A stretch of 64,000 nt of DNA, from assembly GCA_002498525.1 (NCBI GenBank), contig DAHR01000008.1, positions 3,089-67,088 of the forward strand, in the 5' to 3' direction. Shown here piece after piece: positions 1-64,000 of the stretch. The translations under genes and the position numbers were made by a program. Numbering within the stretch: position 1 is the first letter of the stretch; every line of letters begins with the position of its first letter. Below the pieces are notes generated by a model, which worked only from the letters and a program-made list of their open reading frames with translations, ran no database searches and was not told the origin of the DNA. Origin of the DNA: Euryarchaeota archaeon UBA58. Its GTDB lineage: Archaea; Thermoplasmatota; Poseidoniia; Poseidoniales; Thalassarchaeaceae.

Positions 1-1
1 C

Positions 2-3000
2 GTCGCTTATCGCCACAATCACGACGCCATAGCCGCCCAAGCGACCCTGGTTCTGTTGGCCATCGCTTCTACGGCCGGCTCTGTCGGCGGCGAGATTGGC
101 GTCGCTGTGATGATTCTCGTCGCGACGCTGTTGCTACACAGCATCGCGCTGCACAGAAATTCGGGCAATCTCGCAGCGCTCGGCATCGCGGCCTCGAACC
201 TGTGGATCGGTATGCATGCGCTGACCGGGGGATTCGAGGCTGGCTCCCTGCGTATTCTGCCTCTGGAGACCCCACTTCTGCTGTTCCTCCTGCTGATGCT
301 TGTGACCGGTGTCAACGCTTCGATGGCAGCACGCTTCGCACGCGAAGAGAACTGGTTCTCACTAGGCTTCCAAGCGCTTGGATTGGGCAAACCCGGCCTC
401 TGGGGGGTCTCGATCTCCATGGGCATGGTCGGCGCTCTGTTGGCCGTCGCTTCCAGTCGTGAAGACGTCGGCTATGCTCTGGGAATGGTCACCTTCCTCG
501 GGGCAGCCTTCGGTGGCTCCTATCTCGTCGTCCGCGGCGTTGAACGCGACCGCGTCGCGCTGCCTCTGCTCGCCGGTGGCATGGCTCTCTCTCTGCTCCT
601 CCTACTCGGAGACTCGAGCGAATCAGTCCTGCCTCTCGACCGCTACGAGAGCTTCACGGTATTCGCAGCATTGATCACTGGATTCGTCATGCTGCGAGAC
701 CAGGATCGAGTCTCCGACCGGGTTCTCTGGTTAGGTTCCATTGCGGTTCTGATTCTGCTGGTGATCCTCGTCCCCGCTGAATCGAAGACGGATGGTGGCG
801 ATGGTGGTGTGATGCTGCTCGTTATGCTCGCAGCCCTTCACCTGGGAACCGGAACGCTTGCAATCAAACGCAACGCTCCGGCGCTGGCCGGAGTCACCGT
901 TCTGCTGCCTTGGTCATGGATTCTGGTCGAGGAATTGCTGCAAGAGGCGATTCGAACCGTTCTGGTCGCCAATGATCGAATCGATCCAGGCAGCATCATC
1001 GATCTCTCGCCCGAGCCTCTTGCAGTCTATCTGGGCCTTGCTGCCATCCTGATGCTCGTGGTCAATCTCCGGATGGGAGAGACCGGAGTCAATCTCGCAT
1101 CAGGATTCCTCGGGATCACAGAGATCTCTGCTTCGATCCGTGATTCCGGAATACTGCAACTCTGGAGCATGGGATTGTGGCTGCCTCTCATCACCGTCGT
1201 CGTAATGTCACAACTCGGTGGCTTCACCGCCGTCACACTGTTGGCAATCACTGCACTGCTCTGCGGTCTGCACCTCGCTGTGGAATTCTCAGGAAGACGT
1301 CTGGGCGACCCTGTCGCCATGCTGGCGATGATCGCTGTCGGACTGACGGTCCTGCAGTGGCGGCACGGACTCGACTCGATGTGGATGATCTTCGTGACCA
1401 TCGCCGCGGCGACAATTCTACTTCGTGCCGGAGTCGATGAAGAGGCGAAATTCACTCAAGGCATGGCCTTGATGTCGCTGCCGATTCTGGCCACCATCAC
1501 ATCGAAGAATCCGATGCGGATTCTCGCCGAATCCGATGAACTGCCCTCACTGGAACCCGCCATCATCGCGGTAGTCTGCATGGCGGCGATTCTGCTTTGC
1601 TACCTGCCGCGAGCGGCACAGATGGAGAATCTACTGAAGCCGGCACTCGCGGCTCTCTGGTTGATCTGCATCACCATCGGCCTCGCCATGCAGGAAGCCG
1701 ATAGCACGGCCATCAACGCCTCGATAGCCATCTTCGCCGCGACCTCGATCTGGCTCGTCGCCCGCGGAGAAATCCGCTCCGAACTGAAGTCTCTGGCGCG
1801 CCGAGACGCACGCCTCGTTATGGCGGGCAACGCAGACGAGGCGCTGCTGCTCAACGACAAGGGCGCAATCGCGGGATACGACCCAAGATTGGCTGAATTG
1901 GAAGCCAAGCGCGCGAAGCGCCGTGACCTCAAAGCCACCGATGACCTCGATGAGTTGTACATCACCGATGTCTCGCACCGGCCGACGATCGTTCTGGTCA
2001 TCCTCACTCTCATCCTCGGTGTCGACATCGTCTGGGGCTTCGTCAACGGGCCCTCGCCGATGATTCTGCTCGTGACCGGCATCTTCGCCACAATCCTCGT
2101 CGCAATCGCAAGACTACGGACTCGTGGACTCGAACTCGAACTACCGAACTTCCTCGGGCTGGAGATGCCGATAGCACTCGCCATCTGCGGCATCGTCGCC
2201 GCTCATGTCGCCGGCCATCTGGGGCCGGCGGGAAGCAAGATGGAATTGCTCGACATGGCTGTCGTGACGATTCTGGTGCTCGAACTCGTCGTCATCTCAT
2301 TGTGGAACCAGGACAACCTGCTCGACCGGATCCCGATTGCCATCGACTGGTTCGTCCTGCCGCTTCTCATCGGCAGGACACTCGGCGTGCTGATGGTTGA
2401 ATCTCTGCCAGCACCATTCACGGTCAACCCATTCGATGGACATCTCATCGACTGGAAGATGCCATGGTTGCTACTTGAAGGACTCCTCATCCTCGCCATA
2501 CTGACCGATTCATGGATTGACGCGCGCCGCACCAGCGTCGGGCGGGACTCGCACAATGGCAGCACTGGCCGCGGCGCCCGAACCTATGCGTACGTTCTCC
2601 TTTCATGGGGGCCTGCAGGGATCCTCGCGGTCGCCAACGCGGTCTATCAGGGAAGGAAGCACGAACAGGTCGAGGCGGTTGGTTTGGCGCTTCTTGCGGT
2701 TCCTTTGGCGCTGATTTCGATATCGAATCTGCATGCTCCGACGTGGGAATTGATTCCTGAATCGACTTACTTCTTGGGTCTGCTGATACTCGCTCTGGTC
2801 GCGGCATCCATCCTCACGAAAAACGGCCACTGGACCATGATGGCGGCAATTGATTCGCACATTCTGATCATCGTCGGCACCCTCGCTCTCGGTCAATATA
2901 TACTGATTCCAATCACCCTGATCTTGGCCTCGACAACCCTGTGGGTCGTCGGGATACTACACCTTCGTAAGGTTCTCAGAATCTGGGGGCTGGTGGACCT

Positions 3001-3151
3001 CATCGCCGCTGTAATCATCATCTTGCTGCTGTTCGGTCCAGCCAGCCTCGGCGCCGGCGGATTGTTCCTGCTTCTGGCTGTCATCGGCGCCGAATTGGCT
3101 CTGGTCACTTGGTTGGGGCAGAGGAACGAGGAAGCGCTTCTGCAGGATTGA
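2..3151 (+). CDS. Very large polytopic integral membrane protein, function unknown (possibly 5'-partial)
   Basis: ORF track 56..3151 (1031 aa). Almost entirely hydrophobic helices (dozens of candidate TM segments) with one long charged loop (RRDARLVMAGNADEALLLNDKG...AELEAKRAKRRDLKATDDLDE). There is no in-frame stop between nt 2 and the TTG at 56, so the gene may begin upstream of the window. Confidence 0.6.
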   Translation, partial: VAYRHNHDAIAAQATLVLLAIASTAGSVGGEIGVAVMILVATLLLHSIALHRNSGNLAALGIAASNLWIGMHALTGGFEAGSLRILPLETPLLLFLLLMLVTGVNASMAARFAREENWFSLGFQALGLGKPGLWGVSISMGMVGALLAVASSREDVGYALGMVTFLGAAFGGSYLVVRGVERDRVALPLLAGGMALSLLLLLGDSSESVLPLDRYESFTVFAALITGFVMLRDQDRVSDRVLWLGSIAVLILLVILVPAESKTDGGDGGVMLLVMLAALHLGTGTLAIKRNAPALAGVTVLLPWSWILVEELLQEAIRTVLVANDRIDPGSIIDLSPEPLAVYLGLAAILMLVVNLRMGETGVNLASGFLGITEISASIRDSGILQLWSMGLWLPLITVVVMSQLGGFTAVTLLAITALLCGLHLAVEFSGRRLGDPVAMLAMIAVGLTVLQWRHGLDSMWMIFVTIAAATILLRAGVDEEAKFTQGMALMSLPILATITSKNPMRILAESDELPSLEPAIIAVVCMAAILLCYLPRAAQMENLLKPALAALWLICITIGLAMQEADSTAINASIAIFAATSIWLVARGEIRSELKSLARRDARLVMAGNADEALLLNDKGAIAGYDPRLAELEAKRAKRRDLKATDDLDELYITDVSHRPTIVLVILTLILGVDIVWGFVNGPSPMILLVTGIFATILVAIARLRTRGLELELPNFLGLEMPIALAICGIVAAHVAGHLGPAGSKMELLDMAVVTILVLELVVISLWNQDNLLDRIPIAIDWFVLPLLIGRTLGVLMVESLPAPFTVNPFDGHLIDWKMPWLLLEGLLILAILTDSWIDARRTSVGRDSHNGSTGRGARTYAYVLLSWGPAGILAVANAVYQGRKHEQVEAVGLALLAVPLALISISNLHAPTWELIPESTYFLGLLILALVAASILTKNGHWTMMAAIDSHILIIVGTLALGQYILIPITLILASTTLWVVGILHLRKVLRIWGLVDLIAAVIIILLLFGPASLGAGGLFLLLAVIGAELALVTWLGQRNEEALLQD

Positions 3152-3245
3152 TGGGCGGCAGGTGAAATCCTGCTGCGGGATTGAGGCGTGGTCGCGTGGA
3201 ACTCCCTGAAGAGACGGTCAGAGCGGATGTCATACCATCCTAACC

Positions 3246-4232
3246 TTGATGACGGACGGGTGGGGCAACAGCATCGTGTCAGGCAGTTGGATCTCGGATA
3301 CGCCCGATGAGGTGGAGCATCCGAACGTCCCTCTGGGAATCAACGAAATGGCGATTCCGAGGGCCGCGATTCTACTCTCTCTGGCCACTGCGGCCCTGCT
3401 GATATGCTCGACTATCGTCGTCGGGTACAGCGTCTATCAGTTCGCCAAAGCGAATCAGGATGCTTTCTCGGTGACCGACACGGATCTGTTGAAAGATGAG
3501 AATAATCGCTGGTTCTGGGAGCTCGATCTGCTCTTCGATACCTGCGATTCACGGCTCGGCGACTGGGATTGGCCGGAAGTCCTCGCCGAACAGGACGATG
3601 TCTTCCTCTATCCTGGTGAATTGCGCTGTGATTGGGAACATCAAGGCGAAGGCGATAGGGCCAGCGTCGTGGTTTACAACCGCGGTGATCAACCACTGGA
3701 CCTCGTGCTTGAGATTGCCGGCGGCAATGTGGTATTCGCCACTGAAGGCGATGCTGACATCATCCTCGAGCAGATCGAAGCGAATGGAACGGCCATCGTC
3801 GAGATAGAGTTGCAGGATGGCGTGACCGAGCACGACATCACCATCGAGGCTTCTCACGTGCGCGTACCCGATGCAGAGGTGCTTCTCGATGTCCACATCT
3901 TCGAGGGCTCTGAACCGAGGGCGCTCCATGCCTCTGACGGTGACCAATTGGAGGTCCAATACAAAGTCTGGAACGCTGATACTGGAGAATTGCTGGATGA
4001 GGGTAATCTGGTCGTTACAGCAGGTGATGATTCGCGATACATCAAGGGATTCGGTTGGTCGGCCATCGGACTCGACATCGATGAGGACCGAGGGCTGATT
4101 CCTGGAATCGCCACCGGTACATCGCACATCACACTCCTACCTCCTCCCATCGCTTATGGGAACAGCGATGGTCACGAACTCGAGGAAACGTGGTTGCGCT
4201 TCGAGTTGAAGGTCGATAGAGCGACGATTTGA
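3246..4232 (+). CDS. Membrane-anchored protein with C-terminal FKBP-like peptidyl-prolyl isomerase domain
   Basis: N-terminal TM helix (AAILLSLATAALLICSTIVVGYSVY). The C-terminus follows the FKBP pattern (GDQLEVQYKVWNADTGELLDEG...YIKGFGW...PPIAYGNSDGHE...WLRFELKV), comparable to FKBP12 VVHYTG..DG..FDSS / IRGWEEG / YAYG / LVFDVELL. Confidence 0.5.
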   Translation: MMTDGWGNSIVSGSWISDTPDEVEHPNVPLGINEMAIPRAAILLSLATAALLICSTIVVGYSVYQFAKANQDAFSVTDTDLLKDENNRWFWELDLLFDTCDSRLGDWDWPEVLAEQDDVFLYPGELRCDWEHQGEGDRASVVVYNRGDQPLDLVLEIAGGNVVFATEGDADIILEQIEANGTAIVEIELQDGVTEHDITIEASHVRVPDAEVLLDVHIFEGSEPRALHASDGDQLEVQYKVWNADTGELLDEGNLVVTAGDDSRYIKGFGWSAIGLDIDEDRGLIPGIATGTSHITLLPPPIAYGNSDGHELEETWLRFELKVDRATI

Positions 4233-4281
4233 AACGCAAAAGGCGCGAAAAGGACTTGACCTGAACGATGGAGCGAGCGCT

Positions 4282-5586
4282 GTGAACGAGGAGCCAACCC
4301 ACATCGCGATTCAGCCATCGGCTGAGGTAGTCAAGCGCGCGACGAAGATCGCAGGGGCGACTTCTACGCGCAAGGGCGAACCGGCTTTTCACATGACTGA
4401 GACGCTGGGGCGCCTCTCAACGCCATGGTCGATTGCTAAGGCACGCGCTGAGCAGATCGATGCTACAGTTCTGCCTGCGGGTGTGATTCTCGACGCCGCG
4501 GCTGGTTCAGGTGTGCAACTAATCGCCCTGACCACTGGATTGAGGCGTCCGGGGCTCGCCATCGAGATTGACCCCGATATCGCCCTGCTCTGTGCTGCAA
4601 ACATGCATTCATCGAGCGAAGAAGACGATTTTCAGCGCTCGATGGACCGCGTTCTCGTCGGCGACGGCTGCGATGCCGAGAACGCGATAGTCGCCTTCTG
4701 GAACAGTCTGCGAGAGGCGGGAACGAGAGCCCATCCGCCTATTGGAATGCTGCATCTCGATCCGGCTCGACCGAGAGACGCTCAGAAGCACGAGATATCT
4801 GAGATGCAACCCTCACTCGCCCCGCTTCTCGCCGCTTGGTCGAGCCACCTTGAAACCGGCCCGCGGGGACCAGCCATCCTGCTCGACCTCTCGCCCCGGC
4901 TCAGCGACGATCAGCAGGGGCTCGTCGACGCCGTCGTGGAGACGACTTTTCCCGGCATTCCTCGCACTTGGGAATGGTTGAGCCAGGGTGGTGGCAGAAT
5001 CGATCGATTGTCGCTTTGGATCGGCTCGATCTCGTCCAAGAAAACGCGACGCTGCGTCCGAATGGGCACGAAGAGGGTCATGGCCAGCGTCGAAGGTGAG
5101 CCGCGCTCATCAGATGTGGCGAAATTGGAGCGGCCTCCGCCTTTCGGTGCATATCTGAGCATCATCGATCCTGCACTCGTTCACAGCGGCCTGCACGAGG
5201 CTTGGTTAGAGCAGGCCGTGCCAGAGGAAAGCGGTCGATCCTGGCTGCGACTCGAAGGCCGTCGACCTCTGTTGATCACCACGGATCCACTCAACACAGA
5301 CGCCGACATCGATGCCTTCGTCATCGCCACCGGCGAGATCGTGCAACATCGTCTCTCGCCGCCCGAACTGCGCACCATCGAGCAAACCGCCGCCGCCGCT
5401 GCCCGCAACGGAATCGGCAAGATCACACTGCGCTGCACTCTCGACCCAGCTATCCACCCGACCCTTCAACGCCGGCTCGACAAGGCCTTGCGCGAGGTCG
5501 ATGGGGCTCGTGGTTTCATGGTCGACCTCGAACTCGACCGCGGTAGCAACGGTCACACACTCTACGCGGTCTGCAAGGAAAACTGA
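4282..5586 (+). CDS. Class I SAM-dependent methyltransferase with long C-terminal extension (THUMP-like-type architecture)
   Basis: GTG start. SAM-binding motif I is VILDAAAGSGVQLIAL, followed by the acidic post-I residue in LAIEIDPDIA. 434 aa. Confidence 0.5.
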   Translation: MNEEPTHIAIQPSAEVVKRATKIAGATSTRKGEPAFHMTETLGRLSTPWSIAKARAEQIDATVLPAGVILDAAAGSGVQLIALTTGLRRPGLAIEIDPDIALLCAANMHSSSEEDDFQRSMDRVLVGDGCDAENAIVAFWNSLREAGTRAHPPIGMLHLDPARPRDAQKHEISEMQPSLAPLLAAWSSHLETGPRGPAILLDLSPRLSDDQQGLVDAVVETTFPGIPRTWEWLSQGGGRIDRLSLWIGSISSKKTRRCVRMGTKRVMASVEGEPRSSDVAKLERPPPFGAYLSIIDPALVHSGLHEAWLEQAVPEESGRSWLRLEGRRPLLITTDPLNTDADIDAFVIATGEIVQHRLSPPELRTIEQTAAAAARNGIGKITLRCTLDPAIHPTLQRRLDKALREVDGARGFMVDLELDRGSNGHTLYAVCKEN

Positions 5587-5743
5587 GCCATTGCAGTCTC
5601 TGTTCTCGGCCAACCCTCTCGCCTCAGGAACCTCGATTCCACCGCCCCGTAGGGGCGTCCGTCTGATTGAAATAGGGAGGGCAGGTCGCCGTGCTGCCCT
5701 GACCGGGCCATTGGGCAACCGATGAACGCGGGGGAACCGTACT

Positions 5744-6211
5744 ATGGCTAAAACAAACGAAGCAGAATTGGGAGATGATTTCTCCTACATCCTGAGACTT
5801 GCTGATTCTGACATCGACGGTCTGCGACCAATCGCACAAGGTCTGACATCCATTGGCGGTGTCGGCCAGCGAACCGCGATACAACTCTGCAGCATGGCAG
5901 ACATCGATGGTACCAAACTCGGTGGTCATCTGACCGACGAGGAGCAGGACAGGATTCGAAGCACCATCGACGAATACGCTCTCAATGTGCCTTGGTGGCT
6001 GGTCAACCGACAGCGCGATCTGCAATCGAATGAGGACGCGCACATCATCGGAATGGAAGTCAAGCTGACTCTCAAGGACGATATCTCACGCCTCGCTTCA
6101 ATCAAGACTTACCGAGGCATACGCCATCGAAGCGGGCACAAGGTCCGTGGACAGAGACTGCGCAGCAACGGCCGCAGTGGAGCCACACTCGGTGTGCAGA
6201 AGAAGAAGTGA
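5744..6211 (+). CDS. rps13: 30S ribosomal protein S13 (uS13)
   Basis: ILRLADSDIDGLRPIAQGLTSIGGVGQRTA...IKTYRGIRHRSGHKVRGQRLRSNGRSG. First gene of the canonical archaeal S13-S4-S11-RpoD cluster. Confidence 0.95.
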   Translation: MAKTNEAELGDDFSYILRLADSDIDGLRPIAQGLTSIGGVGQRTAIQLCSMADIDGTKLGGHLTDEEQDRIRSTIDEYALNVPWWLVNRQRDLQSNEDAHIIGMEVKLTLKDDISRLASIKTYRGIRHRSGHKVRGQRLRSNGRSGATLGVQKKK

Positions 6212-6222
6212 GGTGGTCAGGC

Positions 6223-6915
6223 ATGGGACATCCTAAATTCGCACGTGCAAAGACACAGACACCAGCGCACCCTTGGAAGGCTGCTCGCATCGAAGAGGAA
6301 CACGCTCTCAAAGAGCAATTCGGCCTCAAGAAGGTCGGTGGCATGCGCGAGATCTGGCGCGAGAAATCCGCTCTGCGCCGCCACCGCAATCAAGCGATGA
6401 AACTGATTGGTCGAGTCGATTCTTCCGAGGGTCATTTCGCTCGAGAGAAACAGGATCTGGTCGAGGCTCTGAACCGCCGAGGCTTGATCGCTGGTGGCTC
6501 AAGCATCGATGATGTTCTGCAGATCACCGTCGAACACATGCTTGCTCGCCGCCTACAATCCGTGGTCTACTACCGCGGCCTCGCACCGAGCATGCGTGCG
6601 TCTCGCAACATGATCGTGCACGGTCACATCTCGATTGGAGAACAGCGTATGACCGTGCCCGGCTACAAGATTCTTCGCTCCGAGGAGGAATTCCTCCAGT
6701 ACAGCGCCACCTCGCCCTATCTGAGTGATACCCACCCCTTCCGCGTAGAGATGGAGCAACTCCGACTTATCCGTCAGTCCGAAGAAGAGGAAATCGATGA
6801 GGTCGGTGGCGTCCGTGCGACGACCGACAACGACGAGTTCGTCCAGAAGATCAAGGCCGATGCCAAAGAGGCTCCAACCGTCAAAGACACGATTCCAGAA
6901 GGCGGTGAAGCCTGA
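6223..6915 (+). CDS. rps4: 30S ribosomal protein S4 (uS4) with acidic C-terminal extension
   Basis: MGHPKFARAKTQTPAHPWKAARIEEEHALKEQFGLKK...; S4 RNA-binding domain (RRLQSVVYYRGLAPSMRASRNMIVHGHISIGEQRMTVPGY). The ATG at 6223 follows the rps13 stop. About 55 extra acidic residues at the C-terminus. Confidence 0.9.
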   Translation: MGHPKFARAKTQTPAHPWKAARIEEEHALKEQFGLKKVGGMREIWREKSALRRHRNQAMKLIGRVDSSEGHFAREKQDLVEALNRRGLIAGGSSIDDVLQITVEHMLARRLQSVVYYRGLAPSMRASRNMIVHGHISIGEQRMTVPGYKILRSEEEFLQYSATSPYLSDTHPFRVEMEQLRLIRQSEEEEIDEVGGVRATTDNDEFVQKIKADAKEAPTVKDTIPEGGEA

Positions 6916-7295
6916 TGGGACACAAAGCGATTCTACACATCTTCACCACCTACAACAACGTGCTGATCACCGCCACAGACCTGACCGGTGCTGAAACCCT
7001 CGCCAAGGTCTCTGGCGGAATGGTGACCAAGAAGGGCAGCGATGCTGGTGGTCAATTCGCTGCTACACGCGCTGCAGAGCGCATCGCTGAGATGCTCGCT
7101 GAGAAGGGATTCGACCAAGTCATCGTCAAGTATCGAGGCGCTGGCGGAAACCGCTCTCACAGCGCTCCTGGCGCGACTGCCGCAATCCGTGCTCTCACTC
7201 GTGCTGGCGTCTCGATCACTCGCATCGAGGATGTCACTCCGATTCCCACTGACGGGACCAAGAAGAAGGGCGGCCGCCGAGGTCGCAGAGTCTGA
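6915..7295 (+). CDS. rps11: 30S ribosomal protein S11 (uS11)
   Basis: ILHIFTTYNNVLITATDLTGAETLAKVSGG...GPGATAAIRALTRAGVSITRIEDVTPIPTDGTKKKGGRRGRRV. Its ATG overlaps the rps4 TGA (TGATG), which suggests translational coupling. Confidence 0.95.
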   Translation: MGHKAILHIFTTYNNVLITATDLTGAETLAKVSGGMVTKKGSDAGGQFAATRAAERIAEMLAEKGFDQVIVKYRGAGGNRSHSAPGATAAIRALTRAGVSITRIEDVTPIPTDGTKKKGGRRGRRV

Positions 7296-7304
7296 GGTGA
7301 TTGA

Positions 7305-8294
7305 ATGGTGAAGATGGAAATCATTAATGAAAGTGAAGAGAAGATAAGCATACTGCTCAAGGAAACCGACCGCGCATTCGTCAACGCTCTGCGCCGCTCA
7401 TTGATGTCGGATACGCCGAAGATGGCGATAGAGACGGTTCGATTCCAGATGGGAACATTCGATGTCTGTCTGTCCTGTGGCCACCGGAATGGCGCTGCCA
7501 TCGCCCGCGAAGCATCTGGCGGCAGCGGTTGCGGCAACTGCGGCAAGAAACTCGACAAGGAAGGAGTCGATTACACGGTCTGGGAGACCAACGGTCCGCT
7601 GCCCGATGAGATGATCGCGCAGCGCCTCGCGATGGTCCCGATTCCAACCAACCACGAAGAATACCACTTCGAAGCGAGTTGTCCAACCTGCAAGGATTTG
7701 GTTCCAGAGGACCGTGGTTGCATGACTTGCAATATGATCTACACCTGCACTGCTTACGGCAGCAAGGAAGGTAGTACTGTAACTGCTGGTGACATGGTCT
7801 TCCTCGGCGCTCAGAGTTTGGAGATTACAGAGCACTACCGAACGATTCCAATCACCAAATTGTACAAGGGTCAGATGCTCGAATTCATTGCCATCGCAGT
7901 GATGGGTGTCGGTAGCGAGCACGCCAAGTGGTCGCCGGTCTGCGGTGTGACTTTCGTACCTCGCTCGGTTGCGATTATCAACAACAAGGTCCGCGCCAGG
8001 GTGCTCTTTCGCTTGAAACTCGGCATCACCGCGAGGGATTTCGACAAGAAAGGTCGCCTTGAGGATATTGACAAAGTGAAGACATTGATCACTGAACTCC
8101 ACCACGTTGGTGACGGTACAGAAGAGAAGGTCGAATTCAAGGATGCGATCACCATCGAGGAGATTCCTGGAGAATTCATCTTCAGTTTCGAAACAGATGG
8201 CTCGATGGCGCCACAAACCGCTCTGAAGAAGGCTGCTGCATCCCTCTCGATGAGCTTCGGTTCACTCGAGGAAGACCTCGCTGCCGTCCTTTGA
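7305..8294 (+). CDS. rpoD: DNA-directed RNA polymerase subunit D (Rpo3) with extra zinc-ribbon insertion
   Basis: N-terminal FVNALRRSLMSDTPKMAIETVRF and PDEMIAQRLAMVPIP dimerisation-domain motifs, in the position after S11. 329 aa. Contains CLSCGH...CGNCGKK and CPTCKD...CMTC clusters. Confidence 0.85.
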   Translation: MVKMEIINESEEKISILLKETDRAFVNALRRSLMSDTPKMAIETVRFQMGTFDVCLSCGHRNGAAIAREASGGSGCGNCGKKLDKEGVDYTVWETNGPLPDEMIAQRLAMVPIPTNHEEYHFEASCPTCKDLVPEDRGCMTCNMIYTCTAYGSKEGSTVTAGDMVFLGAQSLEITEHYRTIPITKLYKGQMLEFIAIAVMGVGSEHAKWSPVCGVTFVPRSVAIINNKVRARVLFRLKLGITARDFDKKGRLEDIDKVKTLITELHHVGDGTEEKVEFKDAITIEEIPGEFIFSFETDGSMAPQTALKKAAASLSMSFGSLEEDLAAVL

Positions 8295-8335
8295 GACGAC
8301 GCAGACTTCTTGCACCTCCGTGGGAACGAAGCCTC

Positions 8336-9313
8336 ATGACCGCCATCCTCGGTCGTGGCACCTGCGGCGCTCACCTGACCCTGCTGTTCACCGTCGAGGA
8401 TGCCTCGGCCGACCCTGTTGAGCAAGGCAGCCTCGGGACTGGAATCTGTGTTGAGGATGGCATCGAAGCCATCGCTCGCGGTCAGGCGGGCGAGCCTCGT
8501 CTCTCGATTCGCTTCATCGATGACGTCGGAGACACCCGTCTCTACCAACAGGTGCTCGACCTCCTTTGCGAGGAGGTAGAAGCTGCGAAGTCGATGCAAT
8601 GGGAACTGGCTGTCAGAATGCATCTGCCGATATCTCAGGGATTCGGCATGTCCGCCGCAGGCGCCGTCGCGGCAGCCTGCGCCTTCCAACGAGCACTTGG
8701 ACTACCGCATGAAGAGAGCCTGCGTCGCGCCTTTTCAATAGCTCACAGGGTCGAGCGCGCGAACTCGACTGGACTGGGAGATGTCGCCGCGCTCGCCGCT
8801 GGTGGCATCGAGCGACGAATCGCCCCAGGCGCACCATATTCGGGCACCCAATTGGCGAGAGGACCCGGTATCGCACAGGGTTGGAGTGAAGCAACTCCAG
8901 TGGTTCTGGCATGGCGTGAGAATCCTGGGCGTCACACTTCAGAATACATCGACCATCCCGATTGGAAGCGGCTGATTTCGGAGGCTGGCAGCGCCCAGAT
9001 GAGCAGTTTGTCCGCAGGCGGATGGGACTCATCGCGCTGGCAGGATCTGATTGATTCGGCTCAGACATTCTCGCGAGATTCGCGTCTCATCGACGACGCA
9101 TCTCGCGGCATTCTGGTCGAAGCCGGCACAAACGCGGCTGAAAGAGCCGGCTTAGCAGGTAGAGTCTCAGTCCTGCTGTGCATGCTTGGCGAGAGCATCG
9201 TAATCGTTCCCAATTCTCTTGACTCCGCCCCGCAGTCCTTCGATTCTCTGATCTCTGAACTCGAGAAGGAAGGCTTGTTGGCAAAAGCCACCAAAGTCGG
9301 CCCGCTCTCATGA
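8336..9313 (+). CDS. GHMP-family kinase, pantoate kinase-like (archaeal CoA pathway, COG1829-type)
   Basis: GHMP motif II is HLPISQGFGMSAAGAVAAACA. Downstream is AHRVERANSTGLGDVAALAAGGIERRIAPGAP, which I recall as typical of archaeal pantoate kinases. Start placed at the internal ATG 8336 (track start is TTG 8291). Confidence 0.55.
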   Translation: MTAILGRGTCGAHLTLLFTVEDASADPVEQGSLGTGICVEDGIEAIARGQAGEPRLSIRFIDDVGDTRLYQQVLDLLCEEVEAAKSMQWELAVRMHLPISQGFGMSAAGAVAAACAFQRALGLPHEESLRRAFSIAHRVERANSTGLGDVAALAAGGIERRIAPGAPYSGTQLARGPGIAQGWSEATPVVLAWRENPGRHTSEYIDHPDWKRLISEAGSAQMSSLSAGGWDSSRWQDLIDSAQTFSRDSRLIDDASRGILVEAGTNAAERAGLAGRVSVLLCMLGESIVIVPNSLDSAPQSFDSLISELEKEGLLAKATKVGPLS

Positions 9314-10399
9314 GTGCGAGCCGTTGCGGGACTTCTCGTGGAAATCCGCCAGTGGCGTCAGATCGAGCGGGCTGGCGTCGAGCAGAATCGCTCCATTGAG
9401 TTTCAATGTCTCAGTGAAACCGTGACGATAGACAATCGCTCCTTGACCGTACTCCTTGACGTAGCGATCGACCTGTTTCTGCGTCTTCTTGCGTGGGAAG
9501 CGTAAATCGGCACCGAAGAAATGCTTGGCGTCGATCCAGGCACAAGGGACGCCGTTGATTCGCAGATCATCCAGAAGTAACAGATCCGGCGTGACGATGG
9601 CTCTCCCTTCAGTCTGTTTCTGCTCTTTCAGGAGTTCCTCCTGGCGGCGGAAGCGGATATCGAGGAAATCGAAATGAGCACAGAGGATGTCCTCGAAGAC
9701 CTCGGCTGCTGATTGGGTCTCGCTCTGATTCACCGAACTGACCTTGTCGGCCTCTTCGGCGCGGTTGAATTCTTCGCGATCCCTCTTGTTCAGTCGTTTC
9801 GAGTCTTTCAGAGTCTCTTTGATGCGATTCTTCGACCAGCCTCGACCTGTGAGAATCGCTCTGAAAGTGTTGACTGGCGGAGCATCGAATCGCTTCGCAA
9901 GAGTCAGAACACCCTCTCCTGCATTGTAGCGGCGGCAGAGTTGGTTCGAGTTGCGCATCAGTCGACCGTGAGAATGTACGCTCTTCTCTTGATTCAGCGC
10001 ACCGCGGAGTGAAAGCGCTTGTTCGATAGTGATCGGTAGATTGGCGATTTCGCCTCGGATATCGTCAACTCGCTCCTCGGGAAGATAACCGAACTCGCCT
10101 GGTTGGCAGACGATTTGACCCACTTTCTTCTGCACCGTCTTGGGCACCGCGTTGGTGCGCCAGCGTAGTCGCTGCTCTCGTGGAGGGGGATCGATGTTGG
10201 CTGGCAGGCCCATCGGAGGTGGGTCCTGCTTGAAGCGCGCGAGGGCGCGCTCGACCGCTTCGGGGTCTCCCTTTGACCACGGCTGCGGAGATTGTTCCGC
10301 GGCCGGCTTCCTTCGTGGTCGGCGCCTTCTGCGCCGGCCACCGCCGTCCTTCTTTTCACTCAACGACGCCTTCGAGTCGAGGGCCGTCCATGAACCCAC
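9308..10399 (-). CDS. CDIN1/C15orf41-like PD-(D/E)XK nuclease-fold protein with basic N-terminus
   Basis: The C-terminal TPDLLLLDDLRINGVPCAWIDAKHFFGA...YVKEYGQGAIVYRHGFTETL...AILL aligns motif-for-motif with human CDIN1 [28 protein letters not shown]...[20 protein letters not shown]...GILL (human sequence recalled from memory). Arg-rich N-terminus (GGGRRRRRRPRRK). Confidence 0.6.
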   Translation of the reverse strand: MGSWTALDSKASLSEKKDGGGRRRRRRPRRKPAAEQSPQPWSKGDPEAVERALARFKQDPPPMGLPANIDPPPREQRLRWRTNAVPKTVQKKVGQIVCQPGEFGYLPEERVDDIRGEIANLPITIEQALSLRGALNQEKSVHSHGRLMRNSNQLCRRYNAGEGVLTLAKRFDAPPVNTFRAILTGRGWSKNRIKETLKDSKRLNKRDREEFNRAEEADKVSSVNQSETQSAAEVFEDILCAHFDFLDIRFRRQEELLKEQKQTEGRAIVTPDLLLLDDLRINGVPCAWIDAKHFFGADLRFPRKKTQKQVDRYVKEYGQGAIVYRHGFTETLKLNGAILLDASPLDLTPLADFHEKSRNGSHS

Positions 10400-10457
10400 C
10401 GAGTGAGGGTGTCTCGGACTCGTGGCCGTGAGGGTTCAGACTCAGTGCAAATAATGC

Positions 10458-10793
10458 TCAGACTCGACGCCGCGCGTAGGCATCGTAGGCCAGATCGCGC
10501 AATGGTCTTGGGACCAACCAAAGGATTGCGCCCAAGGGCCAGGGAAAACGAAGTCGAAGAAGAATCCGGATGCTGGCAGCCGATTTTGCGAACCACCGCC
10601 CGTGAGCGTCGCGGAGGAAAATGGAGTCGAGCTCCTGCATGGAATCTGGCAGGGTTGTGAGCAAGGCTCGGCCATCCTCACTCTCCTGGGCGACGAGTTC
10701 GATGTGGGCCTTCGGGTCGCTTTTAGAGACGAATTCAGCCCAGCCTGAACAGACTCGGCAGGAACCGTCGTAGAGTAGAGTGGCATCGGCCAT
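10458..10793 (-). CDS. Thiol-disulfide oxidoreductase DCC family (DUF393)
   Basis: N-terminal LLYDGSCRVCSGWAEF (the YDGxCxxC signature of the family), 111 aa. Confidence 0.75.
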   Translation of the reverse strand: MADATLLYDGSCRVCSGWAEFVSKSDPKAHIELVAQESEDGRALLTTLPDSMQELDSIFLRDAHGRWFAKSAASIRILLRLRFPWPLGAILWLVPRPLRDLAYDAYARRRV

Positions 10794-10802
10794 TTCTCAC
10801 CC

Positions 10803-13667
10803 TCAGAGGAATGCGATTCCAGGCTCGAGTGGGAATGCGATTCGGGCTTTGCCGCCGACATCCTCGCCACCCCCCACGGCATAGACCGTGACCGATTCAA
10901 CGGCCAAAGCGAGAGCGATGAAGTCGGTATTTTCGTCGAGCATTGCCGCTTCGTCGAAGCCCTCCAAGAGCAACGATTTCTCCCCCTCCGACCAAGTATG
11001 AATCCTCCCACGCTTCTTCTTCGAACCCATCGCCAGAACCATCCAGGTCTGGAATATCTCGCCGCGAAGAGCCTCGTTTTCGAAAATCGGCAGCGACTTC
11101 AGGTGGTTCTGGCCCTCGGCCCTGAAATCGAAATCAGCAGCAGCAAGCCCGACCGCCTCGCGAGCCAACTCACTCTTCCAAGCAGCCGCAGTCTGAATCA
11201 CAGCCTGAGTGATCGGCGCATCCGAATGGCGCTCAGCCAAAACCCGAATATTGCGCCCAGAATCAATCACATCGCGCAAGTAGGCCTCGCGAGCAAGTAT
11301 CGCAACATCAGAAGCATTCTCCCCAACATCGCCAAAGACATGACTCGCAAGTATCCCAGCACCACCCAGGTCAGACCAAAACTCCTCGGCAATATGTGGA
11401 GTTGCAGGAGCGAGAATAGGCGCCCAACCCGCCATGAATAGCCGCGCAGTGGCGCGGTCAGCCCCTCCGCGCCGCAAATACCACTGCCAATCAGCAAGCA
11501 TCTCGAAATGACTCGCCATCACAGCCTCGCGCAGGCTCACAGCCGTCATCGCAGCCAGCCAGCGGGCCTGATTCACACGCAGCCGAGCCAGCAACCAACC
11601 ATCCATGGATGTGGGCGAGTCTGCCAACGAAGAAGCAACCGAGAAGGCCTCGATGATGCCCAGAAGGTGTTTGTGATTCGCCTCGACCGCGGTGTCAGAC
11701 CAGTCCATCCCAGCCTCAGGATTGGCTCCGAAGAGAATGAACAGACGAATCGTATCAGCGCCATACTTCTCGACCATCAGACCCGGGCTCACGGTATTGC
11801 CCAGCGACTTGCCCATCTTCACCGAACGCGAACCCAACCCAGCTCCACAGGTCTGGCAGTCGCCGCCGAAATGATCGACGTGATATTCAGTATTGCAATC
11901 AGCGCAGAAGGGAGCGGGCGCATTGAGCATGCCTTGGCAGACTAGGCGCCCGAACGGTTCAGAAACGGAATTCATTCCAAGATCGCGCATGGCCTTGGTG
12001 AAGAAGCGAGCATAGAGAAGGTGCATCACAGCGTGTTCGATGCCACCGATGTAGAGGTCGACTCCGCCGTCCATCCAGTAATCCGCAGTGGCTTTGTCGA
12101 AGGCGGCGGAGTCGTTGCTGGCATCTGCGAAGCGCATGAAATACCAGGATGAATCGTAGAATGTGTCCATCGTATCGGTCTCACGTTGCGCCGCTTGCCC
12201 GCACTTTGGGCAAGTTGTGTTGAGGAATTCTGAGTGGCTGGCAAGCGGGTTGCCGCTCTCCTCCCAACTGAACACTGCATCGAGCGGCAAGGTGACTGGG
12301 AGGTCAGAAATAGCGACAGGAACAACTCCGCAGTCAGCGCAATGGACCATCGGAATCGGTGTTCCCCAGAAGCGCTGACGGCTCAGCAGCCAGTCGCGCA
12401 GGCGATACTGAATCGTACCATGCCCAGAACCTTCAGCCTCCAAAGCGGCGATAACTGCAGACTTCGCAGCCTCGCCGAAGAGCCCGTCGAATTCAGACCG
12501 ACTCGAATTGACCATCCAGCCGAGGCCATCGAAGACAGGGTCTTCCTCGATGCCTTCGCCACCCTCATTCCTCGTCAGAACCGGCAGCACCGGAATGCCG
12601 TATTTCTTGGCGAAATCATAGTCGCGCTGATCGTGGCCGGGAACCGCCATGACAGCGCCAGTGCCATAACTCGCAACGACGAAGTTACCAGCGTAGATCG
12701 GCACTTCTTCGCCATTCAGAGGATTGATTGCAAAGCGCCCGAGAGGAACGCCTTTCTTCTCCTTCAGCATATTGATTCGCTCAAATTCAGACAATTTCGC
12801 GCACTCGTCAGCCAATTCGCGCCAACCCGCCTCAAACTCAGTGCCAGCGACCAAATCCTCGCAAAGTGGATGCTCGGGTGAAAGCGTCACGAAAGTCACT
12901 CCGAAAATCGTGTCCGGCCGCGTCGTGAAAGCTCCAATCACAGCATCGGCACCAGCAACCTCGCCAACCACAGGAAAATCGATGTGAGCGCCGGACGAGC
13001 GGCCAATCCAATTGCGTTGCATCGCCTTGACATTCTCTGGGAATTCGATGTTGTCGAGCTCGTCGAGCAACTCGTCGGCATAGTCGGTCATCTTGAGGAA
13101 CCATTGCGCCATGTCCTTCTGAACGACCTCCAAACCGCACCGCCAACAGCGGTTGTTCTTCACCTGCTCATTGGCCAATACAGTGTCGCAATCCTCACAC
13201 CAATTCACCGGAGCAGTGCGTCTCTCGACCAGCCCCGCCTCATTGAAACGGATGAAAATCTCTTGATTCCAGCGATAATATTCGGGTGTCGATGTCGTCA
13301 GTGTGCGCCGCCAGTCGTAGGAATATCCCATCCTCTCCTGATCGGCCCGAATCATCGAGATATTGCGCTCTGTAACCGTGTGCGGGTGCCCGCCTTCCTT
13401 CTTCGCCGCGTTCTCGGCGGGCATCCCGAAGGAATCGTATCCCATCGGATAGAGTACGTTCATTCCCATCAAGCGCTGGAAACGAGCCATCGCATCGCCG
13501 ATCGAGTAGTTTCGAACGTGGCCCATGTGCATATTGCCGGAGGGGTAGGGAAACATCTCGAGGCAGTAGAACTTCGGCCGCGAGGGGTCGAAATCAGCGT
13601 CGAAAACACCAGCATCACGCCAACGCGCCTGCCATCGCGTCTCGATTTCTGCGGAATCGTATGCCAT
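10803..13667 (-). CDS. leuS: Leucine--tRNA ligase
   Basis: HIGH-type motif PYPSGNMHMGHVRNY, KMSKS-type motif VKMGKSLGN, CP1 editing region, Zn-binding cysteines. Start moved to MAYDSAEIETRWQARW (ATG at 13667); the track ORF extends to 13835. Confidence 0.95.
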   Translation of the reverse strand: MAYDSAEIETRWQARWRDAGVFDADFDPSRPKFYCLEMFPYPSGNMHMGHVRNYSIGDAMARFQRLMGMNVLYPMGYDSFGMPAENAAKKEGGHPHTVTERNISMIRADQERMGYSYDWRRTLTTSTPEYYRWNQEIFIRFNEAGLVERRTAPVNWCEDCDTVLANEQVKNNRCWRCGLEVVQKDMAQWFLKMTDYADELLDELDNIEFPENVKAMQRNWIGRSSGAHIDFPVVGEVAGADAVIGAFTTRPDTIFGVTFVTLSPEHPLCEDLVAGTEFEAGWRELADECAKLSEFERINMLKEKKGVPLGRFAINPLNGEEVPIYAGNFVVASYGTGAVMAVPGHDQRDYDFAKKYGIPVLPVLTRNEGGEGIEEDPVFDGLGWMVNSSRSEFDGLFGEAAKSAVIAALEAEGSGHGTIQYRLRDWLLSRQRFWGTPIPMVHCADCGVVPVAISDLPVTLPLDAVFSWEESGNPLASHSEFLNTTCPKCGQAAQRETDTMDTFYDSSWYFMRFADASNDSAAFDKATADYWMDGGVDLYIGGIEHAVMHLLYARFFTKAMRDLGMNSVSEPFGRLVCQGMLNAPAPFCADCNTEYHVDHFGGDCQTCGAGLGSRSVKMGKSLGNTVSPGLMVEKYGADTIRLFILFGANPEAGMDWSDTAVEANHKHLLGIIEAFSVASSLADSPTSMDGWLLARLRVNQARWLAAMTAVSLREAVMASHFEMLADWQWYLRRGGADRATARLFMAGWAPILAPATPHIAEEFWSDLGGAGILASHVFGDVGENASDVAILAREAYLRDVIDSGRNIRVLAERHSDAPITQAVIQTAAAWKSELAREAVGLAAADFDFRAEGQNHLKSLPIFENEALRGEIFQTWMVLAMGSKKKRGRIHTWSEGEKSLLLEGFDEAAMLDENTDFIALALAVESVTVYAVGGGEDVGGKARIAFPLEPGIAFL

Positions 13668-13867
13668 TCTCTCATTTCCCATTCGAACTTCATCGGGAGC
13701 ATTCAGGCTCCCGGCAGAAGCAGTAAGTCGGGCGCGAGCCCGCCGTCTCGGGGTTGTGAAGCGGGCATTGGTGCCACGAGTCGCCGTCGCGCGGTCTCGA
13801 TTTGAAGACTGCGCCGCGCGCGAGGCCGCCGCCACGCCTATGCGTTGTGAGGGGGTGCGAGGAATCG

Positions 13868-14620
13868 ATGCTGGCCGACGGTGAGTTCGATATCCGTGAT
13901 GGCGGCGACGGTATCGAGGTCTGGGTCACCCAGATGGGTGATTACATGAACATGAACACCGCTTGGATCGACCGTGCTTCAGGCACGGTCGCAGTAGTCG
14001 ACCCATTCGACTCCGCCCGCTGGGTCGAAGCACTTGCAGCAGAAGGACTGCGCCCCACTCATCTACTCTACACCCACACCCACCGCGACCATACTGCGGG
14101 CTATGATGAGATGATGAAATTAGTTCCCGAGGTGGATGTCTGGGGACACCGCGAGGCGATTCACAAGAGTCTGATGGGACGCTTCGTCTTCGGTAACATC
14201 TCACTGTCGAAGGAATGGACGCACCCACCCAACTCGACTGTTGAATGGAGTGCCGGCGGAATCACGCTCGGAATCACCAACTCGCCCGGCCACGCACCCG
14301 GTCATGTCACCATCCACGGCTACGGCGTCTACCACGCTGGCGACCTACTGTTCACAGCCGCTTCGGGGCGGGTCGATCTACCCGGGTCTGACCCGACCGC
14401 CCAATGGCACAGTGTCTTGTACGCGCGCGGACTGCTGCGCACGCTACCTCCTGATTGGCGCCTCATCCCCGGGCATCGCTACGATTGGATAGATGGGTCG
14501 ACACCCGATTGGGTCAGTTTAGCCGACGCGCTCGCCTACAATTACGCCCTAAACGCGCGCGAATTGGAAATGTTCGAACAATTGCCGTTTCAGCGCTTCG
14601 ATGACGATATCGCTGCTTGA
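13868..14620 (+). CDS. Metallo-beta-lactamase fold hydrolase (glyoxalase II-like)
   Basis: HxHxDH motif in LLYTHTHRDHTAGY; further His/Asp ligands (SPGHAPGH, HAGDLLF, GHRYD). Start at ATG 13868. Confidence 0.75.
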   Translation: MLADGEFDIRDGGDGIEVWVTQMGDYMNMNTAWIDRASGTVAVVDPFDSARWVEALAAEGLRPTHLLYTHTHRDHTAGYDEMMKLVPEVDVWGHREAIHKSLMGRFVFGNISLSKEWTHPPNSTVEWSAGGITLGITNSPGHAPGHVTIHGYGVYHAGDLLFTAASGRVDLPGSDPTAQWHSVLYARGLLRTLPPDWRLIPGHRYDWIDGSTPDWVSLADALAYNYALNARELEMFEQLPFQRFDDDIAA

Positions 14621-14630
14621 TTGCGGGCCG

Positions 14631-15137
14631 TCAATCCACGTCTTCGCCGATTTGATCGAGAACCTTGGACGATTCCTCTTCCAGTGAATGCGAGTGGTCT
14701 TTCTCACGCACCGAGCGCAGTGCATCGATTGGAATCCATTCGTCGGGGATCAAACGCCACGGCGTCACGAAGGCTACGAGCCCCAACAGAATCTGGCTTC
14801 CAGGAATCATGAAGACTCGCAGTGGTGGAACCACCAGAGAGAGGTCGGCAAGACTGTTTTTCGCCTTTTTCTTGTTAGCCCTCGAGACTTTTCGGCCAAG
14901 GACGATCTGCGCCAGAATCGCTGATGTCTCGCCGAATTCTTCGGCCCCGATCTTCGTCGTGTCCCAAGCCTTCTCGATTCCGGCCCCCCAATCACGAGGA
15001 TTCTTCGCGACTTCGGTGATTTCTTTGCGGGATTTATCAGGCAGCCTACGAATGACTGCTGCCGCACCGCCCAAAAGCAGTGGAATCCAACGAAATATCG
15101 ATTTGAAGAAGATCGAGATGCGCCCCATCGATTGCAC
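14631..15137 (-). CDS. Hypothetical protein (one or two hydrophobic segments)
   Basis: 168-aa ORF that fills the gap between the MBL gene and aceE. I recognise no family. Confidence 0.4.
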   Translation of the reverse strand: MQSMGRISIFFKSIFRWIPLLLGGAAAVIRRLPDKSRKEITEVAKNPRDWGAGIEKAWDTTKIGAEEFGETSAILAQIVLGRKVSRANKKKAKNSLADLSLVVPPLRVFMIPGSQILLGLVAFVTPWRLIPDEWIPIDALRSVREKDHSHSLEEESSKVLDQIGEDVD

Positions 15138-15210
15138 CTAAGTAACCGACTCGTATGAGGTGAACGCCGGCATCGCGTTCAATCAACGGCCAACTAGGCC
15201 ACTCCGTGGC

Positions 15211-17880
15211 TCACTCGGTCTTGTCGTAGCGTTCTCGCACCACGCCCATCTCTTCTGCCGCAGCATCGGTCGTGCCTGCATCCAAATTGCCTTCGCGCTC
15301 GAGCGTCGAGAGCGCGGCGAGGACGATACTGTCGGTATCGATCTCGAAGAACCGGCGCAGGGCTTCACGCGAGTCTGAGCGCCCGAAGCCGTCGGTGCCC
15401 AGAACCGTGTACCGGCCACCGACCCATCGCTGGATCATCTCAGGCACCGCAGCGATGTAATCTGAAGCAGCAATAGTAGGTGTATCGTCGCCGAAACATT
15501 CGGCGACGTAAGCCACCGACTCATCCTGAGGATGCAATCTGCTGTGACGTTCTGCAGCGAGGCCCGCCCGGCGCAGTTCACCATAGGAAGTGACTGACCA
15601 TACATCGGTTCTAACTCCGAGTTTTGAGAGTTTTTCAGCAGCCTCTCGGACATGCGAAAGAATCGGACCAGAGCCTAGCAGTCTAACGATTGGTTGGTTA
15701 CCTTTACCGGCCTTTGACAGTTGGTAAGCACCCTTTATGATGCCCTCGTCCACAGCCTCGGGTTTGGCCGGTTGCTGCTCGTTCTGATTGTACAGCATCA
15801 CATAGTGGAAAACGTCCATATCGCGCCCCCACATCTCTTCGATTCCGTTACGGATTATCGTCGCCAACTCATACGCGTACGCAGGATCCCAAGCTCGGCA
15901 ATAGGGCACCGTACTGGCGTGAAGAAGAGAGTGCCCGTCCTGGTGTTGCAGGCCTTCGCCGTTCAGCGTTGTACGACCCGCGGTGGCTGCCATGAGGAAT
16001 CCACGGCAACGGGCGTCGGAGGCTGCCCAAATCTGATCTCCGACACGTTGGAAACCGAACATCGAGTAGAATGTGTAGAATGGTAGAGTCGGGCAGTTGG
16101 TGTGTGAATATGATGTTCCAGATGCGATCCAAGTCGCCATCGAATTTGCTTCTGAAATTCCTTCTTGGATGATTTGACCGGTCTGACTTTCCTTGTAATT
16201 CATCAGCATCATGTGGTCGACCGGCTTGTATTTCTGGCCGAACAATGAGAAGATTCCGAATTCGCTGAAAAGTGGATCCATTCCGAAGGTTCGGCCTTCG
16301 TCGGGGATGATTGGGACTATGCGCTCGCCGATGTTGGACTTTAGCAGATTCCGTAGGACGCGGACGAAGGCCATCGTGGTTGAGACCTGCTGACCTTCGG
16401 GCGTGCCTGCGTCGAACTCGGAGTAGCTCTCCGGATCGGGCAGTTCGAGGTCGATTGACGGTGAGTTTCGATTCGGTAAAGAACCACCTAGTTGGTTGCG
16501 TTTCGCCATCAGATATTCGTGGGCTTCCGACTCCTCGTCGAGGGTGTTGAATGGGTTGTCTTCGAGTCGCTCGTCAGGGATTTGCAATTCAAGCCCCAAA
16601 GCATCTCGGTAGGCTGTGAGGTCATCACCTGACATCTTCTTCTTCTGGTGAGTGGTATTCCTTCCTGCGAATGATTCGATCCCCCAGCCCTTCACGGTAT
16701 GAGCCAGAATGACTGCTGGACCGTCCGCCGCTTCAGCCGCGGCATAGGCGGCGTAGACCTTGTGCGGGTCGTGGCCGCCGCGGTGCAGTGAAGCGATCTC
16801 AGCATCGGTCAGGCTCGCTCCAAGAGCCTCGAGAGGCGCATTTCCTGAGAAGACCTCGGCTCTAAATTCGGCAGGCTCAAGGATGCTCAAACGTTGGAAA
16901 TCGCCATCGGTGATCTCTTCCAAACGAGCCAGTAGAGCGCCGTCAACATCACGGGCCAGAACCTTGTCCCAGGCCGAATCCCAGAGTACTTTGTAGACCT
17001 GCCAGCCAGCACCACGGTAGAGCCCCTCCAACTCTTGGATGATCTTCGAATTGCCACGCACGGGCCCATCCAACCTCTGCAGATTGCAATTGATGACTAC
17101 AATCAGGTTGTCGAGGCGCTCGCGGCCTGCAATCGCAATCGAAGCGATCGCCTCGGGCTCGTCCATCTCGCCATCTCCCAAAAATGCGAAAACGCGGCTT
17201 GCTGAAGTATCGGCCAAGCCGCGCAGATGCAGATATTTCCAGAAGCGAGCATGCATCACAGCAGCGAGTGGGCCAAGCCCCATCGAGACCGTTGGATATT
17301 CCCAGAAATCCTTCATCAGGCGAGGGTGTGGATAGGAGGAGAGTCCGTCTTTGAACGCCTCTTGGCGGAAGTTCGTCACTTGCTCAAGGGTCAGTCGCCC
17401 CTCGAGGAAAGCGCGAGCATAAATTCCAGGACTGACGTGCCCCTGAATGTACAGCGCATCGCCGATTCCATTGCTTTCCTTGCCGCGGAAGACGTGGTTG
17501 AAACCGACTTCGTAGAGAGTCGAAGCAGATGTGTAAGAGCTGATGTGTCCACCGATTCCGTCGAGCCGGCGGTTGGCATCGCTGACCATCACCGCCGCAT
17601 TCCACAAGACTGCGTTTTGAATTTCAGCCTCCAGTTCGAGATTGCCCGGATATAGAGGCTGGTCTTCCAGTGGGATGGTGTTGAGATAGGGTGTTCTAGA
17701 CAGCGGTGCAACTTCGATCGAGAGGTCGCGAGCCTCGCTCATCAACTCGTGCAGAAGCATGCGAGCCCGCTCGATTCCCTGAGCATCGACGACAGAGCGC
17801 AGCGCCTCCAGCCACTCATCGGTCTCTTCCGAATCGATGTCGGGGAGTCGCTGTCTGTGGTTGTCAGTCATGAACGACAT
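15211..17880 (-). CDS. aceE: Pyruvate dehydrogenase E1 component, homodimeric (AceE) type
   Basis: About 890 aa. DIDSEETDEWLEALRSVV N-terminus, GGHISSYTSASTLYEVGFNHVFRG, and ThDP-binding FLGDGEMDEPE...N. Start moved to ATG 17880 (MSFMTDNH). Confidence 0.85.
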   Translation of the reverse strand: MSFMTDNHRQRLPDIDSEETDEWLEALRSVVDAQGIERARMLLHELMSEARDLSIEVAPLSRTPYLNTIPLEDQPLYPGNLELEAEIQNAVLWNAAVMVSDANRRLDGIGGHISSYTSASTLYEVGFNHVFRGKESNGIGDALYIQGHVSPGIYARAFLEGRLTLEQVTNFRQEAFKDGLSSYPHPRLMKDFWEYPTVSMGLGPLAAVMHARFWKYLHLRGLADTSASRVFAFLGDGEMDEPEAIASIAIAGRERLDNLIVVINCNLQRLDGPVRGNSKIIQELEGLYRGAGWQVYKVLWDSAWDKVLARDVDGALLARLEEITDGDFQRLSILEPAEFRAEVFSGNAPLEALGASLTDAEIASLHRGGHDPHKVYAAYAAAEAADGPAVILAHTVKGWGIESFAGRNTTHQKKKMSGDDLTAYRDALGLELQIPDERLEDNPFNTLDEESEAHEYLMAKRNQLGGSLPNRNSPSIDLELPDPESYSEFDAGTPEGQQVSTTMAFVRVLRNLLKSNIGERIVPIIPDEGRTFGMDPLFSEFGIFSLFGQKYKPVDHMMLMNYKESQTGQIIQEGISEANSMATWIASGTSYSHTNCPTLPFYTFYSMFGFQRVGDQIWAASDARCRGFLMAATAGRTTLNGEGLQHQDGHSLLHASTVPYCRAWDPAYAYELATIIRNGIEEMWGRDMDVFHYVMLYNQNEQQPAKPEAVDEGIIKGAYQLSKAGKGNQPIVRLLGSGPILSHVREAAEKLSKLGVRTDVWSVTSYGELRRAGLAAERHSRLHPQDESVAYVAECFGDDTPTIAASDYIAAVPEMIQRWVGGRYTVLGTDGFGRSDSREALRRFFEIDTDSIVLAALSTLEREGNLDAGTTDAAAEEMGVVRERYDKTE

Positions 17881-18103
17881 CCTGCCCTTTGGGCAGAATC
17901 CCGAGATGAGGACCCGTTTTGAATGGTCGCCCTCGCACAGAGCGCGAGTGCCTCTCATACGCTGAGTGATTGAGTGGGCAGCCTCGAAGCATTGCAGCAA
18001 CGGAAGAAGGGAAGGCGTAGAGGTTCCTTTCACCGCGCGCTCTCGGTTGACTACCGAGCGGAGGCTCACAGCGATGCGGATTAACCCGAGTTTGCGAGGC
18101 TGT

Positions 18104-18739
18104 TCAGGCTTTGTTTCGGCGTTTTGATGTCGATGACTGTTTGTTGGGTCCGATGGATATCAAGTGACACTCGTGGACGGTGCGGATACCTGCCACGGTT
18201 ATCGCTGAATCACCAAGGATGCAACGTGCTCCACCCCACTGCTTGACCGCGCGCTCAACCGTGCATTTTCCGGCTGGATTGTTGGGGTCTACTTTGAGTT
18301 CGACCTCGACGTCGTCGAGGTCTCCAAGCCAGCGCAGGGTGGCTTGAATCGACTTGCTCGCAAGACCCCTGCGCTGTTCTGATGATCGGACCCAGTAGCC
18401 GATGTTCCATTCGGCGGTTCCCGACCGCGTGACGCGGTCGAAACCGATGAGGCCGAGAACGACTTCGTCCCACGGCCTGACCATCACCCAGTGATGCAGT
18501 CTGCCAGCCCGGCCCATCCTCTCTGTCTCTTCGAGGAAGGAGGCGATCTGCTCATCGATGGGCATCTCGGGAAGGATCCATGGCATTGCCCTGCTGACTT
18601 CGGGCCAAGTCTCCTCGAAAGCCTCGATGAGTTGGTTCGTGTGAGTGGCGTTCGCAGGGCGCAGGATCAAGCCTTCGTCGACGCGAATCGTCGTCGTCGC
18701 CCGGCGCTGCATGCGATTGGGGCGGTGCCGCTTCTGCAT
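18104..18739 (-). CDS. GNAT family N-acetyltransferase (RimJ/RimL-like)
   Basis: LILRPANATH...; acetyl-CoA-binding core WNIGYWVRSSEQRRGLASKSIQATLRWL. Confidence 0.7.
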   Translation of the reverse strand: MQKRHRPNRMQRRATTTIRVDEGLILRPANATHTNQLIEAFEETWPEVSRAMPWILPEMPIDEQIASFLEETERMGRAGRLHHWVMVRPWDEVVLGLIGFDRVTRSGTAEWNIGYWVRSSEQRRGLASKSIQATLRWLGDLDDVEVELKVDPNNPAGKCTVERAVKQWGGARCILGDSAITVAGIRTVHECHLISIGPNKQSSTSKRRNKA

Positions 18740-18759
18740 GAGGGCTGCGGCGCTTGGTT

Positions 18760-20232
18760 TCAGGGTCTCAACTTGGACTTCGCGGTCTGAACGTGTTTGT
18801 CGTCGGGTTCGGCTGCGAGAGCTGCCGTCATCATTTTGTCAACGGTCGAAGCGCGGCCGATCCGCTGCAGAAGAGCACCGATAGGATAGAGCAGTTTGGT
18901 GCGGCTGCCGAGGTGAGGCCCGACCTCGTCGATGATCACCGTGGCTTGAGCGACGTCCCTGCGCTTGGCCGCTTCCATCGCGTCTTTGATCTTCATCACG
19001 ACGTCTCTGTCGCTCCATTCATCCTGTTGTGGCCAGGGCCAGAACATGCTCTGGTCGGGGGAATCGAGGGCATCATTCGCTGCTGCCAGATGTGGTAAAC
19101 TCGGAGCCTGAGTCGCTGGTATTCTCGGAATTCGAGGAGGGGTTGGTAAATCCATGATCGCGTTTGCTCTGGTCAGTGGAATATGTTCGACCCTGCCATC
19201 GAATGCAGCGTCCATCGGGTCCACTGCGCGGGCTGCCACGGGCGGTGGCGAGGGCATGACCGAGGCCGGCATCGGAATGGCTTCGGGGGCGGTCTCAGGT
19301 TGAGATTCCGGCTCGATCTCAGTCTCAATCTCTGTGACCTCTGTGGTTTCCTCCGGAACATCGGACTCGACTTCTTCTCCAAGTATTCGAGCCGTCAGAA
19401 TCGCCTTGGTTCCTGCAGTCGAGAGTCCTGCCTCATCTGCGATCGTGATCAATTCGGATTTCTTCATCGAGAGCAGATTCGATTCGGTCATCTCATCAGA
19501 TTCAGGCTGGGATTCGATTGCTGATTCTGCTTCAGACTCGACCTCAGTTTCGACCTCAGGCACCGATTCAGTCTCTAACTCCGACTTGATATCAGTCTCG
19601 GCCTCCGCCTCAGCACTTTCGGTGTCCTCTGTGTCCTCTGTGCTCTCTGTGGTCACGATGAATCGATCGGGCAAATCGCCGTTCGAATCAGGAACCTCGT
19701 CAGCGGCTACGACCTTCACATTCCGAGGTGCATCCGCCGTCGGCTCGACAAGCGAGAGTTGCTGAGTCTGGATGGCTTCCAGAGGTCTCATATCCTCTGC
19801 TGGAACTTCGAATTTGGTGACGAATTCAGGCGCATCTGCGGGCTGGAGTTCGTAGTCCAGCTCTTCCTCATCTGCGGGCTCTGGATGGTCGACGGTCAGA
19901 GAGAATGTCGGGGCTCCACTGAGTGTGATGATGTCGTCTTCGCCGTACTGCTCGACATCGAGGGTCACATCATCCATGGTGAACTTACCCTTCGACCAAT
20001 CGATGATTCCCTCTTCCTCCTCTTCCTCCATCTCACCAATCAATTCATCGAACAGACTGCTGGCTTCTTCTTCATCCACCGTCGCCACCTGCTCGAAGGA
20101 TGCTTTACCGAGTTGGTACTGACATTGAGCGCACTCCGATGCTCCTTCTGGGTTGTTGGTGTGACACAATGGACACTCCACGGTAGGGCCAATCTTGGCC
20201 TTACGCCAATTCTTGAAGCGGTCGAATACCAT
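18760..20232 (-). CDS. Zinc-ribbon / hyper-acidic / SAP(Rho_N)-like domain protein, function unknown
   Basis: N-terminal CPLCHTNNPEGASECAQCQY zinc ribbon. Long D/E/T/S-rich low-complexity centre. KSELITIADEAGLSTAGTKAILTARIL resembles a SAP/Rho-N helix-extended-helix. Helical C-terminus. Confidence 0.6.
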   Translation of the reverse strand: MVFDRFKNWRKAKIGPTVECPLCHTNNPEGASECAQCQYQLGKASFEQVATVDEEEASSLFDELIGEMEEEEEEGIIDWSKGKFTMDDVTLDVEQYGEDDIITLSGAPTFSLTVDHPEPADEEELDYELQPADAPEFVTKFEVPAEDMRPLEAIQTQQLSLVEPTADAPRNVKVVAADEVPDSNGDLPDRFIVTTESTEDTEDTESAEAEAETDIKSELETESVPEVETEVESEAESAIESQPESDEMTESNLLSMKKSELITIADEAGLSTAGTKAILTARILGEEVESDVPEETTEVTEIETEIEPESQPETAPEAIPMPASVMPSPPPVAARAVDPMDAAFDGRVEHIPLTRANAIMDLPTPPRIPRIPATQAPSLPHLAAANDALDSPDQSMFWPWPQQDEWSDRDVVMKIKDAMEAAKRRDVAQATVIIDEVGPHLGSRTKLLYPIGALLQRIGRASTVDKMMTAALAAEPDDKHVQTAKSKLRP

Positions 20233-20344
20233 GTGTGCACCTCATCAGTGGTGTCGCTTCGGCCGCCATCCCCGTATAACCCTCACTCGCCGTTGTAGAC
20301 AGTGGGCTCATTGCTGCCAACCTCTGGGCTCGGCGCAAAGCGTG

Positions 20345-22294
20345 ATGAGCGAGACGCGCCGGGAGTGCTTCGTGGACGCTGATGATGACTTGCCGGCTCG
20401 CTTCAAGCGGAGTCAGGATCATCATGAGGCTTACTTGGAATTAATCAACTGGGAACTCGATGATGAACTTCAAGCGACCGATGAGCGATTGCGGAACTGG
20501 TCACGCTCCAAACTCAGAGCACATGGATTGGCTCTCTTCGACTTGAAGGCGAAAGCCGATGGTTGGCTCTTCGGTCAGCGTATCGTGAAATTGCAATTCG
20601 AGGGTGGAGGCAAGTTCGGTCAGCATCGCTTCAGGCAGGGCGATATCGTGATGCTGAGCCGCAATGATCCGATATCCGAGAGACCGATAGAGGCTATCGT
20701 CTCGGACCGCTTCAAGAACCGTATTCGAGTGGTCATGCCCGATTTGCCGAGTGAATTGCGGCGCGGCTTCTGGCGTATGGATCGCGCTGCGAACAAAGTC
20801 GCATTCGACAGGATGAGCGAGGCTCTCAACTCAATTTTCGAAGAGGAGGGCGGCGCCCCACTCAGAGATCTCATTCTCGGCATCGTCCACGACCCTGTCG
20901 AGGCGGCGCGGCTTCGTCCTGCTCTCGGCGGCGCCGACCGCCGTCCGATCGATTCACCAGTTGGGCTCAACGAATCCCAGATCGCTGCGGCCAATGCAGC
21001 CATCGAACGCAGACTCACCCTCATCCAAGGACCGCCGGGCACCGGTAAGACTCACACGGCGGTCCGCATCCTACAAGCTTGGGCGAGCCAAGACATCGGC
21101 ACCATCCTCGCCGTCGCCGACTCGAATGTCGCCGTCGACAATCTGCTCGAAGGATTGCTCGGCCTCGGCGTCCGCGCCGTCCGCCTCGGCCAGCCGGTCA
21201 AGGTCCGCGAGAACCTTCGCCTCGCAACGGTCGATGCGCAGATGGAGAATCACCCTCTGCGCCGCGACCTCACAGAGCATCTCGAACTGAACGACAAACT
21301 CGCCCGCAGAATCTCGGGGATGAAGGGCAAGGAGAAGGGTCTGGCTCACCGAGAACTCAACCGCGGTTGGAAGGAGGTGCGTCGAATCCAAGGGCAGATG
21401 CGAGACGATATTCTCAACCGTGCTCAGGTGCTCTGCTGCACCTGCATCGGCGCCGGCCATGTTCTGCTCGATGGACGCCGCTTCTCGCGTGTCCTTCTCG
21501 ATGAAGCGACCCAAGCGACCGAACCCGCGAGCCTTGTGCCTCTGGTACGAGGAGCGCGACAGATCGTCCTCGTCGGCGACCACTGCCAACTACCACCGAC
21601 AGTCATCTCGCAGCGCGCCGAAAAAGGCGGACTGCGCCGCTCCCTCTTTGAGAGATTAGCTAAAATGGGCATCGAGCCCATGCTGCTCGATACCCAGTAC
21701 AGGATGCATCCAGCGATCTCGGCCTTCCCCAATGAGACATTCTACGAAGGCCGACTCATCGACGGCATCGAAGCAGCCGAAAGGCCAGCCCCAGCAGGAC
21801 TGCTCTGGAACGATTGGGAAGCCCCGATAGTCTTCCTGCCACTGAAGGGCGGAGAAGTCCTCTCACCCGACGGAGCATCGAAGGAGAACCCGGCCGAAGC
21901 AGGCTGGATAGCCCGCCTGCTCGAGGGCCTGCTCGAGGCCGGTGACCTCGCCCAGAAAGACATCGGCATAATCACACCATACGCAGGACAGGTGAGGGCG
22001 ATTCGCGACGCCATTCCTGAGAGGTACGACAGTGTCGAGGTTCACACGGTGGACGGCTACCAAGGCCGGGAAAAAGAGGTCATCCTCTTCTCCTGCGTCC
22101 GTTCAAACGACGAGGGCAACGTCGGATTCCTGGCTGATTCTCGGCGATTGAACGTGGCTTTGACCCGAGCCCGCCGCGGATTAATCGTCGTCGGCGATCC
22201 CGATACCCTGCGCAGCGACGAGACCTGGAGCGCCTGGCTCGCACATATCCGCAGTCGCAACCTTGAGGCGTGGCACTTGCTGGGAATGGCCTGA
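20345..22294 (+). CDS. Superfamily 1B helicase, Upf1/IGHMBP2-like
   Basis: Walker A is LIQGPPGTGKTHT. Also ADSNVAVDNLL, Walker B VLLDEATQATE, VLVGDHCQLPPTV, QYRMHPAISAFPNETFYEGRL, TVDGYQGREKEVILFSCVRSN, NVALTRARRGLIVVGD. The N-terminal beta-barrel region is like IGHMBP2. Start at ATG 20345. Confidence 0.85.
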   Translation: MSETRRECFVDADDDLPARFKRSQDHHEAYLELINWELDDELQATDERLRNWSRSKLRAHGLALFDLKAKADGWLFGQRIVKLQFEGGGKFGQHRFRQGDIVMLSRNDPISERPIEAIVSDRFKNRIRVVMPDLPSELRRGFWRMDRAANKVAFDRMSEALNSIFEEEGGAPLRDLILGIVHDPVEAARLRPALGGADRRPIDSPVGLNESQIAAANAAIERRLTLIQGPPGTGKTHTAVRILQAWASQDIGTILAVADSNVAVDNLLEGLLGLGVRAVRLGQPVKVRENLRLATVDAQMENHPLRRDLTEHLELNDKLARRISGMKGKEKGLAHRELNRGWKEVRRIQGQMRDDILNRAQVLCCTCIGAGHVLLDGRRFSRVLLDEATQATEPASLVPLVRGARQIVLVGDHCQLPPTVISQRAEKGGLRRSLFERLAKMGIEPMLLDTQYRMHPAISAFPNETFYEGRLIDGIEAAERPAPAGLLWNDWEAPIVFLPLKGGEVLSPDGASKENPAEAGWIARLLEGLLEAGDLAQKDIGIITPYAGQVRAIRDAIPERYDSVEVHTVDGYQGREKEVILFSCVRSNDEGNVGFLADSRRLNVALTRARRGLIVVGDPDTLRSDETWSAWLAHIRSRNLEAWHLLGMA

Positions 22295-22881
22295 AGGGAT
22301 GCGATTTGTCTGACCACGATTCACCGATCTCGCTGCAAGGCGGCGGCACGCTGGCGAAGCAGTTGGTGGCCGCCGAAGATGGTGGTCACTGGCCTGTTCC
22401 TGAGGGAACAATCCTAGCCAGTGGAGTTAGTCGAGTCGCCGCTTTCAGCGTCGATGTCGTCATCGTCACGACGATTCTCATGGTGGTGACGGGATGGCGC
22501 ATCATGGATGCTTGGAACATCACTCTGTGGTCCTCGCCCGACTTTCATTTCGCCCTCGCGATGGCAGTGATTCTACTCACCGCTCACTGGCTCTACTGGC
22601 GACTGACCGGTCTGCGCTATTCGCGCTCGCTCGGGCAGCGGATGTTCGGATTGGCGGTTCTCGCCGAGGATGGCTCGGCGATGACCAGCGCGATGTTGGA
22701 CGAGCGAGCCGCGCGCAAATTGGTTTTCCTGATTCCTGTGCTCAACGTGGTTTTCGGAATCATCGAATTGCGGCGTATCTCGAGTCGGCACACGCACCAA
22801 TCGAATATCGATCTGCACGTCGGCTCGATCGTCGTGCACGCCGACTCCTTGCCACCCGCCAACAGGAAGCACGTCAGGTAG
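22270..22881 (+). CDS. RDD family membrane protein
   Basis: ASGVSRVAAFSVDVVIVTTILMV, then TM helices and ...YSRSLGQRMFGLAVLAEDG, which is the typical RDD layout. The exact start is uncertain; the GTG at 22270 overlaps the helicase 3' end. Confidence 0.55.
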   Translation: MALAGNGLKGCDLSDHDSPISLQGGGTLAKQLVAAEDGGHWPVPEGTILASGVSRVAAFSVDVVIVTTILMVVTGWRIMDAWNITLWSSPDFHFALAMAVILLTAHWLYWRLTGLRYSRSLGQRMFGLAVLAEDGSAMTSAMLDERAARKLVFLIPVLNVVFGIIELRRISSRHTHQSNIDLHVGSIVVHADSLPPANRKHVR

Positions 22882-22890
22882 GGTGAGAGA

Positions 22891-23520
22891 ATGGACGAAG
22901 CTGTCAGAATCGCTCTGGCGGGCGGCTGCATCGTCTATCCCACAACGACTCAACCGGCGCTGGGTTGCATACCCGAGCCGGCTGCCCTCGACCGCCTTTT
23001 TGCACTCAAAAAGCGGTCGGCCGAAATGCCGGTCAGCATCGGCGTGGCGGACCTTTCACAGGCTGCCACGCTAGTCGAGCTGAGTGATGACCTACCGGCA
23101 TTCCTCGAATCATTTCCCGAGGGCTCGCTGACGGTCATTCTACCCGCCCGCGAGCCACTCGATGCCCGACTCGGAGGCGAGAAAATAGCCATCCGAGTCG
23201 TCGCCCACCCACTCGCAAAAGCATTACTGCGCCGCACCGGACCACTGACAGCAACCTCGGCCAACATCAGCGGCGCACCTCCATCAAAAACCTGCGAGGC
23301 GGCAGCAGCCAGCCTCGCAGAAACAGGCGAAAAAGTAGGAATTGTCGCCGGATTGACGACCTCCGGCCCACCCAGTACTTTGATAGCGTGGCATTCGGTC
23401 TGTGTTCCACTTGAGTGCGCATGCATAGAGGTGCTGAGAGAAGGAATGATTCCGTCTGAGGAGGTTTTGACATGGTGGAAGAATCAGACCTCAAACAATG
23501 GCGAGACGCTGGACATGTAG
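22891..23520 (+). CDS. tsaC: L-threonylcarbamoyladenylate synthase (YrdC/Sua5/TsaC domain)
   Basis: IVYPTTTQPALGC, LFALKKRSAEMPVSIGV, LTVILPA, IAIRVVAHPLAKALLRRTGPLTATSANISG. Confidence 0.8.
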   Translation: MDEAVRIALAGGCIVYPTTTQPALGCIPEPAALDRLFALKKRSAEMPVSIGVADLSQAATLVELSDDLPAFLESFPEGSLTVILPAREPLDARLGGEKIAIRVVAHPLAKALLRRTGPLTATSANISGAPPSKTCEAAAASLAETGEKVGIVAGLTTSGPPSTLIAWHSVCVPLECACIEVLREGMIPSEEVLTWWKNQTSNNGETLDM

Positions 23521-24485
23521 CGCGTCGGACGCTCGAAGGCATCAAGGGTGAAATCGTCGCTGGCAAGGCTTGGGACGATGTTATCGACTCAGCCGAACGC
23601 TTCATCCGCAGACACGGTGGAACACCTGCTTTCCCGGTCACCATCTCGGTCAACCATGTCGCCGCACATTACACGACGAATTCACGGTTGACTCCGCCTG
23701 ATGGTTTCAAGGGGGAGATGGTCTTCCAGAATGGTGACCTCGTCAAACTCGATGTCGGCGTACATATCGCCGGTGCCCTGGCTGACAATGCTATCAGTAT
23801 CGAGGTAGGCAGCGGCGGCAATCACACGGATCAGATCAAGGCGGCGCGCGAGGCGCGCGACGCTTCTGTCGAGATGATGCTTCCCGGCACGCCTTGGCAT
23901 CTGGTCGGGGCGGCTGCAGAACAGGTCCACAAAGACGCAGGCTTCGAGCCGATCCGCAACCTCTGCGGTCACGAATTGAAGCGCTGGAACCTGCACGCGG
24001 GCAAATCGGTCCCGTCCTACGCCTGCGGCTCTGAGAATCCTGGATTCAAAGGAGAGGTCGAGCTTGGCTCGGTCTATGCCGTCGAGCCATTCAACACGAA
24101 TGGAAAGTCCGGCTTGATCGAGAACATCCCACCATCCTCGTCAAGCAACATCTTCCGAGTCACAGGCAACATCACCATTCGCAAGGCGATGTCGAAGGGC
24201 AAGCTCAAACCACTCGGTGCGACCATGGCACGGTACATCGAAGAGCGTTACAACACTCTGCCGTTCGCGGAGCGCTGGGCCTACCCATTGCTCGAGAAGC
24301 CATTCCCTGGTGAAGAGAAGGAGGTGCTGCGCCGCAAGTGGAATGCGCTGATTCGCAAACTGATCTCGATTCGCTTCCTCGAGACCTATGCCGCGCTGCG
24401 TTGCGAAGATCGCGGCATGATTGGCCAATTCGAGCACACAGTTCACATCACAGAGGGCGGACCAGAAATTCTCACGGTGGCATGA
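23472..24485 (+). CDS. map: Methionine aminopeptidase, type 2 (archaeal)
   Basis: FPVTISVNHVAAHYT, DLVKLDVGVHIAGALADNA, GHELKRWNLHAGKSVP, YAVEPFNTNG, FEHTVHITEGGPEILT, plus the helical insert typical of type 2. Confidence 0.9.
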   Translation: MVEESDLKQWRDAGHVARRTLEGIKGEIVAGKAWDDVIDSAERFIRRHGGTPAFPVTISVNHVAAHYTTNSRLTPPDGFKGEMVFQNGDLVKLDVGVHIAGALADNAISIEVGSGGNHTDQIKAAREARDASVEMMLPGTPWHLVGAAAEQVHKDAGFEPIRNLCGHELKRWNLHAGKSVPSYACGSENPGFKGEVELGSVYAVEPFNTNGKSGLIENIPPSSSSNIFRVTGNITIRKAMSKGKLKPLGATMARYIEERYNTLPFAERWAYPLLEKPFPGEEKEVLRRKWNALIRKLISIRFLETYAALRCEDRGMIGQFEHTVHITEGGPEILTVA

Positions 24486-24524
24486 TAGGCGCTCAGTGTA
24501 GCGTTCTGGGGCTTGGGAGGCCGA

Positions 24525-24639
24525 TGTCGCACAACGATTATCAATCGCGGGCGGCAAGGGTCACCCGTACGGGGCCGTGAGGTTCTCGCAGAGTGCATCC
24601 CATCCCCTCGCTTGTGTCTCTCGCCCTGTACACCTCTGA
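24525..24639 (+). repeat. Intergenic imperfect-palindrome element, copy D (most diverged of the + oriented copies)
   Basis: Left arm GCACAACGATTATCA and right arm CCTCGCTTGTGTCTCTCGCCCTGT. These match the arms of the copies at 28353, 36974 and 58404 (for example CACAACGAT, and CCTC.CT.GTGT.TCTC..CCCTGT). Confidence 0.4.
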
Positions 24640-24668
24640 GCGGCCGGCAGGCAGGCTCTGCATAGTCA

Positions 24669-25523
24669 GTGATGGGGGGAAAGTTCCTTGCTGAGGAGGG
24701 CTTCTCTCGGTGCGTGCCGCCACTGAGCGTTGACGATGAGGAGGACTTCGACGACGATGAGTTAGATGATGAGTTCGACGAGGAATCCGATGCCGAGTCG
24801 GATGAAGAGACGGCTGAGGAGTGGGACGAGGATTTCGATGCGATGACTCTCGTAGCGGCCACGGCTCGATTCATCGTCCGTTTTCGCCTCGCCCTAGCCG
24901 CGCTGATGGTCGTCGGAATGCTGGTTACAGCGGCTTCGGTGGTGGTTCCGATGTTTTTCGCCAGCGAGGCGGTGAGCGGTCCGCAGAGTCATCTCTGGGG
25001 GTTCCAAGTCAAGACATCGGATGACAGCACATTCCAGAGCATCTTCGTCGAAGATGGCACGACTGAGATCATCACCTTCGAATTCGACGAATCGACCAAT
25101 GTCTCGCATGTCTACGTCGGAGCTCACTTCAGCGAGAACAACGAGAATATCGGTGTTAATCTGTGCGATTATGTCACCGTCATCATGAATCTCGAAGAGG
25201 TTAACAGAACCGAGCGATATGAGACCAGTCAGACCGATTCGAGAACCAACGACTGCAATGTCGAGGGGGATGCGATCTGGTACAATTACAATCTCACACT
25301 GCCAACCATCTCTCAATTCGAAGGGACTGCTGCTGAGGCTCGCGACCAATGGGAGATTGTCAACATGACAGGTGTCGGTCTGTGGGTCATCGAAATCACC
25401 GTCGATGCTCAGACCTTATTGGAAGACAATGGCGAGGATGTGGATATCACCATCAATACGATGGAGTTTGAAGTTCTGATGACCATCCTCGATGATTCTA
25501 CTGAACCTCAAGTCGAGGTTTGA
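24669..25523 (+). CDS. Hypothetical membrane-anchored/secreted protein with hyper-acidic N-terminus
   Basis: DDEEDFDDDELDDEFDEESDAESDEE tail, then a TM helix (LALAALMVVGMLVTAASVVVPMFF), then an acidic extracellular region. No family recognised. Confidence 0.45.
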   Translation: MMGGKFLAEEGFSRCVPPLSVDDEEDFDDDELDDEFDEESDAESDEETAEEWDEDFDAMTLVAATARFIVRFRLALAALMVVGMLVTAASVVVPMFFASEAVSGPQSHLWGFQVKTSDDSTFQSIFVEDGTTEIITFEFDESTNVSHVYVGAHFSENNENIGVNLCDYVTVIMNLEEVNRTERYETSQTDSRTNDCNVEGDAIWYNYNLTLPTISQFEGTAAEARDQWEIVNMTGVGLWVIEITVDAQTLLEDNGEDVDITINTMEFEVLMTILDDSTEPQVEV

Positions 25524-26377
25524 TCACTGACCGAGCCGAAGAGAGTTACAGCGAGGATGCCGGCGACGACCGCGACGACACCGAGCATCTGCTGGGATGA
25601 TGGTTCTTCGGCCAGAATGAGGATTCCCCAGATGAAGGAAAGAGTAGGTTGCAAGAGAATCGCGAAGGAGGTCAGGCTACCTGGCAGGCGGGGCAGGGCA
25701 TGGGCGATGGCAATCCAACCCAAGACCTGAGCGAGGAGGGCGAGGAGTAGAATCCAAGCGTGGCCGGGCCAAGTCGGAACCATCTCGAAATTGCCTGAAC
25801 CGAAGCTCAGTAGAAACAACGAGGCTGTGGCGCCTAAGGTGGCGTCGAACTGCAGGCTCGGCGCAGGAGCGAGTTCTCTGTTGGCGTAGCGGAAGAGGAG
25901 GAGGAAGCTCGAATAAGCGAAGGCGCCGATGATGCTCAGAATCACACCTAATCTCGGATCCACGCCGTAAGCGGATTCGTCGCCCACTCCAGACATCAGA
26001 TAGACGCCGAATAGAACGATTGGGATTGAGGCGAAAATCGCCTTGTTCGGCCTTTCCTTGAACAGCAGCCACGACATCAGAGTTACGATGATGACCTGTG
26101 AATTGGCGATCAATGTCGATAACCCAGCGCCGATCATATCTATCGCATAATGGTAGGCGAACATGTCGGGGCCCAGAATTACTCCGGCTCCCACCGCAAT
26201 CCAACGAGTCCGTCTGCCACGGTTGTCAGCGCCGCGAACTCTCCAAGCAATCACCGCGAGGAAGGGCAGAGCGTAGAGCATTCGAAAGAAGGCGGCCGAA
26301 CCGGCCTCTACGCCGGAAAGTGAGTAGATTATCGGAGAGAATGAGATTGCGACCGCACCGGCGAGCGCAATCGCCAT
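25508..26377 (-). CDS. EamA/DMT superfamily transporter
   Basis: About 10 TM helices in a two-repeat layout, 289 aa from the ATG at 26377 (MAIALAGAVAISFSPII). The track ORF extends to 26500. Confidence 0.7.
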   Translation of the reverse strand: MAIALAGAVAISFSPIIYSLSGVEAGSAAFFRMLYALPFLAVIAWRVRGADNRGRRTRWIAVGAGVILGPDMFAYHYAIDMIGAGLSTLIANSQVIIVTLMSWLLFKERPNKAIFASIPIVLFGVYLMSGVGDESAYGVDPRLGVILSIIGAFAYSSFLLLFRYANRELAPAPSLQFDATLGATASLFLLSFGSGNFEMVPTWPGHAWILLLALLAQVLGWIAIAHALPRLPGSLTSFAILLQPTLSFIWGILILAEEPSSQQMLGVVAVVAGILAVTLFGSVSDQTST

Positions 26378-26414
26378 ATTCCGGCGATCGTCCTCGAGGG
26401 ACAATCGCTTCACC

Positions 26415-26747
26415 TCACTCGGATGAGGCTTCACCGTCGGCGAGCATCTGCTGAAGCTCGCCGGATTCAAACATCTCGAGAGCGATGTCAGAGCCGCCAA
26501 TCAGCTCGCCGAGGATATAGATCTGAGGCATTGTCGGGAAGTCCGCCCACTCACAGACGGACGGAATCGCACGAGGGTCGGCGAGGATGTTGACGCTGGT
26601 GTATGGCTCCTCTAGTTGCTGCAATACCTGTGCCGCGCGATTGCTGAAACCGCAGAGCGGCTCCTGTGGTGTGCCTTTCATGAAAAGCACAATTCGGTGT
26701 TCGTTGACGAGGCTCTGTAATTCATCTGGTGTCCAATCAAAACTCAT
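26415..26747 (-). CDS. grxD: Monothiol glutaredoxin (Grx4/GrxD, CGFS type)
   Basis: IVLFMKGTPQEPLCGFSNRAAQVL...PQIYILGELIGGSDI. Start at ATG 26747. Confidence 0.9.
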   Translation of the reverse strand: MSFDWTPDELQSLVNEHRIVLFMKGTPQEPLCGFSNRAAQVLQQLEEPYTSVNILADPRAIPSVCEWADFPTMPQIYILGELIGGSDIALEMFESGELQQMLADGEASSE

Positions 26748-26752
26748 TATTC

Positions 26753-27079
26753 TCACTCCTTCTCGGGTCTGCGAATGTGTACGCCGAAGAACTCGGTCTC
26801 CTCCTCGGCATGCGGATCGAAGGCTGTTGCGCCGCTCGACTCCGCCTGCTCCGGAGTCATGCACTTGAGGTCCAGTGCATGGACGATATTCTGGGCGATG
26901 AAGGGTTTGAAGTGGCTGAGTATCGGCCGTTGCCGCTGCAATGGCCGCAAGCCCTCGTAACCCTCTGAGATTACTCGAACGTGGAAATGGTCGCCACTAC
27001 CATGCAGATCGGTCGCCTCGATCCGGGCTTCACCTACGACCTTGGCGACCTCGTCGACCACCCACTGTTCTGTGACCAT
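26753..27079 (-). CDS. bolA: BolA family protein
   Basis: ATDLHGSGDHFHVRVISEGYEGLRPLQRQRPILSHFKPFI...VHALDLKCMTPEQ. Lies immediately upstream of grxD on the same strand. Confidence 0.85.
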   Translation of the reverse strand: MVTEQWVVDEVAKVVGEARIEATDLHGSGDHFHVRVISEGYEGLRPLQRQRPILSHFKPFIAQNIVHALDLKCMTPEQAESSGATAFDPHAEEETEFFGVHIRRPEKE

Positions 27080-27165
27080 TCGCTAACGACCCCGGGCTCG
27101 ACCAATTTGAATGCTCGCGCGCGCATTGTGAACGAGATTCATGCAAACTCTCTGAGTTTGTGGTC

Positions 27166-27846
27166 TCAATTTCCCAATGCAGCGTCGATCGCTGCCTTGT
27201 TGCTGGCGATGCTGGCGCGCTCGTTGATGAGGCCACTGCCGACCACCGCGATGTCGATTCCCCACTCCGCCACCTGCGCAGCGTTGTGGTCTTTGATGCC
27301 ACCATCGATCATCAATTTCGTCGCCCGACCGCCCGAAGCGATCTGTGCGTCGATGGCGGCGCGAAATTCTCTGACTTTGGCTTCAACCTCGGGCATGAAC
27401 GACTGGCCGCCCTTGCCAGGGACCACCGACATCACCAGCACGAGGTCGAGATCGGCCAACATCGGCAGCACAGCATCTGCTGAGGTTGCGGGATTCAGAA
27501 CCGCTCCTGCTTGACAGCCGGCGCCATGAAGCGCTGCGATGAGCGCCGGAAAATCGTCGACGGCTTCGACGTGGGCGATTACAAGGTCAACCCCCGCGTC
27601 GACGTACTGCGACCAAGTCTCTTCGGCATTAGTGACCATCAGATGACAATCGATGAAGATCTCCGGCCCAAGCCTATCGCGAACAGAACGAATCAAGGCA
27701 GGGCCGAAAGTAATCGTCCGATTGATCACCCAATTTCCATCCATGACATCGAGATGTATCCACTCGATGCCAGCATCAATCGCTTCATCGAGGGTCTCAC
27801 CGAGCCTCGTGTAGTCGGCGGTCAAGATGCTCGGTGTAACCTCCAT
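27166..27846 (-). CDS. rpe: Ribulose-phosphate 3-epimerase
   Basis: PSILTADY, IHLDVMDGNWV.N.TFGP, DCHLMV, LVMSVVPGKGGQSF, MIDGGI. Start at ATG 27846. Confidence 0.9.
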   Translation of the reverse strand: MEVTPSILTADYTRLGETLDEAIDAGIEWIHLDVMDGNWVINRTITFGPALIRSVRDRLGPEIFIDCHLMVTNAEETWSQYVDAGVDLVIAHVEAVDDFPALIAALHGAGCQAGAVLNPATSADAVLPMLADLDLVLVMSVVPGKGGQSFMPEVEAKVREFRAAIDAQIASGGRATKLMIDGGIKDHNAAQVAEWGIDIAVVGSGLINERASIASNKAAIDAALGN

Positions 27847-27983
27847 CGCCAACCCCTCAAGCTGAGCCAAGGAGAGTCGGTTCTCAAGCCTATGCCCACA
27901 ACTGAGCAGGAATCGTTTCGCTCACGGCCGAGTAATCAAATTGATAGGACGCCCTCGCAGGCGTGGTGTCCGAGGGTGATTGA

Positions 27984-28301
27984 ATGGGCAGAGTGATTGA
28001 GGCAGGCGACGCGGATTTTGACGCGGTGACACAAAGTGAGGAATGGGTTCTGGTGGACTTCTGGGCGCCTTGGTGCGGCCCTTGCAAAATGATAGCGCCG
28101 GTTCTCGAACAGATTGCTGGCGAGCGTGAAATGACCATCGCCAAAGTCAACACCGACATCAACCAACTCTCTGCTGGAAAATACGGCATCCGCGGAATTC
28201 CCGCCCTGCTTCTGTTCCACAATGGCAGTTTGGTCGATCAGATGTCTGGTGCGATGCCGAAACCCGGCTTCGACGACTGGTTGAATCGCCACATGCAATA
28301 A
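27984..28301 (+). CDS. trxA: Thioredoxin
   Basis: VDFWAPWCGPCKMIAPVLE...GIRGIPALLLFHNG. Confidence 0.95.
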   Translation: MGRVIEAGDADFDAVTQSEEWVLVDFWAPWCGPCKMIAPVLEQIAGEREMTIAKVNTDINQLSAGKYGIRGIPALLLFHNGSLVDQMSGAMPKPGFDDWLNRHMQ

Positions 28302-28352
28302 TTCGCTGAATAATTGAAATCCGTTGCATGCCGACTGTTGCATTCCCGTGAA

Positions 28353-28474
28353 AACCACAGAGAACAGAGAGGCGCGGATATTCACTCTCCGGATATTGGT
28401 AAAGCGCATACGCAGCCCGCCCAGCCATCGACAACAAAATCCTCTCTGTGTTCTCTGTGCCCCTGTGGTTGATT
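28353..28474 (+). repeat. Intergenic imperfect-palindrome element, copy A
   Basis: Left arm AACCACAGAGAACAGAGAGG (28353-28372). Right arm CCTCTCTGTGTTCTCTGTGCCCCTGTGGTTGATT (28441-28474) is its imperfect reverse complement. The right arm matches 37053-37085 with a 27-nt core that differs at one position. Confidence 0.65.
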
Positions 28475-28493
28475 CTCAAAAAATCGGAGAGGT

Positions 28494-30041
28494 TCACAGG
28501 CTTTCGCGGAGTTTTCGGGCGCGCTCTTCGAGCGGCGCACCGACCTCTCTGAGTAGTCTCGAGCGAAGCGCTTCGTGCAACCACATTCCATCTTCGAGTT
28601 CGAGCATCAAGCCTCGGGTCAACAGGTCTTCTGGTGGAGCGCCGTCGTAATTGGCGGCTTTGGCCAATTTTTCCCATGGAACTGGCCGATCCGCGACGGC
28701 GAGAAGTGCTAGTAATTCGTGCCGGTCCTCGGGCAGCACATCGAGGATCTCCTCGTCCAAGAAGCGCAGCCAATCGTCGTGCAGTGTCTTGCCGTAGAGT
28801 TCGAGGAGTTCAACCGCCAAGGGGTGACCTCCAGTGGCGCGGTGAATCTCCTCGGCAGGAGCTTCTGATGGCAGTTGGATGGTCGAGAGCCACTCGGCCA
28901 CCTCCTCGAGCGATAGCCCTGTGAGGCTCAATTCCACTACCCGCCCGCGTGTGTGAACGTCTCTGCGGTCATAGAATGCGAGGTTTGTGCGAGAAACCAG
29001 CAGGAGGCGGAGCGAGGTTGCTTCGGCGACCTGAAGAAGTGCCCCGAAGAGGTGATTTCCTTCGGTGCCGATATTGTGCACGTCATCGAGGATGACGAGA
29101 TTCGATTCCTCCGCTTCGCCGCAATGTCCCTCCTCATCGAGCAGGTGTGCGATCAGGCGACGGCGGTAGAGGTCGATGTCGAGGCGCGCACCGGGCTTCA
29201 GCGGCAGGGCCTCGAGAACATTGTATGGGTCATCGCCATCAGTATCAGAACTGATGCCAAGGCGATGCAGCAGACTGGTTGCGATGCCCAGAGGACTATC
29301 CCAAGGTTGGCATGGATAATACATCACTGCGAGGTTGGGGGAGGAATCCAGATTATGGTCGAGCCAGTGACTCACAAGGGTTGTTTTGCCACAACCCGCG
29401 ATGCCCGAAACCACTGCCATCGCTGCCCTTCCAGCAAACCACTCATCGAGGATTTCGACCTCATTCTCGCGCCCATGAACGGTGCGTGTCTCAGGCGGGC
29501 GCGTGTGATAGGTCGAATGAGCCCCAGCGAGCAATTTCAGCGAGCCGGGCTTCGACTTCTCCTCCACCTCGCTGCGAACGATCGCCCCGAAACGGATGTC
29601 CCCAAAATTCAGCACAGCCTCGTGTTGAGCATGCATCAGCACCTGTAGCAGAGTCAGACCAGTCTCTAATTGCTCACCAGCAGAATCGGCGCGAACCTCG
29701 AGCAATTCTCCATCTCGCGCGCGAAGCAGAACCTTGGTTTCGCGTAAAGCCTGTAATCGCCGGCCGATCTCCTCGCGACCATCATCGGTCAATTGCCAGG
29801 TCTTCTGCCGACGCTCCTCGCCACGAACCACCCGAGTGTGTTCACTGACCAATCCGTTCAATGCGAAATCGCGCATCGTGCGAGAAACATTGGGAGGATG
29901 CAGAGCACAGATTTCAGCAATACCGGGTCGAGTCACCTCGCGACTCACCAGATAGTGATCCGCCTGGTGGTCCTGCTCCCACAGATGCAACAAGATTCGG
30001 TCTGCAACGGCGATGCTGACCTTGGTCGAGGGAGCAGCCAT
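28494..30041 (-). CDS. wHTH-NB-ARC (STAND/AP-ATPase class) NTPase, putative regulator
   Basis: N-terminal MarR-like winged helix (ITRPGIAEICALHPPNVSRTMRDFALNGLVSE). Walker A GIAGCGKTTLV, Walker B LVILDDVHN, LLLVSRTN, GLPL-type motif TGGHPLAVELL, terminal winged-helix (LLALLAVADRPVPWEKL). Start at ATG 30041, preceded by GGAGGAG. Confidence 0.7.
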   Translation of the reverse strand: MAAPSTKVSIAVADRILLHLWEQDHQADHYLVSREVTRPGIAEICALHPPNVSRTMRDFALNGLVSEHTRVVRGEERRQKTWQLTDDGREEIGRRLQALRETKVLLRARDGELLEVRADSAGEQLETGLTLLQVLMHAQHEAVLNFGDIRFGAIVRSEVEEKSKPGSLKLLAGAHSTYHTRPPETRTVHGRENEVEILDEWFAGRAAMAVVSGIAGCGKTTLVSHWLDHNLDSSPNLAVMYYPCQPWDSPLGIATSLLHRLGISSDTDGDDPYNVLEALPLKPGARLDIDLYRRRLIAHLLDEEGHCGEAEESNLVILDDVHNIGTEGNHLFGALLQVAEATSLRLLLVSRTNLAFYDRRDVHTRGRVVELSLTGLSLEEVAEWLSTIQLPSEAPAEEIHRATGGHPLAVELLELYGKTLHDDWLRFLDEEILDVLPEDRHELLALLAVADRPVPWEKLAKAANYDGAPPEDLLTRGLMLELEDGMWLHEALRSRLLREVGAPLEERARKLRESL

Positions 30042-30045
30042 TCGC

Positions 30046-31854
30046 TCACTCCTCCGTCGCGCACTGTGGATATGGGTCGGCATTCATCGGAGGCATGAAC
30101 AGATCTTCGCAAGTCCTCTCAACCAATGAGAGGCTAAGCACACTGCTCGCCCCAAGCCCCACTGTCACCGACTGCATAGAGACCGGACTGGGAATGTAAT
30201 CCTCACCGGTTTGAGTGATGATCAGATGAATCCCATCGCCAGCAGGAATCAGCACATCCATCCCGAAGAACTCCATCTTGGCATTGACAGTCTCACCCGG
30301 TGCCAACACCTCACCCTCTTTGCCACCAGCGTGGAATCGCAGGTCCATCACCGCATGACCGAGATGCATTCCAGTGCTCGCTTGAACCATCTCGACAAAC
30401 AGATGTCCACTGGTCGAAAAGGCAGACACAGTCGCATCGACGTGGAAGGTCGGATTGCCAACAATCCTCGTCTCCCCCTCGAAGAAAGGACACTCGATGC
30501 GCAATTCCGAACTCACAGTGATAGTCTCACCACCCCCGATGATGGAACACTCATCCATTCCGAATCGAAGCCAATTCTGATCATCCGGTGGATAGGTGGC
30601 TTCGACCCGCCAGCCGCCCATGTTATCCTGAATCTCAGCGATCAAGCGCGGCTGCGGACCCTCCTCTTTCAGATAGAAATCGAACCATTCCAGCAGATCA
30701 TCAGCCCAATCCCAGCGCAAAGTGAATGGGAATGCTTCGCCCCCACGACCGCTGCTGAGACCCTGATGACCACTCAAACGGTCGGGGTAATCATGCCCCC
30801 ATTGACCATACAATCCCTTGACATCGAGACCGTTTCGTTGGAGAATCTGATGGGTTGGGAAGGCCATGTGAGGGTCGACGTTCCAGTCCTGCATGCCGTG
30901 AATGATGTAGACAGAGCCGTGGTAATTCTGCAGAGTTCGGGCCAGAAAACTGCGCTCCTCCCAGTAATCGGAGCCAATCCAAGCCAGATTATCGCCGGTC
31001 AGATATGCACCAACACCCGCGTAGTACCCCTCCAGATAACCCTCACACGCGTTCTGCGGATCCTCAGAATCGCCGTCTAGGCCGAAGCTGCCGTAGACGC
31101 CGTTGTGCATTATGGCGCCGCGTGCTTCCATGCTGCCGTTGCGCCACATCAGGTCGTGGACTCCGATCAGTCCCGACATCGGCACGATGGTCTTGAGATA
31201 CTCTGAGCCCATCGCTGCCGCCTCCCAAGGTGTAGAGCCGTCGTATGATTTTCCGATGATGCCGACGGCTCCATTGGAGAATTGGGCCGAGCCGAGGAAT
31301 TCGATCGCAGCGTGGATTCCTTCCTGCTCGTCGAGGCCCATCAAGTCCATGCAGTGGTTCGACTCACCGGTACCGAAAACGCTGACTTGGGCGATGCCGT
31401 AGCCGTGTGGAACATAATTCTCGATGAGGAAGCGCCCAAGGCGGTTCGCTGGTGTCAGGGCATCGACATCACCGTCGCCGTAGTAAGGGCCGATTTCGGC
31501 GATGATTGGAACTCTGCATTCTTCTGCGACTTCGCCGGCGTCGAAATCACAGCCTTCAATCAACGGCAGCCAGAGTCCGAGATGCACTTCTGCGTCACCC
31601 GTGGCGCCCGCTCCGCCGTCGGTCAGAGTGATTGCAGGGACTGAGATGTAGAGCGAGCGCACCTCATCGATTCCGTATGAGCCATTGATTGAGACTCGAC
31701 TGAAGATGTCGTCGGCCCGGTAGGTCAGATCCGAGCGCTCTTCGACCGGTCGAAGCCAATGCTCGGATTCGTCGGGACCCCCGCTCAGTGCCCCACTTCC
31801 GAAGCAGCCGGCAAGTGTGGGGGCGAGGAAGAGCAGCACCAGAAGGGCGCTCAT
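30046..31854 (-). CDS. S15-family Xaa-Pro dipeptidyl-peptidase / CocE-NonD hydrolase, lipoprotein-type signal
   Basis: Signal with lipobox [14 protein letters not shown]. Nucleophile elbow [13 protein letters not shown]-terminal beta-sandwich. Start at ATG 31854. Confidence 0.7.
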
Positions 31855-31952
31855 GTGGCGGTTGTTCACGCGCTTTGCGCGTGCTGAATCACACATGATG
31901 CTTCTCACTCAGAGTATCAGGGCTAGGAGTCGATTCGCTTGTTCAGGGCGAG

Positions 31953-32711
31953 TCACAACCGTTTGAAGAAATCTAGCAGGATTCGGTTGAATTCCTCCGG
32001 TTGCTGCACAGGTGCAGCGTGCCGCGCGCCCTCAATGACCTCAATCTGAACGCCAGCAATCTCAGCCAAGAGCGGCTCGGTGACGAGCGAGGGTGAGTAA
32101 GCTTCTGTACCGGTTATCACCAGAGTCGGAATAGAAATCTCGTCCAAGCGGGCAAGAACCGACCAGCCGATCAGAGCCTTAGTGGCTGCCGTGTAGGCGC
32201 GCTTGTCGTTCTTCGCCCAAGCCTCTGCCATGCGTTCTCGTAACTCAATTTCATCATCTTCGGGAAACACTTTGCCAGCGATGAAGGCGCCCATCCGCTT
32301 CATCCCGAGAATCCTCAAGATTGCCATACGCAACCACAGGCCTCGCCGTTGCTCGAATGTTCTGATGGTGACTTCAGGTGCTGAATTGACCACAGTCAAA
32401 CTGCGCACCTGTTCGGGATGGTCGAGCGCCAATTGCAGACCGATCATCCCACCAAGAGAAATCCCAACGACATGCATCGGGCCGCGACCGAGCGCCGAAA
32501 TCAACTCGGAGACGTCTTCGGTGAGCATCTCCATCGAGTATGGTCCAGCGGCTTTGGCTGAGTCGCCGTGTCCGCGCAAGTCGCAGCAGATGACCTCGTG
32601 GTCCGCCGAAAAATCATCCATCTGCAAATACCAATCAGCAATGCTCGAGCCAAGCCCATGAATCAGCAGAACCGGCGTGCCGGAACCGACCGAAGTGTGA
32701 TTGAGTTCCAC
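31953..32711 (-). CDS. Alpha/beta hydrolase
   Basis: VLLIHGLGSS oxyanion motif, nucleophile elbow VVGISLGG, C-terminal His (GARHAAP). Confidence 0.8.
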   Translation of the reverse strand: MELNHTSVGSGTPVLLIHGLGSSIADWYLQMDDFSADHEVICCDLRGHGDSAKAAGPYSMEMLTEDVSELISALGRGPMHVVGISLGGMIGLQLALDHPEQVRSLTVVNSAPEVTIRTFEQRRGLWLRMAILRILGMKRMGAFIAGKVFPEDDEIELRERMAEAWAKNDKRAYTAATKALIGWSVLARLDEISIPTLVITGTEAYSPSLVTEPLLAEIAGVQIEVIEGARHAAPVQQPEEFNRILLDFFKRL

Positions 32712-34441
32712 GTTTGGACTGCGGGAGATGAGCAGAAAAGGCTTCGTTCTGAGTCAGTCACTGCGAATCCATCACTGGCGAATGTTGAATCGACGGCTCC
32801 GTCGATTGCGAAGTCCGATTCGACATCGAAAATCCCTGAGATATTCACACTGACGAATTTGATGTAGCGCTGTTCCTCCTCATCCTCGAAAGGATGCAAT
32901 CCGATATTCTGCTGGTAGGCAATGCCGAGACGGCTGCCATCAGCACTGATCACCGTCTCGAAGAAATCGTGCAGAGCATGGGTATCACCATTCGATTCCT
33001 CGTAGGAGGTGACGGTGTGGAGCGGAGCAGGGTCAGCAATCGAGAAGTCCCAGGAATCGTTGGCCTGTGGTGCCAGCAATGCGCCCGCGTAGAGGAACCA
33101 TTCCTTGCCCGCAGTATAGCCATCTTCGCTGCCATTCTGGTCAAAATCAAGACCGTAAAACGCAACTGAAATCACATCATTATCTGAAATCGAGACGAAG
33201 GGATACATGTTCATTCCGCGCTCGAAGGGCGTGATCTCCCACTCCGACCAATTGATGCCACGGTCGTAAGAAAGCGCGATTCTCATGTCCCAAGGGCCGG
33301 TTCCACCATCTGGACAATCGGCCCAAATCACCGCCACCGTGCCGACTTCGTTGGTTTCGATGACGGGGTAGCCTTCCGGACAGTTTCCGTTACGAGGCCC
33401 GACGCTGACCGGCTCTTGCCAAGTGCCGTCCGAAGGGCTCGGTCCCGTGCCGCGACCGTAATCATCGCTGATTCGCACTATGACATTGCCACTGCCGCCG
33501 TCCGAACTCTCCTGGGCGACGTAGACGTAGGTTCCGTCTGCTTCGGCGGCGATCGTCGACCAACCGCCAGGCATCGCGTAACATTGGCTGAAGGAGTCGC
33601 CGCCGTTCTCAGAGTGATAATACCAGTAACGTCCGACATCGCCACTGCATTCGGGTGGGCTGGCGCCCGAGTTGCCAAGGTAGTGGATGATGCCATCACC
33701 CTGAGCTGCGACCCAAGGTCTGTCGTCCGCGGCCATTGTGTTCATCCGGTCGCAGATTCCGCCCTCGTAGGTATTGCCACCGTCGAGGAATTTGTGCCAC
33801 CAATTGTCTTCTAATGTCGTGTCAAGATAGTAGACAACATCCTCGCCGTCGACGGCGATATCACCCTCATCACCCAGACATTCCGAGCCGCCGGCGAGAT
33901 AATTCGCCATCAGATGATTTCCGGGAGTCGGTTCGAAATTGTCACCAGCCCCCCAGGTCAGCCCACCGTCGTTGGACTTCCACAACCAACTCGCCCAGTA
34001 ATCCCAAGTTGTCTCTTCGCCCTCCTCGCAGGCGTACCAGAAATCGAATGGCCCCCCAAGGATTGGCCCGAGCGGAGTCCCCGTGCCACCCCAACGCAGG
34101 TCCTTATGAGCCGTGATGAAGAGGTTGCCCGCACTATCCATCGCGAGACTCGGCTCGTAACCGATTGCAAACTCTGGCGAGTCTTGTCCGTTGCCCTCGT
34201 CGATGCACTCTTCGGCGCGCGGCATGAATACGGCTTCGTTGAATGAGAGGTCGAGCACATTGCTCGAAGAGCTCGACTCGTCGAATACGAGACTCGCACC
34301 TAGAGAAAACAGCGTCGCTACGACGACGATTGCCGCAACCCCGATCGCCAAAGTCCCAGGAATAACCAATCGATGATCGAATCCACGCTCCTCGATCTCG
34401 TCGACGAGATTATCCCAAACATCCTCTATCGCTTCGCGCAT
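32663..34441 (-). CDS. Membrane-anchored extracellular BNR/sialidase-like beta-propeller protein
   Basis: N-terminal TM helix (LAIGVAAIVVVATLFSLGASLVF). BNR-type Asp-box repeats (KSNDGGLTWG, SENGGDSF, LSYDRGINWS). Confidence 0.6.
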   Translation of the reverse strand: MREAIEDVWDNLVDEIEERGFDHRLVIPGTLAIGVAAIVVVATLFSLGASLVFDESSSSSNVLDLSFNEAVFMPRAEECIDEGNGQDSPEFAIGYEPSLAMDSAGNLFITAHKDLRWGGTGTPLGPILGGPFDFWYACEEGEETTWDYWASWLWKSNDGGLTWGAGDNFEPTPGNHLMANYLAGGSECLGDEGDIAVDGEDVVYYLDTTLEDNWWHKFLDGGNTYEGGICDRMNTMAADDRPWVAAQGDGIIHYLGNSGASPPECSGDVGRYWYYHSENGGDSFSQCYAMPGGWSTIAAEADGTYVYVAQESSDGGSGNVIVRISDDYGRGTGPSPSDGTWQEPVSVGPRNGNCPEGYPVIETNEVGTVAVIWADCPDGGTGPWDMRIALSYDRGINWSEWEITPFERGMNMYPFVSISDNDVISVAFYGLDFDQNGSEDGYTAGKEWFLYAGALLAPQANDSWDFSIADPAPLHTVTSYEESNGDTHALHDFFETVISADGSRLGIAYQQNIGLHPFEDEEEQRYIKFVSVNISGIFDVESDFAIDGAVDSTFASDGFAVTDSERSLFCSSPAVQTWNSITLRSVPARRFC

Positions 34442-34517
34442 CGACCCTGTCTGGCAGGGGCCTGTTGAAAGGGATTCGCAGATGAGTTGATGAGCGCCGG
34501 CTTAGGGATTGCCCTTG

Positions 34518-35399
34518 ATGGATGAGCCGACGCTGAAACGGTTGCTGAGGATTCAGCGCATGGAGGCCACCGAAGCGGCCGTCTATCGCAAGTTGGCGAG
34601 TCGTCAGAAAGACAAGACGAATCGAGATATTCTCGAGCGAATCGCGAAGGACGAGAAGCGACATGAGTCGATTATCGCCGAGCGCACAGGCCGCGATGTG
34701 CGACCCTTCGCGCTAATCGTCTTCTGGCAGATTATGTTGGCACGCTTCTTCGGAGTGACTTTCACGGTCAAGATGATGGAAAATGGCGAGAAGCGAATGG
34801 CGTCGGAGTACCGCGAATTGGGTCTCGATGAGATCGCTGAGGAGGAGGAGGCTCACGAAGCTGAATTGATTGAACTTCTCGAGGAGGAGGGACTGAAGTA
34901 TCTGGGCAGCATCATCTTGGGACTCTCTGACGCTCTCGTCGAACTCACAGGCGCACTCGCCGGACTCACTTTCGCATTCCAATCGCTCAACCTCGTGGCC
35001 CTTGCGGGCCTCGTGACCGGAATCGCAGCCTCGTTCAGCATGGCCGCGTCAGAATATCTCGCAACCAAGGAAGAGGCTGATGGACGCTCTCCCATCAAGG
35101 CCGCTGGCTTCACTGGAATCGCTTACATCTCCACAGTTTTCCTTCTAGTGATGCCATACTTGATGCTGCAGGATACTGACCCCTTTCGCTACGGTTTTGC
35201 TCCACATGAACAGGCTCTCGGACTGACCCTCGCAATTGGCCTCGCCATCGTTGCTGCGTTCAACGGCTATGTCGCCGTTGCTCGGGATCAGTCGTTTGGT
35301 CGACGATTTGCTGAAATGGCTGGGATTCTGGTCGTCGTCAGCGCGATTTCATTCGCAATCGGCATCGCGCTGCGTGGTTGGCTTGGAGTCGAAGTCTGA
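34518..35399 (+). CDS. VIT1/CCC1 family iron/manganese transporter with N-terminal ferritin-like domain
   Basis: Ferritin-like ExxH pairs (AKDEKRHESII, EEEAHEAELIELL). VIT signature GSIILGLSDALVELTGALAG. Five TM helices. Confidence 0.8.
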   Translation: MDEPTLKRLLRIQRMEATEAAVYRKLASRQKDKTNRDILERIAKDEKRHESIIAERTGRDVRPFALIVFWQIMLARFFGVTFTVKMMENGEKRMASEYRELGLDEIAEEEEAHEAELIELLEEEGLKYLGSIILGLSDALVELTGALAGLTFAFQSLNLVALAGLVTGIAASFSMAASEYLATKEEADGRSPIKAAGFTGIAYISTVFLLVMPYLMLQDTDPFRYGFAPHEQALGLTLAIGLAIVAAFNGYVAVARDQSFGRRFAEMAGILVVVSAISFAIGIALRGWLGVEV

Positions 35400-35459
35400 G
35401 TCGACTGAAGAGCCCTCCGAAACGAAGGGGTTGATGAGGCAGGGGGCCTGGGTCTGCCC

Positions 35460-36962
35460 ATGGATGCTTACGATGAACTGATGGCGCGACTGAAAGACAT
35501 CGATTTGATTTCACAGGTCGGTGGCCTCGTCGGCTGGGATCAGGAAGTGATGATGCCACCGAAAGCCGCTGGACTGCGCGCAGAACAACTCTCGTGGATT
35601 TCGAGAACCGGCCACGAAATGATCACAGATTCGCGCATCGGTGAGTTGCTCAGCGATTTGGAGTCGCGAGACGACCTCGATGAAATACAGGCAGGAAACC
35701 TCCGCCTCGCGCGCGAGAGTTATGACAAGGCGACTAAACTGCCAACAGAATTCGTCGGCGAGTTAGCCAAGCACCAATCGAAATCACAGGTCTCCTGGAC
35801 CGAGGCGCGCGCGGCTGACGATTTCTCGATCTTCCGCGACGACCTCGCCAAGATGATCGACATGTGCCGGCAGAAGGCCGACTATCTGGGCTACGAGGAT
35901 CTGCGCTACGACGCCCTGCTCGACCTCTACGAATCGGGCCTCACGGTGGCCCGAGTCGACCCACTTTTCGCTGGACTGCGAGAGAATGTCGCACCGCTCG
36001 TCAAGGCCGTAGTAGAACGCGGTGAGCGCCCCGACATGGCATTCGTAGATGACAACAAATGGGGTCAAACAGGCCAGGAAGCCCTCAGCCAAGCGGTATC
36101 CGAAGCCATTGGCTTCGACTTCAAAGCAGGCCGCCGTGACGCTTCTACCCACCCATTCTGCGGCGGCTCGAACCCAGACGACGTCAGATGGACGACCCGC
36201 TACAGCGAGACCGACCCCTTCGGCTCGCTGTACGGCTCGATGCACGAAACCGGTCACGGACTGTACGAGCAAGGCCGGCCGAGAAACCTCGACTTTCAGC
36301 CGGCCGGCCAAGCGAATGGACTCGGCGTCCACGAGAGCCAGAGCAGGCTGTGGGAGAATCAGGTCGGTCGCAGCCGAGAGTTCTGCGAGTGGGTTTTGCC
36401 GTTGTGGCAGGAGCATTTTCCAGATTTCATGGAGGGAGTGTCTGCCGATGACCTCTGGCGAGCTGTCAATCTCGTCGAGCCGAGCATGATACGCGTCGAG
36501 GCTGACGAGGCGACTTACAACCTTCACATCATGATTCGATACGAGATTGAAAAACGACTCATCGCGGGCGAGATCGAAGTCGATGATCTACCCGATGCGT
36601 GGGATGACATGTACGAAGAATTCCTCGGAATCAGGCCACCGAACCGCACTTTGGGGGTCTTGCAGGACATTCATTGGTCCTTCGGCGCCTTTGGTTACTT
36701 CCCCACTTACACTCTGGGCAATCTGTATTCGGCGCAGCTGCTGGAGGCTGCTCGCAAGGTGCTTCCAGACCATGATGAGCAGATGCGCCGGGGCGAATTC
36801 GGACCGCTTTTGGCTTGGATGCGCGAGCACGTGCACGCGCGTGGGAGCATTCTCGAGCCGGCCGCGCTGATCGAAGAAGCGACCGGCTCGCCGCCCTCTC
36901 CAGATGCATTCGTCACCTACCTGCGCGACAAGGTCGAACGCCTCTACAATGTGACCGCTTGA
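35460..36962 (+). CDS. Carboxypeptidase Taq (M32) metallopeptidase
   Basis: HPFCGG, zinc motif HETGHGLYEQG, IRVEADEATYNLHIMIRYEIE, DIHWSFGAFGYFPTYTLGN. Confidence 0.9.
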   Translation: MDAYDELMARLKDIDLISQVGGLVGWDQEVMMPPKAAGLRAEQLSWISRTGHEMITDSRIGELLSDLESRDDLDEIQAGNLRLARESYDKATKLPTEFVGELAKHQSKSQVSWTEARAADDFSIFRDDLAKMIDMCRQKADYLGYEDLRYDALLDLYESGLTVARVDPLFAGLRENVAPLVKAVVERGERPDMAFVDDNKWGQTGQEALSQAVSEAIGFDFKAGRRDASTHPFCGGSNPDDVRWTTRYSETDPFGSLYGSMHETGHGLYEQGRPRNLDFQPAGQANGLGVHESQSRLWENQVGRSREFCEWVLPLWQEHFPDFMEGVSADDLWRAVNLVEPSMIRVEADEATYNLHIMIRYEIEKRLIAGEIEVDDLPDAWDDMYEEFLGIRPPNRTLGVLQDIHWSFGAFGYFPTYTLGNLYSAQLLEAARKVLPDHDEQMRRGEFGPLLAWMREHVHARGSILEPAALIEEATGSPPSPDAFVTYLRDKVERLYNVTA

Positions 36963-36973
36963 AAGGTCGATGA

Positions 36974-37085
36974 CACCACAGAGCACACTGAGTCACAGGT
37001 TTTGATTTCCAGGTAGTGAATCAACAGCTTCCTTCGCGGCCACTGCGCGAGGCTCTCCGTGTTCTCTGTGCCTCTGTGGTTGATT
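36974..37085 (+). repeat. Intergenic imperfect-palindrome element, copy B
   Basis: Left arm ACACCACAGAGCACACTGAGTCACAGG (36974-37000). Right arm CTCTCCGTGTTCTCTGTGCCTCTGTGGTTGATT (37053-37085). Nearly identical to the copy A right arm. The left arm matches the reverse complement of 58478-58509. Confidence 0.65.
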
Positions 37086-37124
37086 ACGCGGAAGTTCGAT
37101 AATCGAGGGTTCCGAGGGAGGGTC

Positions 37125-38180
37125 GTGTCAAAGCCTTCTCTGGAGAGCCTCGCCTCATTCATTCGCGACCTCGACAGCAAATGCACACTAGCTCGTTTGA
37201 GCGAGAATCACATCTTCGCCGGCTCGCACGGGGGAGAACTCTGCTGTTGGTATGCAGAATCAGGAGATCTGCGATGGCGCGCTGAAGTGAGCGGTCCGAT
37301 TTCTGATATCGCAATCGACGCCGGACGAATCTACGCCACCGCTTCCGCTTCGCTGCATGCCTTTGACGCTGAGTCAGGCCAGTTGTTGTGGAGTCGCGAA
37401 CTCGAAGGAGGGAGTGATTTCGTACAGGCTTGGAGTGGTGTGGTTTGGGCGTCTTCATCGGTTTACGAATTGGAAATCGATGACTTCATCGAGGCGACGA
37501 TCTGGCGCTTCGATGACTCTGGCGAGCAGCTTGAGCGATGGACTATCAACGAGCGCCCGTGGCATTTCGGATTGCACGAAGATGGGGGGGTTCTACTCGG
37601 GTTGGGTCGGCCTCGGTGTGGATTTCTGCGGATTCGGCCAGGCGAGAAGGCCGAACATTTCGAATTCGCCACAGACAGTCCGGTGACCTGCGGTGCTTGC
37701 GGTTCTGCGGGTCGTTTCCTGCTCGGTCATAGTGATGGAAGCATCAGTTCTGTCGGAACTGATGAGGAAATTGAGCAATATGTCGAATCCTTGGTCACGA
37801 CCATCGCCGGAACGGATTCAGGTTTCATCTCCGGCCATGAGGATGGCTCAATCTGGTTCGACGGTGGGGTGAGAAATGTCGATGGCACTGTAGATGCAAT
37901 TGCGGATCTGAGTGGTGATGGCTGGGCATCGAGTTGGGACGGCAGCGAATCCCGAGTCTCTCTGCTCGCTGCCGAGGCGAGAGAATTCTCACATGATGCG
38001 AGAATCCGACACATGGATTCTCACCAGAATCGACTCATATTCGGCGATGACCTCGGAAAAGTCATTCTACTCGAGTCAGCAGTCGTCAAACGCCGTCTGG
38101 AAGAGGATCTTTCCTCAGCACCGGAAAATGACCGGAATCAGGCGCTGAGAGAGCGTTTAAGGATGTTAAGAAACAGTTGA
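37125..38180 (+). CDS. PQQ-like / WD-like beta-propeller repeat protein
   Basis: Repeated blades with ...ESGDLRWRAEV..., ...ESGQLLWSREL... Start moved to GTG 37125, preceded by GGGAGGG. The track start at 37059 lies inside repeat copy B. Confidence 0.5.
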   Translation: MSKPSLESLASFIRDLDSKCTLARLSENHIFAGSHGGELCCWYAESGDLRWRAEVSGPISDIAIDAGRIYATASASLHAFDAESGQLLWSRELEGGSDFVQAWSGVVWASSSVYELEIDDFIEATIWRFDDSGEQLERWTINERPWHFGLHEDGGVLLGLGRPRCGFLRIRPGEKAEHFEFATDSPVTCGACGSAGRFLLGHSDGSISSVGTDEEIEQYVESLVTTIAGTDSGFISGHEDGSIWFDGGVRNVDGTVDAIADLSGDGWASSWDGSESRVSLLAAEAREFSHDARIRHMDSHQNRLIFGDDLGKVILLESAVVKRRLEEDLSSAPENDRNQALRERLRMLRNS

Positions 38181-38197
38181 TGCCCGGTTCGGAACGC

Positions 38198-38232
38198 ACT
38201 GGAAATTAACATCCACAACCCCTATTTCCAGT
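38198..38232. repeat. Inverted repeat ACTGGAAAT-N17-ATTTCCAGT (hairpin or paired protein-binding boxes)
   Basis: Arms are 38198-38206 and 38224-38232, perfect 9-bp complements. Begins 18 nt after the stop of the beta-propeller gene. The minus-strand copy is followed by AGGGG. Confidence 0.5.
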
Positions 38233-38361
38233 CCACAGTACCTCATTCAACGAAACATTTAAGCGCCTCCCCCGCACAGACCAAAGTTGCCGCTTCAGGG
38301 GAGTGGTGTGGGGCGCGCTTCGGCGCAAACCGCGGGCCACAGAACCGAACCCCAAACTTGG

Positions 38362-38400
38362 GGTGGTAGAACCGGAATCCGAAAGGAGGAAGGGGAACGA
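38362..38400 (+). repeat. Direct repeat unit R1 (GGTGG.AG.GAACCGGA..CG.AAGGA.GGGGA)
   Basis: GGTGGTAGAACCGGAATCCGAAAGGAGGAAGGGGAACGA. Aligns with R2 and R3. Confidence 0.55.
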
Positions 38401-38441
38401 TCGAACCTGTCTGAAGGGCAGGGGAGATACGGTCGAACTGA

Positions 38442-38480
38442 GGTGGAAGGAACCGGACGAAAGAAAGGGGAGAGAAGCAA
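38442..38480 (+). repeat. Direct repeat unit R2
   Basis: GGTGGAAGGAACCGGACGAAAGAAAGGGGAGAGAAGCAA. Aligns with R3 with two single-base indels and a few substitutions. Confidence 0.6.
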
Positions 38481-38620
38481 CGGGGAAAGCTGGGGAAAAC
38501 ACAACCGCACCGCTTCGGCGGGGAGAACGCAACCGTGCCAGCAGACCAGACCGGAGATGTATGTGTGAAGGGCGAGAACCAGAGATGGGACAGACCTGAG
38601 GCAGATTCGTGGGAAACGAA

Positions 38621-38660
38621 GGTGGAAGAGAACCGGACGCAAGGAAGGGGAAAGAGAAAC
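38621..38660 (+). repeat. Direct repeat unit R3
   Basis: GGTGGAAGAGAACCGGACGCAAGGAAGGGGAAAGAGAAAC. Confidence 0.6.
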
Positions 38661-39035
38661 TGGAGGGAAACACGGCGGGAACGAGAGCGCGGAGACGCGT
38701 GGAGGACCGGCATCGATTCTGAAGAACGAACTGGTGAGAGCCAGGGAGGGAAACAGGAACGAAGAAGCGGGGAGCGATCCCAGTGGAATCGGAAACGGCG
38801 AAAGGGCTCTTCGGAGTCAAGAAGTCATCTACCCGGAGAAAAGAACCGCCTTCGGGCGGGGAAAAGAACCGGACCCTGCGGAGTCAGCAGGGGGGATGCT
38901 CCCCCATGTGCAGAACCCCTGCTGCTCCCACCTTGTACCAAAGTACGGCATCGGCCCATTCCATCAGATTATCAATCATTGCGGAGCCTCTCGCTCCGCT
39001 GACTTCAGTTTCGAGTGGCTCCAAGAATCGCCGTC

Positions 39036-40637
39036 TCACTGCTTCGGGCCGATCATCTCATTCGGTCTGACCCATTGATCGAACTGGTCGTTCGTCAGCA
39101 ACCCGAGATCCAGCGCAGCAGCGCGCAGAGTCAATCCCTGCTGATGCGCGTGCTTGGCGATCTTGGCCGCGCTGTCGTAACCGATGTGATTGTTCAGCGC
39201 GGTAACCAACATCAATGAATTCTCGAGGTGCGAACGAATCGCATCCTCATTGGCAGAAAGCCCGTCGACGCACTTGTCGGAAAAGCTCCTGCAGGTGTCG
39301 GCGAGTAGTCGTGTGCTGTGCAACAGATTGTGGATTATCATCGGCTTGTAGACGTTGAGTTCGAAGTTGCCTTGGCTGCCTCCAACGCTGATTGCAGTGT
39401 GATTTCCCAAGACTTGGCAACAGACCATCGTCATCGCCTCCGCTTGAGTCGGATTGACCTTGCCTGGCATGATGCTCGAGCCTGGCTCGTTGGCCGGGAG
39501 GGACAATTCGCCAAATCCACAGCGTGGTCCCGATCCCATCCAACGGATGTCATTGGCGATCTTCATCAGGCTCACAGCAAGCGTGTTCAAGGCGCCTGAT
39601 GCCGCTACTATCGCATCGTGTGCGGCGAGTTGGGCGAATTTGTTCTCAGCACTGATGAATGGCAGTCCTGTCTTCTCACCGATTCTGTCGGCGACCTTGT
39701 CGGCGAACTCGGGATGGGTGTTGAGACCGGTTCCAACGGCCGTTCCTCCGAGTGCGAGTTCGAGAAGGTCGTCGAATGCTGCTTCAATTCTGCGGATGTC
39801 GGCTCCGAGCATGGCGACGTAGGCGCTGAATTCCTGTCCGAGGGTGAGTGGGACGGCGTCCATCAAGTGGGTTCTGCCGATCTTGACGATGCCTGAGAAC
39901 TCCTCGGATTTGGAGGCCAGTGCTGCGCGTAATGCCCTGAGCGAGGGAAGCAATCTGTGGTGAATCTCCTCCGCAGCGGCGATGTGCATGGCCGTTGGGA
40001 AGGTATCGTTGCTGGATTGGCCCCGATTAACGTGGTCATTCGGGTGGACGGGGGTTTTGCTTCCGAGGTCTCCGCCAGCCATCTCAATCGCTCGGTTGGC
40101 GATGACCTCGTTGGCGTTCATGTTGGTCTGGGTTCCCGAGCCGGTCTGCCAGATTCTGAGGGGAAAATGCTCGTCGAGCTCGCCCGATATCACTTCGTCG
40201 CAGGCCGATGTGATGAGGGCGCCGACCTGTGGGTCTAATTGGCTGAGGCTGACATTGATCTCAGCTGCCGCTTGTTTGAGGATTCCGAAGGCGCGAATTA
40301 TCGAGGTTGGCATCTTGTCGTCGCCGATTTCGAAATTAATCAGCGAGCGGGCGGTCTGGGCGCCGTAATAGCGGTCGGCGGGAACTTGCAATTCGCCCAT
40401 CGAGTCTTTCTCGACGCGCACCTCGCCGGATTCGGCTGCAGCGCTCCTAGTTTCGACCGCGCGCTCGAATCGCGTAGGGATGGTCTCGGCTTCGAGGCCT
40501 TGATAGATCATTTTGGCGATGGTTACGGAGCGGCCTTGCTCTCTGCCCTTGCCGACACGGCGGTCAAGCTTCCTCGCCAACTCCTCTGGAATGCTGATAC
40601 TGATGATTCTGCGGTCGCCCACGCGGTGTCTTGCCAT
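39036..40637 (-). CDS. fumC: Class II fumarate hydratase (FumC) with in-frame N-terminal ribbon-helix-helix (CopG/Arc-like) extension
   Basis: Residues ~73-533 are FumC ([43 protein letters not shown] signature). Residues 1-~50 ([23 protein letters not shown]...[15 protein letters not shown]) follow the RHH strand-helix-helix pattern. There is no stop between the two parts. Confidence 0.85.
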
Positions 40638-40649
40638 GTTTCAAAGGCG

Positions 40650-40670
40650 TTAATTACTTAATAATAAAGA
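40650..40670 (-). promoter_or_regulatory. Putative archaeal TATA box/BRE for the RHH-fumC gene (leaderless transcript)
   Basis: Only strongly AT-rich patch in the spacer. The minus strand reads TCTTTATTATTAAGTAATTAA, centred ~26 nt upstream of the ATG at 40637. That is the spacing expected if transcription starts at or next to the start codon. Confidence 0.45.
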
Positions 40671-40767
40671 TTCGCTTTCGGGACGCAGTAATACGGTTGT
40701 CCGCGAAGGTAAACGAAATAGCAGGTCTGTGAAGCGGTTCGAATGCCCAAAGTAGTTCAAATCGAGG

Positions 40768-41253
40768 TCAGAGTCGCTCGACCTTGATGATCTGCTGCGG
40801 ATCGTTGGGCTTGTCGCCAGCCATCGTGTCGCATCTCTCGATGCTGTAAACCACATCCATGCCCTCGACAACCTCGCCGAAGACAGCGTGGTTCCCATTC
40901 AGCCACGGAGTCGCAACGGTAGTCAAGAAGAACTGCGAACCACCCGTGTTTCGTCCAGCATTAGCCATCGAAAAGAGGCCGGGCTTGTCGTGTGACTTGG
41001 CAAGAGCTGAATCCTCGCAAGGAATCTTCCAACCAGGCCCGCCAGTGCCGGCGGCCCGACTGTTGGGGTCCTTTGAGCGAGGGCAGCCGCCCTGGATCAT
41101 GAAATCCTTGATTACGCGGTGGAAGTGCAGGCCGTTGTAGAATCCGTCATCTACGAGCTTGAGGAAGTTCCCTGTGGTCTCAGGGCAGTCCTCGGTGTAC
41201 AGTCCAATCAGTATCTCCCCAGCGCTGGTTGTCATCTTGACTACAGTAGGCAT
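40768..41253 (-). CDS. ppiB: Peptidyl-prolyl cis-trans isomerase, cyclophilin type
   Basis: GNFLKLVDDGFYNGLHFHRVIKDFMIQGG, FSMANAGRNTGGSQFFLTT, PWLNGNHAVFGEVVEGMDVV. Start at ATG 41253 (MPTVVKMTTSAGEILIGLY). Confidence 0.9.
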   Translation of the reverse strand: MPTVVKMTTSAGEILIGLYTEDCPETTGNFLKLVDDGFYNGLHFHRVIKDFMIQGGCPRSKDPNSRAAGTGGPGWKIPCEDSALAKSHDKPGLFSMANAGRNTGGSQFFLTTVATPWLNGNHAVFGEVVEGMDVVYSIERCDTMAGDKPNDPQQIIKVERL

Positions 41254-41332
41254 GGAGCCGGGAACGTTCACAGGCACAAGAGCATATGTGTGCCGCCCTA
41301 ACCCTAATGATGGTGCACGGAACTGGTCCAAC

Positions 41333-42484
41333 GTGAGTAGCCCTAGCGACTACGACTGCCCGCGGTGCGGAACGAAACTACGGGAGGAGGCGGCCGAGGG
41401 CGTCGAGGGCGTCGACCTGCTGGTCTGCATCAAGTGTTGGGGCCTCGCAGTCCGGGCCAAGTCGATGGAAGGGGTCGTCCCCGACGGAGTTCTGGAGAGC
41501 ATCGAGAAACAGGGACTCAAGCACGTGGAGGGCCGCAGTTGCCCTGTTTGCCCGTCGAAGATGGCCCAAATCAGTGTGTCTAATCAAGTGGTCGGCTTCC
41601 GCGAAGTTGTCAAAATCGACGTTTGCGGCGACTGCGAAACGACTTGGTTCGACGCCGGGGAATTGGAAGCCCTGCAAGGCATAAAGCCGATGATCCAAGA
41701 AGTCAGGATTGAGGGCGATTCAGAGAAGATAGAGCCAGTCATGGTCGGGGCGCATCTTGGTGGCAACTTACGGATAATGTCTGGGCTCGCTATCATTTTC
41801 GTAGGGATATTTTTCGTCTCCGGCGGCGAGGGAGAGAGTTGGTTAGTCGGGCTTCTCGGCGCGGTGATAGCCCTCGGAGGTGCGGTTGTGTTGGTGACCA
41901 AGTCCCCAGAAGCGGGGCTCTCCGCTGGCAAATGTGCAAAGTGCGGGCGAACAGGCTCCCCCCTCGCCTGGACATGTCAGAGAGCGAGGTGCGATGCCGA
42001 GATATGCACAGAGTGCCGGAGCGCGGGAAGCGACCCGGCCCAGGCCTACGCCCGCTTGGTGGGCGGTCTGGCCCTGACGGTCGTGGGCGGAGCCGCTGGG
42101 ATTGGTCTCGCCTTGGCCTTCAAGTCACCCGAACCGTTGGCTCTCGGAGCTGTTGGCTTTGCACTATTAAGTGACGATGGCGAAGCCGAGGGTGATCTGC
42201 TCTGCAAACCCTGCTCGGTCGAATTGAGCAAATTGACCGATTGGGGGACGGATTCAGCGAATCTACATCTCGAAGAGACTCGGGAGAGTTCTCGTGACGG
42301 CCTAAATACTCAAGAGCAAGTAGATAAGCAAGTGGAAAAGACGGCGTCGGCAAAGGAGAAAAAGGCAAAAGAGTTCCTGAAATCACAGACCCACTGCCTG
42401 CACGTTGACGGGAAGACTGTCAAAGGGTGCCGCAGGATGGTCTTTCGCAAGTCCGGATACTGCTACGAGCACCAACGGGAGTAA
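41333..42484 (+). CDS. Multi-zinc-ribbon membrane protein (two zf-TFIIB-type modules, TM segments, further Cys4 clusters)
   Basis: CPRCGTKL...CIKCWG and CPVCPSKM...VCGDCETTWFDAGELEAL (PF13453-like). Two hydrophobic blocks. CAKCGRTGS...CQRARCDAEICTECRS, CKPCSVEL, C-terminal CLHVDGKTVKGCRRMVFRKSGYCYEH. Start placed at in-frame GTG 41333 to avoid overlap with ppiB. Confidence 0.55.
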   Translation: MSSPSDYDCPRCGTKLREEAAEGVEGVDLLVCIKCWGLAVRAKSMEGVVPDGVLESIEKQGLKHVEGRSCPVCPSKMAQISVSNQVVGFREVVKIDVCGDCETTWFDAGELEALQGIKPMIQEVRIEGDSEKIEPVMVGAHLGGNLRIMSGLAIIFVGIFFVSGGEGESWLVGLLGAVIALGGAVVLVTKSPEAGLSAGKCAKCGRTGSPLAWTCQRARCDAEICTECRSAGSDPAQAYARLVGGLALTVVGGAAGIGLALAFKSPEPLALGAVGFALLSDDGEAEGDLLCKPCSVELSKLTDWGTDSANLHLEETRESSRDGLNTQEQVDKQVEKTASAKEKKAKEFLKSQTHCLHVDGKTVKGCRRMVFRKSGYCYEHQRE

Positions 42485-42889
42485 TCAAGCGACCATAGAG
42501 CCGGGCAGTACACCATCGGGCATCTCGAGCAGTCGCACAATACCGTCGGGGTCGAGTGCGCCGAGCACCAGAAACTGACTGACGAAACCACCGGCCAGAG
42601 TCTTTTCGCCAAGGTTGATCGCCCCCACCACCATGCGTCCAACCAAGTCAGCGCGCGAATAATTGGTGATTTGCGCCGAACTCTGCAAACGCCCGACGAC
42701 CGGCCCGAAATCGACGGTTATCTTGTACGAGGGCTTGCGCATCTCAGGAAATTCCTCAGCCATCACAACGATACCCGTGCGCAGGTCGAGGGCGAGAAAT
42801 TCTCCGAACCCGATGTACTCCTTGCGCTCCAAGCGAGGCGGGTCGTAGGGCAATCCATCGGGGTCAATCTCATGTCCCAAATCATTCAC
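42485..42889 (-). CDS. csaA: tRNA-binding domain protein (CsaA/Trbp111-like)
   Basis: FLALDLRTGIVVMAEEFPEMRKPSYKITVDFGP...QITNYSRADLVGRMVVGAINLGEKTLAGGFVSQFLVLG. OB-fold EMAP/CsaA pattern. Confidence 0.75.
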   Translation of the reverse strand: MNDLGHEIDPDGLPYDPPRLERKEYIGFGEFLALDLRTGIVVMAEEFPEMRKPSYKITVDFGPVVGRLQSSAQITNYSRADLVGRMVVGAINLGEKTLAGGFVSQFLVLGALDPDGIVRLLEMPDGVLPGSMVA

Positions 42890-42902
42890 CTGTCAGTGGA
42901 AC

Positions 42903-43487
42903 TCATTCACCTGTGATGTCCGAGCGCAGAATCAGCGGCCGAAGCGAGATTCCGGCTGCCGCAAAGGCTTCAGCCCCGCCCTCTTGTCGGTCGAGAATGG
43001 TGATGCAAGCTGCCACGTCGCAGCCCATCTCCTGCAGTCGTTGCGCCGCTTTCAGCGCAGACCCGCCCGTCGTCGTCACGTCTTCGAGCAGCACCACTCT
43101 GTCACCAGACCTGATCGTCGAGCCCTCGATCCCAGGGGGATTCCCGGTCTTGCGCCCTCCCCGTCCCTTGGGTTCCTTGCGTACCATGAAGCCGCGAAGC
43201 GTTGAGCCTTTTGCGGCCTTCGCGATGGCGATTCCAGTGAGGGGGACGGCGCCGAGTTCGAGTCCTCCGACAGCGTCGACGGCGCCGAGAGAATCGATTT
43301 CAGCATGAATCAATACGCCGAGGAGATGTGCACATTCCGGGTTCATCATAACCGGTTTCATGTCGAAGAAGTGTCGACTTTGGCGGCCACTGGCGAGAGT
43401 GAAGGGTTCGTCGGGGGAGTGAAGATATGCGAGATTACGAACGCGGTCTATCAGTCTGATTCGCGCCTCGGCTACCGTTGTCGACAT
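42903..43487 (-). CDS. pyrE: Orotate phosphoribosyltransferase
   Basis: FTLASGRQSRHFFD, and the PRPP loop VVLLEDVTTTGGSALKAA. Start at ATG 43487. Confidence 0.85.
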   Translation of the reverse strand: MSTTVAEARIRLIDRVRNLAYLHSPDEPFTLASGRQSRHFFDMKPVMMNPECAHLLGVLIHAEIDSLGAVDAVGGLELGAVPLTGIAIAKAAKGSTLRGFMVRKEPKGRGGRKTGNPPGIEGSTIRSGDRVVLLEDVTTTGGSALKAAQRLQEMGCDVAACITILDRQEGGAEAFAAAGISLRPLILRSDITGE

Positions 43488-43635
43488 GTCTCTCCTCGCT
43501 ACGGGCCTCGCTGAAGTCGGATGAAGGTTCGCACTGATTCGAGTCGGGGTTTGAGGCATTTGACGCGTCCGAGCATCAATGTTCTTGGACGGTCGCTCTC
43601 AGTCGACGAATGTTCGTCAGCGGAGCGTATGCGAG

Positions 43636-46600
43636 ATGGTAGTTGAAGAGAAGCCAGTGGTCGTACTCGATGAGGCACGCTTAAGTGCCGAGATGGAGGC
43701 TTACCACACTTGGTTGGAGCGTCGCACAGAGGAGGTTTACTCGGTTGCTCGCGACGCTCGAGCGAAGGGTTTGGATTTCGTCGATGATGTCGAGATTCCG
43801 CGTGCTGCGGACTTGGCCAGTCGAACTGAGAGATTGCTGGAAGATTATCTGATTCCGCAGAAGGGCCAAGATCCGATTCCGATTCAAGACGATTTGCGAG
43901 AGTTGCTGAAGAAAGTCGACCGCGAGACTGCTTCGATTCAGATCGCGGTCGATGTCGCTCGGCGGATGCACACGCTGACGGCCGATGTCCGCCAGTCCAT
44001 CGATACGGGCTTGCGAGTCGGTCTGGCGGTGCTGACCGAGGCCGTTCTAGTCGCTCCACTCGAGGGCATTGGAGATGTCAAGATCCTCAACAACGAGGAT
44101 GGTTCCGAATTCCTCTCAATCGAATTCTGCGGTCCGATTCGCGCTGCTGGCGGGACCGCTCAGGCTCTCGGCGTGTTGATTGGCGACATGGTTCGCCGAG
44201 AATTGGGCTTGGATCGATATGTTCCGACGACGCCCGAGGTCGAGCGCGTCAAGGAGGAGTTCGGCTTGTACCGAGCCGGTTTGCAGTACAAGCCGCCCCC
44301 GGAAGAGATCGAGATCATCGTTCGCGCCTGTCCGGTGATGATCAATGGTGAAGCGACTGAGCAGATCGAGTGTTCTGGCTACAAGGAGGTTCGCAATATC
44401 GAGGGCTCAAGGGTGCGCGGCGGAGTGATGCTTGTCATCGGCGAGGGTCTGTGCCTCAAGGCTCCCAAACTGCAGAAACATACCGAGCGCTTGCAGATTC
44501 CCGGTTGGGAATTCATTGCCGGATTCACTTCCAAAGGCAAGTCGAAAGATTCCAAAGAAGAATACTTCAAGCGTCGAGTCATTTCGACTAATGAGCGTTA
44601 CCTCGACGATGTTATCGCTGGTCGGCCGGTCTTCGGCGGGCCGGGCGAGCCGGGGGCATTCAGACTAAGATATGGCCGCAGTAGAGCTTCTGGCCTAGCT
44701 GCGGCCGGCATCAATCCCGTCTCGATGGAAGCGATGGGTTCCTTCCTTGCTGTTGGTACTCAGATGAAGGTTGAACGTCCTGGCAAGGCCTGTGCAGTAA
44801 CTCCCACGACCGAAATCGACGGACCCCTTGTGCTCCTGATCGATGGGACATTTCACCGAATCGAGACCGTTGAAGAATGGCGCGATGTCGAAGAAAGAGT
44901 CCTGACGATTTGGGATTCGGGCGAGATTCTTGTCGGCTTCGGCGAGTTCCTTGAGAACAACAAGGAATTGGTTCCTTCACCTTACAATCGAGATTGGTGG
45001 GCGGCTGACCTCGCTGAAGCGATGAATCAACCCTCAAAAGTTGAATCCTTCGCGGAAATAATCGCTGTGAAGCGTGCTGATCTGCCGCCGGGTTTGCCGT
45101 TCAATGGCGCCATCTCACGTGGCGGCGAATCAGCTTTGGAGCGCTCCCAACGCCGCCGCGACTGGAATCGATTCTTGCAACATCTCAATCTTGAGTGGCC
45201 TCAGGTCAAGGCGATATGCAACGAATTCGGCACTGCCCCTCCTCCGCCTTGGAATCCTTGGTGGTCTGACCTTCCGCTCTCTTTCACGAAGCAATTGATC
45301 GAGGCACTGCTGGACTCTCGCATCAAGAATGGTGACTTGAGATTGAATGGCGCCGCGGCGCAGTGGAGCGCCGACCTGCAATTGGACGATGTCGGATTGG
45401 ATACACCCTCAACCGGAGAATGGCCCGGCTGGACCAAAGTTCACGAACACGGTGTCGTCAAGTCCTCACTCATGGTTCTCGGGATAGAACACCGCCACCA
45501 TCGTGGTGACATCGTAATCCCAAAGCATTGGGAATCACTCCTCGAAGGACTTGGCCTCGAAATACACGGAAAAGGCGTGCAGCGTCGCACAGAGGCCGCT
45601 CCGCATGCAGCCAACAGAGTCACTGAAATCCGTAGTGCGACTCTTATCATCGAAAAGGAAGATGCGCGGCTGGACGATGTCGAAGAACGTCGCAGCATCG
45701 AGCGCATCCGCGCCGAGACCGGCGCTCGCCAACGTGGATTGAACATCGAAGATACCGAGATCGAAGGCGATGAAGCGGCTTCCAAGATAACCGACCCCGG
45801 CCCACCTGACCGTGATGGTCTGATCGCGGCTTATCGAATTCTCGACGACCACGAAGTCGAGCGTTCGTTGTGGTTGGTGCGCAAACTATCAGACCTTCGT
45901 TGGGAGGATGCGGTGTCTTGCAGGATCGGCTCGCGAATGGGCCGGCCGGAAAAAGCCAGCCGACGCGAGATGAAACCGATGGTGCACTCACTCTACCCGA
46001 TTGGAAACTACGGCGGGCCGCAACGTCTGATGGGGCATGCTGCAGCTCAGGGCAGTATCAGAATCGAGATGGGGCCGCGAATCTGCTCGCGTTGCGGCCA
46101 GGAATCGCCGCATCTCACCTGCCACAACCGACCCGACCCGAAAGAGGCCAGCGAATGTGGCGGGAAAACTCGCGAGAGAGCCTTGCGCGGCGGCAGAAAA
46201 CCGCGCCGCTTGGGCCAGAGAACCAGTGTTCCACTCGAAGCCATACTCGAGGTCAAGAGGCGGCGACTCGGCCTCGATAGGCTACCCAATCGCATCAAGG
46301 CAGTCAAGGGTCTGATGTCCTACAATCAAACCCCTGAACCAATCGAAAAAGGCATACTACGAGCCCGTCACAACGTCTCTGTATTTCGTGATGGCACTGC
46401 CCGTTACGACATGATCGATGTTCCGGTCACACACTTCCGTCCGCGCGAGATCCGCACCTCCTGGCAAGCGCTCGCAGAACTCGGCTACACCCATGACATC
46501 GACGGACAGGCCTTGACCAACGACGAACAGATGCTCGAACTGTTTCCTCAGGACCTGATCCCCTCGACCCTCGCCATCGATCATCTGCAATCGACTTGTG

Positions 46601-47604
46601 ATTTCGTCGACGACGAACTCGTCCGCCTCTACGACATGGAACCGTTCTATCAGATTCAGACTGGAGAGGACCTCGTAGGACACCTCGCCATCGGCCTCGC
46701 CCCGCACACCTCTGGCGGAGTCCTGTGTCGCATAATCGGCTGGACCGACGCCTCCGCAGGCTACGCCCACCCCCTCTTCCACGCTGCGAAAAGACGCAAC
46801 TGCGACGGCGACGAAGACAGTATCCTGATGCTCATGGATGGGCTTCTGAACTTCTCTAAATTCATCCTGCCCGCCAACCGTGGCGGCAGGATGGACGCCC
46901 CTCTCGTGCTCACAACGCGCCTCAACCCGAGCGAGATCGACAAGGAGGCGCTCAATGTGGACTGCTCATGGCAATACCCGCGGGAATTCTACGAAGCAAC
47001 GCTCTTACAACCGCATCCAGCCGAACTCAAATCGATTATCGAGATTGTCGACCATCGCCTCGGAACGGTCGGCGATGTACGCGGCTACGGCTGGACCCAC
47101 GACTCAGGGCCACTCGATGCTGGGCCTACCAACTCCTCCTACAAGACCCTCGAATCAATGGTCGACAAGATGAATGCCCAACTCGCGCTTGGCCAACGCT
47201 TGCGAGCAGTCGACGTTTCCAGAGTTGCGCGCCAAGTCATTGAGTCCCATTTCCTGCCCGACTTGCGAGGCAATCTGATGGCCTTCACGCGCCAGAAGGT
47301 CCGCTGCGTGCGCTGCGGCCATTCCTACCGACGCGTGCCATTGGCAGGGCGGTGCATCCAGCGACGGCGTAACGAAGGGGACTTCGGCAATGGGCGCGAC
47401 GATGGGGGGATGTGCGCGGGAAACGTGGTGTTGACGGTGTCGGAGGGATCGGTTCGAAAATACATCAAAGTGACCCGTCACGTCATCGATAACTACGGTG
47501 TCGACCTCTACACGAAACAGCGAGTCGACTGGCTTTCCGATAGCGTTGATTCCCTCTTCAACGACGATACGGTGACCGTGATGACGCTCGACGATTTCAT
47601 CTAA
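43636..47604 (+). CDS. polC: DNA polymerase II (PolD) large subunit DP2
   Basis: About 1320 aa. N-terminal YHTWLERRTEEVYSVARDARAKGLDF..., central SRMGRPEKA, catalytic KRRNCDGDEDSILMLMDGLLNFS, Cys clusters (CSRCGQESPHLTC; CVRCGHSYRRVPLAGRC). Start at ATG 43636. Confidence 0.95.
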   Translation: MVVEEKPVVVLDEARLSAEMEAYHTWLERRTEEVYSVARDARAKGLDFVDDVEIPRAADLASRTERLLEDYLIPQKGQDPIPIQDDLRELLKKVDRETASIQIAVDVARRMHTLTADVRQSIDTGLRVGLAVLTEAVLVAPLEGIGDVKILNNEDGSEFLSIEFCGPIRAAGGTAQALGVLIGDMVRRELGLDRYVPTTPEVERVKEEFGLYRAGLQYKPPPEEIEIIVRACPVMINGEATEQIECSGYKEVRNIEGSRVRGGVMLVIGEGLCLKAPKLQKHTERLQIPGWEFIAGFTSKGKSKDSKEEYFKRRVISTNERYLDDVIAGRPVFGGPGEPGAFRLRYGRSRASGLAAAGINPVSMEAMGSFLAVGTQMKVERPGKACAVTPTTEIDGPLVLLIDGTFHRIETVEEWRDVEERVLTIWDSGEILVGFGEFLENNKELVPSPYNRDWWAADLAEAMNQPSKVESFAEIIAVKRADLPPGLPFNGAISRGGESALERSQRRRDWNRFLQHLNLEWPQVKAICNEFGTAPPPPWNPWWSDLPLSFTKQLIEALLDSRIKNGDLRLNGAAAQWSADLQLDDVGLDTPSTGEWPGWTKVHEHGVVKSSLMVLGIEHRHHRGDIVIPKHWESLLEGLGLEIHGKGVQRRTEAAPHAANRVTEIRSATLIIEKEDARLDDVEERRSIERIRAETGARQRGLNIEDTEIEGDEAASKITDPGPPDRDGLIAAYRILDDHEVERSLWLVRKLSDLRWEDAVSCRIGSRMGRPEKASRREMKPMVHSLYPIGNYGGPQRLMGHAAAQGSIRIEMGPRICSRCGQESPHLTCHNRPDPKEASECGGKTRERALRGGRKPRRLGQRTSVPLEAILEVKRRRLGLDRLPNRIKAVKGLMSYNQTPEPIEKGILRARHNVSVFRDGTARYDMIDVPVTHFRPREIRTSWQALAELGYTHDIDGQALTNDEQMLELFPQDLIPSTLAIDHLQSTCDFVDDELVRLYDMEPFYQIQTGEDLVGHLAIGLAPHTSGGVLCRIIGWTDASAGYAHPLFHAAKRRNCDGDEDSILMLMDGLLNFSKFILPANRGGRMDAPLVLTTRLNPSEIDKEALNVDCSWQYPREFYEATLLQPHPAELKSIIEIVDHRLGTVGDVRGYGWTHDSGPLDAGPTNSSYKTLESMVDKMNAQLALGQRLRAVDVSRVARQVIESHFLPDLRGNLMAFTRQKVRCVRCGHSYRRVPLAGRCIQRRRNEGDFGNGRDDGGMCAGNVVLTVSEGSVRKYIKVTRHVIDNYGVDLYTKQRVDWLSDSVDSLFNDDTVTVMTLDDFI

Positions 47605-48363
47605 TCAAACCCAGAAACCGAGGTACTGCAAGACCTTCGCCATCCATTGTAACTTCAGCAGCTTCTCCTCGGGGTCGCTTGAGCCGGACCACTCTCCGAC
47701 GATGTCCGTGCGGGTTCCAAGTAGTCTGATGCGCTCGCGCGGCACACCCAAGGCTCGAGCGAAACAGGCCGCGCGGTCACCATCCGTGAAGCCGCCGGGA
47801 TTGTGCATTCCGGCGATTGACTCGGGCGTCTGGTGGGTGAGGACGATCGGGGGTGGGGTTCTGCGACTGCTGGCGAGGGAGAGCAGTTCGGTCCACGCGT
47901 CGGTATTATCTCCGTGGGCGTGGAGAATCATCGGGATTCCCCGTTTGACGGCGGCGACGGTTCCCTCACCACCGTCGGCATCGCTGACCACACATGCGAG
48001 GCGCGACCAAGCGCGTTCGGCGAGTGAATCGGGCAGGGTCGAGAGCACTCCTGTAGCGCCGTCGGCGGCGATGAGCAAGGTATTGTCTGTCAACGCCGTT
48101 TCGATCTCGGCAGTCGTCACTGCCGCGCCGAGCAAGGCGATGTCAGTGGCTCTCAGGACGAGGCGCCGGTGCAGGGCAGCGACGGTCCTTGCGCGCTGTG
48201 CACGAGACCATATATCGACATTAGATTCCTCAATAGCGGCGCGCAGCGCATGGGCGCTCTCGAGATCTGCAGCCAAGCCCCAGCCGAAGTGTTCGCGGAA
48301 CTCATCCTGAATACTGAGCAGGCTGGAGTCGATTGCCTCAAGGTCAGTCGGTCGAGCCTTCAT
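47605..48363 (-). CDS. mptE: 6-hydroxymethyl-7,8-dihydropterin pyrophosphokinase, archaeal MptE-like (DUF115)
   Basis: LLIAADGATGVL...VVSDADGG...MILHAHGDN layout characteristic of DUF115/MptE. Confidence 0.6.
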   Translation of the reverse strand: MKARPTDLEAIDSSLLSIQDEFREHFGWGLAADLESAHALRAAIEESNVDIWSRAQRARTVAALHRRLVLRATDIALLGAAVTTAEIETALTDNTLLIAADGATGVLSTLPDSLAERAWSRLACVVSDADGGEGTVAAVKRGIPMILHAHGDNTDAWTELLSLASSRRTPPPIVLTHQTPESIAGMHNPGGFTDGDRAACFARALGVPRERIRLLGTRTDIVGEWSGSSDPEEKLLKLQWMAKVLQYLGFWV

Positions 48364-48429
48364 CCCTCGCACTCCAGTGGAAGGGCTCGGTGAGTCTTGA
48401 AGAACCCTCGCGACTCCCTGAATGCCACC

Positions 48430-49641
48430 ATGCCGATGCCGCTCACCCCTCCGGCCATCGAAGACGTCTCCGTCCTCGCCCGTTACCCCTTCTTACCACA
48501 GAGCAGTGAGTTCATCCGAGAACAATTGAGCAGCAACGGAATCACCGTCGAGGGCTTGATCGAGGAGCCTTGGTTGGAGGATGTTCGCAGGCGCGGCAGC
48601 CTGCGCCTCGTCGAGGCTGTCACACACAAGGATGGCATCGATGCTGCGACGACGATCGACATCTCGTCGGACATCGGTCGAATGACCGAAGCCCTCTCCT
48701 TCCTGCACGCGATGCTAATCGTCTGTGCTTCCTTCGAAGACCGGCTGCTCACCCGCTGGGTAGAGGGAGAGGCGAGCCGCGCCGACCAACTCTTCGGCAT
48801 GGATGGCAAGAATTTCGACATCATCGCCAGAACCTACCTCTCCGATATCCGTAGCGAACCCGTCCCAGGCACCACCGAGGTGACCTACCACGTTCCACTG
48901 GTCGATTACCTCGAATTATGCCCGAAGATCACTGGGCGATATTGGCGCTTGGTCAATCGCCCCGTCAAAGCCGGCTGGGTTCGCATGGATCCAGACGTCG
49001 GCGAGTCCAGCAGACAGCGTACTGCGCGCCTGCTCAAGGAGCGAGTCCGCACTAGCCTGACCGCGGATTGCGCCAGCCGCATTGCCAAGATGGACGATGC
49101 TTTCGCTAGCCTCTTCGCCGACCCCGTCGACCGCATTCTCGGCCTTCTCAGCGAGAGCGTTCAGGCCGAGATGCCAATGTCAGCGGCCGTCCGCGAGGAC
49201 TGGCCGCCATGCTTCGAATCAGCGGTCGCAGAACTCAGCCAGGGGATCAATGTCAACCACACCGGTCGAGTCTTCCTCGCTGCGATGTCTCGAGCCATGG
49301 GGCACACCCCCGAAGTCACAATCTCCTTCTTCGCCAACGCCCCCGACTACAGCGCCGATACAACCACCTACCAAGTCAACCACATCTACGAGAGGAAATA
49401 CACCCCACATGGGTGTGCAGCGCTGAAGACTGGGGCTCGCTGTCCTGTGAGTTTCGGCGACGACAGGTTGTGCGATCAGGAGTGGATGACTCATCCTCTG
49501 AAGTATCTGCGAGCCAAGCAGAGGCGCCGCTATCAAGAGGAGAATCAAGCTGAAATTCAGGCTGACGAGAGCACTGCTGGCACATCACAAAATCGCCCGA
49601 TAGATGTGGCTGAAAGCAACGAGTTGGACGATTCTTCATAG
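48430..49641 (+). CDS. priL: DNA primase large subunit PriL
   Basis: N-terminal LARYPFLPQSSEFI. C-terminal Fe-S domain WPPCFESAVAELSQGINVNHTGRVFLAAMSRAMG...HGCAALKTGARCP...RLCD. Start at ATG 48430 (track start is TTG 48397). Confidence 0.8.
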   Translation: MPMPLTPPAIEDVSVLARYPFLPQSSEFIREQLSSNGITVEGLIEEPWLEDVRRRGSLRLVEAVTHKDGIDAATTIDISSDIGRMTEALSFLHAMLIVCASFEDRLLTRWVEGEASRADQLFGMDGKNFDIIARTYLSDIRSEPVPGTTEVTYHVPLVDYLELCPKITGRYWRLVNRPVKAGWVRMDPDVGESSRQRTARLLKERVRTSLTADCASRIAKMDDAFASLFADPVDRILGLLSESVQAEMPMSAAVREDWPPCFESAVAELSQGINVNHTGRVFLAAMSRAMGHTPEVTISFFANAPDYSADTTTYQVNHIYERKYTPHGCAALKTGARCPVSFGDDRLCDQEWMTHPLKYLRAKQRRRYQEENQAEIQADESTAGTSQNRPIDVAESNELDDSS

Positions 49642-49682
49642 GGGGGAAGATTCCATCACCCGCCGTACCGGGGGAATCAGGG

Positions 49683-50861
49683 TTGGTCCGCACACTTGTT
49701 CTAACCATAGACAGGGACAATGACTTGGGTGTCAAAGCCGGAATTCGAGGTCCAGTTATTGGACGGAAAGCGACTCTTACGGCGGCTCTGCGTCTCGGTA
49801 TCGCCGACCCTGAGGAATCTGATACGAATGCTATTCTCGGAGCGCTGCATCATCACGACCGCTTGAATGAGCGCTCTGAGGCTGGAGATGCTGTTGAAGT
49901 CGCCATTCTGACCGGCGATGTTCGGGTTGGACCGCGCTCCGACCGCGCCATCGCCAGTCAATTGGATGAAGTGATTCAAGAATTTCAGCCCGATACAGCC
50001 GTGCTGGTTACCGATGGGGCTGACGATGAGGCATCCTTACCAATCATCACATCGAGAGTGCGAGTCGACCATGTCGAGAAAATCATCGTCAGACAATCGA
50101 GGGGGATTGAGAGCACCTACTATTACATCGCCAAGGCCATCGAAGACCCGCGTTGGCGAGCAAAATTATTAGTTCCAATCGCCCTCTTCCTGATGATTTT
50201 GGGACTCGGCCTGATTCTGCCCGGCGGTGGTGCGTTAATCGGCGCCATGCCGCTCATTATGGGAATCTGGATTCTCGCCAAAGGACTCGGCTGGGAACAG
50301 CAGCTCGAGCGCTTGATGATCGATATGAGAGAGAGTGCGACGGGGGGGATTTGGTCCTCTTTGCTTTGGGGATTGTCGATCGTTTCCTTCCTTCTCGCAA
50401 TTCTCACGGCCTACCAGGTTTTCTACGGCTCGCCAGCCGATTTGGAGGGTTATGTCGTCGAAACATTCAGCGGTATTGAGTCCTTTGAACTCGATGCTAT
50501 CAGCCGAGATGTCGCGGTCTGGATCATCGCTTTCGACCAAGCGCTGACGTGGATTCTGGTCGCCACTTTCTCATTCATCCTATCCCTCGGTGTGCTGCGC
50601 TGGAAGGAGGGGACTTTTACCGGCCAAAGTATGGTCATCATCGCCTTCGGTGCGGTGGTTTATTCTATTTCGAAGGCGGTGATTGAAGTCGTCCTGGCCG
50701 AACTTGGTGGCGGCGATTATGCGCTGGAATTCACCACCGTTTCTGAGACTTGGGGGTTACCGATTTTCGTACTCCTTGCGTATTACGTTTTGCGCACAGC
50801 TGTCGAATCTGTGACCTCAGAAGCCGGTGATGATGGTAGTAATCGATTCTGGGGAATTTGA
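49683..50861 (+). CDS. DUF373 family membrane protein
   Basis: Soluble N-terminal domain VLTIDRDNDLGVKAGIRGPVIGR...ADPEESDTNAILGAL, followed by ~6 TM helices. This is the layout of archaeal COG2237/DUF373. Confidence 0.65.
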   Translation: MVRTLVLTIDRDNDLGVKAGIRGPVIGRKATLTAALRLGIADPEESDTNAILGALHHHDRLNERSEAGDAVEVAILTGDVRVGPRSDRAIASQLDEVIQEFQPDTAVLVTDGADDEASLPIITSRVRVDHVEKIIVRQSRGIESTYYYIAKAIEDPRWRAKLLVPIALFLMILGLGLILPGGGALIGAMPLIMGIWILAKGLGWEQQLERLMIDMRESATGGIWSSLLWGLSIVSFLLAILTAYQVFYGSPADLEGYVVETFSGIESFELDAISRDVAVWIIAFDQALTWILVATFSFILSLGVLRWKEGTFTGQSMVIIAFGAVVYSISKAVIEVVLAELGGGDYALEFTTVSETWGLPIFVLLAYYVLRTAVESVTSEAGDDGSNRFWGI

Positions 50862-50862
50862 T

Positions 50863-51300
50863 TTATTTTTCGTAGGTGGTTTCCATCATGCACGATGGGC
50901 AACTAACACGAATCGGTCGCACATCAGGAATGCCGAGAGGAGCGCTGCAATGAGGGCAAACGATAGCTTGACTGACCTGTTGCTGGCGTTTCTCGCCATC
51001 TTGACTCGGGTCGTAGGAAAAGCGGAACTTTTTGGCATCGTCGAGGAAGGTTGGGGTAACATCATCGAGCTCAGCGGCAGCGCCGGCAGCGGTGAATCGT
51101 GACTCACTCTCTGGTGCATCTGCCGCTGGAGAAACAGACAATTGCGGACCTGAAGATGTGGATTCGACAGCGTCGACTTCCGCCTTAACCTCCTCGGCAG
51201 TCATTCCGAGTTCGCGGGCGACGCGGTCGATGGCAAGCGTCTGTTCGTACTCGTCCAAGCCGATGAGTTGTTGCAGTTGGACTGCTGGAATGGGGCTCAT
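50863..51300 (-). CDS. Small acidic protein with C-terminal zinc ribbon
   Basis: CPHCSAPLGIPDVRPIRVSCPSCMMETTY at the C-terminus. 145 aa. Divergent from the Nre gene. Confidence 0.5.
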   Translation of the reverse strand: MSPIPAVQLQQLIGLDEYEQTLAIDRVARELGMTAEEVKAEVDAVESTSSGPQLSVSPAADAPESESRFTAAGAAAELDDVTPTFLDDAKKFRFSYDPSQDGEKRQQQVSQAIVCPHCSAPLGIPDVRPIRVSCPSCMMETTYEK

Positions 51301-51407
51301 CTAGCGACCTCGTGACATCGCAGTCTTTCAACCCCTTTCAATGCCCTCTCTCCTCGCCTCAAACATCGGGTATTGCTAAGAGCGTTCGCTTCAACCTCCG
51401 CCACCAG

Positions 51408-52634
51408 ATGTTCCCAGAGTGCATCGAATGTCGTGGTATCCGCCGAATGTGCGGCATCGACCCGTGTCCACTGCTGTCAGAGGTTCGCAGCAAATTGCCG
51501 GTGGTCGAGCCGACCTCGATTGACGAATTGATCGGCCCCTCCCCTCCACAACTCTTCGTCGGTCGCTATGGTTACCCAGATATTCGGGCGGGTCCGAGTG
51601 CTACTTGGCTGCCCGAGAATGAATCGGGAACTGCTCCGATGAGTACCGGCGATCCAGCTGACCTGTTCGGTAAATCGCTCGAAGAAGTGGCTGCCCGCCA
51701 TGCCAACCTGATCACCGGCGGGCAGCGGATGGAAGTGGCTTCGGCGAGCCGGCCGGGAGAAATGTTAGAGACGACGCAAGAAATTGCCATGGCGGCTCGC
51801 TCAGTCGATATCGAATTGGATTTCGCCAACCCCATCAGGGTTGGGCGCAGCCCTACTTTCGACAGCATGAGTACTCCCTTGGGTCCGAGTGGCGAGGTTC
51901 TGCGGGCTGAGGTGGTTGGTCATGTGAGCATTCCGCGCAAAGTCGATTCAATCGCAGGTGAGACCGATCTTCTGGCAACGAGTGCCGTCGATGAATTGAC
52001 CGCTTCCTCGATCGGGGAGGCTCATATCTCGAGGCTTCTCTCCTCAGGGATTCTTGGCAGGGAGTCTGCTCGTCGCCTCGTTCCGACGCGCTGGAGCATC
52101 ACCGCCACAGATGACATCCTCGGCAAGAGGCTGTGGCGCAAGGTCGGGGATTTGCCCTCCATCGACAAGGTTCTGGTCTACGAAGCGACTTATCTCGACA
52201 ATCGCTTCCACATCATTCTGACACCTGGCATGTGGGCCTTCCAGATGCTCGAGGCTTGGACCAGGGGCTCGCTGTGGACCGATTCTGGACAGGTTCTGGG
52301 CGATTGGGAGGAGCTCAAGCCGAGGACGAAATATGCTGACCGAGTCACCGGCGCGTACTACGCGGCGCGACTCGGCGTGCTCGAACATATGCAATCTGTA
52401 GGGCGTTCGGGCGCTTGTCTGATTTGGAGAGATATCGGAGAAGGATATTGGGCGCCCGTCGGAGTCTGGCTGATTCGTGAGACCGTTCGCGAAGCCATGA
52501 AAGAGGAGCCGAAACGCTTCGACAGTCTCAGCCAAGCCATCAATTATGTCGCACCAAGAATCTCTGCACCAAACGATCTGACCAACTCTTGGTTCGTAAG
52601 GCGCAGCCAACAGACTCGACTCGATTCCTTCTGA
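51408..52634 (+). CDS. nreA: Nre family DNA repair protein (DUF650/DUF651) with C-terminal PIP-like motif
   Basis: N-terminal CIECRGIRRMCGIDPCPLL, central RRLVPTRWSITATDD, and C-terminal QTRLDSF immediately before the stop (QxxLxxF PCNA-interaction pattern). Start at ATG 51408. Confidence 0.65.
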   Translation: MFPECIECRGIRRMCGIDPCPLLSEVRSKLPVVEPTSIDELIGPSPPQLFVGRYGYPDIRAGPSATWLPENESGTAPMSTGDPADLFGKSLEEVAARHANLITGGQRMEVASASRPGEMLETTQEIAMAARSVDIELDFANPIRVGRSPTFDSMSTPLGPSGEVLRAEVVGHVSIPRKVDSIAGETDLLATSAVDELTASSIGEAHISRLLSSGILGRESARRLVPTRWSITATDDILGKRLWRKVGDLPSIDKVLVYEATYLDNRFHIILTPGMWAFQMLEAWTRGSLWTDSGQVLGDWEELKPRTKYADRVTGAYYAARLGVLEHMQSVGRSGACLIWRDIGEGYWAPVGVWLIRETVREAMKEEPKRFDSLSQAINYVAPRISAPNDLTNSWFVRRSQQTRLDSF

Positions 52635-52657
52635 GTTCGGGCTCATGACTTCTCAAT

Positions 52658-53311
52658 TCAGTCTGAGCCGATTGAGCGCTCGAGAAAATCGCTGACGATC
52701 TCGCCCTCGGCCTTGATTAGTTGCTCGGCAACAGTCGATTTCGAAAGACCCAATTTTTCTGCAAGTTCTCTGATCGATGTGCGCTTCGGCACATCGTACC
52801 AGCCGTTCTCATGCGCGAGACGAACCACACGATGCTGCTGCAGAGTCGGGCCCTTCTGAATCAGCCCTTCGGATCCCTTGGCGGAAGTGACTCGCTCGAC
52901 TGGAACCTTGCTGCGGATGTCGCGCAGGAATGAGACCATCGCTTCGTGTCGACCGGCGACCTGTAGAACCAGTCCGCTGGAGGTAAAGTTGGAGCCAAAG
53001 AGGATCGCGAGGTCGCCGCCATGGAAGTAGTGGCCGAGGAAATCGGCGGCGAACTCGAGCACCACGAGGTGGTGGGTGAGAACGCTCGACTGCCATTCCT
53101 CAAGAATCTCGACGACGCGAATTCCGTCGACAAATGTGCCTTGACTCGGACATTTGCCGTCGATGGTGATGCATTCGACCATCAATCGCAGATTTCCATC
53201 CATGATTCCGAGCATCGAGCGGAAGTCCCAAGAGATGCACTGCAAGGCTGCGATGGCTCGAGAATCATGTTCAATCGCCGCGAAGGCGCACTCGATTCGT
53301 ACCGCTCGCAT
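52658..53311 (-). CDS. HTH_10 (bacterio-opsin activator-type) transcriptional regulator
   Basis: C-terminal LTLQQHRVVRLAHENGWYDVPKRTSIRELAEKLGLSKSTVAEQLIKAEGEIV. Confidence 0.75.
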   Translation of the reverse strand: MRAVRIECAFAAIEHDSRAIAALQCISWDFRSMLGIMDGNLRLMVECITIDGKCPSQGTFVDGIRVVEILEEWQSSVLTHHLVVLEFAADFLGHYFHGGDLAILFGSNFTSSGLVLQVAGRHEAMVSFLRDIRSKVPVERVTSAKGSEGLIQKGPTLQQHRVVRLAHENGWYDVPKRTSIRELAEKLGLSKSTVAEQLIKAEGEIVSDFLERSIGSD

Positions 53312-53418
53312 GTGGTTTCCTCGCGTCTCTCAGTCCCCCCTTCTCGTTTTCAATATGCTGCGCTCGGGTCGGAGGGTCGCGGGCGGTACAAGACCGCTCG
53401 CTGCCCTATTCATCCCGA

Positions 53419-56400
53419 TTACTTCCCTGAACGCCCGCGCAGCGCCTCTTCCGAGGCGACGATCGCTCTCGCGACTTCAGGTGAGTAACCGGTCTCAACG
53501 AGATTCTGGAATTGCTCATCCGAGCCATCATCCACCACCTTTGGCTGCTGGATGGCCTCGGTCTTCACCCCCCAGACGCCTCTCTCTGCGTCTTCCATAT
53601 CGTGGATGACAGATTGTGTGTCGTCGCGGACCAGGTCGTTGTGACGGACGCGGCGGCGCGTCTGCAGAGTCGCGCCAGCCATGGCTACGAATGCAAGTGA
53701 GACCATGATGGTCATCAGCAGAGGCGAGTCGCGAATGGTGGCGACGATTCCTCGTGGCAGATTCTTGTCCTCGCTGCTGTCTTGGCAGCCATCGGCGTCG
53801 ATGTCGGTGTTCTTGTTGGATTTCCAATCTATCGCGCCGTGGGGGCACTGGTCACGGGTGTCGGGTATGCCATCGTTGTCATCATCGAGGTCGTACTCAT
53901 CCATGCAACCATCGAAATCGTGATCGATCGTTATGCGAATGCTCATCGGACATGCATCGTCGACATCGAGGATGCCGTCTCCGTCATCATCGTCATCTTC
54001 GGTTGAGTCTTTGCAACCATCCCGGTCGCGATCTGAACTGAGGCTTGAGACCCATCCGGGCGTCGGGTTGGTCTCGCAGTTGTCCTCTGAGGAGGGTATG
54101 CCATCGTTGTCGAGGTCGGTGTCCTCGTTGCGGTCGTCGCAGCCATCGGCATCGGCATCGATGATGTTCGGCGCGAGGCTGCGGATGCATTGATCCTCTG
54201 TATCGAGATAGCCATCATTGTCGTCGTCGAGGTCTTCCTCGGCGTCGTGGCAACCATCTCCATCCCAATCTGTGATGGGGCTTGATTCCCAACCGAATTT
54301 ACCAGCCGTGCAGGCATCATCCTTGTCGAGGACACCGTCATCGTCTACATCAGCGTCCTCGTAGACATCGTGGCAACCATCTCCATCGTGGTCATTGATC
54401 TCGTTCGAGGTCCAATCGAGCATTCCGAAGGCGCAGGAGTCATCCCTGTCGAGCACTCCATCACCGTCGTCATCGAGGTCCTCTTCAAGGTCTTGGCAGC
54501 CATCTGAATCATGGTCGTAGGCTGAACCGGTCCAACCGATGATCCCTGTCGGACAATTGTCATTTATGTCCAAATATGGATCGTTGTCATCGTTGTCATC
54601 CTCATCCGCATCACGGCAGCCATCACCATCGTGATCGGTCGAGTACGCCGCCCAATACTGAGCACCGTTCGGACATTGGTCGAGATGGTTCGGCACACCG
54701 TCACCGTCGTTATCCGTGTCTTCACGCTCGTCATCACAACCGTCGTTGTCGAGGTCGATGCGGTCTGGATTCATAACTCCGACCGGACACTCATCGAGAG
54801 CGTCGAGGATTCCGTCATTGTCGTCATCCTCGTCCTCTGTGGCATCCTTGCAACCGTCTCCGTCGTGATCATTCATCGCGTTGGATATCCAATCCGCTTC
54901 GCCCCACTGACAGAGGTCGTCTTCATCGGCAATGCCGTCTTGGTCGTCGTCGTTCCAATCATTCTCGTTGATCAGATTGACGTGGACGACCTCCTCGGCA
55001 GTCGCGAATTCGTCTGTCGAAGAGCGCACCGTGACGACGATGTCGAAGGATTGATCCTCGTTCACCTGCCGAATATCTGGCGCTCGAATGAGTAGATTGA
55101 CCTCTTCTGAGCCGCCCTCGACCAACGTCGAGGTCGGCTGGTAATTCTCGCCGAAGCCGACTGAAATCTCCCAGAATTCAGGCGCGCCAGCAACATCGAT
55201 GAGGACGATGTCGCTCTCGCCGGGAATCAGGATTCCACGCAGGGTCATGCCTACATCGATCGACTGACCGGAGACCATCGAGGCCGAGCCGGTTTCATCC
55301 GCATCGATATCGAGTGTCATGTCGAAGAGATCCTCAGACCACATGCAGACATCCCACTTGTTCGCCTGACTCTCTTCGTTGGTGCAATCATTGGCGGTCC
55401 AAGCGATGGTGCGCTCAGGCCATGCGAACTTGACTATCGGCTGAGCGCTGGCACTGAACTCGCTGCCGAAGATGCCCATCAGGTTCTGAGTGCTGCTGGC
55501 GATGGTGCGTGTGTTGACGACGCTGTATGCCTGTGTCAGATAGCGATTCAGTGGCAACTCCTCGAATCCATTCATCAGCGGCGACTGGATTCGAGTCCAG
55601 CGTAGCTCGACGATCCCCTCGGTGCCGTCCTTGGCTTCCTGAGTCTCGAACCAGGTGATGTGGATCGAGCCATCGCGGTCGAAGTCGACACGCGGGTTGG
55701 CACCCCACATCAGATTGGACTGCGGAATCGCTGTGTCTTTGACGACGGTCGTGGCTTCCAGATCGAGGCCATCCGCCTCGCCATCCAAGACGCCTCCGCG
55801 CGTCGGATCAATCTGCATATAGTGCAATTGCGACGGGCCTTCCTTGCTCGGGAACTGACTGCGCCCGTCGATCCAGACGACGTGGATGTTGCCATCATCG
55901 TCGACGTTCACATCAGGATTCAGAGCCCAGCCTTGACCGGTTGTCAAGCGAGTGTCGTTGACGAGGACGAAGTGCCCTATCTCATCCCAGCCACCGCCGT
56001 CCTCGCGCCAGTACCAATCGGTGTCCGGTCCGATATCCTCCTGATATTGGCCCGTTACCTCGTCTATTGTGTGGGCGGGCTCGCCCATCGACCAGGTGCT
56101 GCGCGGGTTGGAGAGCATCGAGTAAGGGTTCAAGACGGTGAGGAAGGTATTGGTTGCTCCGCTTCCGGTCGTCAGATTGATGATCGCATCGACCAGCTGA
56201 TTCATCTCATCAGTATAGGAGGCAATCGGTAAAGTAACTTCGTCGATCCAAGCCGCATCGGAGCCACCGTCCACACTTCCATCTTTCGAGTACTTCCATG
56301 TGTATGTGTGATAACCGGCCGAGACCGCTGCGCTGTAAGTTCCATTGCTCTCGCCCGACCAAGCCGCTGTGAAAGAGGAAGCGGAACAGGTCGGATTGTC

Positions 56401-58293
56401 GACGCAGAACAGCAGATAATCATAGTACGCCTCACTCGAGACCGAGTAGTTGAATGACATCGTACCGGCGTTCATCGCACCAGCATATTCGAGGGTCGAG
56501 TGTTGATTATGCACGATTGCTCCGGATTGGGCCGTATGATTTCCAGCTAATACTTCGCTGCTCTGAACCGCCCAACCAGCCGCTCCACTAGACGCCCAGC
56601 TGCCGGTCAATACGCCGTTCTCGAAATCGCCATGGAAGTCTGTCAACTCCTCTGTCGGGTAGAGGAACATCTCCCCGCCAGCGTCGGTGGTCTGCACTGT
56701 CGTGCCATTGCAGGTGCGCGCGTGAACACCGACTTGACTCATGTCTGCGCAGTGTGCGAGAGTCATCATGTGGTGACGCACATGGGTGTCGTTGTAGTAG
56801 ATCGTGCTCGGTCCATAAGCGAGTGTGCCAGCGACCGGCACGGGTGTTATGCCTGCTTCAAGGCAGGCGTCGTGTGACTCGTTAGCGCTCTGGTAATCAT
56901 CGTCGTAGAGCGCAGGGGATCCGCCGAAAGGCCCCTCGTCAGAGACTGGAATTACCAACTTGGTCGCATTGGGATTCCAGACGTGATCTGCTGCTGTCGG
57001 CGGATTGCCGGGCATCGCACCGGTGCCATCTCGCCATGACATGCAGGCCCAGGTCGAGCCCGGCCCCCACATCTCCGAGTAGTAGCCCCAATCCGAAGGA
57101 ATTGTCATCGCACTGCCGTTGTAGACGACCTCGGTCAGAGGTCTGATTCCACCCGAGGTGTCGGTCGTGTTCTGGCCCAGAGCGGTGCTGCGCGGTCCAT
57201 TCGAACCGTCTGCGCCAGTCGTTATCGCGCTGGCGCAATTGCTGTGCGAATTGGCATTTTGCATGTTGCCGCTCAGTGTGTAGAGCGTTTCGAGGACGGT
57301 GATGTTAGCATTCTCAAGCATCGTCTTGATGCCGTTGAAATTCTCGCCAGTGGTCAGTGTGCCGCCATAGAAGATTGCGCACATGTCGATCCACTCGGTA
57401 GTCATCGAGCCGGATGAATCGATCAGGGCGACGTATTCTACCAGACTGCCGCGGGTGTCTTCCCAGACGATGACGACGGTGTTGTTGGTACCCATACTCA
57501 CCGCTGGATTGCCTCGGTGACCGAGGGCTGGAGTGATGAGGGTGGCGTTGATGAGGACCTGGAAGCCGTTGGTGGAGTCCTGTGCTAGCATCATGTAGTA
57601 GACCAGTGGACTGTTGAAGTACAGTCCCTGAGGGTCGTATGAATCGACCCAGACTACGTGGACGGCGTCGTAGGAATCGACCGCTATATCTGGCTCGGAA
57701 CGGGTGCCTGAGCCGCTGGCGACCGAATAAGGTGAGACCACAGTCATGTTGCTGAGGTCGCCGGCCGAGCCGTCTTGATCATCCGCGGATGGGTCGAGCA
57801 ATGTGTAGAGGATCTCGATGTCGGTGACCTCCCAGACGATGTGAGCACGACCGGCCGAATCGACGACGAGCGCGGGGCTCGAGAGAGATGTCGAATTGTT
57901 GTCTCCGACCTGGGTGGTCGAGATTAGAATCGTGTCGATGCCGGTCGAGATCTGAATGAGCGCGTATTGAAGCAGAGGCGTGCTCGAGTTCTCGATCCAG
58001 ACGAGGTGAATCTTGTTGGAATCATCTAGAACCCCCATCACATCGATTGGATTGTTGGCGTTGAGATTGGTCAGAAGCGTCTGAGCGTCACTCTCCTCAA
58101 TCGTGCCATTCGCGGTATGGAACCTGACGGATTCATCCTCCAGAACAGCTGAATGGCTGGGTAGTGAAGGGACTGCGACCGAGGCCAACATCAGCATGGC
58201 CAAGGCTATTGCGAGTTGGGGACGATCGAGATTTCCTCGCAGCGATATCTGCATGTTCGGGTTGTTACTTCGGAGGTTGGCGCTTCGGACCAT
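53419..58293 (-). CDS. Giant (1624 aa) type-I membrane-anchored surface protein: propeller-like repeats, vWA (MIDAS), jelly-roll module, ~400-aa thrombospondin type-3 Ca-binding repeat tract
   Basis: Signal/TM is LAIALAMLMLASVAVPS. Recurrent blades (IHLVWIENS, AHIVWEVTD, VHVVWVDSYD, VVIVWEDTRG, IHVVWIDGRS, IHITWFETQ). MIDAS-type ALIDSSGSM. About 20 DxDxDGxxDxxD units encoded at ~53756-54965. C-terminal TM LLMTIMVSLAFVAMAGATL plus a ~80-aa tail. Confidence 0.85.
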   Translation of the reverse strand: MVRSANLRSNNPNMQISLRGNLDRPQLAIALAMLMLASVAVPSLPSHSAVLEDESVRFHTANGTIEESDAQTLLTNLNANNPIDVMGVLDDSNKIHLVWIENSSTPLLQYALIQISTGIDTILISTTQVGDNNSTSLSSPALVVDSAGRAHIVWEVTDIEILYTLLDPSADDQDGSAGDLSNMTVVSPYSVASGSGTRSEPDIAVDSYDAVHVVWVDSYDPQGLYFNSPLVYYMMLAQDSTNGFQVLINATLITPALGHRGNPAVSMGTNNTVVIVWEDTRGSLVEYVALIDSSGSMTTEWIDMCAIFYGGTLTTGENFNGIKTMLENANITVLETLYTLSGNMQNANSHSNCASAITTGADGSNGPRSTALGQNTTDTSGGIRPLTEVVYNGSAMTIPSDWGYYSEMWGPGSTWACMSWRDGTGAMPGNPPTAADHVWNPNATKLVIPVSDEGPFGGSPALYDDDYQSANESHDACLEAGITPVPVAGTLAYGPSTIYYNDTHVRHHMMTLAHCADMSQVGVHARTCNGTTVQTTDAGGEMFLYPTEELTDFHGDFENGVLTGSWASSGAAGWAVQSSEVLAGNHTAQSGAIVHNQHSTLEYAGAMNAGTMSFNYSVSSEAYYDYLLFCVDNPTCSASSFTAAWSGESNGTYSAAVSAGYHTYTWKYSKDGSVDGGSDAAWIDEVTLPIASYTDEMNQLVDAIINLTTGSGATNTFLTVLNPYSMLSNPRSTWSMGEPAHTIDEVTGQYQEDIGPDTDWYWREDGGGWDEIGHFVLVNDTRLTTGQGWALNPDVNVDDDGNIHVVWIDGRSQFPSKEGPSQLHYMQIDPTRGGVLDGEADGLDLEATTVVKDTAIPQSNLMWGANPRVDFDRDGSIHITWFETQEAKDGTEGIVELRWTRIQSPLMNGFEELPLNRYLTQAYSVVNTRTIASSTQNLMGIFGSEFSASAQPIVKFAWPERTIAWTANDCTNEESQANKWDVCMWSEDLFDMTLDIDADETGSASMVSGQSIDVGMTLRGILIPGESDIVLIDVAGAPEFWEISVGFGENYQPTSTLVEGGSEEVNLLIRAPDIRQVNEDQSFDIVVTVRSSTDEFATAEEVVHVNLINENDWNDDDQDGIADEDDLCQWGEADWISNAMNDHDGDGCKDATEDEDDDNDGILDALDECPVGVMNPDRIDLDNDGCDDEREDTDNDGDGVPNHLDQCPNGAQYWAAYSTDHDGDGCRDADEDDNDDNDPYLDINDNCPTGIIGWTGSAYDHDSDGCQDLEEDLDDDGDGVLDRDDSCAFGMLDWTSNEINDHDGDGCHDVYEDADVDDDGVLDKDDACTAGKFGWESSPITDWDGDGCHDAEEDLDDDNDGYLDTEDQCIRSLAPNIIDADADGCDDRNEDTDLDNDGIPSSEDNCETNPTPGWVSSLSSDRDRDGCKDSTEDDDDDGDGILDVDDACPMSIRITIDHDFDGCMDEYDLDDDNDGIPDTRDQCPHGAIDWKSNKNTDIDADGCQDSSEDKNLPRGIVATIRDSPLLMTIMVSLAFVAMAGATLQTRRRVRHNDLVRDDTQSVIHDMEDAERGVWGVKTEAIQQPKVVDDGSDEQFQNLVETGYSPEVARAIVASEEALRGRSGK

Positions 58294-58403
58294 GCTGGTG
58301 CAAAGCCTTGCTCAGCCATAGAGGGGGAGCCGGACAGGTCCGAAATCCGGCGTTTTCAGTCTCTTTCCAGCCGCATTCAAGAAAAATTCTCCCATCTTAT
58401 TCT

Positions 58404-58509
58404 GCCACAATGTTCACTGAGTTCACAAAGATAAATCCAGTGGCTATCTCACTACTCTTCTACCGAAGGATGAATTCCCTCTGTGATCGTTGTGTGCTCT
58501 GTGAGAGGC
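58404..58509 (-). repeat. Intergenic imperfect-palindrome element, copy C (inverted orientation, diverged)
   Basis: The reverse complement of 58478-58509 (CCTCTCACAGAGCACACAACGATCACAGAGGG) matches the copy B left arm (CACAGAGCACAC-N4/5-TCACAG). 58404-58430 is a degenerate match to the right-arm complement. Confidence 0.5.
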
Positions 58510-58519
58510 ACATTTTGGT

Positions 58520-60166
<1,647 letters not shown>

Positions 60167-60203
60167 GCTCGGGCGGCCTGCCTCTCGTTGAAGTGTCCTT
60201 CGC

Positions 60204-61442
60204 TCAGGATTGTAGGGCTGCGAGGTGGGATTCGTTGAGCCTCTCCCACTCGAAAGCACCGTTTTCCAGAGGTGGGCGGCCGAAGTTGCCGCCCGCGGCA
60301 GTCGCCGAATAGAACGGGCGGCGTAGACGTAATTGGCGGGTGATGACCGCTGGTCTGAAGTCGAAGACCTCGGCCACCTTACGAGTCAGGTCCGAGTCCG
60401 TCATCACCCCGGTTCCGAAGGTCTCGACGCGCAGGCTGACAGGTTCAGCCACGCCGATGACGTAGGCGACTTGGATCTCGCAGCGGCGCGCAAGCCCCGC
60501 TGCAACCACATGCTTGGCAGCCCAGCGTGAATAGTAAGACGCGGAGCGGTCGACCTTGGTCGGGTCCTTGCCGCTGAAGGCTCCGCCACCGTGACGAGCC
60601 ATGCCGCCATAGGTGTCGACGACAATCTTGCGGCCTGTGATTCCAGCATCTGCGTACGGCCCACCTGGGTCAGCGAAGCGACCCGTTCCATTGACTACCA
60701 ATCTGTAACCATTCTTCAGCCAGTTCGAAGGAATTGCATGTTCGACGACTTCGCTCTTGATAATCCCCTGAATGTAGTCCTGCTCGGCATCTTCGTCGCC
60801 GCCGAATCGATCCTTCAGCGCATCGTCATGTTGAATCGCCACAACGACAGTGTGAACGTGGCTGGGCTCACCTGCATCGTCGTATTCGACCGTCACCTGA
60901 CTCTTGCCATCCGGTCGAATCCAAGGAATCTCTCCGCTGGCGACAATCATGTCGAGGCGGCGACAGATACGCTGTGCGAGGGCGGCTGGAAGTGGGAAGA
61001 AGCGTCCGGCTAATTCCTCGCTCGCCTCGGTCTCGGTGCAAGCATAACCGAACATCATGCCTTGGTCGCCTGCACCGACATCATCAGCCGAATCACCATC
61101 AACACCTTGAGCGATATCGGCAGATTGAGTGGTGATTCGTACATCAACTTCGCAGAGTTCTTCAGAAGTCGCATCCATCCCTATGGAGTGGTCTGTGTAG
61201 CCGATAGCCGCAGCGGTGCTGCGAGCAATCTCGGCATATTCAGGAGCATTGCCGTTCAGACTGACCTCGCCGGCGAGGACGATGAGGGTCTTGTCAGCCA
61301 TTCCCTTGACCAAAGTCTCGACGGCCACGCGTGCGTGCGCGTCGATTGTCAAGCAGGCGTCGACAATCGCATCTGAGATCGCATCGCAGACCTTGTCCGG
61401 GTGGCCCGCGCATACCGATTCGGAGGTGAAGAGAGCTGCCAT
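60204..61442 (-). CDS. metK: S-adenosylmethionine synthase, bacterial/eukaryotic MetK type
   Basis: FTSESVCAGHPDKVCDAISDAIVDA, GAGDQGMMFGYA, DTYGGMARHGGGAFSGKDPTKVDRSASY. Collinear with E. coli MetK along its whole length. Confidence 0.95.
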   Translation of the reverse strand: MAALFTSESVCAGHPDKVCDAISDAIVDACLTIDAHARVAVETLVKGMADKTLIVLAGEVSLNGNAPEYAEIARSTAAAIGYTDHSIGMDATSEELCEVDVRITTQSADIAQGVDGDSADDVGAGDQGMMFGYACTETEASEELAGRFFPLPAALAQRICRRLDMIVASGEIPWIRPDGKSQVTVEYDDAGEPSHVHTVVVAIQHDDALKDRFGGDEDAEQDYIQGIIKSEVVEHAIPSNWLKNGYRLVVNGTGRFADPGGPYADAGITGRKIVVDTYGGMARHGGGAFSGKDPTKVDRSASYYSRWAAKHVVAAGLARRCEIQVAYVIGVAEPVSLRVETFGTGVMTDSDLTRKVAEVFDFRPAVITRQLRLRRPFYSATAAGGNFGRPPLENGAFEWERLNESHLAALQS

Positions 61443-61539
61443 GCTCCGCCGGTCAATCTCTCCTTCTTAGCGTTTGAGAGATCTGAATATCCTCACTGGC
61501 TGACAATTCGCCAGACGATCCAAGTGTCCGCCCAATGCT

Positions 61540-61796
61540 CGCTTAGGGTGGCTTCGTCGTCGATGTCGCGGACCTGTGTCAAGAAGGCGAGCCTCAATGC
61601 CAGGGCGAATGTGATGTCGCCAACGTCTTGGTCCAGGTTGCTGATGGTGCGAAGCAAGGTGGTTTATCCTGAGCCGTTATGCCCGATTACGCCGATGCGA
61701 TTGCCTTCGTCTATGCGAAGGTTGACCCCTTCCAGAACGGTGAGAGGTCCGAAGGCCCTGTGGACCTCCTCGAGTCGAATCAGCTCTCTAGCCACA
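61540..61796 (-). pseudogene. Decayed 5' fragment of an ABC-F paralog (first ~85-95 codons) with stop at the Walker A lysine codon
   Basis: Minus-strand translation is (V)ARELIRLEEVHRAFGPLTVLEGVNLRIDEGNRIGVIGHNGSG*TTLLRTISNLDQDVGDITFALALRLAFLTQVRDIDDEATL. The intact gene reads MARELIRIEDVHRAFGPLKVLDGINLRIDEGDRIGVVGHNGAGKTTLLRTISNQDQDLGDIAFAPGLRLAYLTQIRDIEEDATL. GTG replaces ATG, and TAA replaces the Walker A Lys codon at 61664-61666. Confidence 0.8.
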
Positions 61797-61829
61797 GCCT
61801 TCGCGAGAGCCGCCCCTACAAGTAACCGA

Positions 61830-62546
61830 TTACTGACTAGAAGCCAAGATGATTCCGTCTGGCTGTTCCAATGGTGCCGGCTCGTCCAATATTATCGAGA
61901 ATCCGGCTTCCGCTAGGAATCCCTTGCACGATTCGTGAATATCGGCACCATGGGTGCCTACTATGATGGTGGAGATCCTCGCCGCCATGCTGGGGTCGGC
62001 GGCTAAGTCCCGGCAGATCCCTTCTTCCGAACCCTGAACGTCCATGCTAACCAGTAGGTCAGAGTTAGGCACGGATTGTAGAAGGCCCCCCATATCGACG
62101 AGTTTGACGATCATAGAGTCGCCATCCTCTGCCGAGTTTGCAGATTTCACGGATGCCCCGTACCCGAATTTTATCTTCATCGGACCGTCGTTAAGCCCAT
62201 CCTTTCCAACCACTGCGGAGTTGAATACAGAAATCCCATTAACCCCATTAATCATAGATCCCTCGAATATCCTGCTGCACATCTTCGGATGCGCCTCTAC
62301 TGCGAAAACATCCAGATCTGGGCGTGTCTTCTTGGCGAGTAAAGAGTAGTACCCCCATGCAGCGCCAATGTTCAGATATGCCCCCCTCTCAGATAGGGAC
62401 CCGAGGGCCTCCAGGAAATGCCCTTCCTCCTCAGGCTCGTGCAGTATCCCGAGCGTGCTGCTCTTGTACCTCTTGATTTGATGCGGAGTCAACCATTTTC
62501 TCGGGACTGCGATGGAGTTGTCGAACCTGAATAACCTCACGAGCAA
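61830..62546 (-). CDS. FkbM family methyltransferase (low-GC gene)
   Basis: YLNIGAAWGYYSLLAKK...DVFAVEAHPKMC...NSAVVGKDG pattern of the FkbM family. Visibly lower GC than its neighbours. Exact start is uncertain (TTG 62546). Confidence 0.65.
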   Translation of the reverse strand: MLVRLFRFDNSIAVPRKWLTPHQIKRYKSSTLGILHEPEEEGHFLEALGSLSERGAYLNIGAAWGYYSLLAKKTRPDLDVFAVEAHPKMCSRIFEGSMINGVNGISVFNSAVVGKDGLNDGPMKIKFGYGASVKSANSAEDGDSMIVKLVDMGGLLQSVPNSDLLVSMDVQGSEEGICRDLAADPSMAARISTIIVGTHGADIHESCKGFLAEAGFSIILDEPAPLEQPDGIILASSQ

Positions 62547-62831
62547 ACCAAGGATTATTAGTATTTGAACTGATACCAGTCAATACCCATTCGATTGAAG
62601 CTATGGGGTGCCTACTGCGATATTACTATGCCCTAGAATCTACCTTCTTGGGGGGTCCACGAGATCTTCCCTTTCGCTTCACCAATCCAGTACTCCCACT
62701 CCCTTGCCTATCCTGTGTCAGCGGAACCCTCGACAGCAACCCACCTTGGCCGAACCAAATGAGTCTGAACGCGATTACAACTCTGCGCAGAACCGCCGTA
62801 GCATTGAGAAAGGAAGTCGGTTCGGCCAGCC

Positions 62832-63560
62832 ATGGCAATCGCGATGGAAAAGCAGCAGAGGGTCTTTCCCGAGCAGGTGATCGAGGGAAAGCCAACTCTC
62901 TATTCATTCCAGTCCTGTCCCTTCTGCTTCAAGGTCCGCGCACTTCTAGGAAGCCGCGGAATTCCCTTCAGTGAGGTCGAGGTCGAGCCTATGAAAAAGG
63001 CTCAACTCGAATGGTCAGAATGGGACGCAGTACCTGTTTTCGTCGACTCGAATGGCAAAGCGATGAACGAGTCGAACGATATTTTGCATTACATCGATGG
63101 CAAGCATGGTAACCTCTGGGCACGAGCTGGTGAGGATGCCGAACAGGACCGTTGGATGGAGTTCAGCAACAAGGTTCTGGGCAAGTCGATCGTCGCCGTC
63201 ATCTACCAATCATTCCGCAGTTCCTTCGGCGCCATGGAATATGTCTCGAAAGTCGACAATTTCACCGCCAAAGAGAAGTTCGTCAACAAGTGGATGGGTG
63301 CCATGGTGATGAAATTCGTCGGCAGGTCGCGCGCAAAGATGTTCGATGAGCCTCCGCGCGAGAACATGAAGACGCAACTCGATTTGATGAGTACTGGATT
63401 CAATGGAGATTTCTTCGGCGGCGATTCGCCGAACGGTGCTGACTTCGCCAATTACGGAATCCTCCGCTCGATGCAGGGCTTGAACGGCTTCGACATCGTC
63501 GAATCGCACGAGACGGTCTGGGCTTGGTACAACCGCTTGCAGATGTTCTCTGGCGTTTGA
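62832..63560 (+). CDS. Glutathione S-transferase / Grx2 / mPGES2-like protein (CPFC active site)
   Basis: PTLYSFQSCPFCFKVRALLGSRGIPFSEVEVEP...VPVFVDSNGKAMNESNDILHYI thioredoxin-fold N-domain, plus a helical C-domain. Confidence 0.65.
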   Translation: MAIAMEKQQRVFPEQVIEGKPTLYSFQSCPFCFKVRALLGSRGIPFSEVEVEPMKKAQLEWSEWDAVPVFVDSNGKAMNESNDILHYIDGKHGNLWARAGEDAEQDRWMEFSNKVLGKSIVAVIYQSFRSSFGAMEYVSKVDNFTAKEKFVNKWMGAMVMKFVGRSRAKMFDEPPRENMKTQLDLMSTGFNGDFFGGDSPNGADFANYGILRSMQGLNGFDIVESHETVWAWYNRLQMFSGV

Positions 63561-63603
63561 TCGGCCGAAAAAAAACGGCGCTGTGCACCGCAGTTGGCCG
63601 CTT

Positions 63604-64000
63604 TCAGGAATTGATCATGACTTGTTCCGGGTGTTCTTTCTCGAGACGAGCCGCGCTCGCCTCGTCTATCCAACCGCGAATCTCGGTTTTGTCCTTGCGA
63701 GTCATCACATCGATGACCATCGCCTCTCGGTGGACCCTCGCAATCAGAGCTGCAAGTGGTTCTTCGCCCGTACTGAGGGTCAAGGTCAGCGGTGGTCCGT
63801 GTAGCGCTGTGAGGATCGCTGCGCGCAATTCCTCGAGGCCAGCCCCAGTATGCGCGCTGACGATTAGCGGTTTGAGCAGTCCGACCTCTTCGACAGCGCT
63901 GACCGCTTTTCGCAAGTCCTCCTCATCGCACAGATCCGCCTTGGTCAGCAGGATGAGAGTCAGTGGCCCGACCTCGTCCTCCATGCGCTCAAAGAGTTCG
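63604..64000 (-). CDS. GTP-binding protein, 3' portion (HflX/Era-class); continues beyond window
   Basis: G4 LLTKADL, G5 VSAHTGAGLEEL, then a ~70-aa C-terminal domain. The frame stays open from 63984 to the window end. Confidence 0.5.
   Translation of the reverse strand, partial: ELFERMEDEVGPLTLILLTKADLCDEEDLRKAVSAVEEVGLLKPLIVSAHTGAGLEELRAAILTALHGPPLTLTLSTGEEPLAALIARVHREAMVIDVMTRKDKTEIRGWIDEASAARLEKEHPEQVMINS

What the first reader, a model, noticed from the sequence alone, without database searches (positions are those of the whole stretch)
38181..39035. 855-bp gene-free, T-poor spacer between two convergent genes, packed with repeats and UUCG hairpins: candidate large ncRNA or protein-sponge locus
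Other intergenic gaps in this window are under 400 bp (mostly under 230 bp). This gap is 855 bp and lies between two stop codons (beta-propeller gene stop at 38180, fumC stop at 39036), so it needs no promoter.

The + strand is strongly purine-rich and T-poor. As a result the ORF track shows overlapping open frames in all three + frames and two - frames, and their translations are low-complexity (E/G/R/K on +, S/P/F/L on -). That does not fit the acidic proteome seen elsewhere in the window, so none looks coding.

Structural signals visible on the + strand:
- Four hairpins closed by C(UUCG)G-type tetraloops: 38315-38326 GCGC-TTCG-GCGC, 38510-38521 CCGC-TTCG-GCGG, 38805-38818 GGCTC-TTCG-GAGTC, 38846-38859 CCGCC-TTCG-GGCGG.
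- A 9-bp stem CAGCAGGGG/CCCCTGCTG (38885-38924) enclosing a GGGGG-ATGCT-CCCCC hairpin.
- About 13 GGGG tracts, which gives G-quadruplex potential.
- More than 20 GGA motifs, many of them in the recurring contexts GAACCGGA and GGGGA.

UNCG loops are a hallmark of stable RNA. On the opposite strand the loops would read CGAA, which is not a recognised stable tetraloop class, so this argues for a + strand transcript. The GGA/GAACCGGA density recalls protein-titrating RNAs such as CsrB/RsmZ, but that comparison is an analogy only. I found none of the conserved RNase P (GGAAAGUCC) or SRP helix-8 (CCGGAAGG...AGCA) motifs.
Basis: partly seen in the sequence, partly recalled or inferred. Interest (0 to 1): 0.75.

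Follow-up and report, generated by a model that had tools for sequence, protein, structure and literature searches.

The report
New large structured RNA in marine archaea
The "empty" 855-bp gap holds the gene for a roughly 650-nucleotide, intricately folded non-coding RNA that is conserved across the abundant ocean archaea called Marine Group II, matches no known RNA family, and has an unknown function.

Summary

- **Organism.** The window comes from a Marine Group IIb archaeon (Poseidoniales).
- **Conservation.** The arrangement beta-propeller gene -> spacer <- fumC is kept in dozens of species, and the spacer never holds a consistent ORF.
- **Structure.** I aligned 50 non-redundant sequences from genomes and marine metagenomes. 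They support 137 base pairs in 38 helices. 90% of cells are paired, against 79% in shuffles. 91 pairs carry compensatory double changes, against 35-41 in slid controls.
- **Strand and transcription.** G-U pairs outnumber A-C cells about 6:1, which points to the + strand. A BRE/TATA-like element lies exactly 30 nt upstream of the RNA in 94 of 102 distinct loci, which points to independent transcription.
- **Known families.** Rfam 15 gives no hit, even at E <= 10, so the RNA is not a recognisable RNase P RNA or SRP RNA.
- **Evolution.** The RNA changes by gain and loss of GNRA-capped hairpin modules. One 26-nt hairpin unit is present in 1, 3 or 5 copies within a single population, and assemblies break there.
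- **Breadth.** Divergent homologues of 480-1250 nt that are not purine-rich occur in other Poseidoniales lineages.
The CsrB-like sponge, the G-quadruplex idea and "needs no promoter" are not supported.
- **Function.** Unknown. My best guess is a stable RNA-protein (RNP) scaffold.

The parts
38197..38233 (.). Conserved upstream boxes: CACTGGAAAT (38197-38206, +) and its inverted partner AACCCCTATTTCCAGT (38218-38233; on the - strand it reads ACTGGAAATAGGGGTT). They lie about 55-90 nt upstream of the RNA start. Their sequence resembles an archaeal mini-ORB plus G-string.
   Evidence: One or two such boxes are present in 96 of 102 distinct upstream regions, across all lineages. Some lineages have direct copies, which argues against a simple hairpin. 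The Pyrococcus mini-ORB is 'TTCCAGTGGAACT' (PMC1904270). G-strings are described in PMC1868953. This is the only such site in the 64-kb window. Its function was not tested.
38251..38263 (+). Archaeal BRE/TATA-like promoter element CGAAAC-ATTTAAG (TATA-like TTTAAG at 38258-38263).
   Evidence: A TTTAWR hexamer starts exactly 30 nt before the TGCCGC motif in 94 of 102 distinct loci and is preceded by a purine-rich CGAAAGG-type BRE (alignments). The assignment as a promoter rests on general knowledge of archaeal promoters and was not tested experimentally.
38289..38960 (+). The ncRNA gene. The predicted 5' end is near G38289. The conserved core ends at CUCCCACC (38932). The conserved tail CGGCCCA lies at 38952-38958. 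The true 3' end is uncertain and lies somewhere between about 38935 and 39010.
   Evidence: Order-wide conservation and covariation. CM R1 hit at 38799-38935, + strand, 128.7 bits. No Rfam hit. No conserved ORF.
38289..38307 (+). 5' hairpin GCCGCUUC-AGG-GGAGUGGU, the most conserved element of the whole family.
   Evidence: 8 pairs, 98% of cells paired, 3 pairs with double changes, one invariant G-U pair. The same hairpin occurs in the divergent lineages L017, L027, L044, L053, L054, L061 and L065.
38308..38333 (+).
   Evidence: 9 pairs, 7 with double changes. The loop is UUCG in 34 of 50 sequences, otherwise UUAG, UCCG or others.
38334..38336 (+). Invariant GGG, predicted to pair long-range with CCC 38874-38876 (in GGACCC) and so close the central multi-branch body. 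The alternative partner is 38931-38933.
   Evidence: RNAalifold on two alignments. All columns are invariant, so covariation gives no support either way (helix 3).
38344..38367 (+). Hairpin ACC..ACCCCA-AACU-UGGGGU-GGU. It is preceded by the conserved single strand CCACAGAA.
   Evidence: Helices 4 and 5: 9 pairs, 5 with double changes.
38372..38399 (+). GAAA-capped hairpin module, which is also the 26-nt variable-number tandem repeat unit (GGAATCCGAAAGGAGGAAGGGGAAC at 38374-38398; one copy here).
   Evidence: 1 copy in the window and L002, 3 in L200, 5 in L001, L097, L126 and L173. Contigs L003-L006, L110 and L213-L219 end inside or at the array. Helices 6 and 7 covary. A 26-nt unit is not a multiple of 3.
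38401..38427 (+). Hairpin UCG..CUGUC-UGAAG-GGCAG..GA.
   Evidence: Helices 8 and 9: 8 pairs, 7 with double changes. For example, one pair is CG in 24 sequences, UA in 23 and UG in 3.
38430..38553 (+). Optional sub-domain closed by helix 38430-38434/38549-38553.
   Evidence: The closing helix has 5 pairs, all with double changes, and 100% of cells paired. The inner part is deleted in 14 of 50 sequences. The cap is GCAA, UUCG or UUAG.
38630..38655 (+). Module B: GAACCGGA-CGCAAG-GAAGGGGA. It is a GNRA-capped hairpin with a 3x3 purine internal loop and is 88% identical to module A, 180 nt upstream.
   Evidence: Repeat family D1. The loop-closing pair flips from C-G to G-C in 5-6 sequences. Extra copies are inserted in several lineages.
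38672..38711 (+). Conserved stem, internal loop and GAGA-capped hairpin: CGG-GAACGAGA-GCGCG(GAGA)CGCGU-GGAGGA-CCG. The G-A-rich asymmetric internal loop looks like a kink-turn.
   Evidence: Helices 23-25: 11 pairs, 7 with double changes. The loop sequences are nearly invariant. The kink-turn assignment is by eye only. The loop has 4 nt where a canonical K-turn bulge has 3.
38720..38819 (+). Three further hairpins: 38720-38755, 38760-38791 and 38804-38819.
   Evidence: Helices 26-30 all carry double changes. 73-95% of cells are paired, which makes this the weakest-aligned part.
38833..38872 (+). It is preceded by the invariant UCUACCC (38826-38832).
   Evidence: Helices 33 and 34: 11 pairs, 7 with double changes. 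The cap is UUAG, UUCG or GNRA.
38877..38932 (+). 3' terminal stem-loop: UGCGGAG/CUCCCA, then CAGCAGGGG/CCCCUGCUG, with the invariant C-rich apical loop UCCCCCAUGU (38900-38909).
   Evidence: Helices 35-38. CM R1. The same architecture, with a C-rich loop, occurs in the divergent lineages.
38981..38999 (.). Hairpin GCGGAGC-CUCUC-GCUCCGC between the RNA core and the fumC stop codon. It is unassigned: it could be the RNA's 3' end or the fumC 3' UTR.
   Evidence: Conserved only in the high-GC lineages (window, L008, L018, L020, L021) in the alignment.

Best explanation
The gap contains one independently transcribed gene, on the + strand, for a highly structured non-coding RNA of about 650-680 nt (about 38289 to about 38960). 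The RNA belongs to a family I could not find described. The family is conserved across Marine Group II archaea (order Poseidoniales) and is nearly always placed just downstream of a PQQ-like beta-propeller gene.

**Shown**
- The fold has about 38 helices supported by covariation.
- The ends are conserved: a 5' hairpin, and a 3' stem-loop that presents an invariant C-rich loop.
- The body is built from GNRA- or UNCG-capped hairpins joined by A/G-rich strands. This is why the RNA is purine-rich and T-poor in this lineage.
- Size changes by duplication and loss of hairpin modules, both between lineages and within one population (the 26-nt VNTR).

**Inferred**
- Transcription starts about 30 nt after a conserved BRE/TATA-like element.
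- Upstream boxes resembling origin-recognition boxes (ORBs) may regulate transcription.
- Mechanism, my best guess at about 0.4: the RNA acts in trans as a stable architectural or RNP RNA. Its sequence-conserved repeated modules (AACYGGA-CGNAAG-RAAGGGGA) and its kink-turn-like loop would serve as protein-docking or tertiary-contact sites. The neighbouring beta-propeller protein is a candidate partner.
For: - **Synteny and composition.** The propeller -> spacer <- fumC order and the purine-rich spacer are conserved in at least 23 species whose propeller proteins are only 26-59% identical.
- **Not coding.** No ORF is consistent in strand or frame. The 26-nt VNTR unit is not a multiple of 3.
- **More members.** The metagenome scan raised the total to 105 distinct full-length sequences, which fall into 51 clusters at 92% identity.
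- **Covariation, automatic model.** 74 RNAalifold pairs: 95.5% of cells paired against 84.6% in shuffles; 52 pairs with double changes against 33.7 in shuffles (0 of 500 shuffles reach this) and 16-21 in slid controls.
- **Covariation, manual model.** 137 pairs: 90.0% paired against 79.1%; 91 double-change pairs against 66.8 in shuffles and 35-41 in slid controls.
- **Strand.** 9.0% of paired cells are G-U. The same pairs read on the other strand would be only 82.5% canonical.
- **Promoter.** TTTAWR lies at a fixed 30 nt upstream in 94 of 102 loci.
- **Termination.** A T run of at least 4 follows within 90 nt of the core in 68 of 97 loci.
- **No known family.** No Rfam 15 family matches in the window or in 17 relatives' loci, including E-value-threshold scans (max E 5-10) of the window and L046 spacers and of six divergent loci.
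- **Placement.** CM R1 finds one copy per locus, always at this position.
- **Breadth.** Divergent homologues share the same ends, promoter and upstream boxes.
- **Propeller link.** The propeller gene is immediately upstream in all 95 loci that hold enough sequence. This includes L065, where fumC is not adjacent.
Against: - I obtained no transcript evidence. Public contigs that carry the region are genomic and simply break at the VNTR.
- The 3' end is not defined in this high-GC genome, which has no T run of at least 5.
- The minimum-free-energy z-score is not better than shuffles.
- The function is inferred only from anatomy and gene neighbourhood.
- The propeller link is not universal. L063 has the propeller gene abutting fumC with no RNA between them. 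Distant propeller homologues in another context (L211, L220, L221) have no RNA downstream.
- I could not scan whole Poseidoniales genomes. So I have not shown that canonical RNase P RNA and SRP RNA exist elsewhere in them.
- Absence from Rfam and from the papers I could search does not prove the RNA has never been noted.
Confidence: 0.82

Rival explanations
1. It is a highly divergent version of a universal RNA, either the RNase P RNA or the SRP (7S) RNA of Poseidoniales, that current models do not recognise.
For: The family is present across the order and has a conserved core with variable periphery, as expected of a housekeeping RNA. No RNase P or SRP RNA was found in the 64-kb window. I could not check the rest of any genome. 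There are short resemblances: ACAGAACC at 38340-38347, and CCCGGAAG in the apical loop of L054.
Against: There is no hit to RNaseP_arch, Archaea_SRP or any other Rfam model, even in E-value-threshold scans (max E 5-10) of spacer-sized stretches (window, L046) and of six divergent relatives' loci. The GGAAAGUCC-type CR-I motif and the GGAA...AGCA helix-8 motif are absent from the alignments. The 5' and 3' ends form separate hairpins rather than a terminal P1 or helix-5 duplex. The ACAGAA-like string varies (ACAAAA, ACAACA) and lies near the 5' end, not the 3' end.
Confidence: 0.04
2. It is a protein-titrating sponge RNA. Many copies of a short motif would sequester an RNA-binding regulator, and copy number would set the capacity.
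For: The sequence-conserved module AACYGGA-CGNAAG-RAAGGGGA recurs 2-6 times per RNA. GAACCGGA occurs 4 times where 0.08 is expected. The number of modules differs between lineages and within one population (1, 3 or 5 copies of the 26-nt unit).
Against: GGA density equals the expectation from composition (41 against 35 +/- 5). The motifs are embedded in a fixed architecture of 38 helices with unique conserved 5' and 3' domains, unlike the simple repeated stem-loops of CsrB/RsmZ. From my own knowledge, not tested here, CsrA/RsmA is a bacterial protein family not known in archaea. Divergent family members are not purine-rich and lack most modules, yet they keep the core.
Confidence: 0.08
3. It is not a trans-acting RNA but a cis element: a long structured 3' UTR of the propeller mRNA, or an antisense or terminator buffer between two convergent genes.
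For: It always follows the propeller gene on the same strand and lies between convergent genes in most loci.
Against: T runs typical of archaeal terminators lie directly after the propeller stop codon, upstream of the boxes and the promoter. A fixed-distance BRE/TATA-like element precedes the RNA. The conserved 5' hairpin begins at the predicted start. In L065, other genes separate the RNA from fumC.
Confidence: 0.04
4. The locus is part of a replication origin or an Orc1/Cdc6-controlled element. ORB boxes would recruit the initiator, and the purine-rich transcript would act at the DNA level, for example through an R-loop or as a primer, rather than as a folded RNA.
For: Boxes matching (TTC)CAGTGGAAA(T/A)AGGGGT lie upstream in all lineages. 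They resemble the mini-ORB and G-string (PMC1904270 and PMC1868953). In MGIIb the non-template strand is G/A-rich. The PolD large-subunit gene lies about 4 kb away.
Against: There are only one or two boxes and no cluster flanking an AT-rich unwinding element. There is no GC-skew switch and no other boxes in 64 kb. No orc1/cdc6 gene is adjacent; the nearby AAA protein is HTH plus AAA_16. PMC1904270 reports that a single mini-ORB does not give stable Cdc6 binding in vivo. Extensive compensatory changes show selection on the RNA fold. Purine richness is specific to one lineage.
Confidence: 0.04
5. It is non-functional sequence: a decayed minisatellite, a pseudogene remnant, or a low-complexity protein gene.
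For: There is an internal degenerate repeat and a polymorphic VNTR. Gene callers place ORFs of 155-204 aa here.
Against: Blocks are invariant between species whose flanking propeller proteins are only 26-59% identical. There are 91 pairs with compensatory changes. ORFs are inconsistent in strand and frame, and indels are not multiples of 3.
Confidence: 0.01

Closest known systems
OLE (ornate, large, extremophilic) RNA of Bacillota (Rfam RF01071)
   Same: About 600 nt. Intricate multi-helix fold with highly conserved single-stranded stretches. Function unresolved. The gene is kept next to the gene of a protein partner (oapA). It contains a kink-turn bound by a protein (PMC9723947, listed).
   Different: OLE is bacterial. 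There is no sequence or structure similarity and no Rfam hit. The RNA here is archaeal, evolves by module duplication, and has no demonstrated protein partner.
GOLLD and ROOL RNAs (large ornate RNAs found by metagenome comparison; they form RNA-only multimers, PMC12286853, listed)
   Same: They are large and rich in tetraloop-capped helices. They were discovered from environmental sequence and are of unknown function. Many GNRA loops could mediate tertiary or quaternary contacts.
   Different: They are bacterial or phage-associated and often lie near tRNAs. No homology was detected (Rfam scans). Self-assembly is pure speculation for the RNA here.
Archaeal RNase P RNA (RF00373) and archaeal SRP RNA (RF01857)
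   Same: To my knowledge they are the only other non-ribosomal structured RNAs over 300 nt that are broadly conserved in archaeal lineages. They have a conserved core with lineage-specific peripheral helices, and archaeal RNase P carries L7Ae-type K-turns.
   Different: There is no covariance-model match at any threshold. The defining motifs and the terminal 5'-3' duplex are absent (see the membership tests).
CsrB/RsmZ-type sponge RNAs
   Same: A short motif is repeated, and the number of copies varies.
   Different: GGA is not enriched beyond composition and is not presented in hairpin loops. The overall architecture is fixed and complex. The host is an archaeon.
rRNA expansion segments
   Same: Size changes arise by insertion or duplication of capped hairpins at fixed points of a conserved core. 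UNCG and GNRA caps interchange freely.
   Different: The RNA here is a separate single-copy gene with no similarity to rRNA and no rRNA hit in Rfam.

Membership tests
Archaeal RNase P RNA | Match to the family covariance model (RF00373 or any RNase P model). | tested here: not met
   No hit at the gathering threshold in the window or in 11 relatives' loci. No hit in E-value-threshold scans (max E 5-10) of the window and L046 spacers and of six divergent relatives' loci.
Archaeal RNase P RNA | Conserved regions CR-I (GGAAAGUCC-like) and CR-V, which form the P4 pseudoknot, plus a P1 helix joining the 5' and 3' ends. | tested here: not met
   No such conserved strings appear in the alignments of 23-50 sequences. 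The ends form independent hairpins. The only long-range helix is an invariant GGG/CCC.
Archaeal RNase P RNA | Cleavage of pre-tRNA 5' leaders. | not testable with these tools
   This needs biochemistry.
Archaeal SRP (7S) RNA | Match to the model; helix 8 with a GNAR tetraloop and AGCA-type loops; an Alu-domain 5' fold. | tested here: not met
   No Rfam hit. The motifs are absent from the alignments. The size is 480-1250 nt against about 300 nt for SRP RNA.
CsrB/RsmZ-type protein sponge | Many GGA motifs, exposed in hairpin loops or single strands, in excess of chance. | tested here: not met
   41 GGA against 35 +/- 5 expected. The conserved GGA triplets lie in CCGGAC stems and internal loops of GNRA hairpins.
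CsrB/RsmZ-type protein sponge | A cognate CsrA/RsmA protein in the organism. | not tested
   Only 64 kb of the genome is available. From my own knowledge, CsrA is not known in archaea.
OLE / GOLLD / ROOL / HEARO / raiA and other large ncRNAs in Rfam | Match to the family covariance model. | tested here: not met
   No hit in any Rfam 15 scan.
Structured ncRNA gene (generic) | A conserved secondary structure supported by compensatory substitutions above controls. | tested here: met
   0 of 500 shuffles reach the observed values on all five measures. The slid controls give less than half the double-change pairs.
Structured ncRNA gene (generic) | Own promoter and terminator, and a discrete transcript. 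| tested here: inconclusive
   A BRE/TATA-like element sits at a fixed distance in 94 of 102 loci, and T runs follow in 68 of 97. No transcript data were available. The Logan and ENA contigs found are genomic.
Archaeal replication origin (oriC) | Several ORB or mini-ORB repeats flanking an AT-rich unwinding element, usually next to orc1/cdc6. | tested here: not met
   Only one or two ORB-like boxes. No other copies in the window. No skew switch. The nearby AAA ATPase is not Orc1.
G-quadruplex-forming element | An excess of G>=4 runs, free to associate. | tested here: not met
   13 runs against 8.7 +/- 2.8 expected. Several runs lie in covarying helices, for example 38360, 38520, 38858 and 38890.
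tRNA / tmRNA-like element | A cloverleaf or tRNA-like domain detectable by ARAGORN. | tested here: not met
   No tRNA or tmRNA in the window.

The most novel reading that the evidence does not exclude
This would be a new class of large, ornate RNA that is a core component of Marine Group II archaea, comparable in standing to OLE, RNase P or SRP RNA. It would be the RNA subunit of a previously unknown ribonucleoprotein, with the co-located beta-propeller protein as partner. Its invariant C-rich loop and repeated GNRA modules would carry out a specific molecular task such as recognition, assembly or catalysis. Its expression would be tied to the cell cycle through Orc1/Cdc6-type ORB boxes upstream of its promoter.
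Probability: 0.2. Interest if true: 0.95.

Novelty: categorically new. Interest (0 to 1): 0.86.

Why it matters
Marine Group II archaea (Poseidoniales) are among the most abundant archaea in the surface ocean, and none has been cultured. Beyond rRNA, tRNA, RNase P RNA and SRP RNA, I know of no large structured RNA that is conserved across a whole archaeal order.

An RNA of 0.5-1.25 kb with about 38 covariation-supported helices, invariant loops and a conserved promoter would be a rare addition to the short list of large "ornate" RNAs of unknown function. To my knowledge it would be the first that is specific to archaea. RNAs of this size and conservation have repeatedly turned out to be ribozymes, RNP cores or self-assembling structures.

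The finding also has practical consequences.
- The 26-nt VNTR inside the RNA systematically breaks metagenome assemblies at this locus.
- Gene callers place spurious ORFs of 155-204 aa here.
- The alignment and model give an immediate way to look for the RNA in metatranscriptomes, and a target for structure determination without any need for a culture.

Tried and rejected
- **Rfam cmscan.** Gathering threshold on the window and on 11 relatives' loci; E-value threshold on the spacer, on L046 and on 6 divergent loci. Only chance hits.
- **ARAGORN.** No tRNA or tmRNA.
- **Tandem Repeats Finder** on the window spacer found nothing, because this genome has one copy of the unit. The VNTR appeared only by comparison with near-identical contigs.
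- **Sigma-70 promoter and intrinsic-terminator scan.** This is irrelevant for an archaeon. The "terminators" it lists on the - strand are the reverse complements of the RNA's own hairpins.
- **Single-sequence folding.** The z-score is about 0 on both strands and is uninformative.
- **Coding hypothesis.** ORFs are inconsistent across species. Rejected.
- **Origin-of-replication hypothesis.** Motif searches, skew profile and Pfam of the nearby AAA protein. Not supported, but the ORB-like boxes remain unexplained.
- **Kink-turn reading** of the 38679-38706 loop and of the repeated modules, by eye. Neither fits the canonical 3-nt bulge plus tandem G-A pairs cleanly, so I left it as "K-turn-like".
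- **Pairing of the 5' hairpin strands with the 3' end**, to make a terminal duplex. No complementarity.
- **Transcript evidence.** I looked up contigs that carry the spurious 155-aa ORF. All are genomic fragments that start at the VNTR and run into fumC.
- **Literature.** Seven searches and one look-up by DOI found no description of such an RNA. The 2009 Nature paper on marine metatranscriptome small RNAs is not held in the library, so I could not check it for overlap.
- **Propeller protein.** It has only a generic PQQ_2 domain. Its homologues are all marine archaeal and unnamed.
Full report
**1. The observation**

The propeller-like gene (37059-38180, +) ends with TGA at 38178-38180. fumC (39036-40637, -) ends at 39036. 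That leaves 855 nt between two convergent stop codons.

The stretch is 13% T and 62% purine. In 200-nt windows across 38300-38900 the AT skew is +0.46 to +0.63 and the GC skew +0.27 to +0.41. A crude ORF tiling shows no other gap above 387 bp in the window.

Against a first-order Markov resampling:
- CUUCGG (4 found, 0.27 expected) and GAACCGGA (4 found, 0.08 expected) are in excess.
- G>=4 runs (13 found, 8.7 +/- 2.8 expected) and GGA (41 found, 35 +/- 5 expected) are not.

Single-sequence folding gives z-scores near zero on both strands.

**2. Whose genome it is**

An exact-protein look-up of the propeller gene returned near-identical marine metagenome contigs. Their neighbours include the large subunit of archaeal DNA polymerase D. 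A fumC-based scan of one genome per species returned Candidatus Thalassarchaeaceae and Poseidoniales MAGs as the closest loci, at 70-84% FumC identity. The window therefore comes from a Marine Group IIb archaeon.

**3. A polymorphic repeat inside the gap**

Comparison with the near-identical contigs showed a 26-nt unit, GGAATCCGAAAGGAGGAAGGGGAAC.
- It is present once here (38374-38398) and once in L002.
- It is present three times in L200.
- It is present five times in L001, L097, L126 and L173.
- A dozen other assemblies end inside or at the array.

The unit length is not a multiple of three, and the unit folds as a GAAA-capped hairpin.

**4. Conservation**

- In at least 23 MGIIb species the order propeller -> spacer <- fumC is kept, although the propeller proteins are only 26-59% identical.
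- The spacer is 620-900 nt, 58-66% purine and 13-22% T, in genomes whose spacer GC ranges from 42 to 62%.
- The longest ORFs differ in strand, frame and length from species to species.
- A MAFFT alignment shows long invariant blocks separated by segments with obvious compensatory changes.
- One metagenome scan with a 3'-end pattern returned 120 loci, of which about 10 are chance hits in coding DNA. This brought the total to 105 distinct full-length sequences, which fall into 51 clusters at 92% identity.

**5. Structure**

RNAalifold on 50 representatives (alignment A1) predicted 74 pairs, 52 of them with double compensatory changes. On that model:
- 95.5% of cells are standard pairs, against 84.6% in column shuffles.
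- All five measures exceed all 500 shuffles.
- Sliding the 3' partners by 1-3 columns drops pairing to 37-49% and the double-change pairs to 16-21.

I then built a fuller manual model of 137 pairs in 38 helices from two alignments. It gives:
- 90.0% of cells paired, against 79.1% in shuffles.
- 91 double-change pairs, against 66.8 in shuffles and 35-41 in the slid controls.

G-U cells make up 9.0% of paired cells. The same pairs read on the opposite strand would be only 82.5% canonical. The fold therefore belongs to the + strand.

Their caps swap among UUCG, UUAG and GNRA between species, as structural caps do. The caps of the repeated modules stay GNRA, and their closing pair flips from C-G to G-C.

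In L042 and L046 the G run becomes GAACAA and pairs with a distal UUGUUC, while the C-rich loop stays unchanged.

**6. Gene signals**

- T runs follow the propeller stop codon in the AT-richer relatives.
- Next come one or two boxes of consensus (TTC)CAGTGGAAA(T/A)AGGGGT.
- Then comes a purine-rich BRE-like CGAAAGG and a TTTAWR hexamer. The hexamer starts exactly 30 nt before the TGCCGC motif in 94 of 102 distinct loci.

By the usual archaeal geometry (my own knowledge), this places the start at about G38289, which is the first nucleotide of the 5' hairpin.

Downstream of the core, a T run of at least 4 occurs within 90 nt in 68 of 97 loci. In this high-GC genome the 3' end is not defined.

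**7. Anatomy**

- **5' end.** Hairpin GCCGCUYC-N3-GRAGUGGU, then a UUCG-capped hairpin.
- **Closure.** An invariant GGG is predicted to close the body by pairing with the CCC of GGACCC near the 3' end.
- **Body.** A series of capped hairpins linked by A/G-rich conserved strands (CCACARAAACCGA, GGUAGAA, GGGAAACAC).
- **Optional sub-domain.** 38430-38553, missing in 14 of 50 sequences.
- **Repeated modules.** Two or more copies of AACYGGA-CGNAAG-RAAGGGGA, a GNRA hairpin with a 3x3 purine internal loop.
- **Internal loop.** A nearly invariant G-A-rich loop around a GAGA-capped hairpin (38672-38711) that looks kink-turn-like.
- **3' end.** UCUACCC, a capped hairpin, then the 3' stem-loop UGCGGAG/CUCCCA with the invariant C-rich loop UCCCCCAUGU.

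Lineages differ mainly by insertion or loss of whole modules.

**8. How wide the family is**

A covariance model of the 3' domain (R1) found exactly one strong hit in each of 27 fumC loci, always at this position. It also gave weak hits in L054, L017 and L053.

Inspection and motif searches showed that these loci, together with L027, L029, L032, L033, L044, L047, L061 and L065, carry clear homologues. The homologues have the same 5' hairpin, the same 3' architecture, the same promoter and the same upstream boxes. They are not purine-rich, and they measure from 495 nt (L065, labelled Poseidoniaceae) to about 1250 nt (L027 and relatives, in which the 3' module is duplicated).

So the family is present in several Poseidoniales lineages from both families, and the purine richness is a trait of one branch.

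The propeller gene lies immediately upstream in all 95 loci that hold enough sequence, including L065, where fumC is not adjacent. There are exceptions:
- L063 has the propeller gene abutting fumC with no RNA between them.
- A distant group of propeller homologues in another context has no RNA downstream.

**9. What it is not**

- **Any Rfam 15 family.** Not RNase P, SRP, OLE, GOLLD, ROOL or HEARO.
- **A tRNA or tmRNA**.
- **A protein gene**.
- **A Csr-type sponge**.
- **A G-quadruplex array**.
- **A recognisable replication origin**.

Seven literature searches and one DOI look-up found no description of it.

**10. What it most likely does**

What is shown is a conserved, independently promoted, intricately folded RNA. 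The rest is inference.

The following features together are the pattern of stable architectural or RNP RNAs such as OLE, RNase P RNA and SRP RNA, not of regulatory base-pairing sRNAs or cis elements:
- conservation across several lineages of the order;
- invariant loops and junction strands;
- repeated modules conserved at the sequence level;
- a K-turn-like loop;
- tight linkage to one protein gene.

I therefore favour, at about 0.4, a trans-acting RNP scaffold in which the modules are docking sites for a protein or for tertiary contacts, with the beta-propeller protein as a candidate partner.

The ORB-like boxes upstream are unexplained. They match the Pyrococcus mini-ORB 'TTCCAGTGGAACT' and the G-string described for archaeal origins (PMC1904270 and PMC1868953). 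They could be a transcription-factor site, or a link to the initiator Orc1/Cdc6.

**11. Verdict**

This is a real, conserved family of large structured ncRNA that I could not find in any database or paper available to me. It is of high interest. Its function is open.

The main caveats are that I have no transcript data, and that I could not scan whole genomes to confirm that the canonical RNase P and SRP RNAs lie elsewhere.

Noticed in passing
window 38197-38233 (and upstream of the RNA in L017, L027, L044, L053, L054, L061, L065, L210): There are one or two boxes (TTC)CAGTGGAAA(T/A)AGGGGT between the propeller gene's T-run terminator and the RNA promoter. They are inverted in MGIIb and direct in some other lineages, and in L210 they form a perfect palindrome. 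They closely resemble the archaeal mini-ORB plus G-string bound by Orc1/Cdc6.
   Followed up: partly
window 40428-40637 (- strand), FumC residues 1-70: FumC carries an N-terminal extension of about 70 aa with a weak ribbon-helix-helix (RHH_1/CopG) match (E 0.006). The extension aligns in most of the Poseidoniales loci returned (53 of 60) and is absent from the bacterial FumC hits. A DNA-binding domain fused to a TCA-cycle enzyme is unusual.
   Followed up: partly
window 37059-37125: The propeller ORF starts at a GTG and is 373 aa long, but homologues are 347-362 aa. The true start is probably about 10-25 codons downstream. The family has only a generic PQQ_2 domain, carries a basic C-terminal tail (…RERLRMLRNS), and was found only in marine archaeal sequences.
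   Followed up: partly
L003-L006, L110, L213-L219 (contig ends at window about 38341-38460): At least a dozen independent public assemblies break inside or at the 26-nt repeat array. This locus is a systematic fragmentation point for assemblies of this population.
   Followed up: yes
L027, L029, L033, L047 (RNA about 1230-1250 nt); L027 sequence printed: In one Thalassarchaeaceae lineage, about 300 nt of the RNA's 3' part, including the terminal GCGGAGG...CUCCCAAC stem-loop, is tandemly duplicated. The RNA therefore carries two copies of its most conserved 3' element.
   Followed up: no
window 38981-38999: A hairpin GCGGAGC-CUCUC-GCUCCGC lies between the RNA core and the fumC stop codon. It is conserved only in the high-GC lineages. 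It is unclear whether it belongs to the RNA's 3' end or to the fumC 3' UTR.
   Followed up: no
L063 (Thermoplasmatota MAG SFB_Oligo_Co_17), downstream of fumC: Here the propeller gene's stop codon lies directly against the fumC stop codon, with no spacer and no RNA. The RNA has either been lost or moved in this high-GC lineage.
   Followed up: no
window 28494-30041 (- strand): A 515-aa protein with an N-terminal Crp-like HTH and an AAA_16/AAA_22 ATPase domain is a conserved neighbour in several lineages (L001, L207, L210). It is not an Orc1/Cdc6 protein.
   Followed up: partly
window 38206-38820 (-), 38535-39002 (+) and equivalents in L001, L002, L207, L210: Gene callers annotate spurious low-complexity ORFs of 130-204 aa inside the RNA gene. 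Such "hypothetical proteins" from this locus are present in public protein collections.
   Followed up: yes

Follow-up and report, generated by a model that had tools for sequence, protein, structure and literature searches.

Beyond RNase P RNA, SRP RNA and rRNA, large structured noncoding RNAs (ncRNAs) are rare in archaea. The archaeal RNase P and SRP (7S) RNAs are abundant, structured, single-copy housekeeping ncRNAs. OLE RNA, restricted to the Bacillota, is large (~600 nt), highly expressed, structured and trans-acting, contains conserved sequence blocks, and is thought to form a ribonucleoprotein, or RNP (PMC9723947, PMC12054373). The bacterial CsrB and RsmZ RNAs, of ~350 nt, are stable and protein-titrating: they carry GGA in many hairpin loops and titrate CsrA. 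Closest by host is Tan1 (Thalassoarchaea ncRNA 1), a 229-nt RNA found by metatranscriptomic dRNA-seq of the Red Sea in Candidatus Thalassoarchaea, which is among the most abundant transcripts of Marine Group II (MG-II) archaea and has a predicted conserved structure (PMC5069720). In the same work, 13 'IDP' mRNAs made up 93% of the MG-II RNA-seq reads (PMC5069720).

Here, we provide evidence that an intergenic spacer of an MG-II archaeon of the family Thalassarchaeaceae (MGIIb) very likely encodes an independently transcribed, abundant and structured ncRNA of ~670 nt on the + strand. The window, a stretch of 64,000 nucleotides, lies on contig C15 of a genome of 1.58 Mb that is 86.7% complete. 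A previous sequence-only reading of this DNA had placed an 855-bp spacer between the stop codons of two convergent genes and proposed it as the locus of a large + strand ncRNA. ORFs and Pfam matches confirm the arrangement. Upstream, and sharing the strand of the RNA, lies a PQQ-like beta-propeller gene (37059-38180, + strand, Pfam PQQ_2), which ends with a TGA at 38178-38180, and downstream lies the convergent fumC gene for fumarase C (39036-40637, - strand, Pfam Lyase_1 and FumaraseC_C). No other gap between real genes in the window is as long as the spacer. That the remaining gaps stay below 400 bp is also roughly right, as our scan, which was crude and ORF-based, met gaps above ~400 bp elsewhere only at mis-called genes. 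As for the proposed ncRNA, it is now supported by transcription, by a promoter, by covariation and by the noncoding status of the spacer.

The spacer is transcribed, and its RNA is abundant. When metatranscriptome contigs from four studies were placed on 36800-40800, the four metatranscriptomes gave contig depths of the order of 10^5-10^6 (1e5-8.5e5) across 38274-38943, whereas the two flanking genes stayed at ~0; contigs from related organisms are counted in this depth, which sums every contig, and the contigs show neither strand, exact ends nor level. Since the flanking genes are at ~0 depth and the spacer is at very high depth, both DNA contamination and read-through are ruled out. For 38274-38809, the evenly covered runs X2 and X13 had mean contig depths of 1.4e5-8.6e5. 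Furthermore, 67-79% of the sampled words of the spacer were present in 13 RNA runs from ~10 studies. The RNA contigs run from 38289-38299 to 38953-38958. With strand and ends drawn from the promoter, from the G-U pairs and covariation, and from these contig boundaries, we place the ~670-nt transcript on the + strand at ~38285 to 38955, both ends being approximate.

The runs X1 and X9 differed from X2 and X13 in their coverage: the 5' ~260 nt (38274-38541) had a contig depth 100-500 times that of 38542-38943. This deep part may correspond to a 5' fragment of ~230 nt that arises by processing and is stable.

The earlier view that a spacer enclosed by two stop codons needs no promoter has to be abandoned: a conserved BRE/TATA promoter lies inside it, and no read-through arrives from the flanking genes. 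A BRE-like CGAAA together with a TATA-like box, TTTAT(G), at 38250-38262 on the + strand, is invariant in the 27 aligned genomes, including the most distant ones; the TATA-like box reads CATTTAA in the UBA58 genome and GTTTATG in most relatives. This promoter-like element precedes the 5' ends of the RNA contigs by 25-30 nt, and no further copy of it was found in the genome. At the other end, a T-rich 18-mer, TTATCAATCATTGCGGAG (38969-38986, + strand), directly follows the 3' end of the RNA, ~50 nt before the fumC stop. It has a single copy in the genome, does not vary within the genus, is conserved in part outside it, and may be a termination signal or a feature of the fumC 3' end. No TTTT run occurs on the + strand anywhere in the spacer.

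The RNA shares its strand with the propeller gene, and its 3' end lies ~80 nt short of the fumC stop; one could therefore take it for a long 3' UTR or read-through product of the propeller gene, or for a cis-antisense RNA to the 3' end of fumC, in either case acting on its neighbours. We consider this improbable. Depth over the propeller gene is near zero and the RNA has its own promoter; overlap with fumC would require a long fumC 3' UTR, and none was observed. Because the RNA does not overlap the promoters of the flanking genes and is driven from its own, it is not expected to regulate them, and this promoter together with the position between convergent genes points to a role in trans rather than to cis regulation.

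The composition of the spacer is unusual, as had been noted from the letters of the sequence. The + strand is purine-rich and poor in T (13.2% overall, 7-9% in 38400-38800). It contains 15 GGGG tracts where 2.2 are expected from window frequencies, 41 GGA against 13.9 expected, and four copies of GAACCGGA against 0.1 expected; in the consensus structure, many of the GGA are paired or fall in its variable regions. The abundance of GGGG and GGA had thus been rightly perceived. The G-quadruplex potential read into the G tracts does not hold, as neither spacer strand contains a canonical G-quadruplex motif. The repeats are short and imperfect, and the longest is a 26-nt module whose second copy lies 180 nt away.

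This composition bears directly on a second alternative, namely that the spacer is the gene of a low-complexity, intrinsically disordered protein, rich in E/G/R/K if read on the + strand or in S/P/F if read on the - strand, as metagenome gene callers annotate it. Long ORFs are present on both strands. The antisense ORF 38206-38820 (- strand) matches 66 metagenome clusters of 'hypothetical protein', some with more than 200 members, and highly expressed 'IDP' mRNAs have been described in MG-II from the Red Sea (PMC5069720). However, a purine-rich strand and its pyrimidine-rich complement rarely contain stops, which accounts for the long ORFs, and the matched 'proteins' are translations of the same conserved DNA. 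In none of the six frames do the three codon positions differ in substitution rate (ratio 1.03-1.06), whereas the fumC control shows a 4.8-fold excess at third positions. The spacers of relatives also carry many frameshifting 1-nt indels, some of them common to whole clades. A protein gene is therefore very improbable, and the earlier judgement that none of the spacer ORFs is coding stands, given the lack of codon periodicity and the 1-nt indels of the relatives. The spacer is neither a coding gene nor a pseudogene, as had been envisaged as an alternative: it is a structured ncRNA locus, and one that is widely misannotated as protein-coding. Speculatively, 'IDP' calls could stem from low-complexity ORFs that lie within GA-rich, abundant ncRNAs of this kind.

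The RNA is structured, and evidence for this comes from the comparison of relatives rather than from the single sequence, whose fold z-score is modest on the + strand (-1.27) and nil on the - strand (-0.08). RNAalifold applied to the spacer alignment gave 98 + strand pairs, of which 41 are changed on both sides, and 80 - strand pairs, of which 25 are changed in this way. The homologs' ML tree served for 60 simulations with an unconstrained substitution model (GTR+F+G4, with empirical site rates, the real gap pattern and the consensus as root). In these, the covarying pairs numbered 6.9±3.2 on the + strand and 6.5±2.5 on the - strand, and the observed values were reached in none of the 60 runs.

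Two domains stand out, for which models (R2 and R1) were built and then realigned to 45 homologs. The 5' domain, R2 (38283-38440, + strand), comprises 35 bp in 8 helices; 98% of its cells are paired, against 40-51% when the partners are slid, and 17 pairs are changed on both sides. Its covariation score is 0.290, compared with 0.135 after shuffling (reached in 0 of 500) and at most 0.062 after sliding. The 3' domain, R1 (38760-38955, + strand), comprises 40 bp in 7 helices, with 97.4% of cells paired against 37-52% slid, 13 pairs changed on both sides, and a covariation score of 0.171 compared with 0.080 shuffled (0 of 500) and at most 0.052 slid. Both domains thus clear the shuffle and slide controls; such controls use the sequences of the structure itself and are by design inflated, a bias from which the phylogenetic simulation is free. 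Between the two domains extends a variable middle (38441-38759, + strand) with repeated GA-rich modules AACYGGACGNAAGGAAGG, seen as direct repeats at 38450-38475 and 38630-38655. The module occurs in one to four copies per homolog, depending on the lineage, and distant relatives have insertions or gaps in this part.

At the 3' end of R1, a terminal helix of 16 bp (38877-38930, + strand), with a CAGCAGGGG/CCCCTGCTG core, closes an invariant inner hairpin and is supported by covariation as well as by conservation. The 9-bp stem recognised beforehand is this core, and it is indeed present at 38885-38893/38916-38924. In the helix as a whole (~38877-38893/38914-38930), GC has become AU on both sides in 10 sequences, and UG:21/CG:12 is an example of its G-U pairs.

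The four TTCG hairpins of the sequence-only reading, checked by hand, all lie where it had put them (38315-38326, 38510-38521, 38805-38818 and 38846-38859), and two of the four are kept in relatives through compensatory stem changes; the hairpin at 38846-38859 shows both GC to CG and GC to UA changes. Their loops are another matter. UUCG tetraloops had been taken as the hallmark of a stable RNA, but TTCG is not enriched in the spacer (7 against 6 expected), and at the loop positions relatives have UCCG, UUAG, UACG or GCAA. The support for the structure rests on the covariation of the stems and not on the loops, which vary in this way.

G·U pairs help to orient the RNA. R2 includes a 5'-terminal hairpin with invariant G-U pairs (GU:33, GU:34), and invariant or frequent G·U pairs argue for the + strand, since the - strand would have C·A mismatches in their place. 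This orientation agrees with that of the promoter, and folding energies are stronger on the + strand than on the - strand. The assignment of the transcript to the + strand, first made from the loops, is thus backed by independent features.

The element is single-copy in its genome. It was found in 24 of 24 genomes of the same genus, at ~83% identity and nearly full length, and in none of the 16 genomes sampled from other orders. The order propeller, spacer, fumC is kept in 35 of 35 GTDB loci. Among genomes of the genus, conservation of the spacer matches that of fumC and exceeds that of the 3' end of the propeller gene, and in distant relatives some of its blocks are conserved more than fumC. 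The R1 and R2 models find it in every sampled genus of the Thalassarchaeaceae; some of the copies are divergent, in the same place downstream of fumC. The sister family f3 includes two genomes, G142 and G124, whose divergent copies also keep this synteny; these copies may reflect horizontal transfer or an issue of taxonomic assignment. In the other representatives of this family and in those of another sister family (f2), fumC is adjoined by ordinary protein genes and the element is absent. Propeller homologs of 27-36% identity lie upstream of the element in other families, and the propeller gene itself is syntenic across families.

Conservation is very uneven along the RNA. Positions 38895-38919 are 100% identical in 27 non-redundant homologs, the remaining spacer being 50-80% identical, and a 3' core of ~50 nt that includes the terminal helix is identical across the family (27 genomes). 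The 21-nt core 38896-38916 has exact matches in 35 GTDB genomes, all of them Thalassarchaeaceae/Poseidoniales/Marine Group II MAGs, and no viral contig carries one. An element acting as DNA, such as a sequence bound by a protein of replication or segregation and transcribed only incidentally, could account for the invariant core and for the near-perfect terminal palindrome, but is scarcely probable given the very high transcription with sharp boundaries, the support of the structure by G-U pairs, which are meaningful in RNA only, and the GC skew of contig C15, which is weak, with no clear switch at the locus or elsewhere in the window and no sign of a replication origin or terminus.

How does the ncRNA compare with known RNAs? 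A cmscan of the spacer against Rfam (E<=10) returned chance matches only (H19_3, E=1.8; FsrA, E=9.6). In the divergent homolog loci (E<=1) no family matched the element, an sR12 match (E=0.91) lying elsewhere and being due to chance. No known family thus corresponds to the spacer or its homologs. Like the archaeal RNase P and SRP RNAs, the element is abundant, structured and single-copy. It is neither of the two: RNase P RNA is encoded on contig C16 and SRP RNA on contig C18 of the same genome (RF00373 and RF01857, respectively), in line with the earlier failure to see their motifs in the spacer. A C/D box sRNA is likewise rejected, as box C (RUGAUGA) is absent from both spacer strands and complementarity to rRNA or tRNA does not exceed a dinucleotide-shuffle null.

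With CsrB and RsmZ, to which the GGA density had been likened, the element shares repeated GGA-containing modules in a stable RNA. Unlike in those RNAs, the modules are blocks of 18-25 nt in the variable middle. As a matter of membership the analogy fails: the host is an archaeon, and CsrA (PF02599) was not found in its genome (86.7% complete), the control genomes being positive. Titration of some other archaeal RNA-binding protein is a possibility hinted at by the repeated GA-rich modules.

The resemblance to OLE RNA is broader, since both are large, highly expressed, highly structured and lineage-restricted, and contain blocks of highly conserved sequence. However, the element is archaeal and GA-rich, has repeated modules, and neighbours a PQQ beta-propeller gene instead of oapA. 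It is not an OLE RNA: Rfam gives no OLE match, the host does not belong to the Bacillota and no oapA adjoins the locus. The element is thus most likely a new ncRNA class, devoid of Rfam relatives and specific to the Thalassarchaeaceae (MGIIb).

Tan1 comes from the same host group, Candidatus Thalassoarchaea being the Thalassarchaeaceae, and was compared with the element by description only. It measures 229 nt, against ~670 nt and two domains here. Tan1 might be the processed 5' ~230 nt of the element's RNA, a length that fits the 5' part over-represented in X1 and X9.

What could such an RNA do? The BRE and TATA-like box at 38250-38262 start the synthesis of an abundant + strand RNA of ~670 nt, from ~38285 to 38955, and this RNA folds into a 5' domain of ~155 nt and a 3' domain of ~200 nt joined by the variable middle. 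In the mechanism that we propose, it would then act in trans as a stable RNP scaffold. Through its repeated GA-rich modules it could, like a sponge, take up an RNA-binding protein in several copies. The invariant 3' core may serve a tertiary contact or be recognised by a protein in a sequence-specific manner: it is identical at paired and unpaired positions alike, which suggests recognition beyond the needs of the secondary structure. This protein-binding or scaffolding role, drawn from the modules and the core, is offered tentatively, as a possible rather than a probable function.

Whatever its partners, the RNA offers a tractable target, its conserved promoter and two-domain structure lending themselves to RNP pulldowns from seawater biomass. 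The antisense 'hypothetical protein' annotation can distort metatranscriptomic estimates of expression in MG-II, and the reported dominance of 'IDP' mRNAs (PMC5069720) may be compared in this respect. In its most ambitious form, which we regard as rather unlikely, our reading would make the element the dominant ncRNA of MGIIb, which ranks among the most abundant archaea of the surface ocean, and either a large archaeal scaffold RNP of a new class, perhaps a counterpart of OLE, or a sponge whose repeated GA-rich modules sequester some archaeal RNA-binding protein, with Tan1 possibly its processed 5' fragment. Large, abundant and structured ncRNAs are already a known kind; what this locus would add is a well-supported new class in globally abundant archaea, whose RNA is highly expressed in the ocean across many studies and is limited to a very abundant, uncultured family of marine archaea.

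Follow-up and report, generated by a model that had tools for sequence, protein, structure and literature searches.

The Locus and Its Base Composition

The window analysed here is a 64,000-nt stretch of a contig (DAHR01000008.1) of the Thalassarchaeaceae genome UBA58. It contains an 855-bp spacer (38181-39035) bounded by the stop codons of a PQQ-type beta-propeller gene and of fumC, and the spacer was originally singled out, from the letters alone, as the widest gap of the window. This is correct, as the other true gaps are at most about 390 bp long when the ORFs are chosen by a greedy picker, which puts a spurious 204-aa minus-strand ORF into the spacer itself. The features of the locus are as follows.

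37059-38180, plus strand: PQQ-type beta-propeller gene, ending at the left edge of the spacer
38147-38169 with 38206-38228, plus strand: inverted repeat across the propeller stop codon, one arm lying within 38181-38250
38181-38250, plus strand: stretch between the propeller stop and the promoter, identity 0.77 among relatives
38251-38263, plus strand: archaeal promoter, BRE CGAAAC then TATA box TTTAAG (38258-38263), 23 nt upstream of an invariant TTGCCGC
38289 to about 38990, plus strand: RNA gene with predicted start G38289, the constrained block
38206-38820, minus strand: spurious 204-aa ORF, called a hypothetical protein by gene callers
39036-40637, minus strand: fumC, its stop adjoining the right edge of the spacer

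The plus strand is purine-rich and poor in T, as first described; the RNA consists of 30% A, 38% G, 22% C and 10% T, and between 38300 and 38900 the AT skew is 0.46-0.63 and the GC skew 0.27-0.41, while both are roughly +/-0.2 in the flanks. The overlapping low-complexity open frames noticed in the spacer are present in five of the six phases, which is expected because one strand is without T and the other without A. Tandem Repeats Finder detected no tandem repeats at the locus, the repeats there being dispersed hairpin modules. The inverted repeat over the propeller stop codon, which shows no compensatory change in relatives, may terminate transcription of the propeller gene or act as a promoter element further upstream.

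An Independent Gene with Its Own Promoter

Lying between two stop codons, the spacer had been thought to need no promoter. That view has to be given up, as the locus carries a conserved BRE/TATA promoter of its own and is an independent gene transcribed from it, starting at about 38289. In a comparison of 30 loci from 17 genera (13 MGIIb and 4 MGIIa), the element (C/G)GAAAGG-TTTA(T/A)R stands at a fixed distance from the invariant start TTGCCGCTCC, and it is invariant or near-invariant in alignment A1.

The block from 38289 to about 38990 is found in 27 of the 27 genomes of genus MGIIb-O1 (Ca. Thalassarchaeum) and is 82-88% identical across the 27 species, as compared with 38-45% identity at the third codon positions of both flanking genes; the RNA is thus more conserved than either neighbouring coding gene. 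Identity falls to 0.49 in 38991-39035, a segment that evolves neutrally.

This conservation is not that of a protein. Substitutions are spread evenly over the codon positions of each candidate frame in the RNA, with 33/32/35% in the 204-aa ORF as against 19/10/72% in fumC, and of the 377 gap runs within the RNA 336 are not multiples of three and only 41 are. Frame-breaking indels of 1-2 nt are common, some of them compensated across helices. The original judgement that none of the open frames is coding therefore holds. Minus-strand ORFs like the 204-aa one form 66 database clusters lacking a Pfam domain, their amino-acid identity being about 60% at a DNA identity of about 82%, and this longest ORF sits on the strand that is not transcribed. 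Another candidate, a Cys/His-rich frame of 61 codons from the ATG at 38896, was rejected, being broken by a 1-nt indel that most species carry. An intact protein gene at this position in relatives would have marked the spacer as a decayed pseudogene; no relative has a protein gene homologous to it, and in one Poseidoniaceae genus with no detected RNA the spacer is filled by unrelated membrane-protein ORFs. What looks like a 670-nt insertion in a relative (L023) consists of a scaffold gap and a duplicated 3' end of the propeller gene.

Fold of the RNA

In its fold, the RNA has conserved 5' and 3' domains with a variable central region between them. RNAalifold predicts about 150-180 base pairs, around 50 of them with compensatory changes (149 and 46 in one alignment), and the conservation and covariation that the sequence-only reading proposed to look for in relatives are both strong. 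In the models of the end domains 92-99% of cells are paired, versus 34-53% with slid partners, and none of 500 shuffles reaches the observed value, although fitting the underlying alignments to the models biases these pair counts towards pairing.

The 5' domain comprises the following elements.

38287-38397, plus strand: 5' domain (model R1), 31 bp, consisting of P1 and three further hairpins
38289-38307, plus strand: P1, an 8-bp 5'-terminal hairpin GCCGCUUC-AGG-GGAGUGGU, with pair changes in relatives
38308-38333, plus strand: hairpin with a UUCG cap and an internal G/A loop
38344-38367, plus strand: hairpin CCCC-AAACUU-GGGG
38372-38393, plus strand: GNRA-capped hairpin

In alignment A4, which joins MGIIb-O1 and nine divergent shorter homologues, 97.4% of the R1 cells are paired and 10 pairs are changed on both sides. 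Family-wide, 92.9% are paired and both sides are changed in 21 of the 31 pairs, a result as high being obtained in 0 of 500 shuffles. The closing pair of P1 is UA in 15 sequences and CG in 14, and its two invariant G-U pairs make the hairpin workable only on the plus strand.

38398-38825, plus strand: variable central region, containing long-range helices and numerous short hairpins with GNRA or UNCG caps
38429-38434 with 38549-38554, 38555-38560 with 38710-38715, and 38607-38611 with 38671-38675, plus strand: examples of the long-range helices (RNAalifold with compensatory counts)

Colinear matches to R1 and to the models of the 3' domain (R2/R3) give a total length of 437-940 nt among genera, the length of the central region being variable.

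38826-38934, plus strand: 3' domain (models R2/R3), with a CCGG:CCGG helix, a 13-bp stem and an invariant tail
38833-38836 with 38869-38872, plus strand: CCGG:CCGG helix, enclosing the UUCG/GCAA hairpin 38846-38859
38881-38893 with 38915-38927, plus strand: 13-bp stem with the invariant loop AUGCUCCCCCAUGUGCAGAA
within 38826-38934, plus strand: invariant tail CUCCCACCU
38935-38990, plus strand: tail conserved at genus level, identity 0.815, with a hairpin GUAC-CAAA-GUAC, a GGCCC segment and a T-containing block AUUAUCAAUCAUUGCGGAG

Paired cells make up 98.8% of the 3' domain, in which 10 pairs are changed on both sides; family-wide, both sides are changed in 19 of 27 pairs, among them every one of the 10 core pairs of the long stem, and helix 3 shows no variation. 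The sequence-only reading had described a 9-bp stem CAGCAGGGG/CCCCTGCTG enclosing a hairpin GGGGG-ATGCT-CCCCC. The outer stem stands, as its 10 core pairs covary, but covariation does not back the inner hairpin, which competes with the outer stem for one G run. The T-containing block AUUAUCAAUCAUUGCGGAG is a possible terminator region. A helix GGGCC:GGCCC closing the molecule (38334-38338 with 38951-38955) is predicted with no compensatory change, and pairing of the tail CUCCCACCUU with the AAGGUGGAAG boxes was rejected, the boxes varying without compensation. Several segments outside the helices do not vary between genera; examples are GGGCCACA-AACCGA, UCUACCCGG, GACCCUGCGGAG and the tail CUCCCACCU.

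The four UUCG hairpins first noticed in the spacer are all present at the positions given for them and are backed by compensatory changes in relatives. That the plus strand is the RNA strand is likewise borne out, by the conserved promoter, by the RNA abundance and adapter orientation described below, by the tetraloops (132 GNRA and 39 UNCG among the 4-nt hairpin loops, and none of the reverse-complement classes) and by an asymmetry of 253 G-U versus 28 A-C cells. The plus strand of the spacer almost certainly encodes a genuine structured ncRNA of roughly 650-700 nt.

Hairpin Modules and Short Motifs

The central region contains two copies of a dispersed hairpin module.

38450-38475, plus strand: module copy 1 (direct repeat D1)
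38630-38655, plus strand: module copy 2 (direct repeat), with pairs 492:507, 493:506 and 497:502

The consensus AAC-Y-GGA-C-GNAA-G-RAA-R-GGGAA has a GNRA loop closed by a C-G pair, then three purine-purine pairs, one Y-R pair and one further C-G pair, so that the GGA sits in a purine-purine stem and not in a loop. Among 80 unique copies, position -1 and position +12 form CG in 46, UG in 20, UA in 14 and CA in none. The number of copies per RNA ranges from 0 to 7, and four genera (g12, g7, g15 and g18) keep the conserved core with only 0-1 modules. Copy number apparently varies within populations as well, as judged from 24-nt go-back joints (38395>38371) in contigs.

The abundance of GGA motifs pointed out earlier is real and amounts to a moderate, 1.4-fold enrichment (38 observed versus 27 +/- 3.9 expected). 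The word most enriched over chance is AGAACCG, and AACCG occurs 45 times in nine genera versus 13.8 expected; GAACCGGA occurs four times in the window RNA. The earlier count of 13 GGGG tracts (7.9 +/- 2.3 expected from composition) is accurate. The G-quadruplex potential drawn from it is not supported, as the window RNA is without a canonical four-tract G4 motif, and in low-GC genera that still carry the RNA the runs of four or more G are down to 2-3.

Distribution and Synteny

The RNA is present in single copy in essentially all genera of Thalassarchaeaceae (MGIIb) and in some genera of Poseidoniaceae (MGIIa). Covariance model R2 matched 96 of 151 family genomes, once in each, and R3 matched 38 of 40 MGIIb genomes, 10 of 65 MGIIa genomes and none of the 45 genomes from two other families of the class. 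Models R1-R3 can now locate more than 150 homologues, and g5, g19 and g23 are among the Poseidoniaceae genera that carry the RNA. The 5' and 3' model matches are colinear and the locus is everywhere flanked by the beta-propeller gene and fumC. Near the propeller gene neither R1 nor R3 has a match in MGIIa genera g3, g4, g6, g21 and g24. An invariant 21-mer of the RNA is absent from viral contigs.

Accumulation in Ocean Metatranscriptomes

The RNA accumulates about five orders of magnitude above the neighbouring genes. In contigs of four metatranscriptomes from four studies, which give transcript ends, level and strand indirectly and some of which were filtered out, the depth (per contig, summed over related species) is 1e5-1e6 over the RNA (38240-38860), as against about 2-4 in the genes on either side. 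At least 15 RNA runs from 13 studies contain 47-64% of the sampled words of the query 38000-39200, and in the four runs examined at contig level this matched share is the spacer. The RNA may be among the most abundant non-ribosomal transcripts of some ocean metatranscriptomes.

The abundant species in RNA libraries extends from about 38299 to 38874. In three studies adapters directly adjoin positions 38298, 38299 and 38303, and their orientation in the contigs of three studies indicates that the first mate reads the minus strand. Per-contig depth, with species summed, dips at 38860-38983 and, in run X1, also at 38488-38860. The contig depth of the 3' domain (38875-38934) is at least 100-fold below that of the RNA body. 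This domain may be cleaved off and represent a processing signal outside the mature RNA; alternatively, it may be under-sampled owing to its very stable structure. Contigs of depth 100-830 span from about 38800 to 39214-39285, overlapping the 3' end of fumC. Among the contigs of the four runs, which can miss such joints, no long-range go-back (back-splice) joint was seen such as a circular or BHB-processed RNA would give.

Comparison with Known RNAs

None of the 4227 models of Rfam 15 (including OLE, GOLLD, ROOL, HEARO, IMES, CsrB/Rsm, 6S, RNase P and SRP) reaches its gathering threshold anywhere in the window, so that the Rfam check of the locus assigns it to no known family. In 38000-39200 only chance-level matches (E >= 1) were found, H19, ASdes, FsrA and TCL6 being rejected as such, and homologues from eight other genera have no Rfam match at E <= 0.1. 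Archaeal RNase P RNA and SRP RNA resemble the spacer RNA in being abundant and structured and in having their own promoters, but the spacer matches neither. The earlier remark that it lacks their motifs agrees with the finding that both are encoded on other contigs of the genome, RNase P RNA (RF00373) on contig 16 (G000:C16:11892-12183, 244.7 bits) and SRP RNA (RF01857) on contig 18 (G000:C18:25988-26300, 129.9 bits).

Large ornate ncRNAs are a closer parallel. The RNA is longer than 400 nt, has covarying helices, occurs lineage-wide and is untranslated, as is expected of this class. OLE, ROOL and GOLLD are large ornate bacterial ncRNAs whose A-rich elements and loops make A-minor and kissing contacts, and exceptionally high expression has been reported for OLE (PMC3413148; bioRxiv 10.1101/2024.12.08.627333). 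The archaeal RNA shares with them a size of 0.5-0.8 kb, exceptionally high expression (with OLE), many covarying helices, a conserved core with variable linkers, and A-rich elements and loops. It differs from them in its archaeal origin, in the lack of a sequence or structure match, in a purine content of 61-74% in MGIIb and in its variable array of G.A-rich GNRA hairpins; unlike OLE, it is not adjoined by an oapA-like partner gene. The 5'-GGA/GAA-3' purine pairs of the module, lying by a C(GNRA)G cap, would be compatible with a K-loop-like motif of the K-turn/K-loop (L7Ae) type.

The RNA may have been seen before under another description. Hou et al. 2016 (PMC5069720) found 13 MG-II transcripts to make up 93% of euryarchaeal reads and treated them as protein-coding; the same study described Tan1 (Thalassoarchaea ncRNA 1), a 229-nt RNA with homologues 75-79% identical. 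Both the "IDP mRNAs" and Tan1 come from the same lineage as the present RNA (MG-II, Ca. Thalassoarchaea) and share its extreme RNA-Seq abundance. The low-complexity translations of the present RNA would score as disordered, and its identity to the nine divergent shorter homologues (73-80%) is close to that reported for Tan1, which is much shorter (229 nt versus about 650-700 nt). Likened by description and not by sequence, the RNA may correspond to these "disordered-protein mRNAs" and/or to Tan1.

Possible Functions

We suggest that the molecule works as RNA and is the structural scaffold on which a very abundant RNP or RNA-only assembly is built. The functional core would be formed by the invariant single-stranded stretches and the junctions of both end domains, and the purine-rich linkers and G.A-rich GNRA-capped modules would provide A-minor/tetraloop contacts or multivalent docking of protein. 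Granted a genuine ncRNA gene, such a mechanism seems at least an even prospect, judging by analogy with OLE, ROOL and GOLLD and by the anatomy of the RNA alone; the gene and the scaffold taken jointly are our slightly favoured explanation. A bolder proposal, which we regard as tentative and rather doubtful, is that this is the first large ornate self-organising RNA of archaea, a Poseidoniales-wide molecule of about 0.65 kb that forms a novel RNA-only or RNP particle or a ribozyme and that has hitherto been mistaken for mRNAs of disordered proteins.

The sequence-only reading likened the spacer to protein-titrating RNAs, and in this explanation the GGA/AGAACCG hairpins would sequester one RNA-binding protein and set its availability. 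The RNA shares with the CsrB/RsmZ sponges a repeated GGA hairpin unit of species-variable copy number (two in the window, up to seven elsewhere, and apparently variable within populations), a content of GGA and AGAACCG above compositional expectation, and very high abundance. Several findings speak against the analogy. GGA in loops is the main conserved feature of those sponges; here the GGA lies in a purine-purine stem and the strongest conservation is found in a large non-repetitive core, the end domains, which the genera with 0-1 modules retain. A search of the genome to which the window belongs (86.7% complete) revealed no CsrA (PF02599), and no sponge family of Rfam is matched. As the GGA module is dispensable and CsrA was not found, titration by repeats cannot be the conserved mechanism of the family, and we consider a sponge unlikely. 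The scaffold is preferred over it because the core stays conserved from RNAs with no module to RNAs with seven, and because GNRA loops and purine-rich linkers predominate.

A large ribozyme or the catalytic subunit of an RNP, in which the active site would be built from the invariant junctions of both end domains, with the central region as a peripheral expansion, is a somewhat fainter prospect still. The invariance of unpaired segments across genera, the unchanging helix 3 of the 3' domain and the combination of a core with a variable periphery (437-940 nt) would suit a catalyst; the abundance is, however, far above that of known catalytic RNAs save rRNA, and there is no evident substrate or associated gene.

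It is highly improbable that the spacer acts in cis, as a long 3' UTR of the propeller gene or as an antisense or read-through regulator of fumC. Such a role would account for the order-wide synteny with both genes and for the contigs of depth 100-830 that overlap the 3' end of fumC, but not for the RNA having its own conserved promoter, nor for a depth 1e5-fold lower over the propeller gene and the body of fumC; moreover, the conserved structured part stops short of fumC and is separated from it by the neutrally evolving segment 38991-39035.

That the transcript is the mRNA of one or more intrinsically disordered low-complexity proteins, as Hou et al. 2016 (PMC5069720) read the abundant MG-II transcripts, is scarcely credible. 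The open phases, the low-complexity translations and the wide annotation of an ORF at the locus invite this reading. It is contradicted by flat substitution rates over codon positions, where fumC has 72% at position 3, by an amino-acid identity (about 60%) well below that of the DNA (about 82%), by common frame-breaking indels and by the position of the longest ORF on the non-transcribed strand. The lack of an annotated gene is all that speaks for a decayed pseudogene or for a neutral spacer whose hairpins arose by chance, and both can be practically dismissed in view of a conservation that beats both neighbours, covariation, expression and order-wide retention.

Significance

Few archaea of the surface ocean are as abundant as those of Marine Group II, which to our knowledge have no cultured member. 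Large ornate RNAs have so far been known chiefly from bacteria and their phages. Retained at one locus in every Thalassarchaeaceae genus examined and exceeding its neighbours about 1e5-fold, the RNA must be a major component of the cell, and it is a major MGII RNA absent from the families of Rfam. As an archaeal candidate for a large RNA it comes with natural diversity sufficient for work on its structure by covariation and cryo-EM. Expression data of MGII need to be read again, since this one RNA can swamp the apparent transcriptome with its reads, and the published claim of huge expression of disordered-protein genes in MGII will probably have to be re-interpreted. At the level of annotation, a recurring false "hypothetical protein", the ORF of 200-217 aa annotated at this locus in many metagenomes, can be dropped from MAGs.

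Locus, conservation and lack of coding signal

The spacer at 38181-39035, bounded by stop codons on both sides, carries an independent, single-copy gene, conserved at the order level, whose product is a structured RNA of very high abundance. The main features of the locus are:

37059-38180, + strand: PQQ-type beta-propeller gene, left flank of the spacer
38289 to ~38990, + strand: the RNA gene
38206-38820, - strand: spurious "hypothetical protein" ORF, a gene-caller annotation (homologous ORFs P0001-P0066)
39036-40637, - strand: class II fumarase gene fumC, right flank of the spacer

The + strand of the spacer is strongly purine-rich (AT skew up to 0.63, GC skew up to 0.41), with T constituting 10% of the RNA, and this composition leaves open frames in five phases. 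All hairpins listed in the sequence-only reading were found. The 13 GGGG tracts and 38 GGA motifs are also present, but are only 1.4-1.6-fold over the composition expectation; the word with the highest enrichment beyond chance in the RNA is AGAACCG, and the spacer region holds no tandem repeats. As for known families, neither the spacer nor homologues from 8 other genera matched anything in Rfam 15, and RNase P RNA and SRP RNA, together with 16S rRNA, are encoded on other contigs of the same genome, a 1.58-Mb archaeal MAG, in agreement with the lack of RNase P and SRP motifs noted earlier.

All 27 species of the window's genus, MGIIb-O1 (Ca. Thalassarchaeum, order Poseidoniales), have the spacer DNA, with 78-85% identity over almost its full length and kept synteny. 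Measured against the window sequence, the 5' domain of the RNA is 0.85 identical, the middle part 0.82, the 3' domain 0.88 and 38935-38990 0.82; the values to compare are 0.45 for third codon positions in fumC, 0.38 for those in the propeller gene and 0.49 for 38991-39035. These differences delimit a constrained block from the promoter to ~38990. Substitutions are spread evenly over the three codon positions in every candidate frame (33/32/35% for the 204-aa - strand ORF, against 19/10/72% for fumC), and 336 of 377 gap runs inside the RNA are not multiples of three, which upholds the earlier statement that no ORF of the spacer looks coding. Some 1-nt indels are compensated across a helix, e.g., CAGCA-GGGG...GAA-CCCC versus CAGCAGGGGG...GAACCCCC. 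A "hypothetical protein" of 200-217 aa (175-242 aa with the homologous ORFs P0001-P0066 included) is nevertheless called opposite the RNA in many public metagenomes, and a naive ORF picker calls a - strand ORF in the window's spacer as well. These antisense ORFs (66 clusters, no Pfam domain, ~60% amino-acid identity) are a recurrent misannotation, arising because the A-poor strand lacks stop codons.

Covariation and strand

RNAalifold on 22 sequences predicted 149 pairs, 46 of them with compensatory double changes; the supported pairs include long-range helices such as 38429-38434:38549-38554 (G-C in 10 sequences, A-U in 10). Pairs were also counted on the hits of two covariance models, R1 for the 5' domain (38287-38397, 31 bp) and R2 for the 3' domain (38826-38934, 27 bp).

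Pairing in the alignments of the two end domains
A4, 5' domain, MGIIb-O1 and nine divergent shorter homologues: 97.4% of cells paired; 10 pairs with two-sided changes
A5, 3' domain, MGIIb-O1 and nine divergent shorter homologues: 98.8% of cells paired; 10 pairs with two-sided changes
A7, 5' domain, family-wide: 92.9% of cells paired; 21 of 31 pairs changed on both sides
A6, 3' domain, family-wide: 92.4% of cells paired; 19 of 27 pairs changed on both sides

With the 3' partners slid by 1-3 columns, only 34-53% of cells pair. In none of 500 shuffles were the observed pairing and covariation scores reached, the one exception being how many further pair types occur in A4 and A5. Fitting to the covariance models biases the alignments toward pairing; the MAFFT-based RNAalifold result is concordant.

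The + strand transcript argued for earlier is confirmed by 253 G-U cells versus 28 A-C cells, and by the 4-nt hairpin loops, of which 132 are GNRA, 39 UNCG and none in the reverse-complement classes; UUCG and GCAA loops even replace each other on one and the same stem. In dUTP-type libraries, + strand RNA usually shows itself by a first mate on the - strand. Adapter remnants in contigs from three studies are always oriented with the first mate reading the - strand, which we infer to reflect + strand RNA.

Anatomy of the RNA

5' domain: P1, the 8-bp 5'-terminal hairpin (38289-38307), and three further hairpins that have G/A internal loops and are capped by UUCG or GNRA
Central region: long-range helices in nested arrangement, plus short capped hairpins, many of which follow an AGAAC
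3' domain, helix: CCGG:CCGG enclosing a UUCG/GCAA hairpin
3' domain, stem: 13 bp with the invariant 20-nt loop AUGCUCCCCCAUGUGCAGAA
3' domain, tail: the invariant CUCCCACCU

A 22-nt hairpin module with the consensus AAC-Y-GGA-C-GNAA-G-RAA-R-GGGAA is present in two copies in the window RNA and in 0-7 copies in other genera. Its Y:R pair covaries (CG 46, UG 20, UA 14, never CA) and is followed by three purine-purine pairs and a C-G pair closing the GNRA loop. Go-back joints 38395>38371 in RNA contigs of the metatranscriptome runs X1 and X4, at a depth of up to ~3700, suggest that populations hold tandem duplicates of a neighbouring ~24-nt GNRA hairpin, 38371-38395, as copy-number variants. From the 5' to the 3' domain the RNA measures 437-940 nt, depending on the genus; purine content is 61-74% in MGIIb (Thalassarchaeaceae) irrespective of genomic G+C, with lower values in g7 and MGIIa (Poseidoniaceae). 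The G-quadruplex potential noted in the window is not a conserved property of the RNA.

Promoter, ends and expression

The spacer had been thought to need no promoter, yet a purine-rich BRE and a TATA box, (C/G)GAAAGG-TTTA(T/A)R, precede the invariant TTGCCGCTCC by 23 nt, an arrangement kept in 30 loci of 17 genera (13 MGIIb and 4 MGIIa). The promoter position predicts a start at ~G38289, where a purine follows a pyrimidine. In three independent studies adapter sequence adjoins 38298, 38299 or 38303, which fits a 5' end there or a few nucleotides further upstream, given that the outermost 5' bases are missing from such libraries. On the 3' side, very high contig depth stops near 38870 and conservation at ~38990. 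A conserved inverted repeat (38147-38169/38206-38228) straddles the propeller stop codon, with the conserved block CCCCTATTTCCAGTCCACAG (38221-38248) after it; no compensatory changes were seen in the repeat, which may terminate the propeller gene or belong to the promoter as an upstream element.

Of the sampled words of 38000-39200, 47-64% are present in each of at least 15 RNA runs, which come from 13 metatranscriptome studies of seawater and hydrothermal plumes, and in the four runs checked the matched share is the spacer. Contigs show neither strand nor ends nor true levels, and their depth, summed over related species, does not rank genes finely. In four runs from four studies, this depth was 1e5-1e6 over 38240-38860 versus ~2-4 over both neighbours; coarse as the measure is, a contrast of five orders is not subtle. 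A separate contig class, from ~38800 to 39214-39285, joins the 3' domain to the last 250 nt of fumC at a depth of 100-830, against ~2-4 for the fumC body, and may represent read-through of the RNA, antisense to fumC, or else a 3' fragment of fumC that is stable.

Distribution

With R2, 96 of 151 family genomes, covering 9 of 13 genera, each show exactly one copy; in the remaining four MGIIb genera the R1 and R2 hits are weaker but colinear and lie at the corresponding site, and R3, a broader 3'-domain model, recovers 38 of 40 MGIIb genomes. In MGIIa, R3 matches colinear with R1 matches occur in genera g5, g19 and g23, arranged as in MGIIb (propeller gene, RNA, convergent fumC). The MAGs do not hold complete genomes, and a number of them have a contig break within the RNA gene. 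Negatives mean not found in the genomes searched: this applies to MGIIa g3, g4, g6, g21, g22, g24 and g25, to R3 in 45 genomes from two other families of the class, and to viral contigs. The propeller-fumC spacer of a g4 locus (L159, G028:C14, 2589-3539) contains two hydrophobic membrane-protein ORFs of 161 and 142 aa. Contigs ending inside the gene (G003:C73, G017:C8, G041:C21, G011:C43/C53, G014:C64, G119:C60, G128:C34) resemble the behaviour of rRNA genes, probably due to near-identical sequence common to co-occurring species; G014 has two copies on different contigs. An apparent 670-nt insertion in the RNA gene of locus L023 (G004:C94, ~2000-2760) proved to be a scaffolding artefact, a run of N plus a second propeller 3' end, and no mobile element.

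Relation to earlier reports and possible role

One relevant paper was found in the literature, on Red Sea MG-II (Hou et al. 2016, PMC5069720). It attributes 93% of euryarchaeal reads to 13 transcripts, which it treats as mRNAs of disordered proteins, and one cluster of these proteins is known by contig accession only. It also describes Tan1, a 229-nt ncRNA with homologues 75-79% identical in Ca. Thalassoarchaea. Our RNA would give the signals reported there (low-complexity ORFs, extreme read counts, a conserved 5' third), and it may correspond to those transcripts, to Tan1 or to both. In either case the full-length RNA, its structure, promoter and order-wide distribution appear new to the literature.

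The RNA most likely has an architectural role, as the scaffold on which an abundant assembly, either RNP or RNA-only, would be built. This reading is suggested by the strongest constraint falling on those junctions and single-stranded parts of the end domains that are not repetitive, by a periphery that expands and contracts, by the dominance of GNRA loops and purine-rich, A-minor-capable linkers, and by extreme abundance. OLE, ROOL and GOLLD share with it the constrained core, variable periphery, GNRA/purine linkers and abundance (PMC3413148; bioRxiv 10.1101/2024.12.08.627333). The likelihoods given here to other roles are rough and not normalised to a total of one with the scaffold. A CsrB/RsmZ-like sponge titrating a protein, proposed earlier by analogy, is unlikely: the repeated module is dispensable in several genera, and no CsrA (PF02599) was found in the window's genome, which is 86.7% complete. 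A ribozyme seems somewhat less probable again. Regulation of the neighbouring genes is hard to credit, as the RNA has its own promoter and a neutral stretch lies ahead of fumC. An mRNA for disordered proteins, which should leave a codon signature where none is seen, is highly improbable, and a neutral spacer can be dismissed given the conservation, covariation and expression.

Other observations in the genome

The 16S rRNA match (G000:C17:100092-101125) lies at a contig end; no more than 610 bases, and a small fragment apart from them, stand for model positions 4-828. The gene is incomplete, either in itself or in the available sequence. The window's fumarase has an N-terminal extension of ~70 residues, of which residues 1-38 (40524-40637) weakly match the ribbon-helix-helix model RHH_1, at 17 bits and thus under the cut-off.
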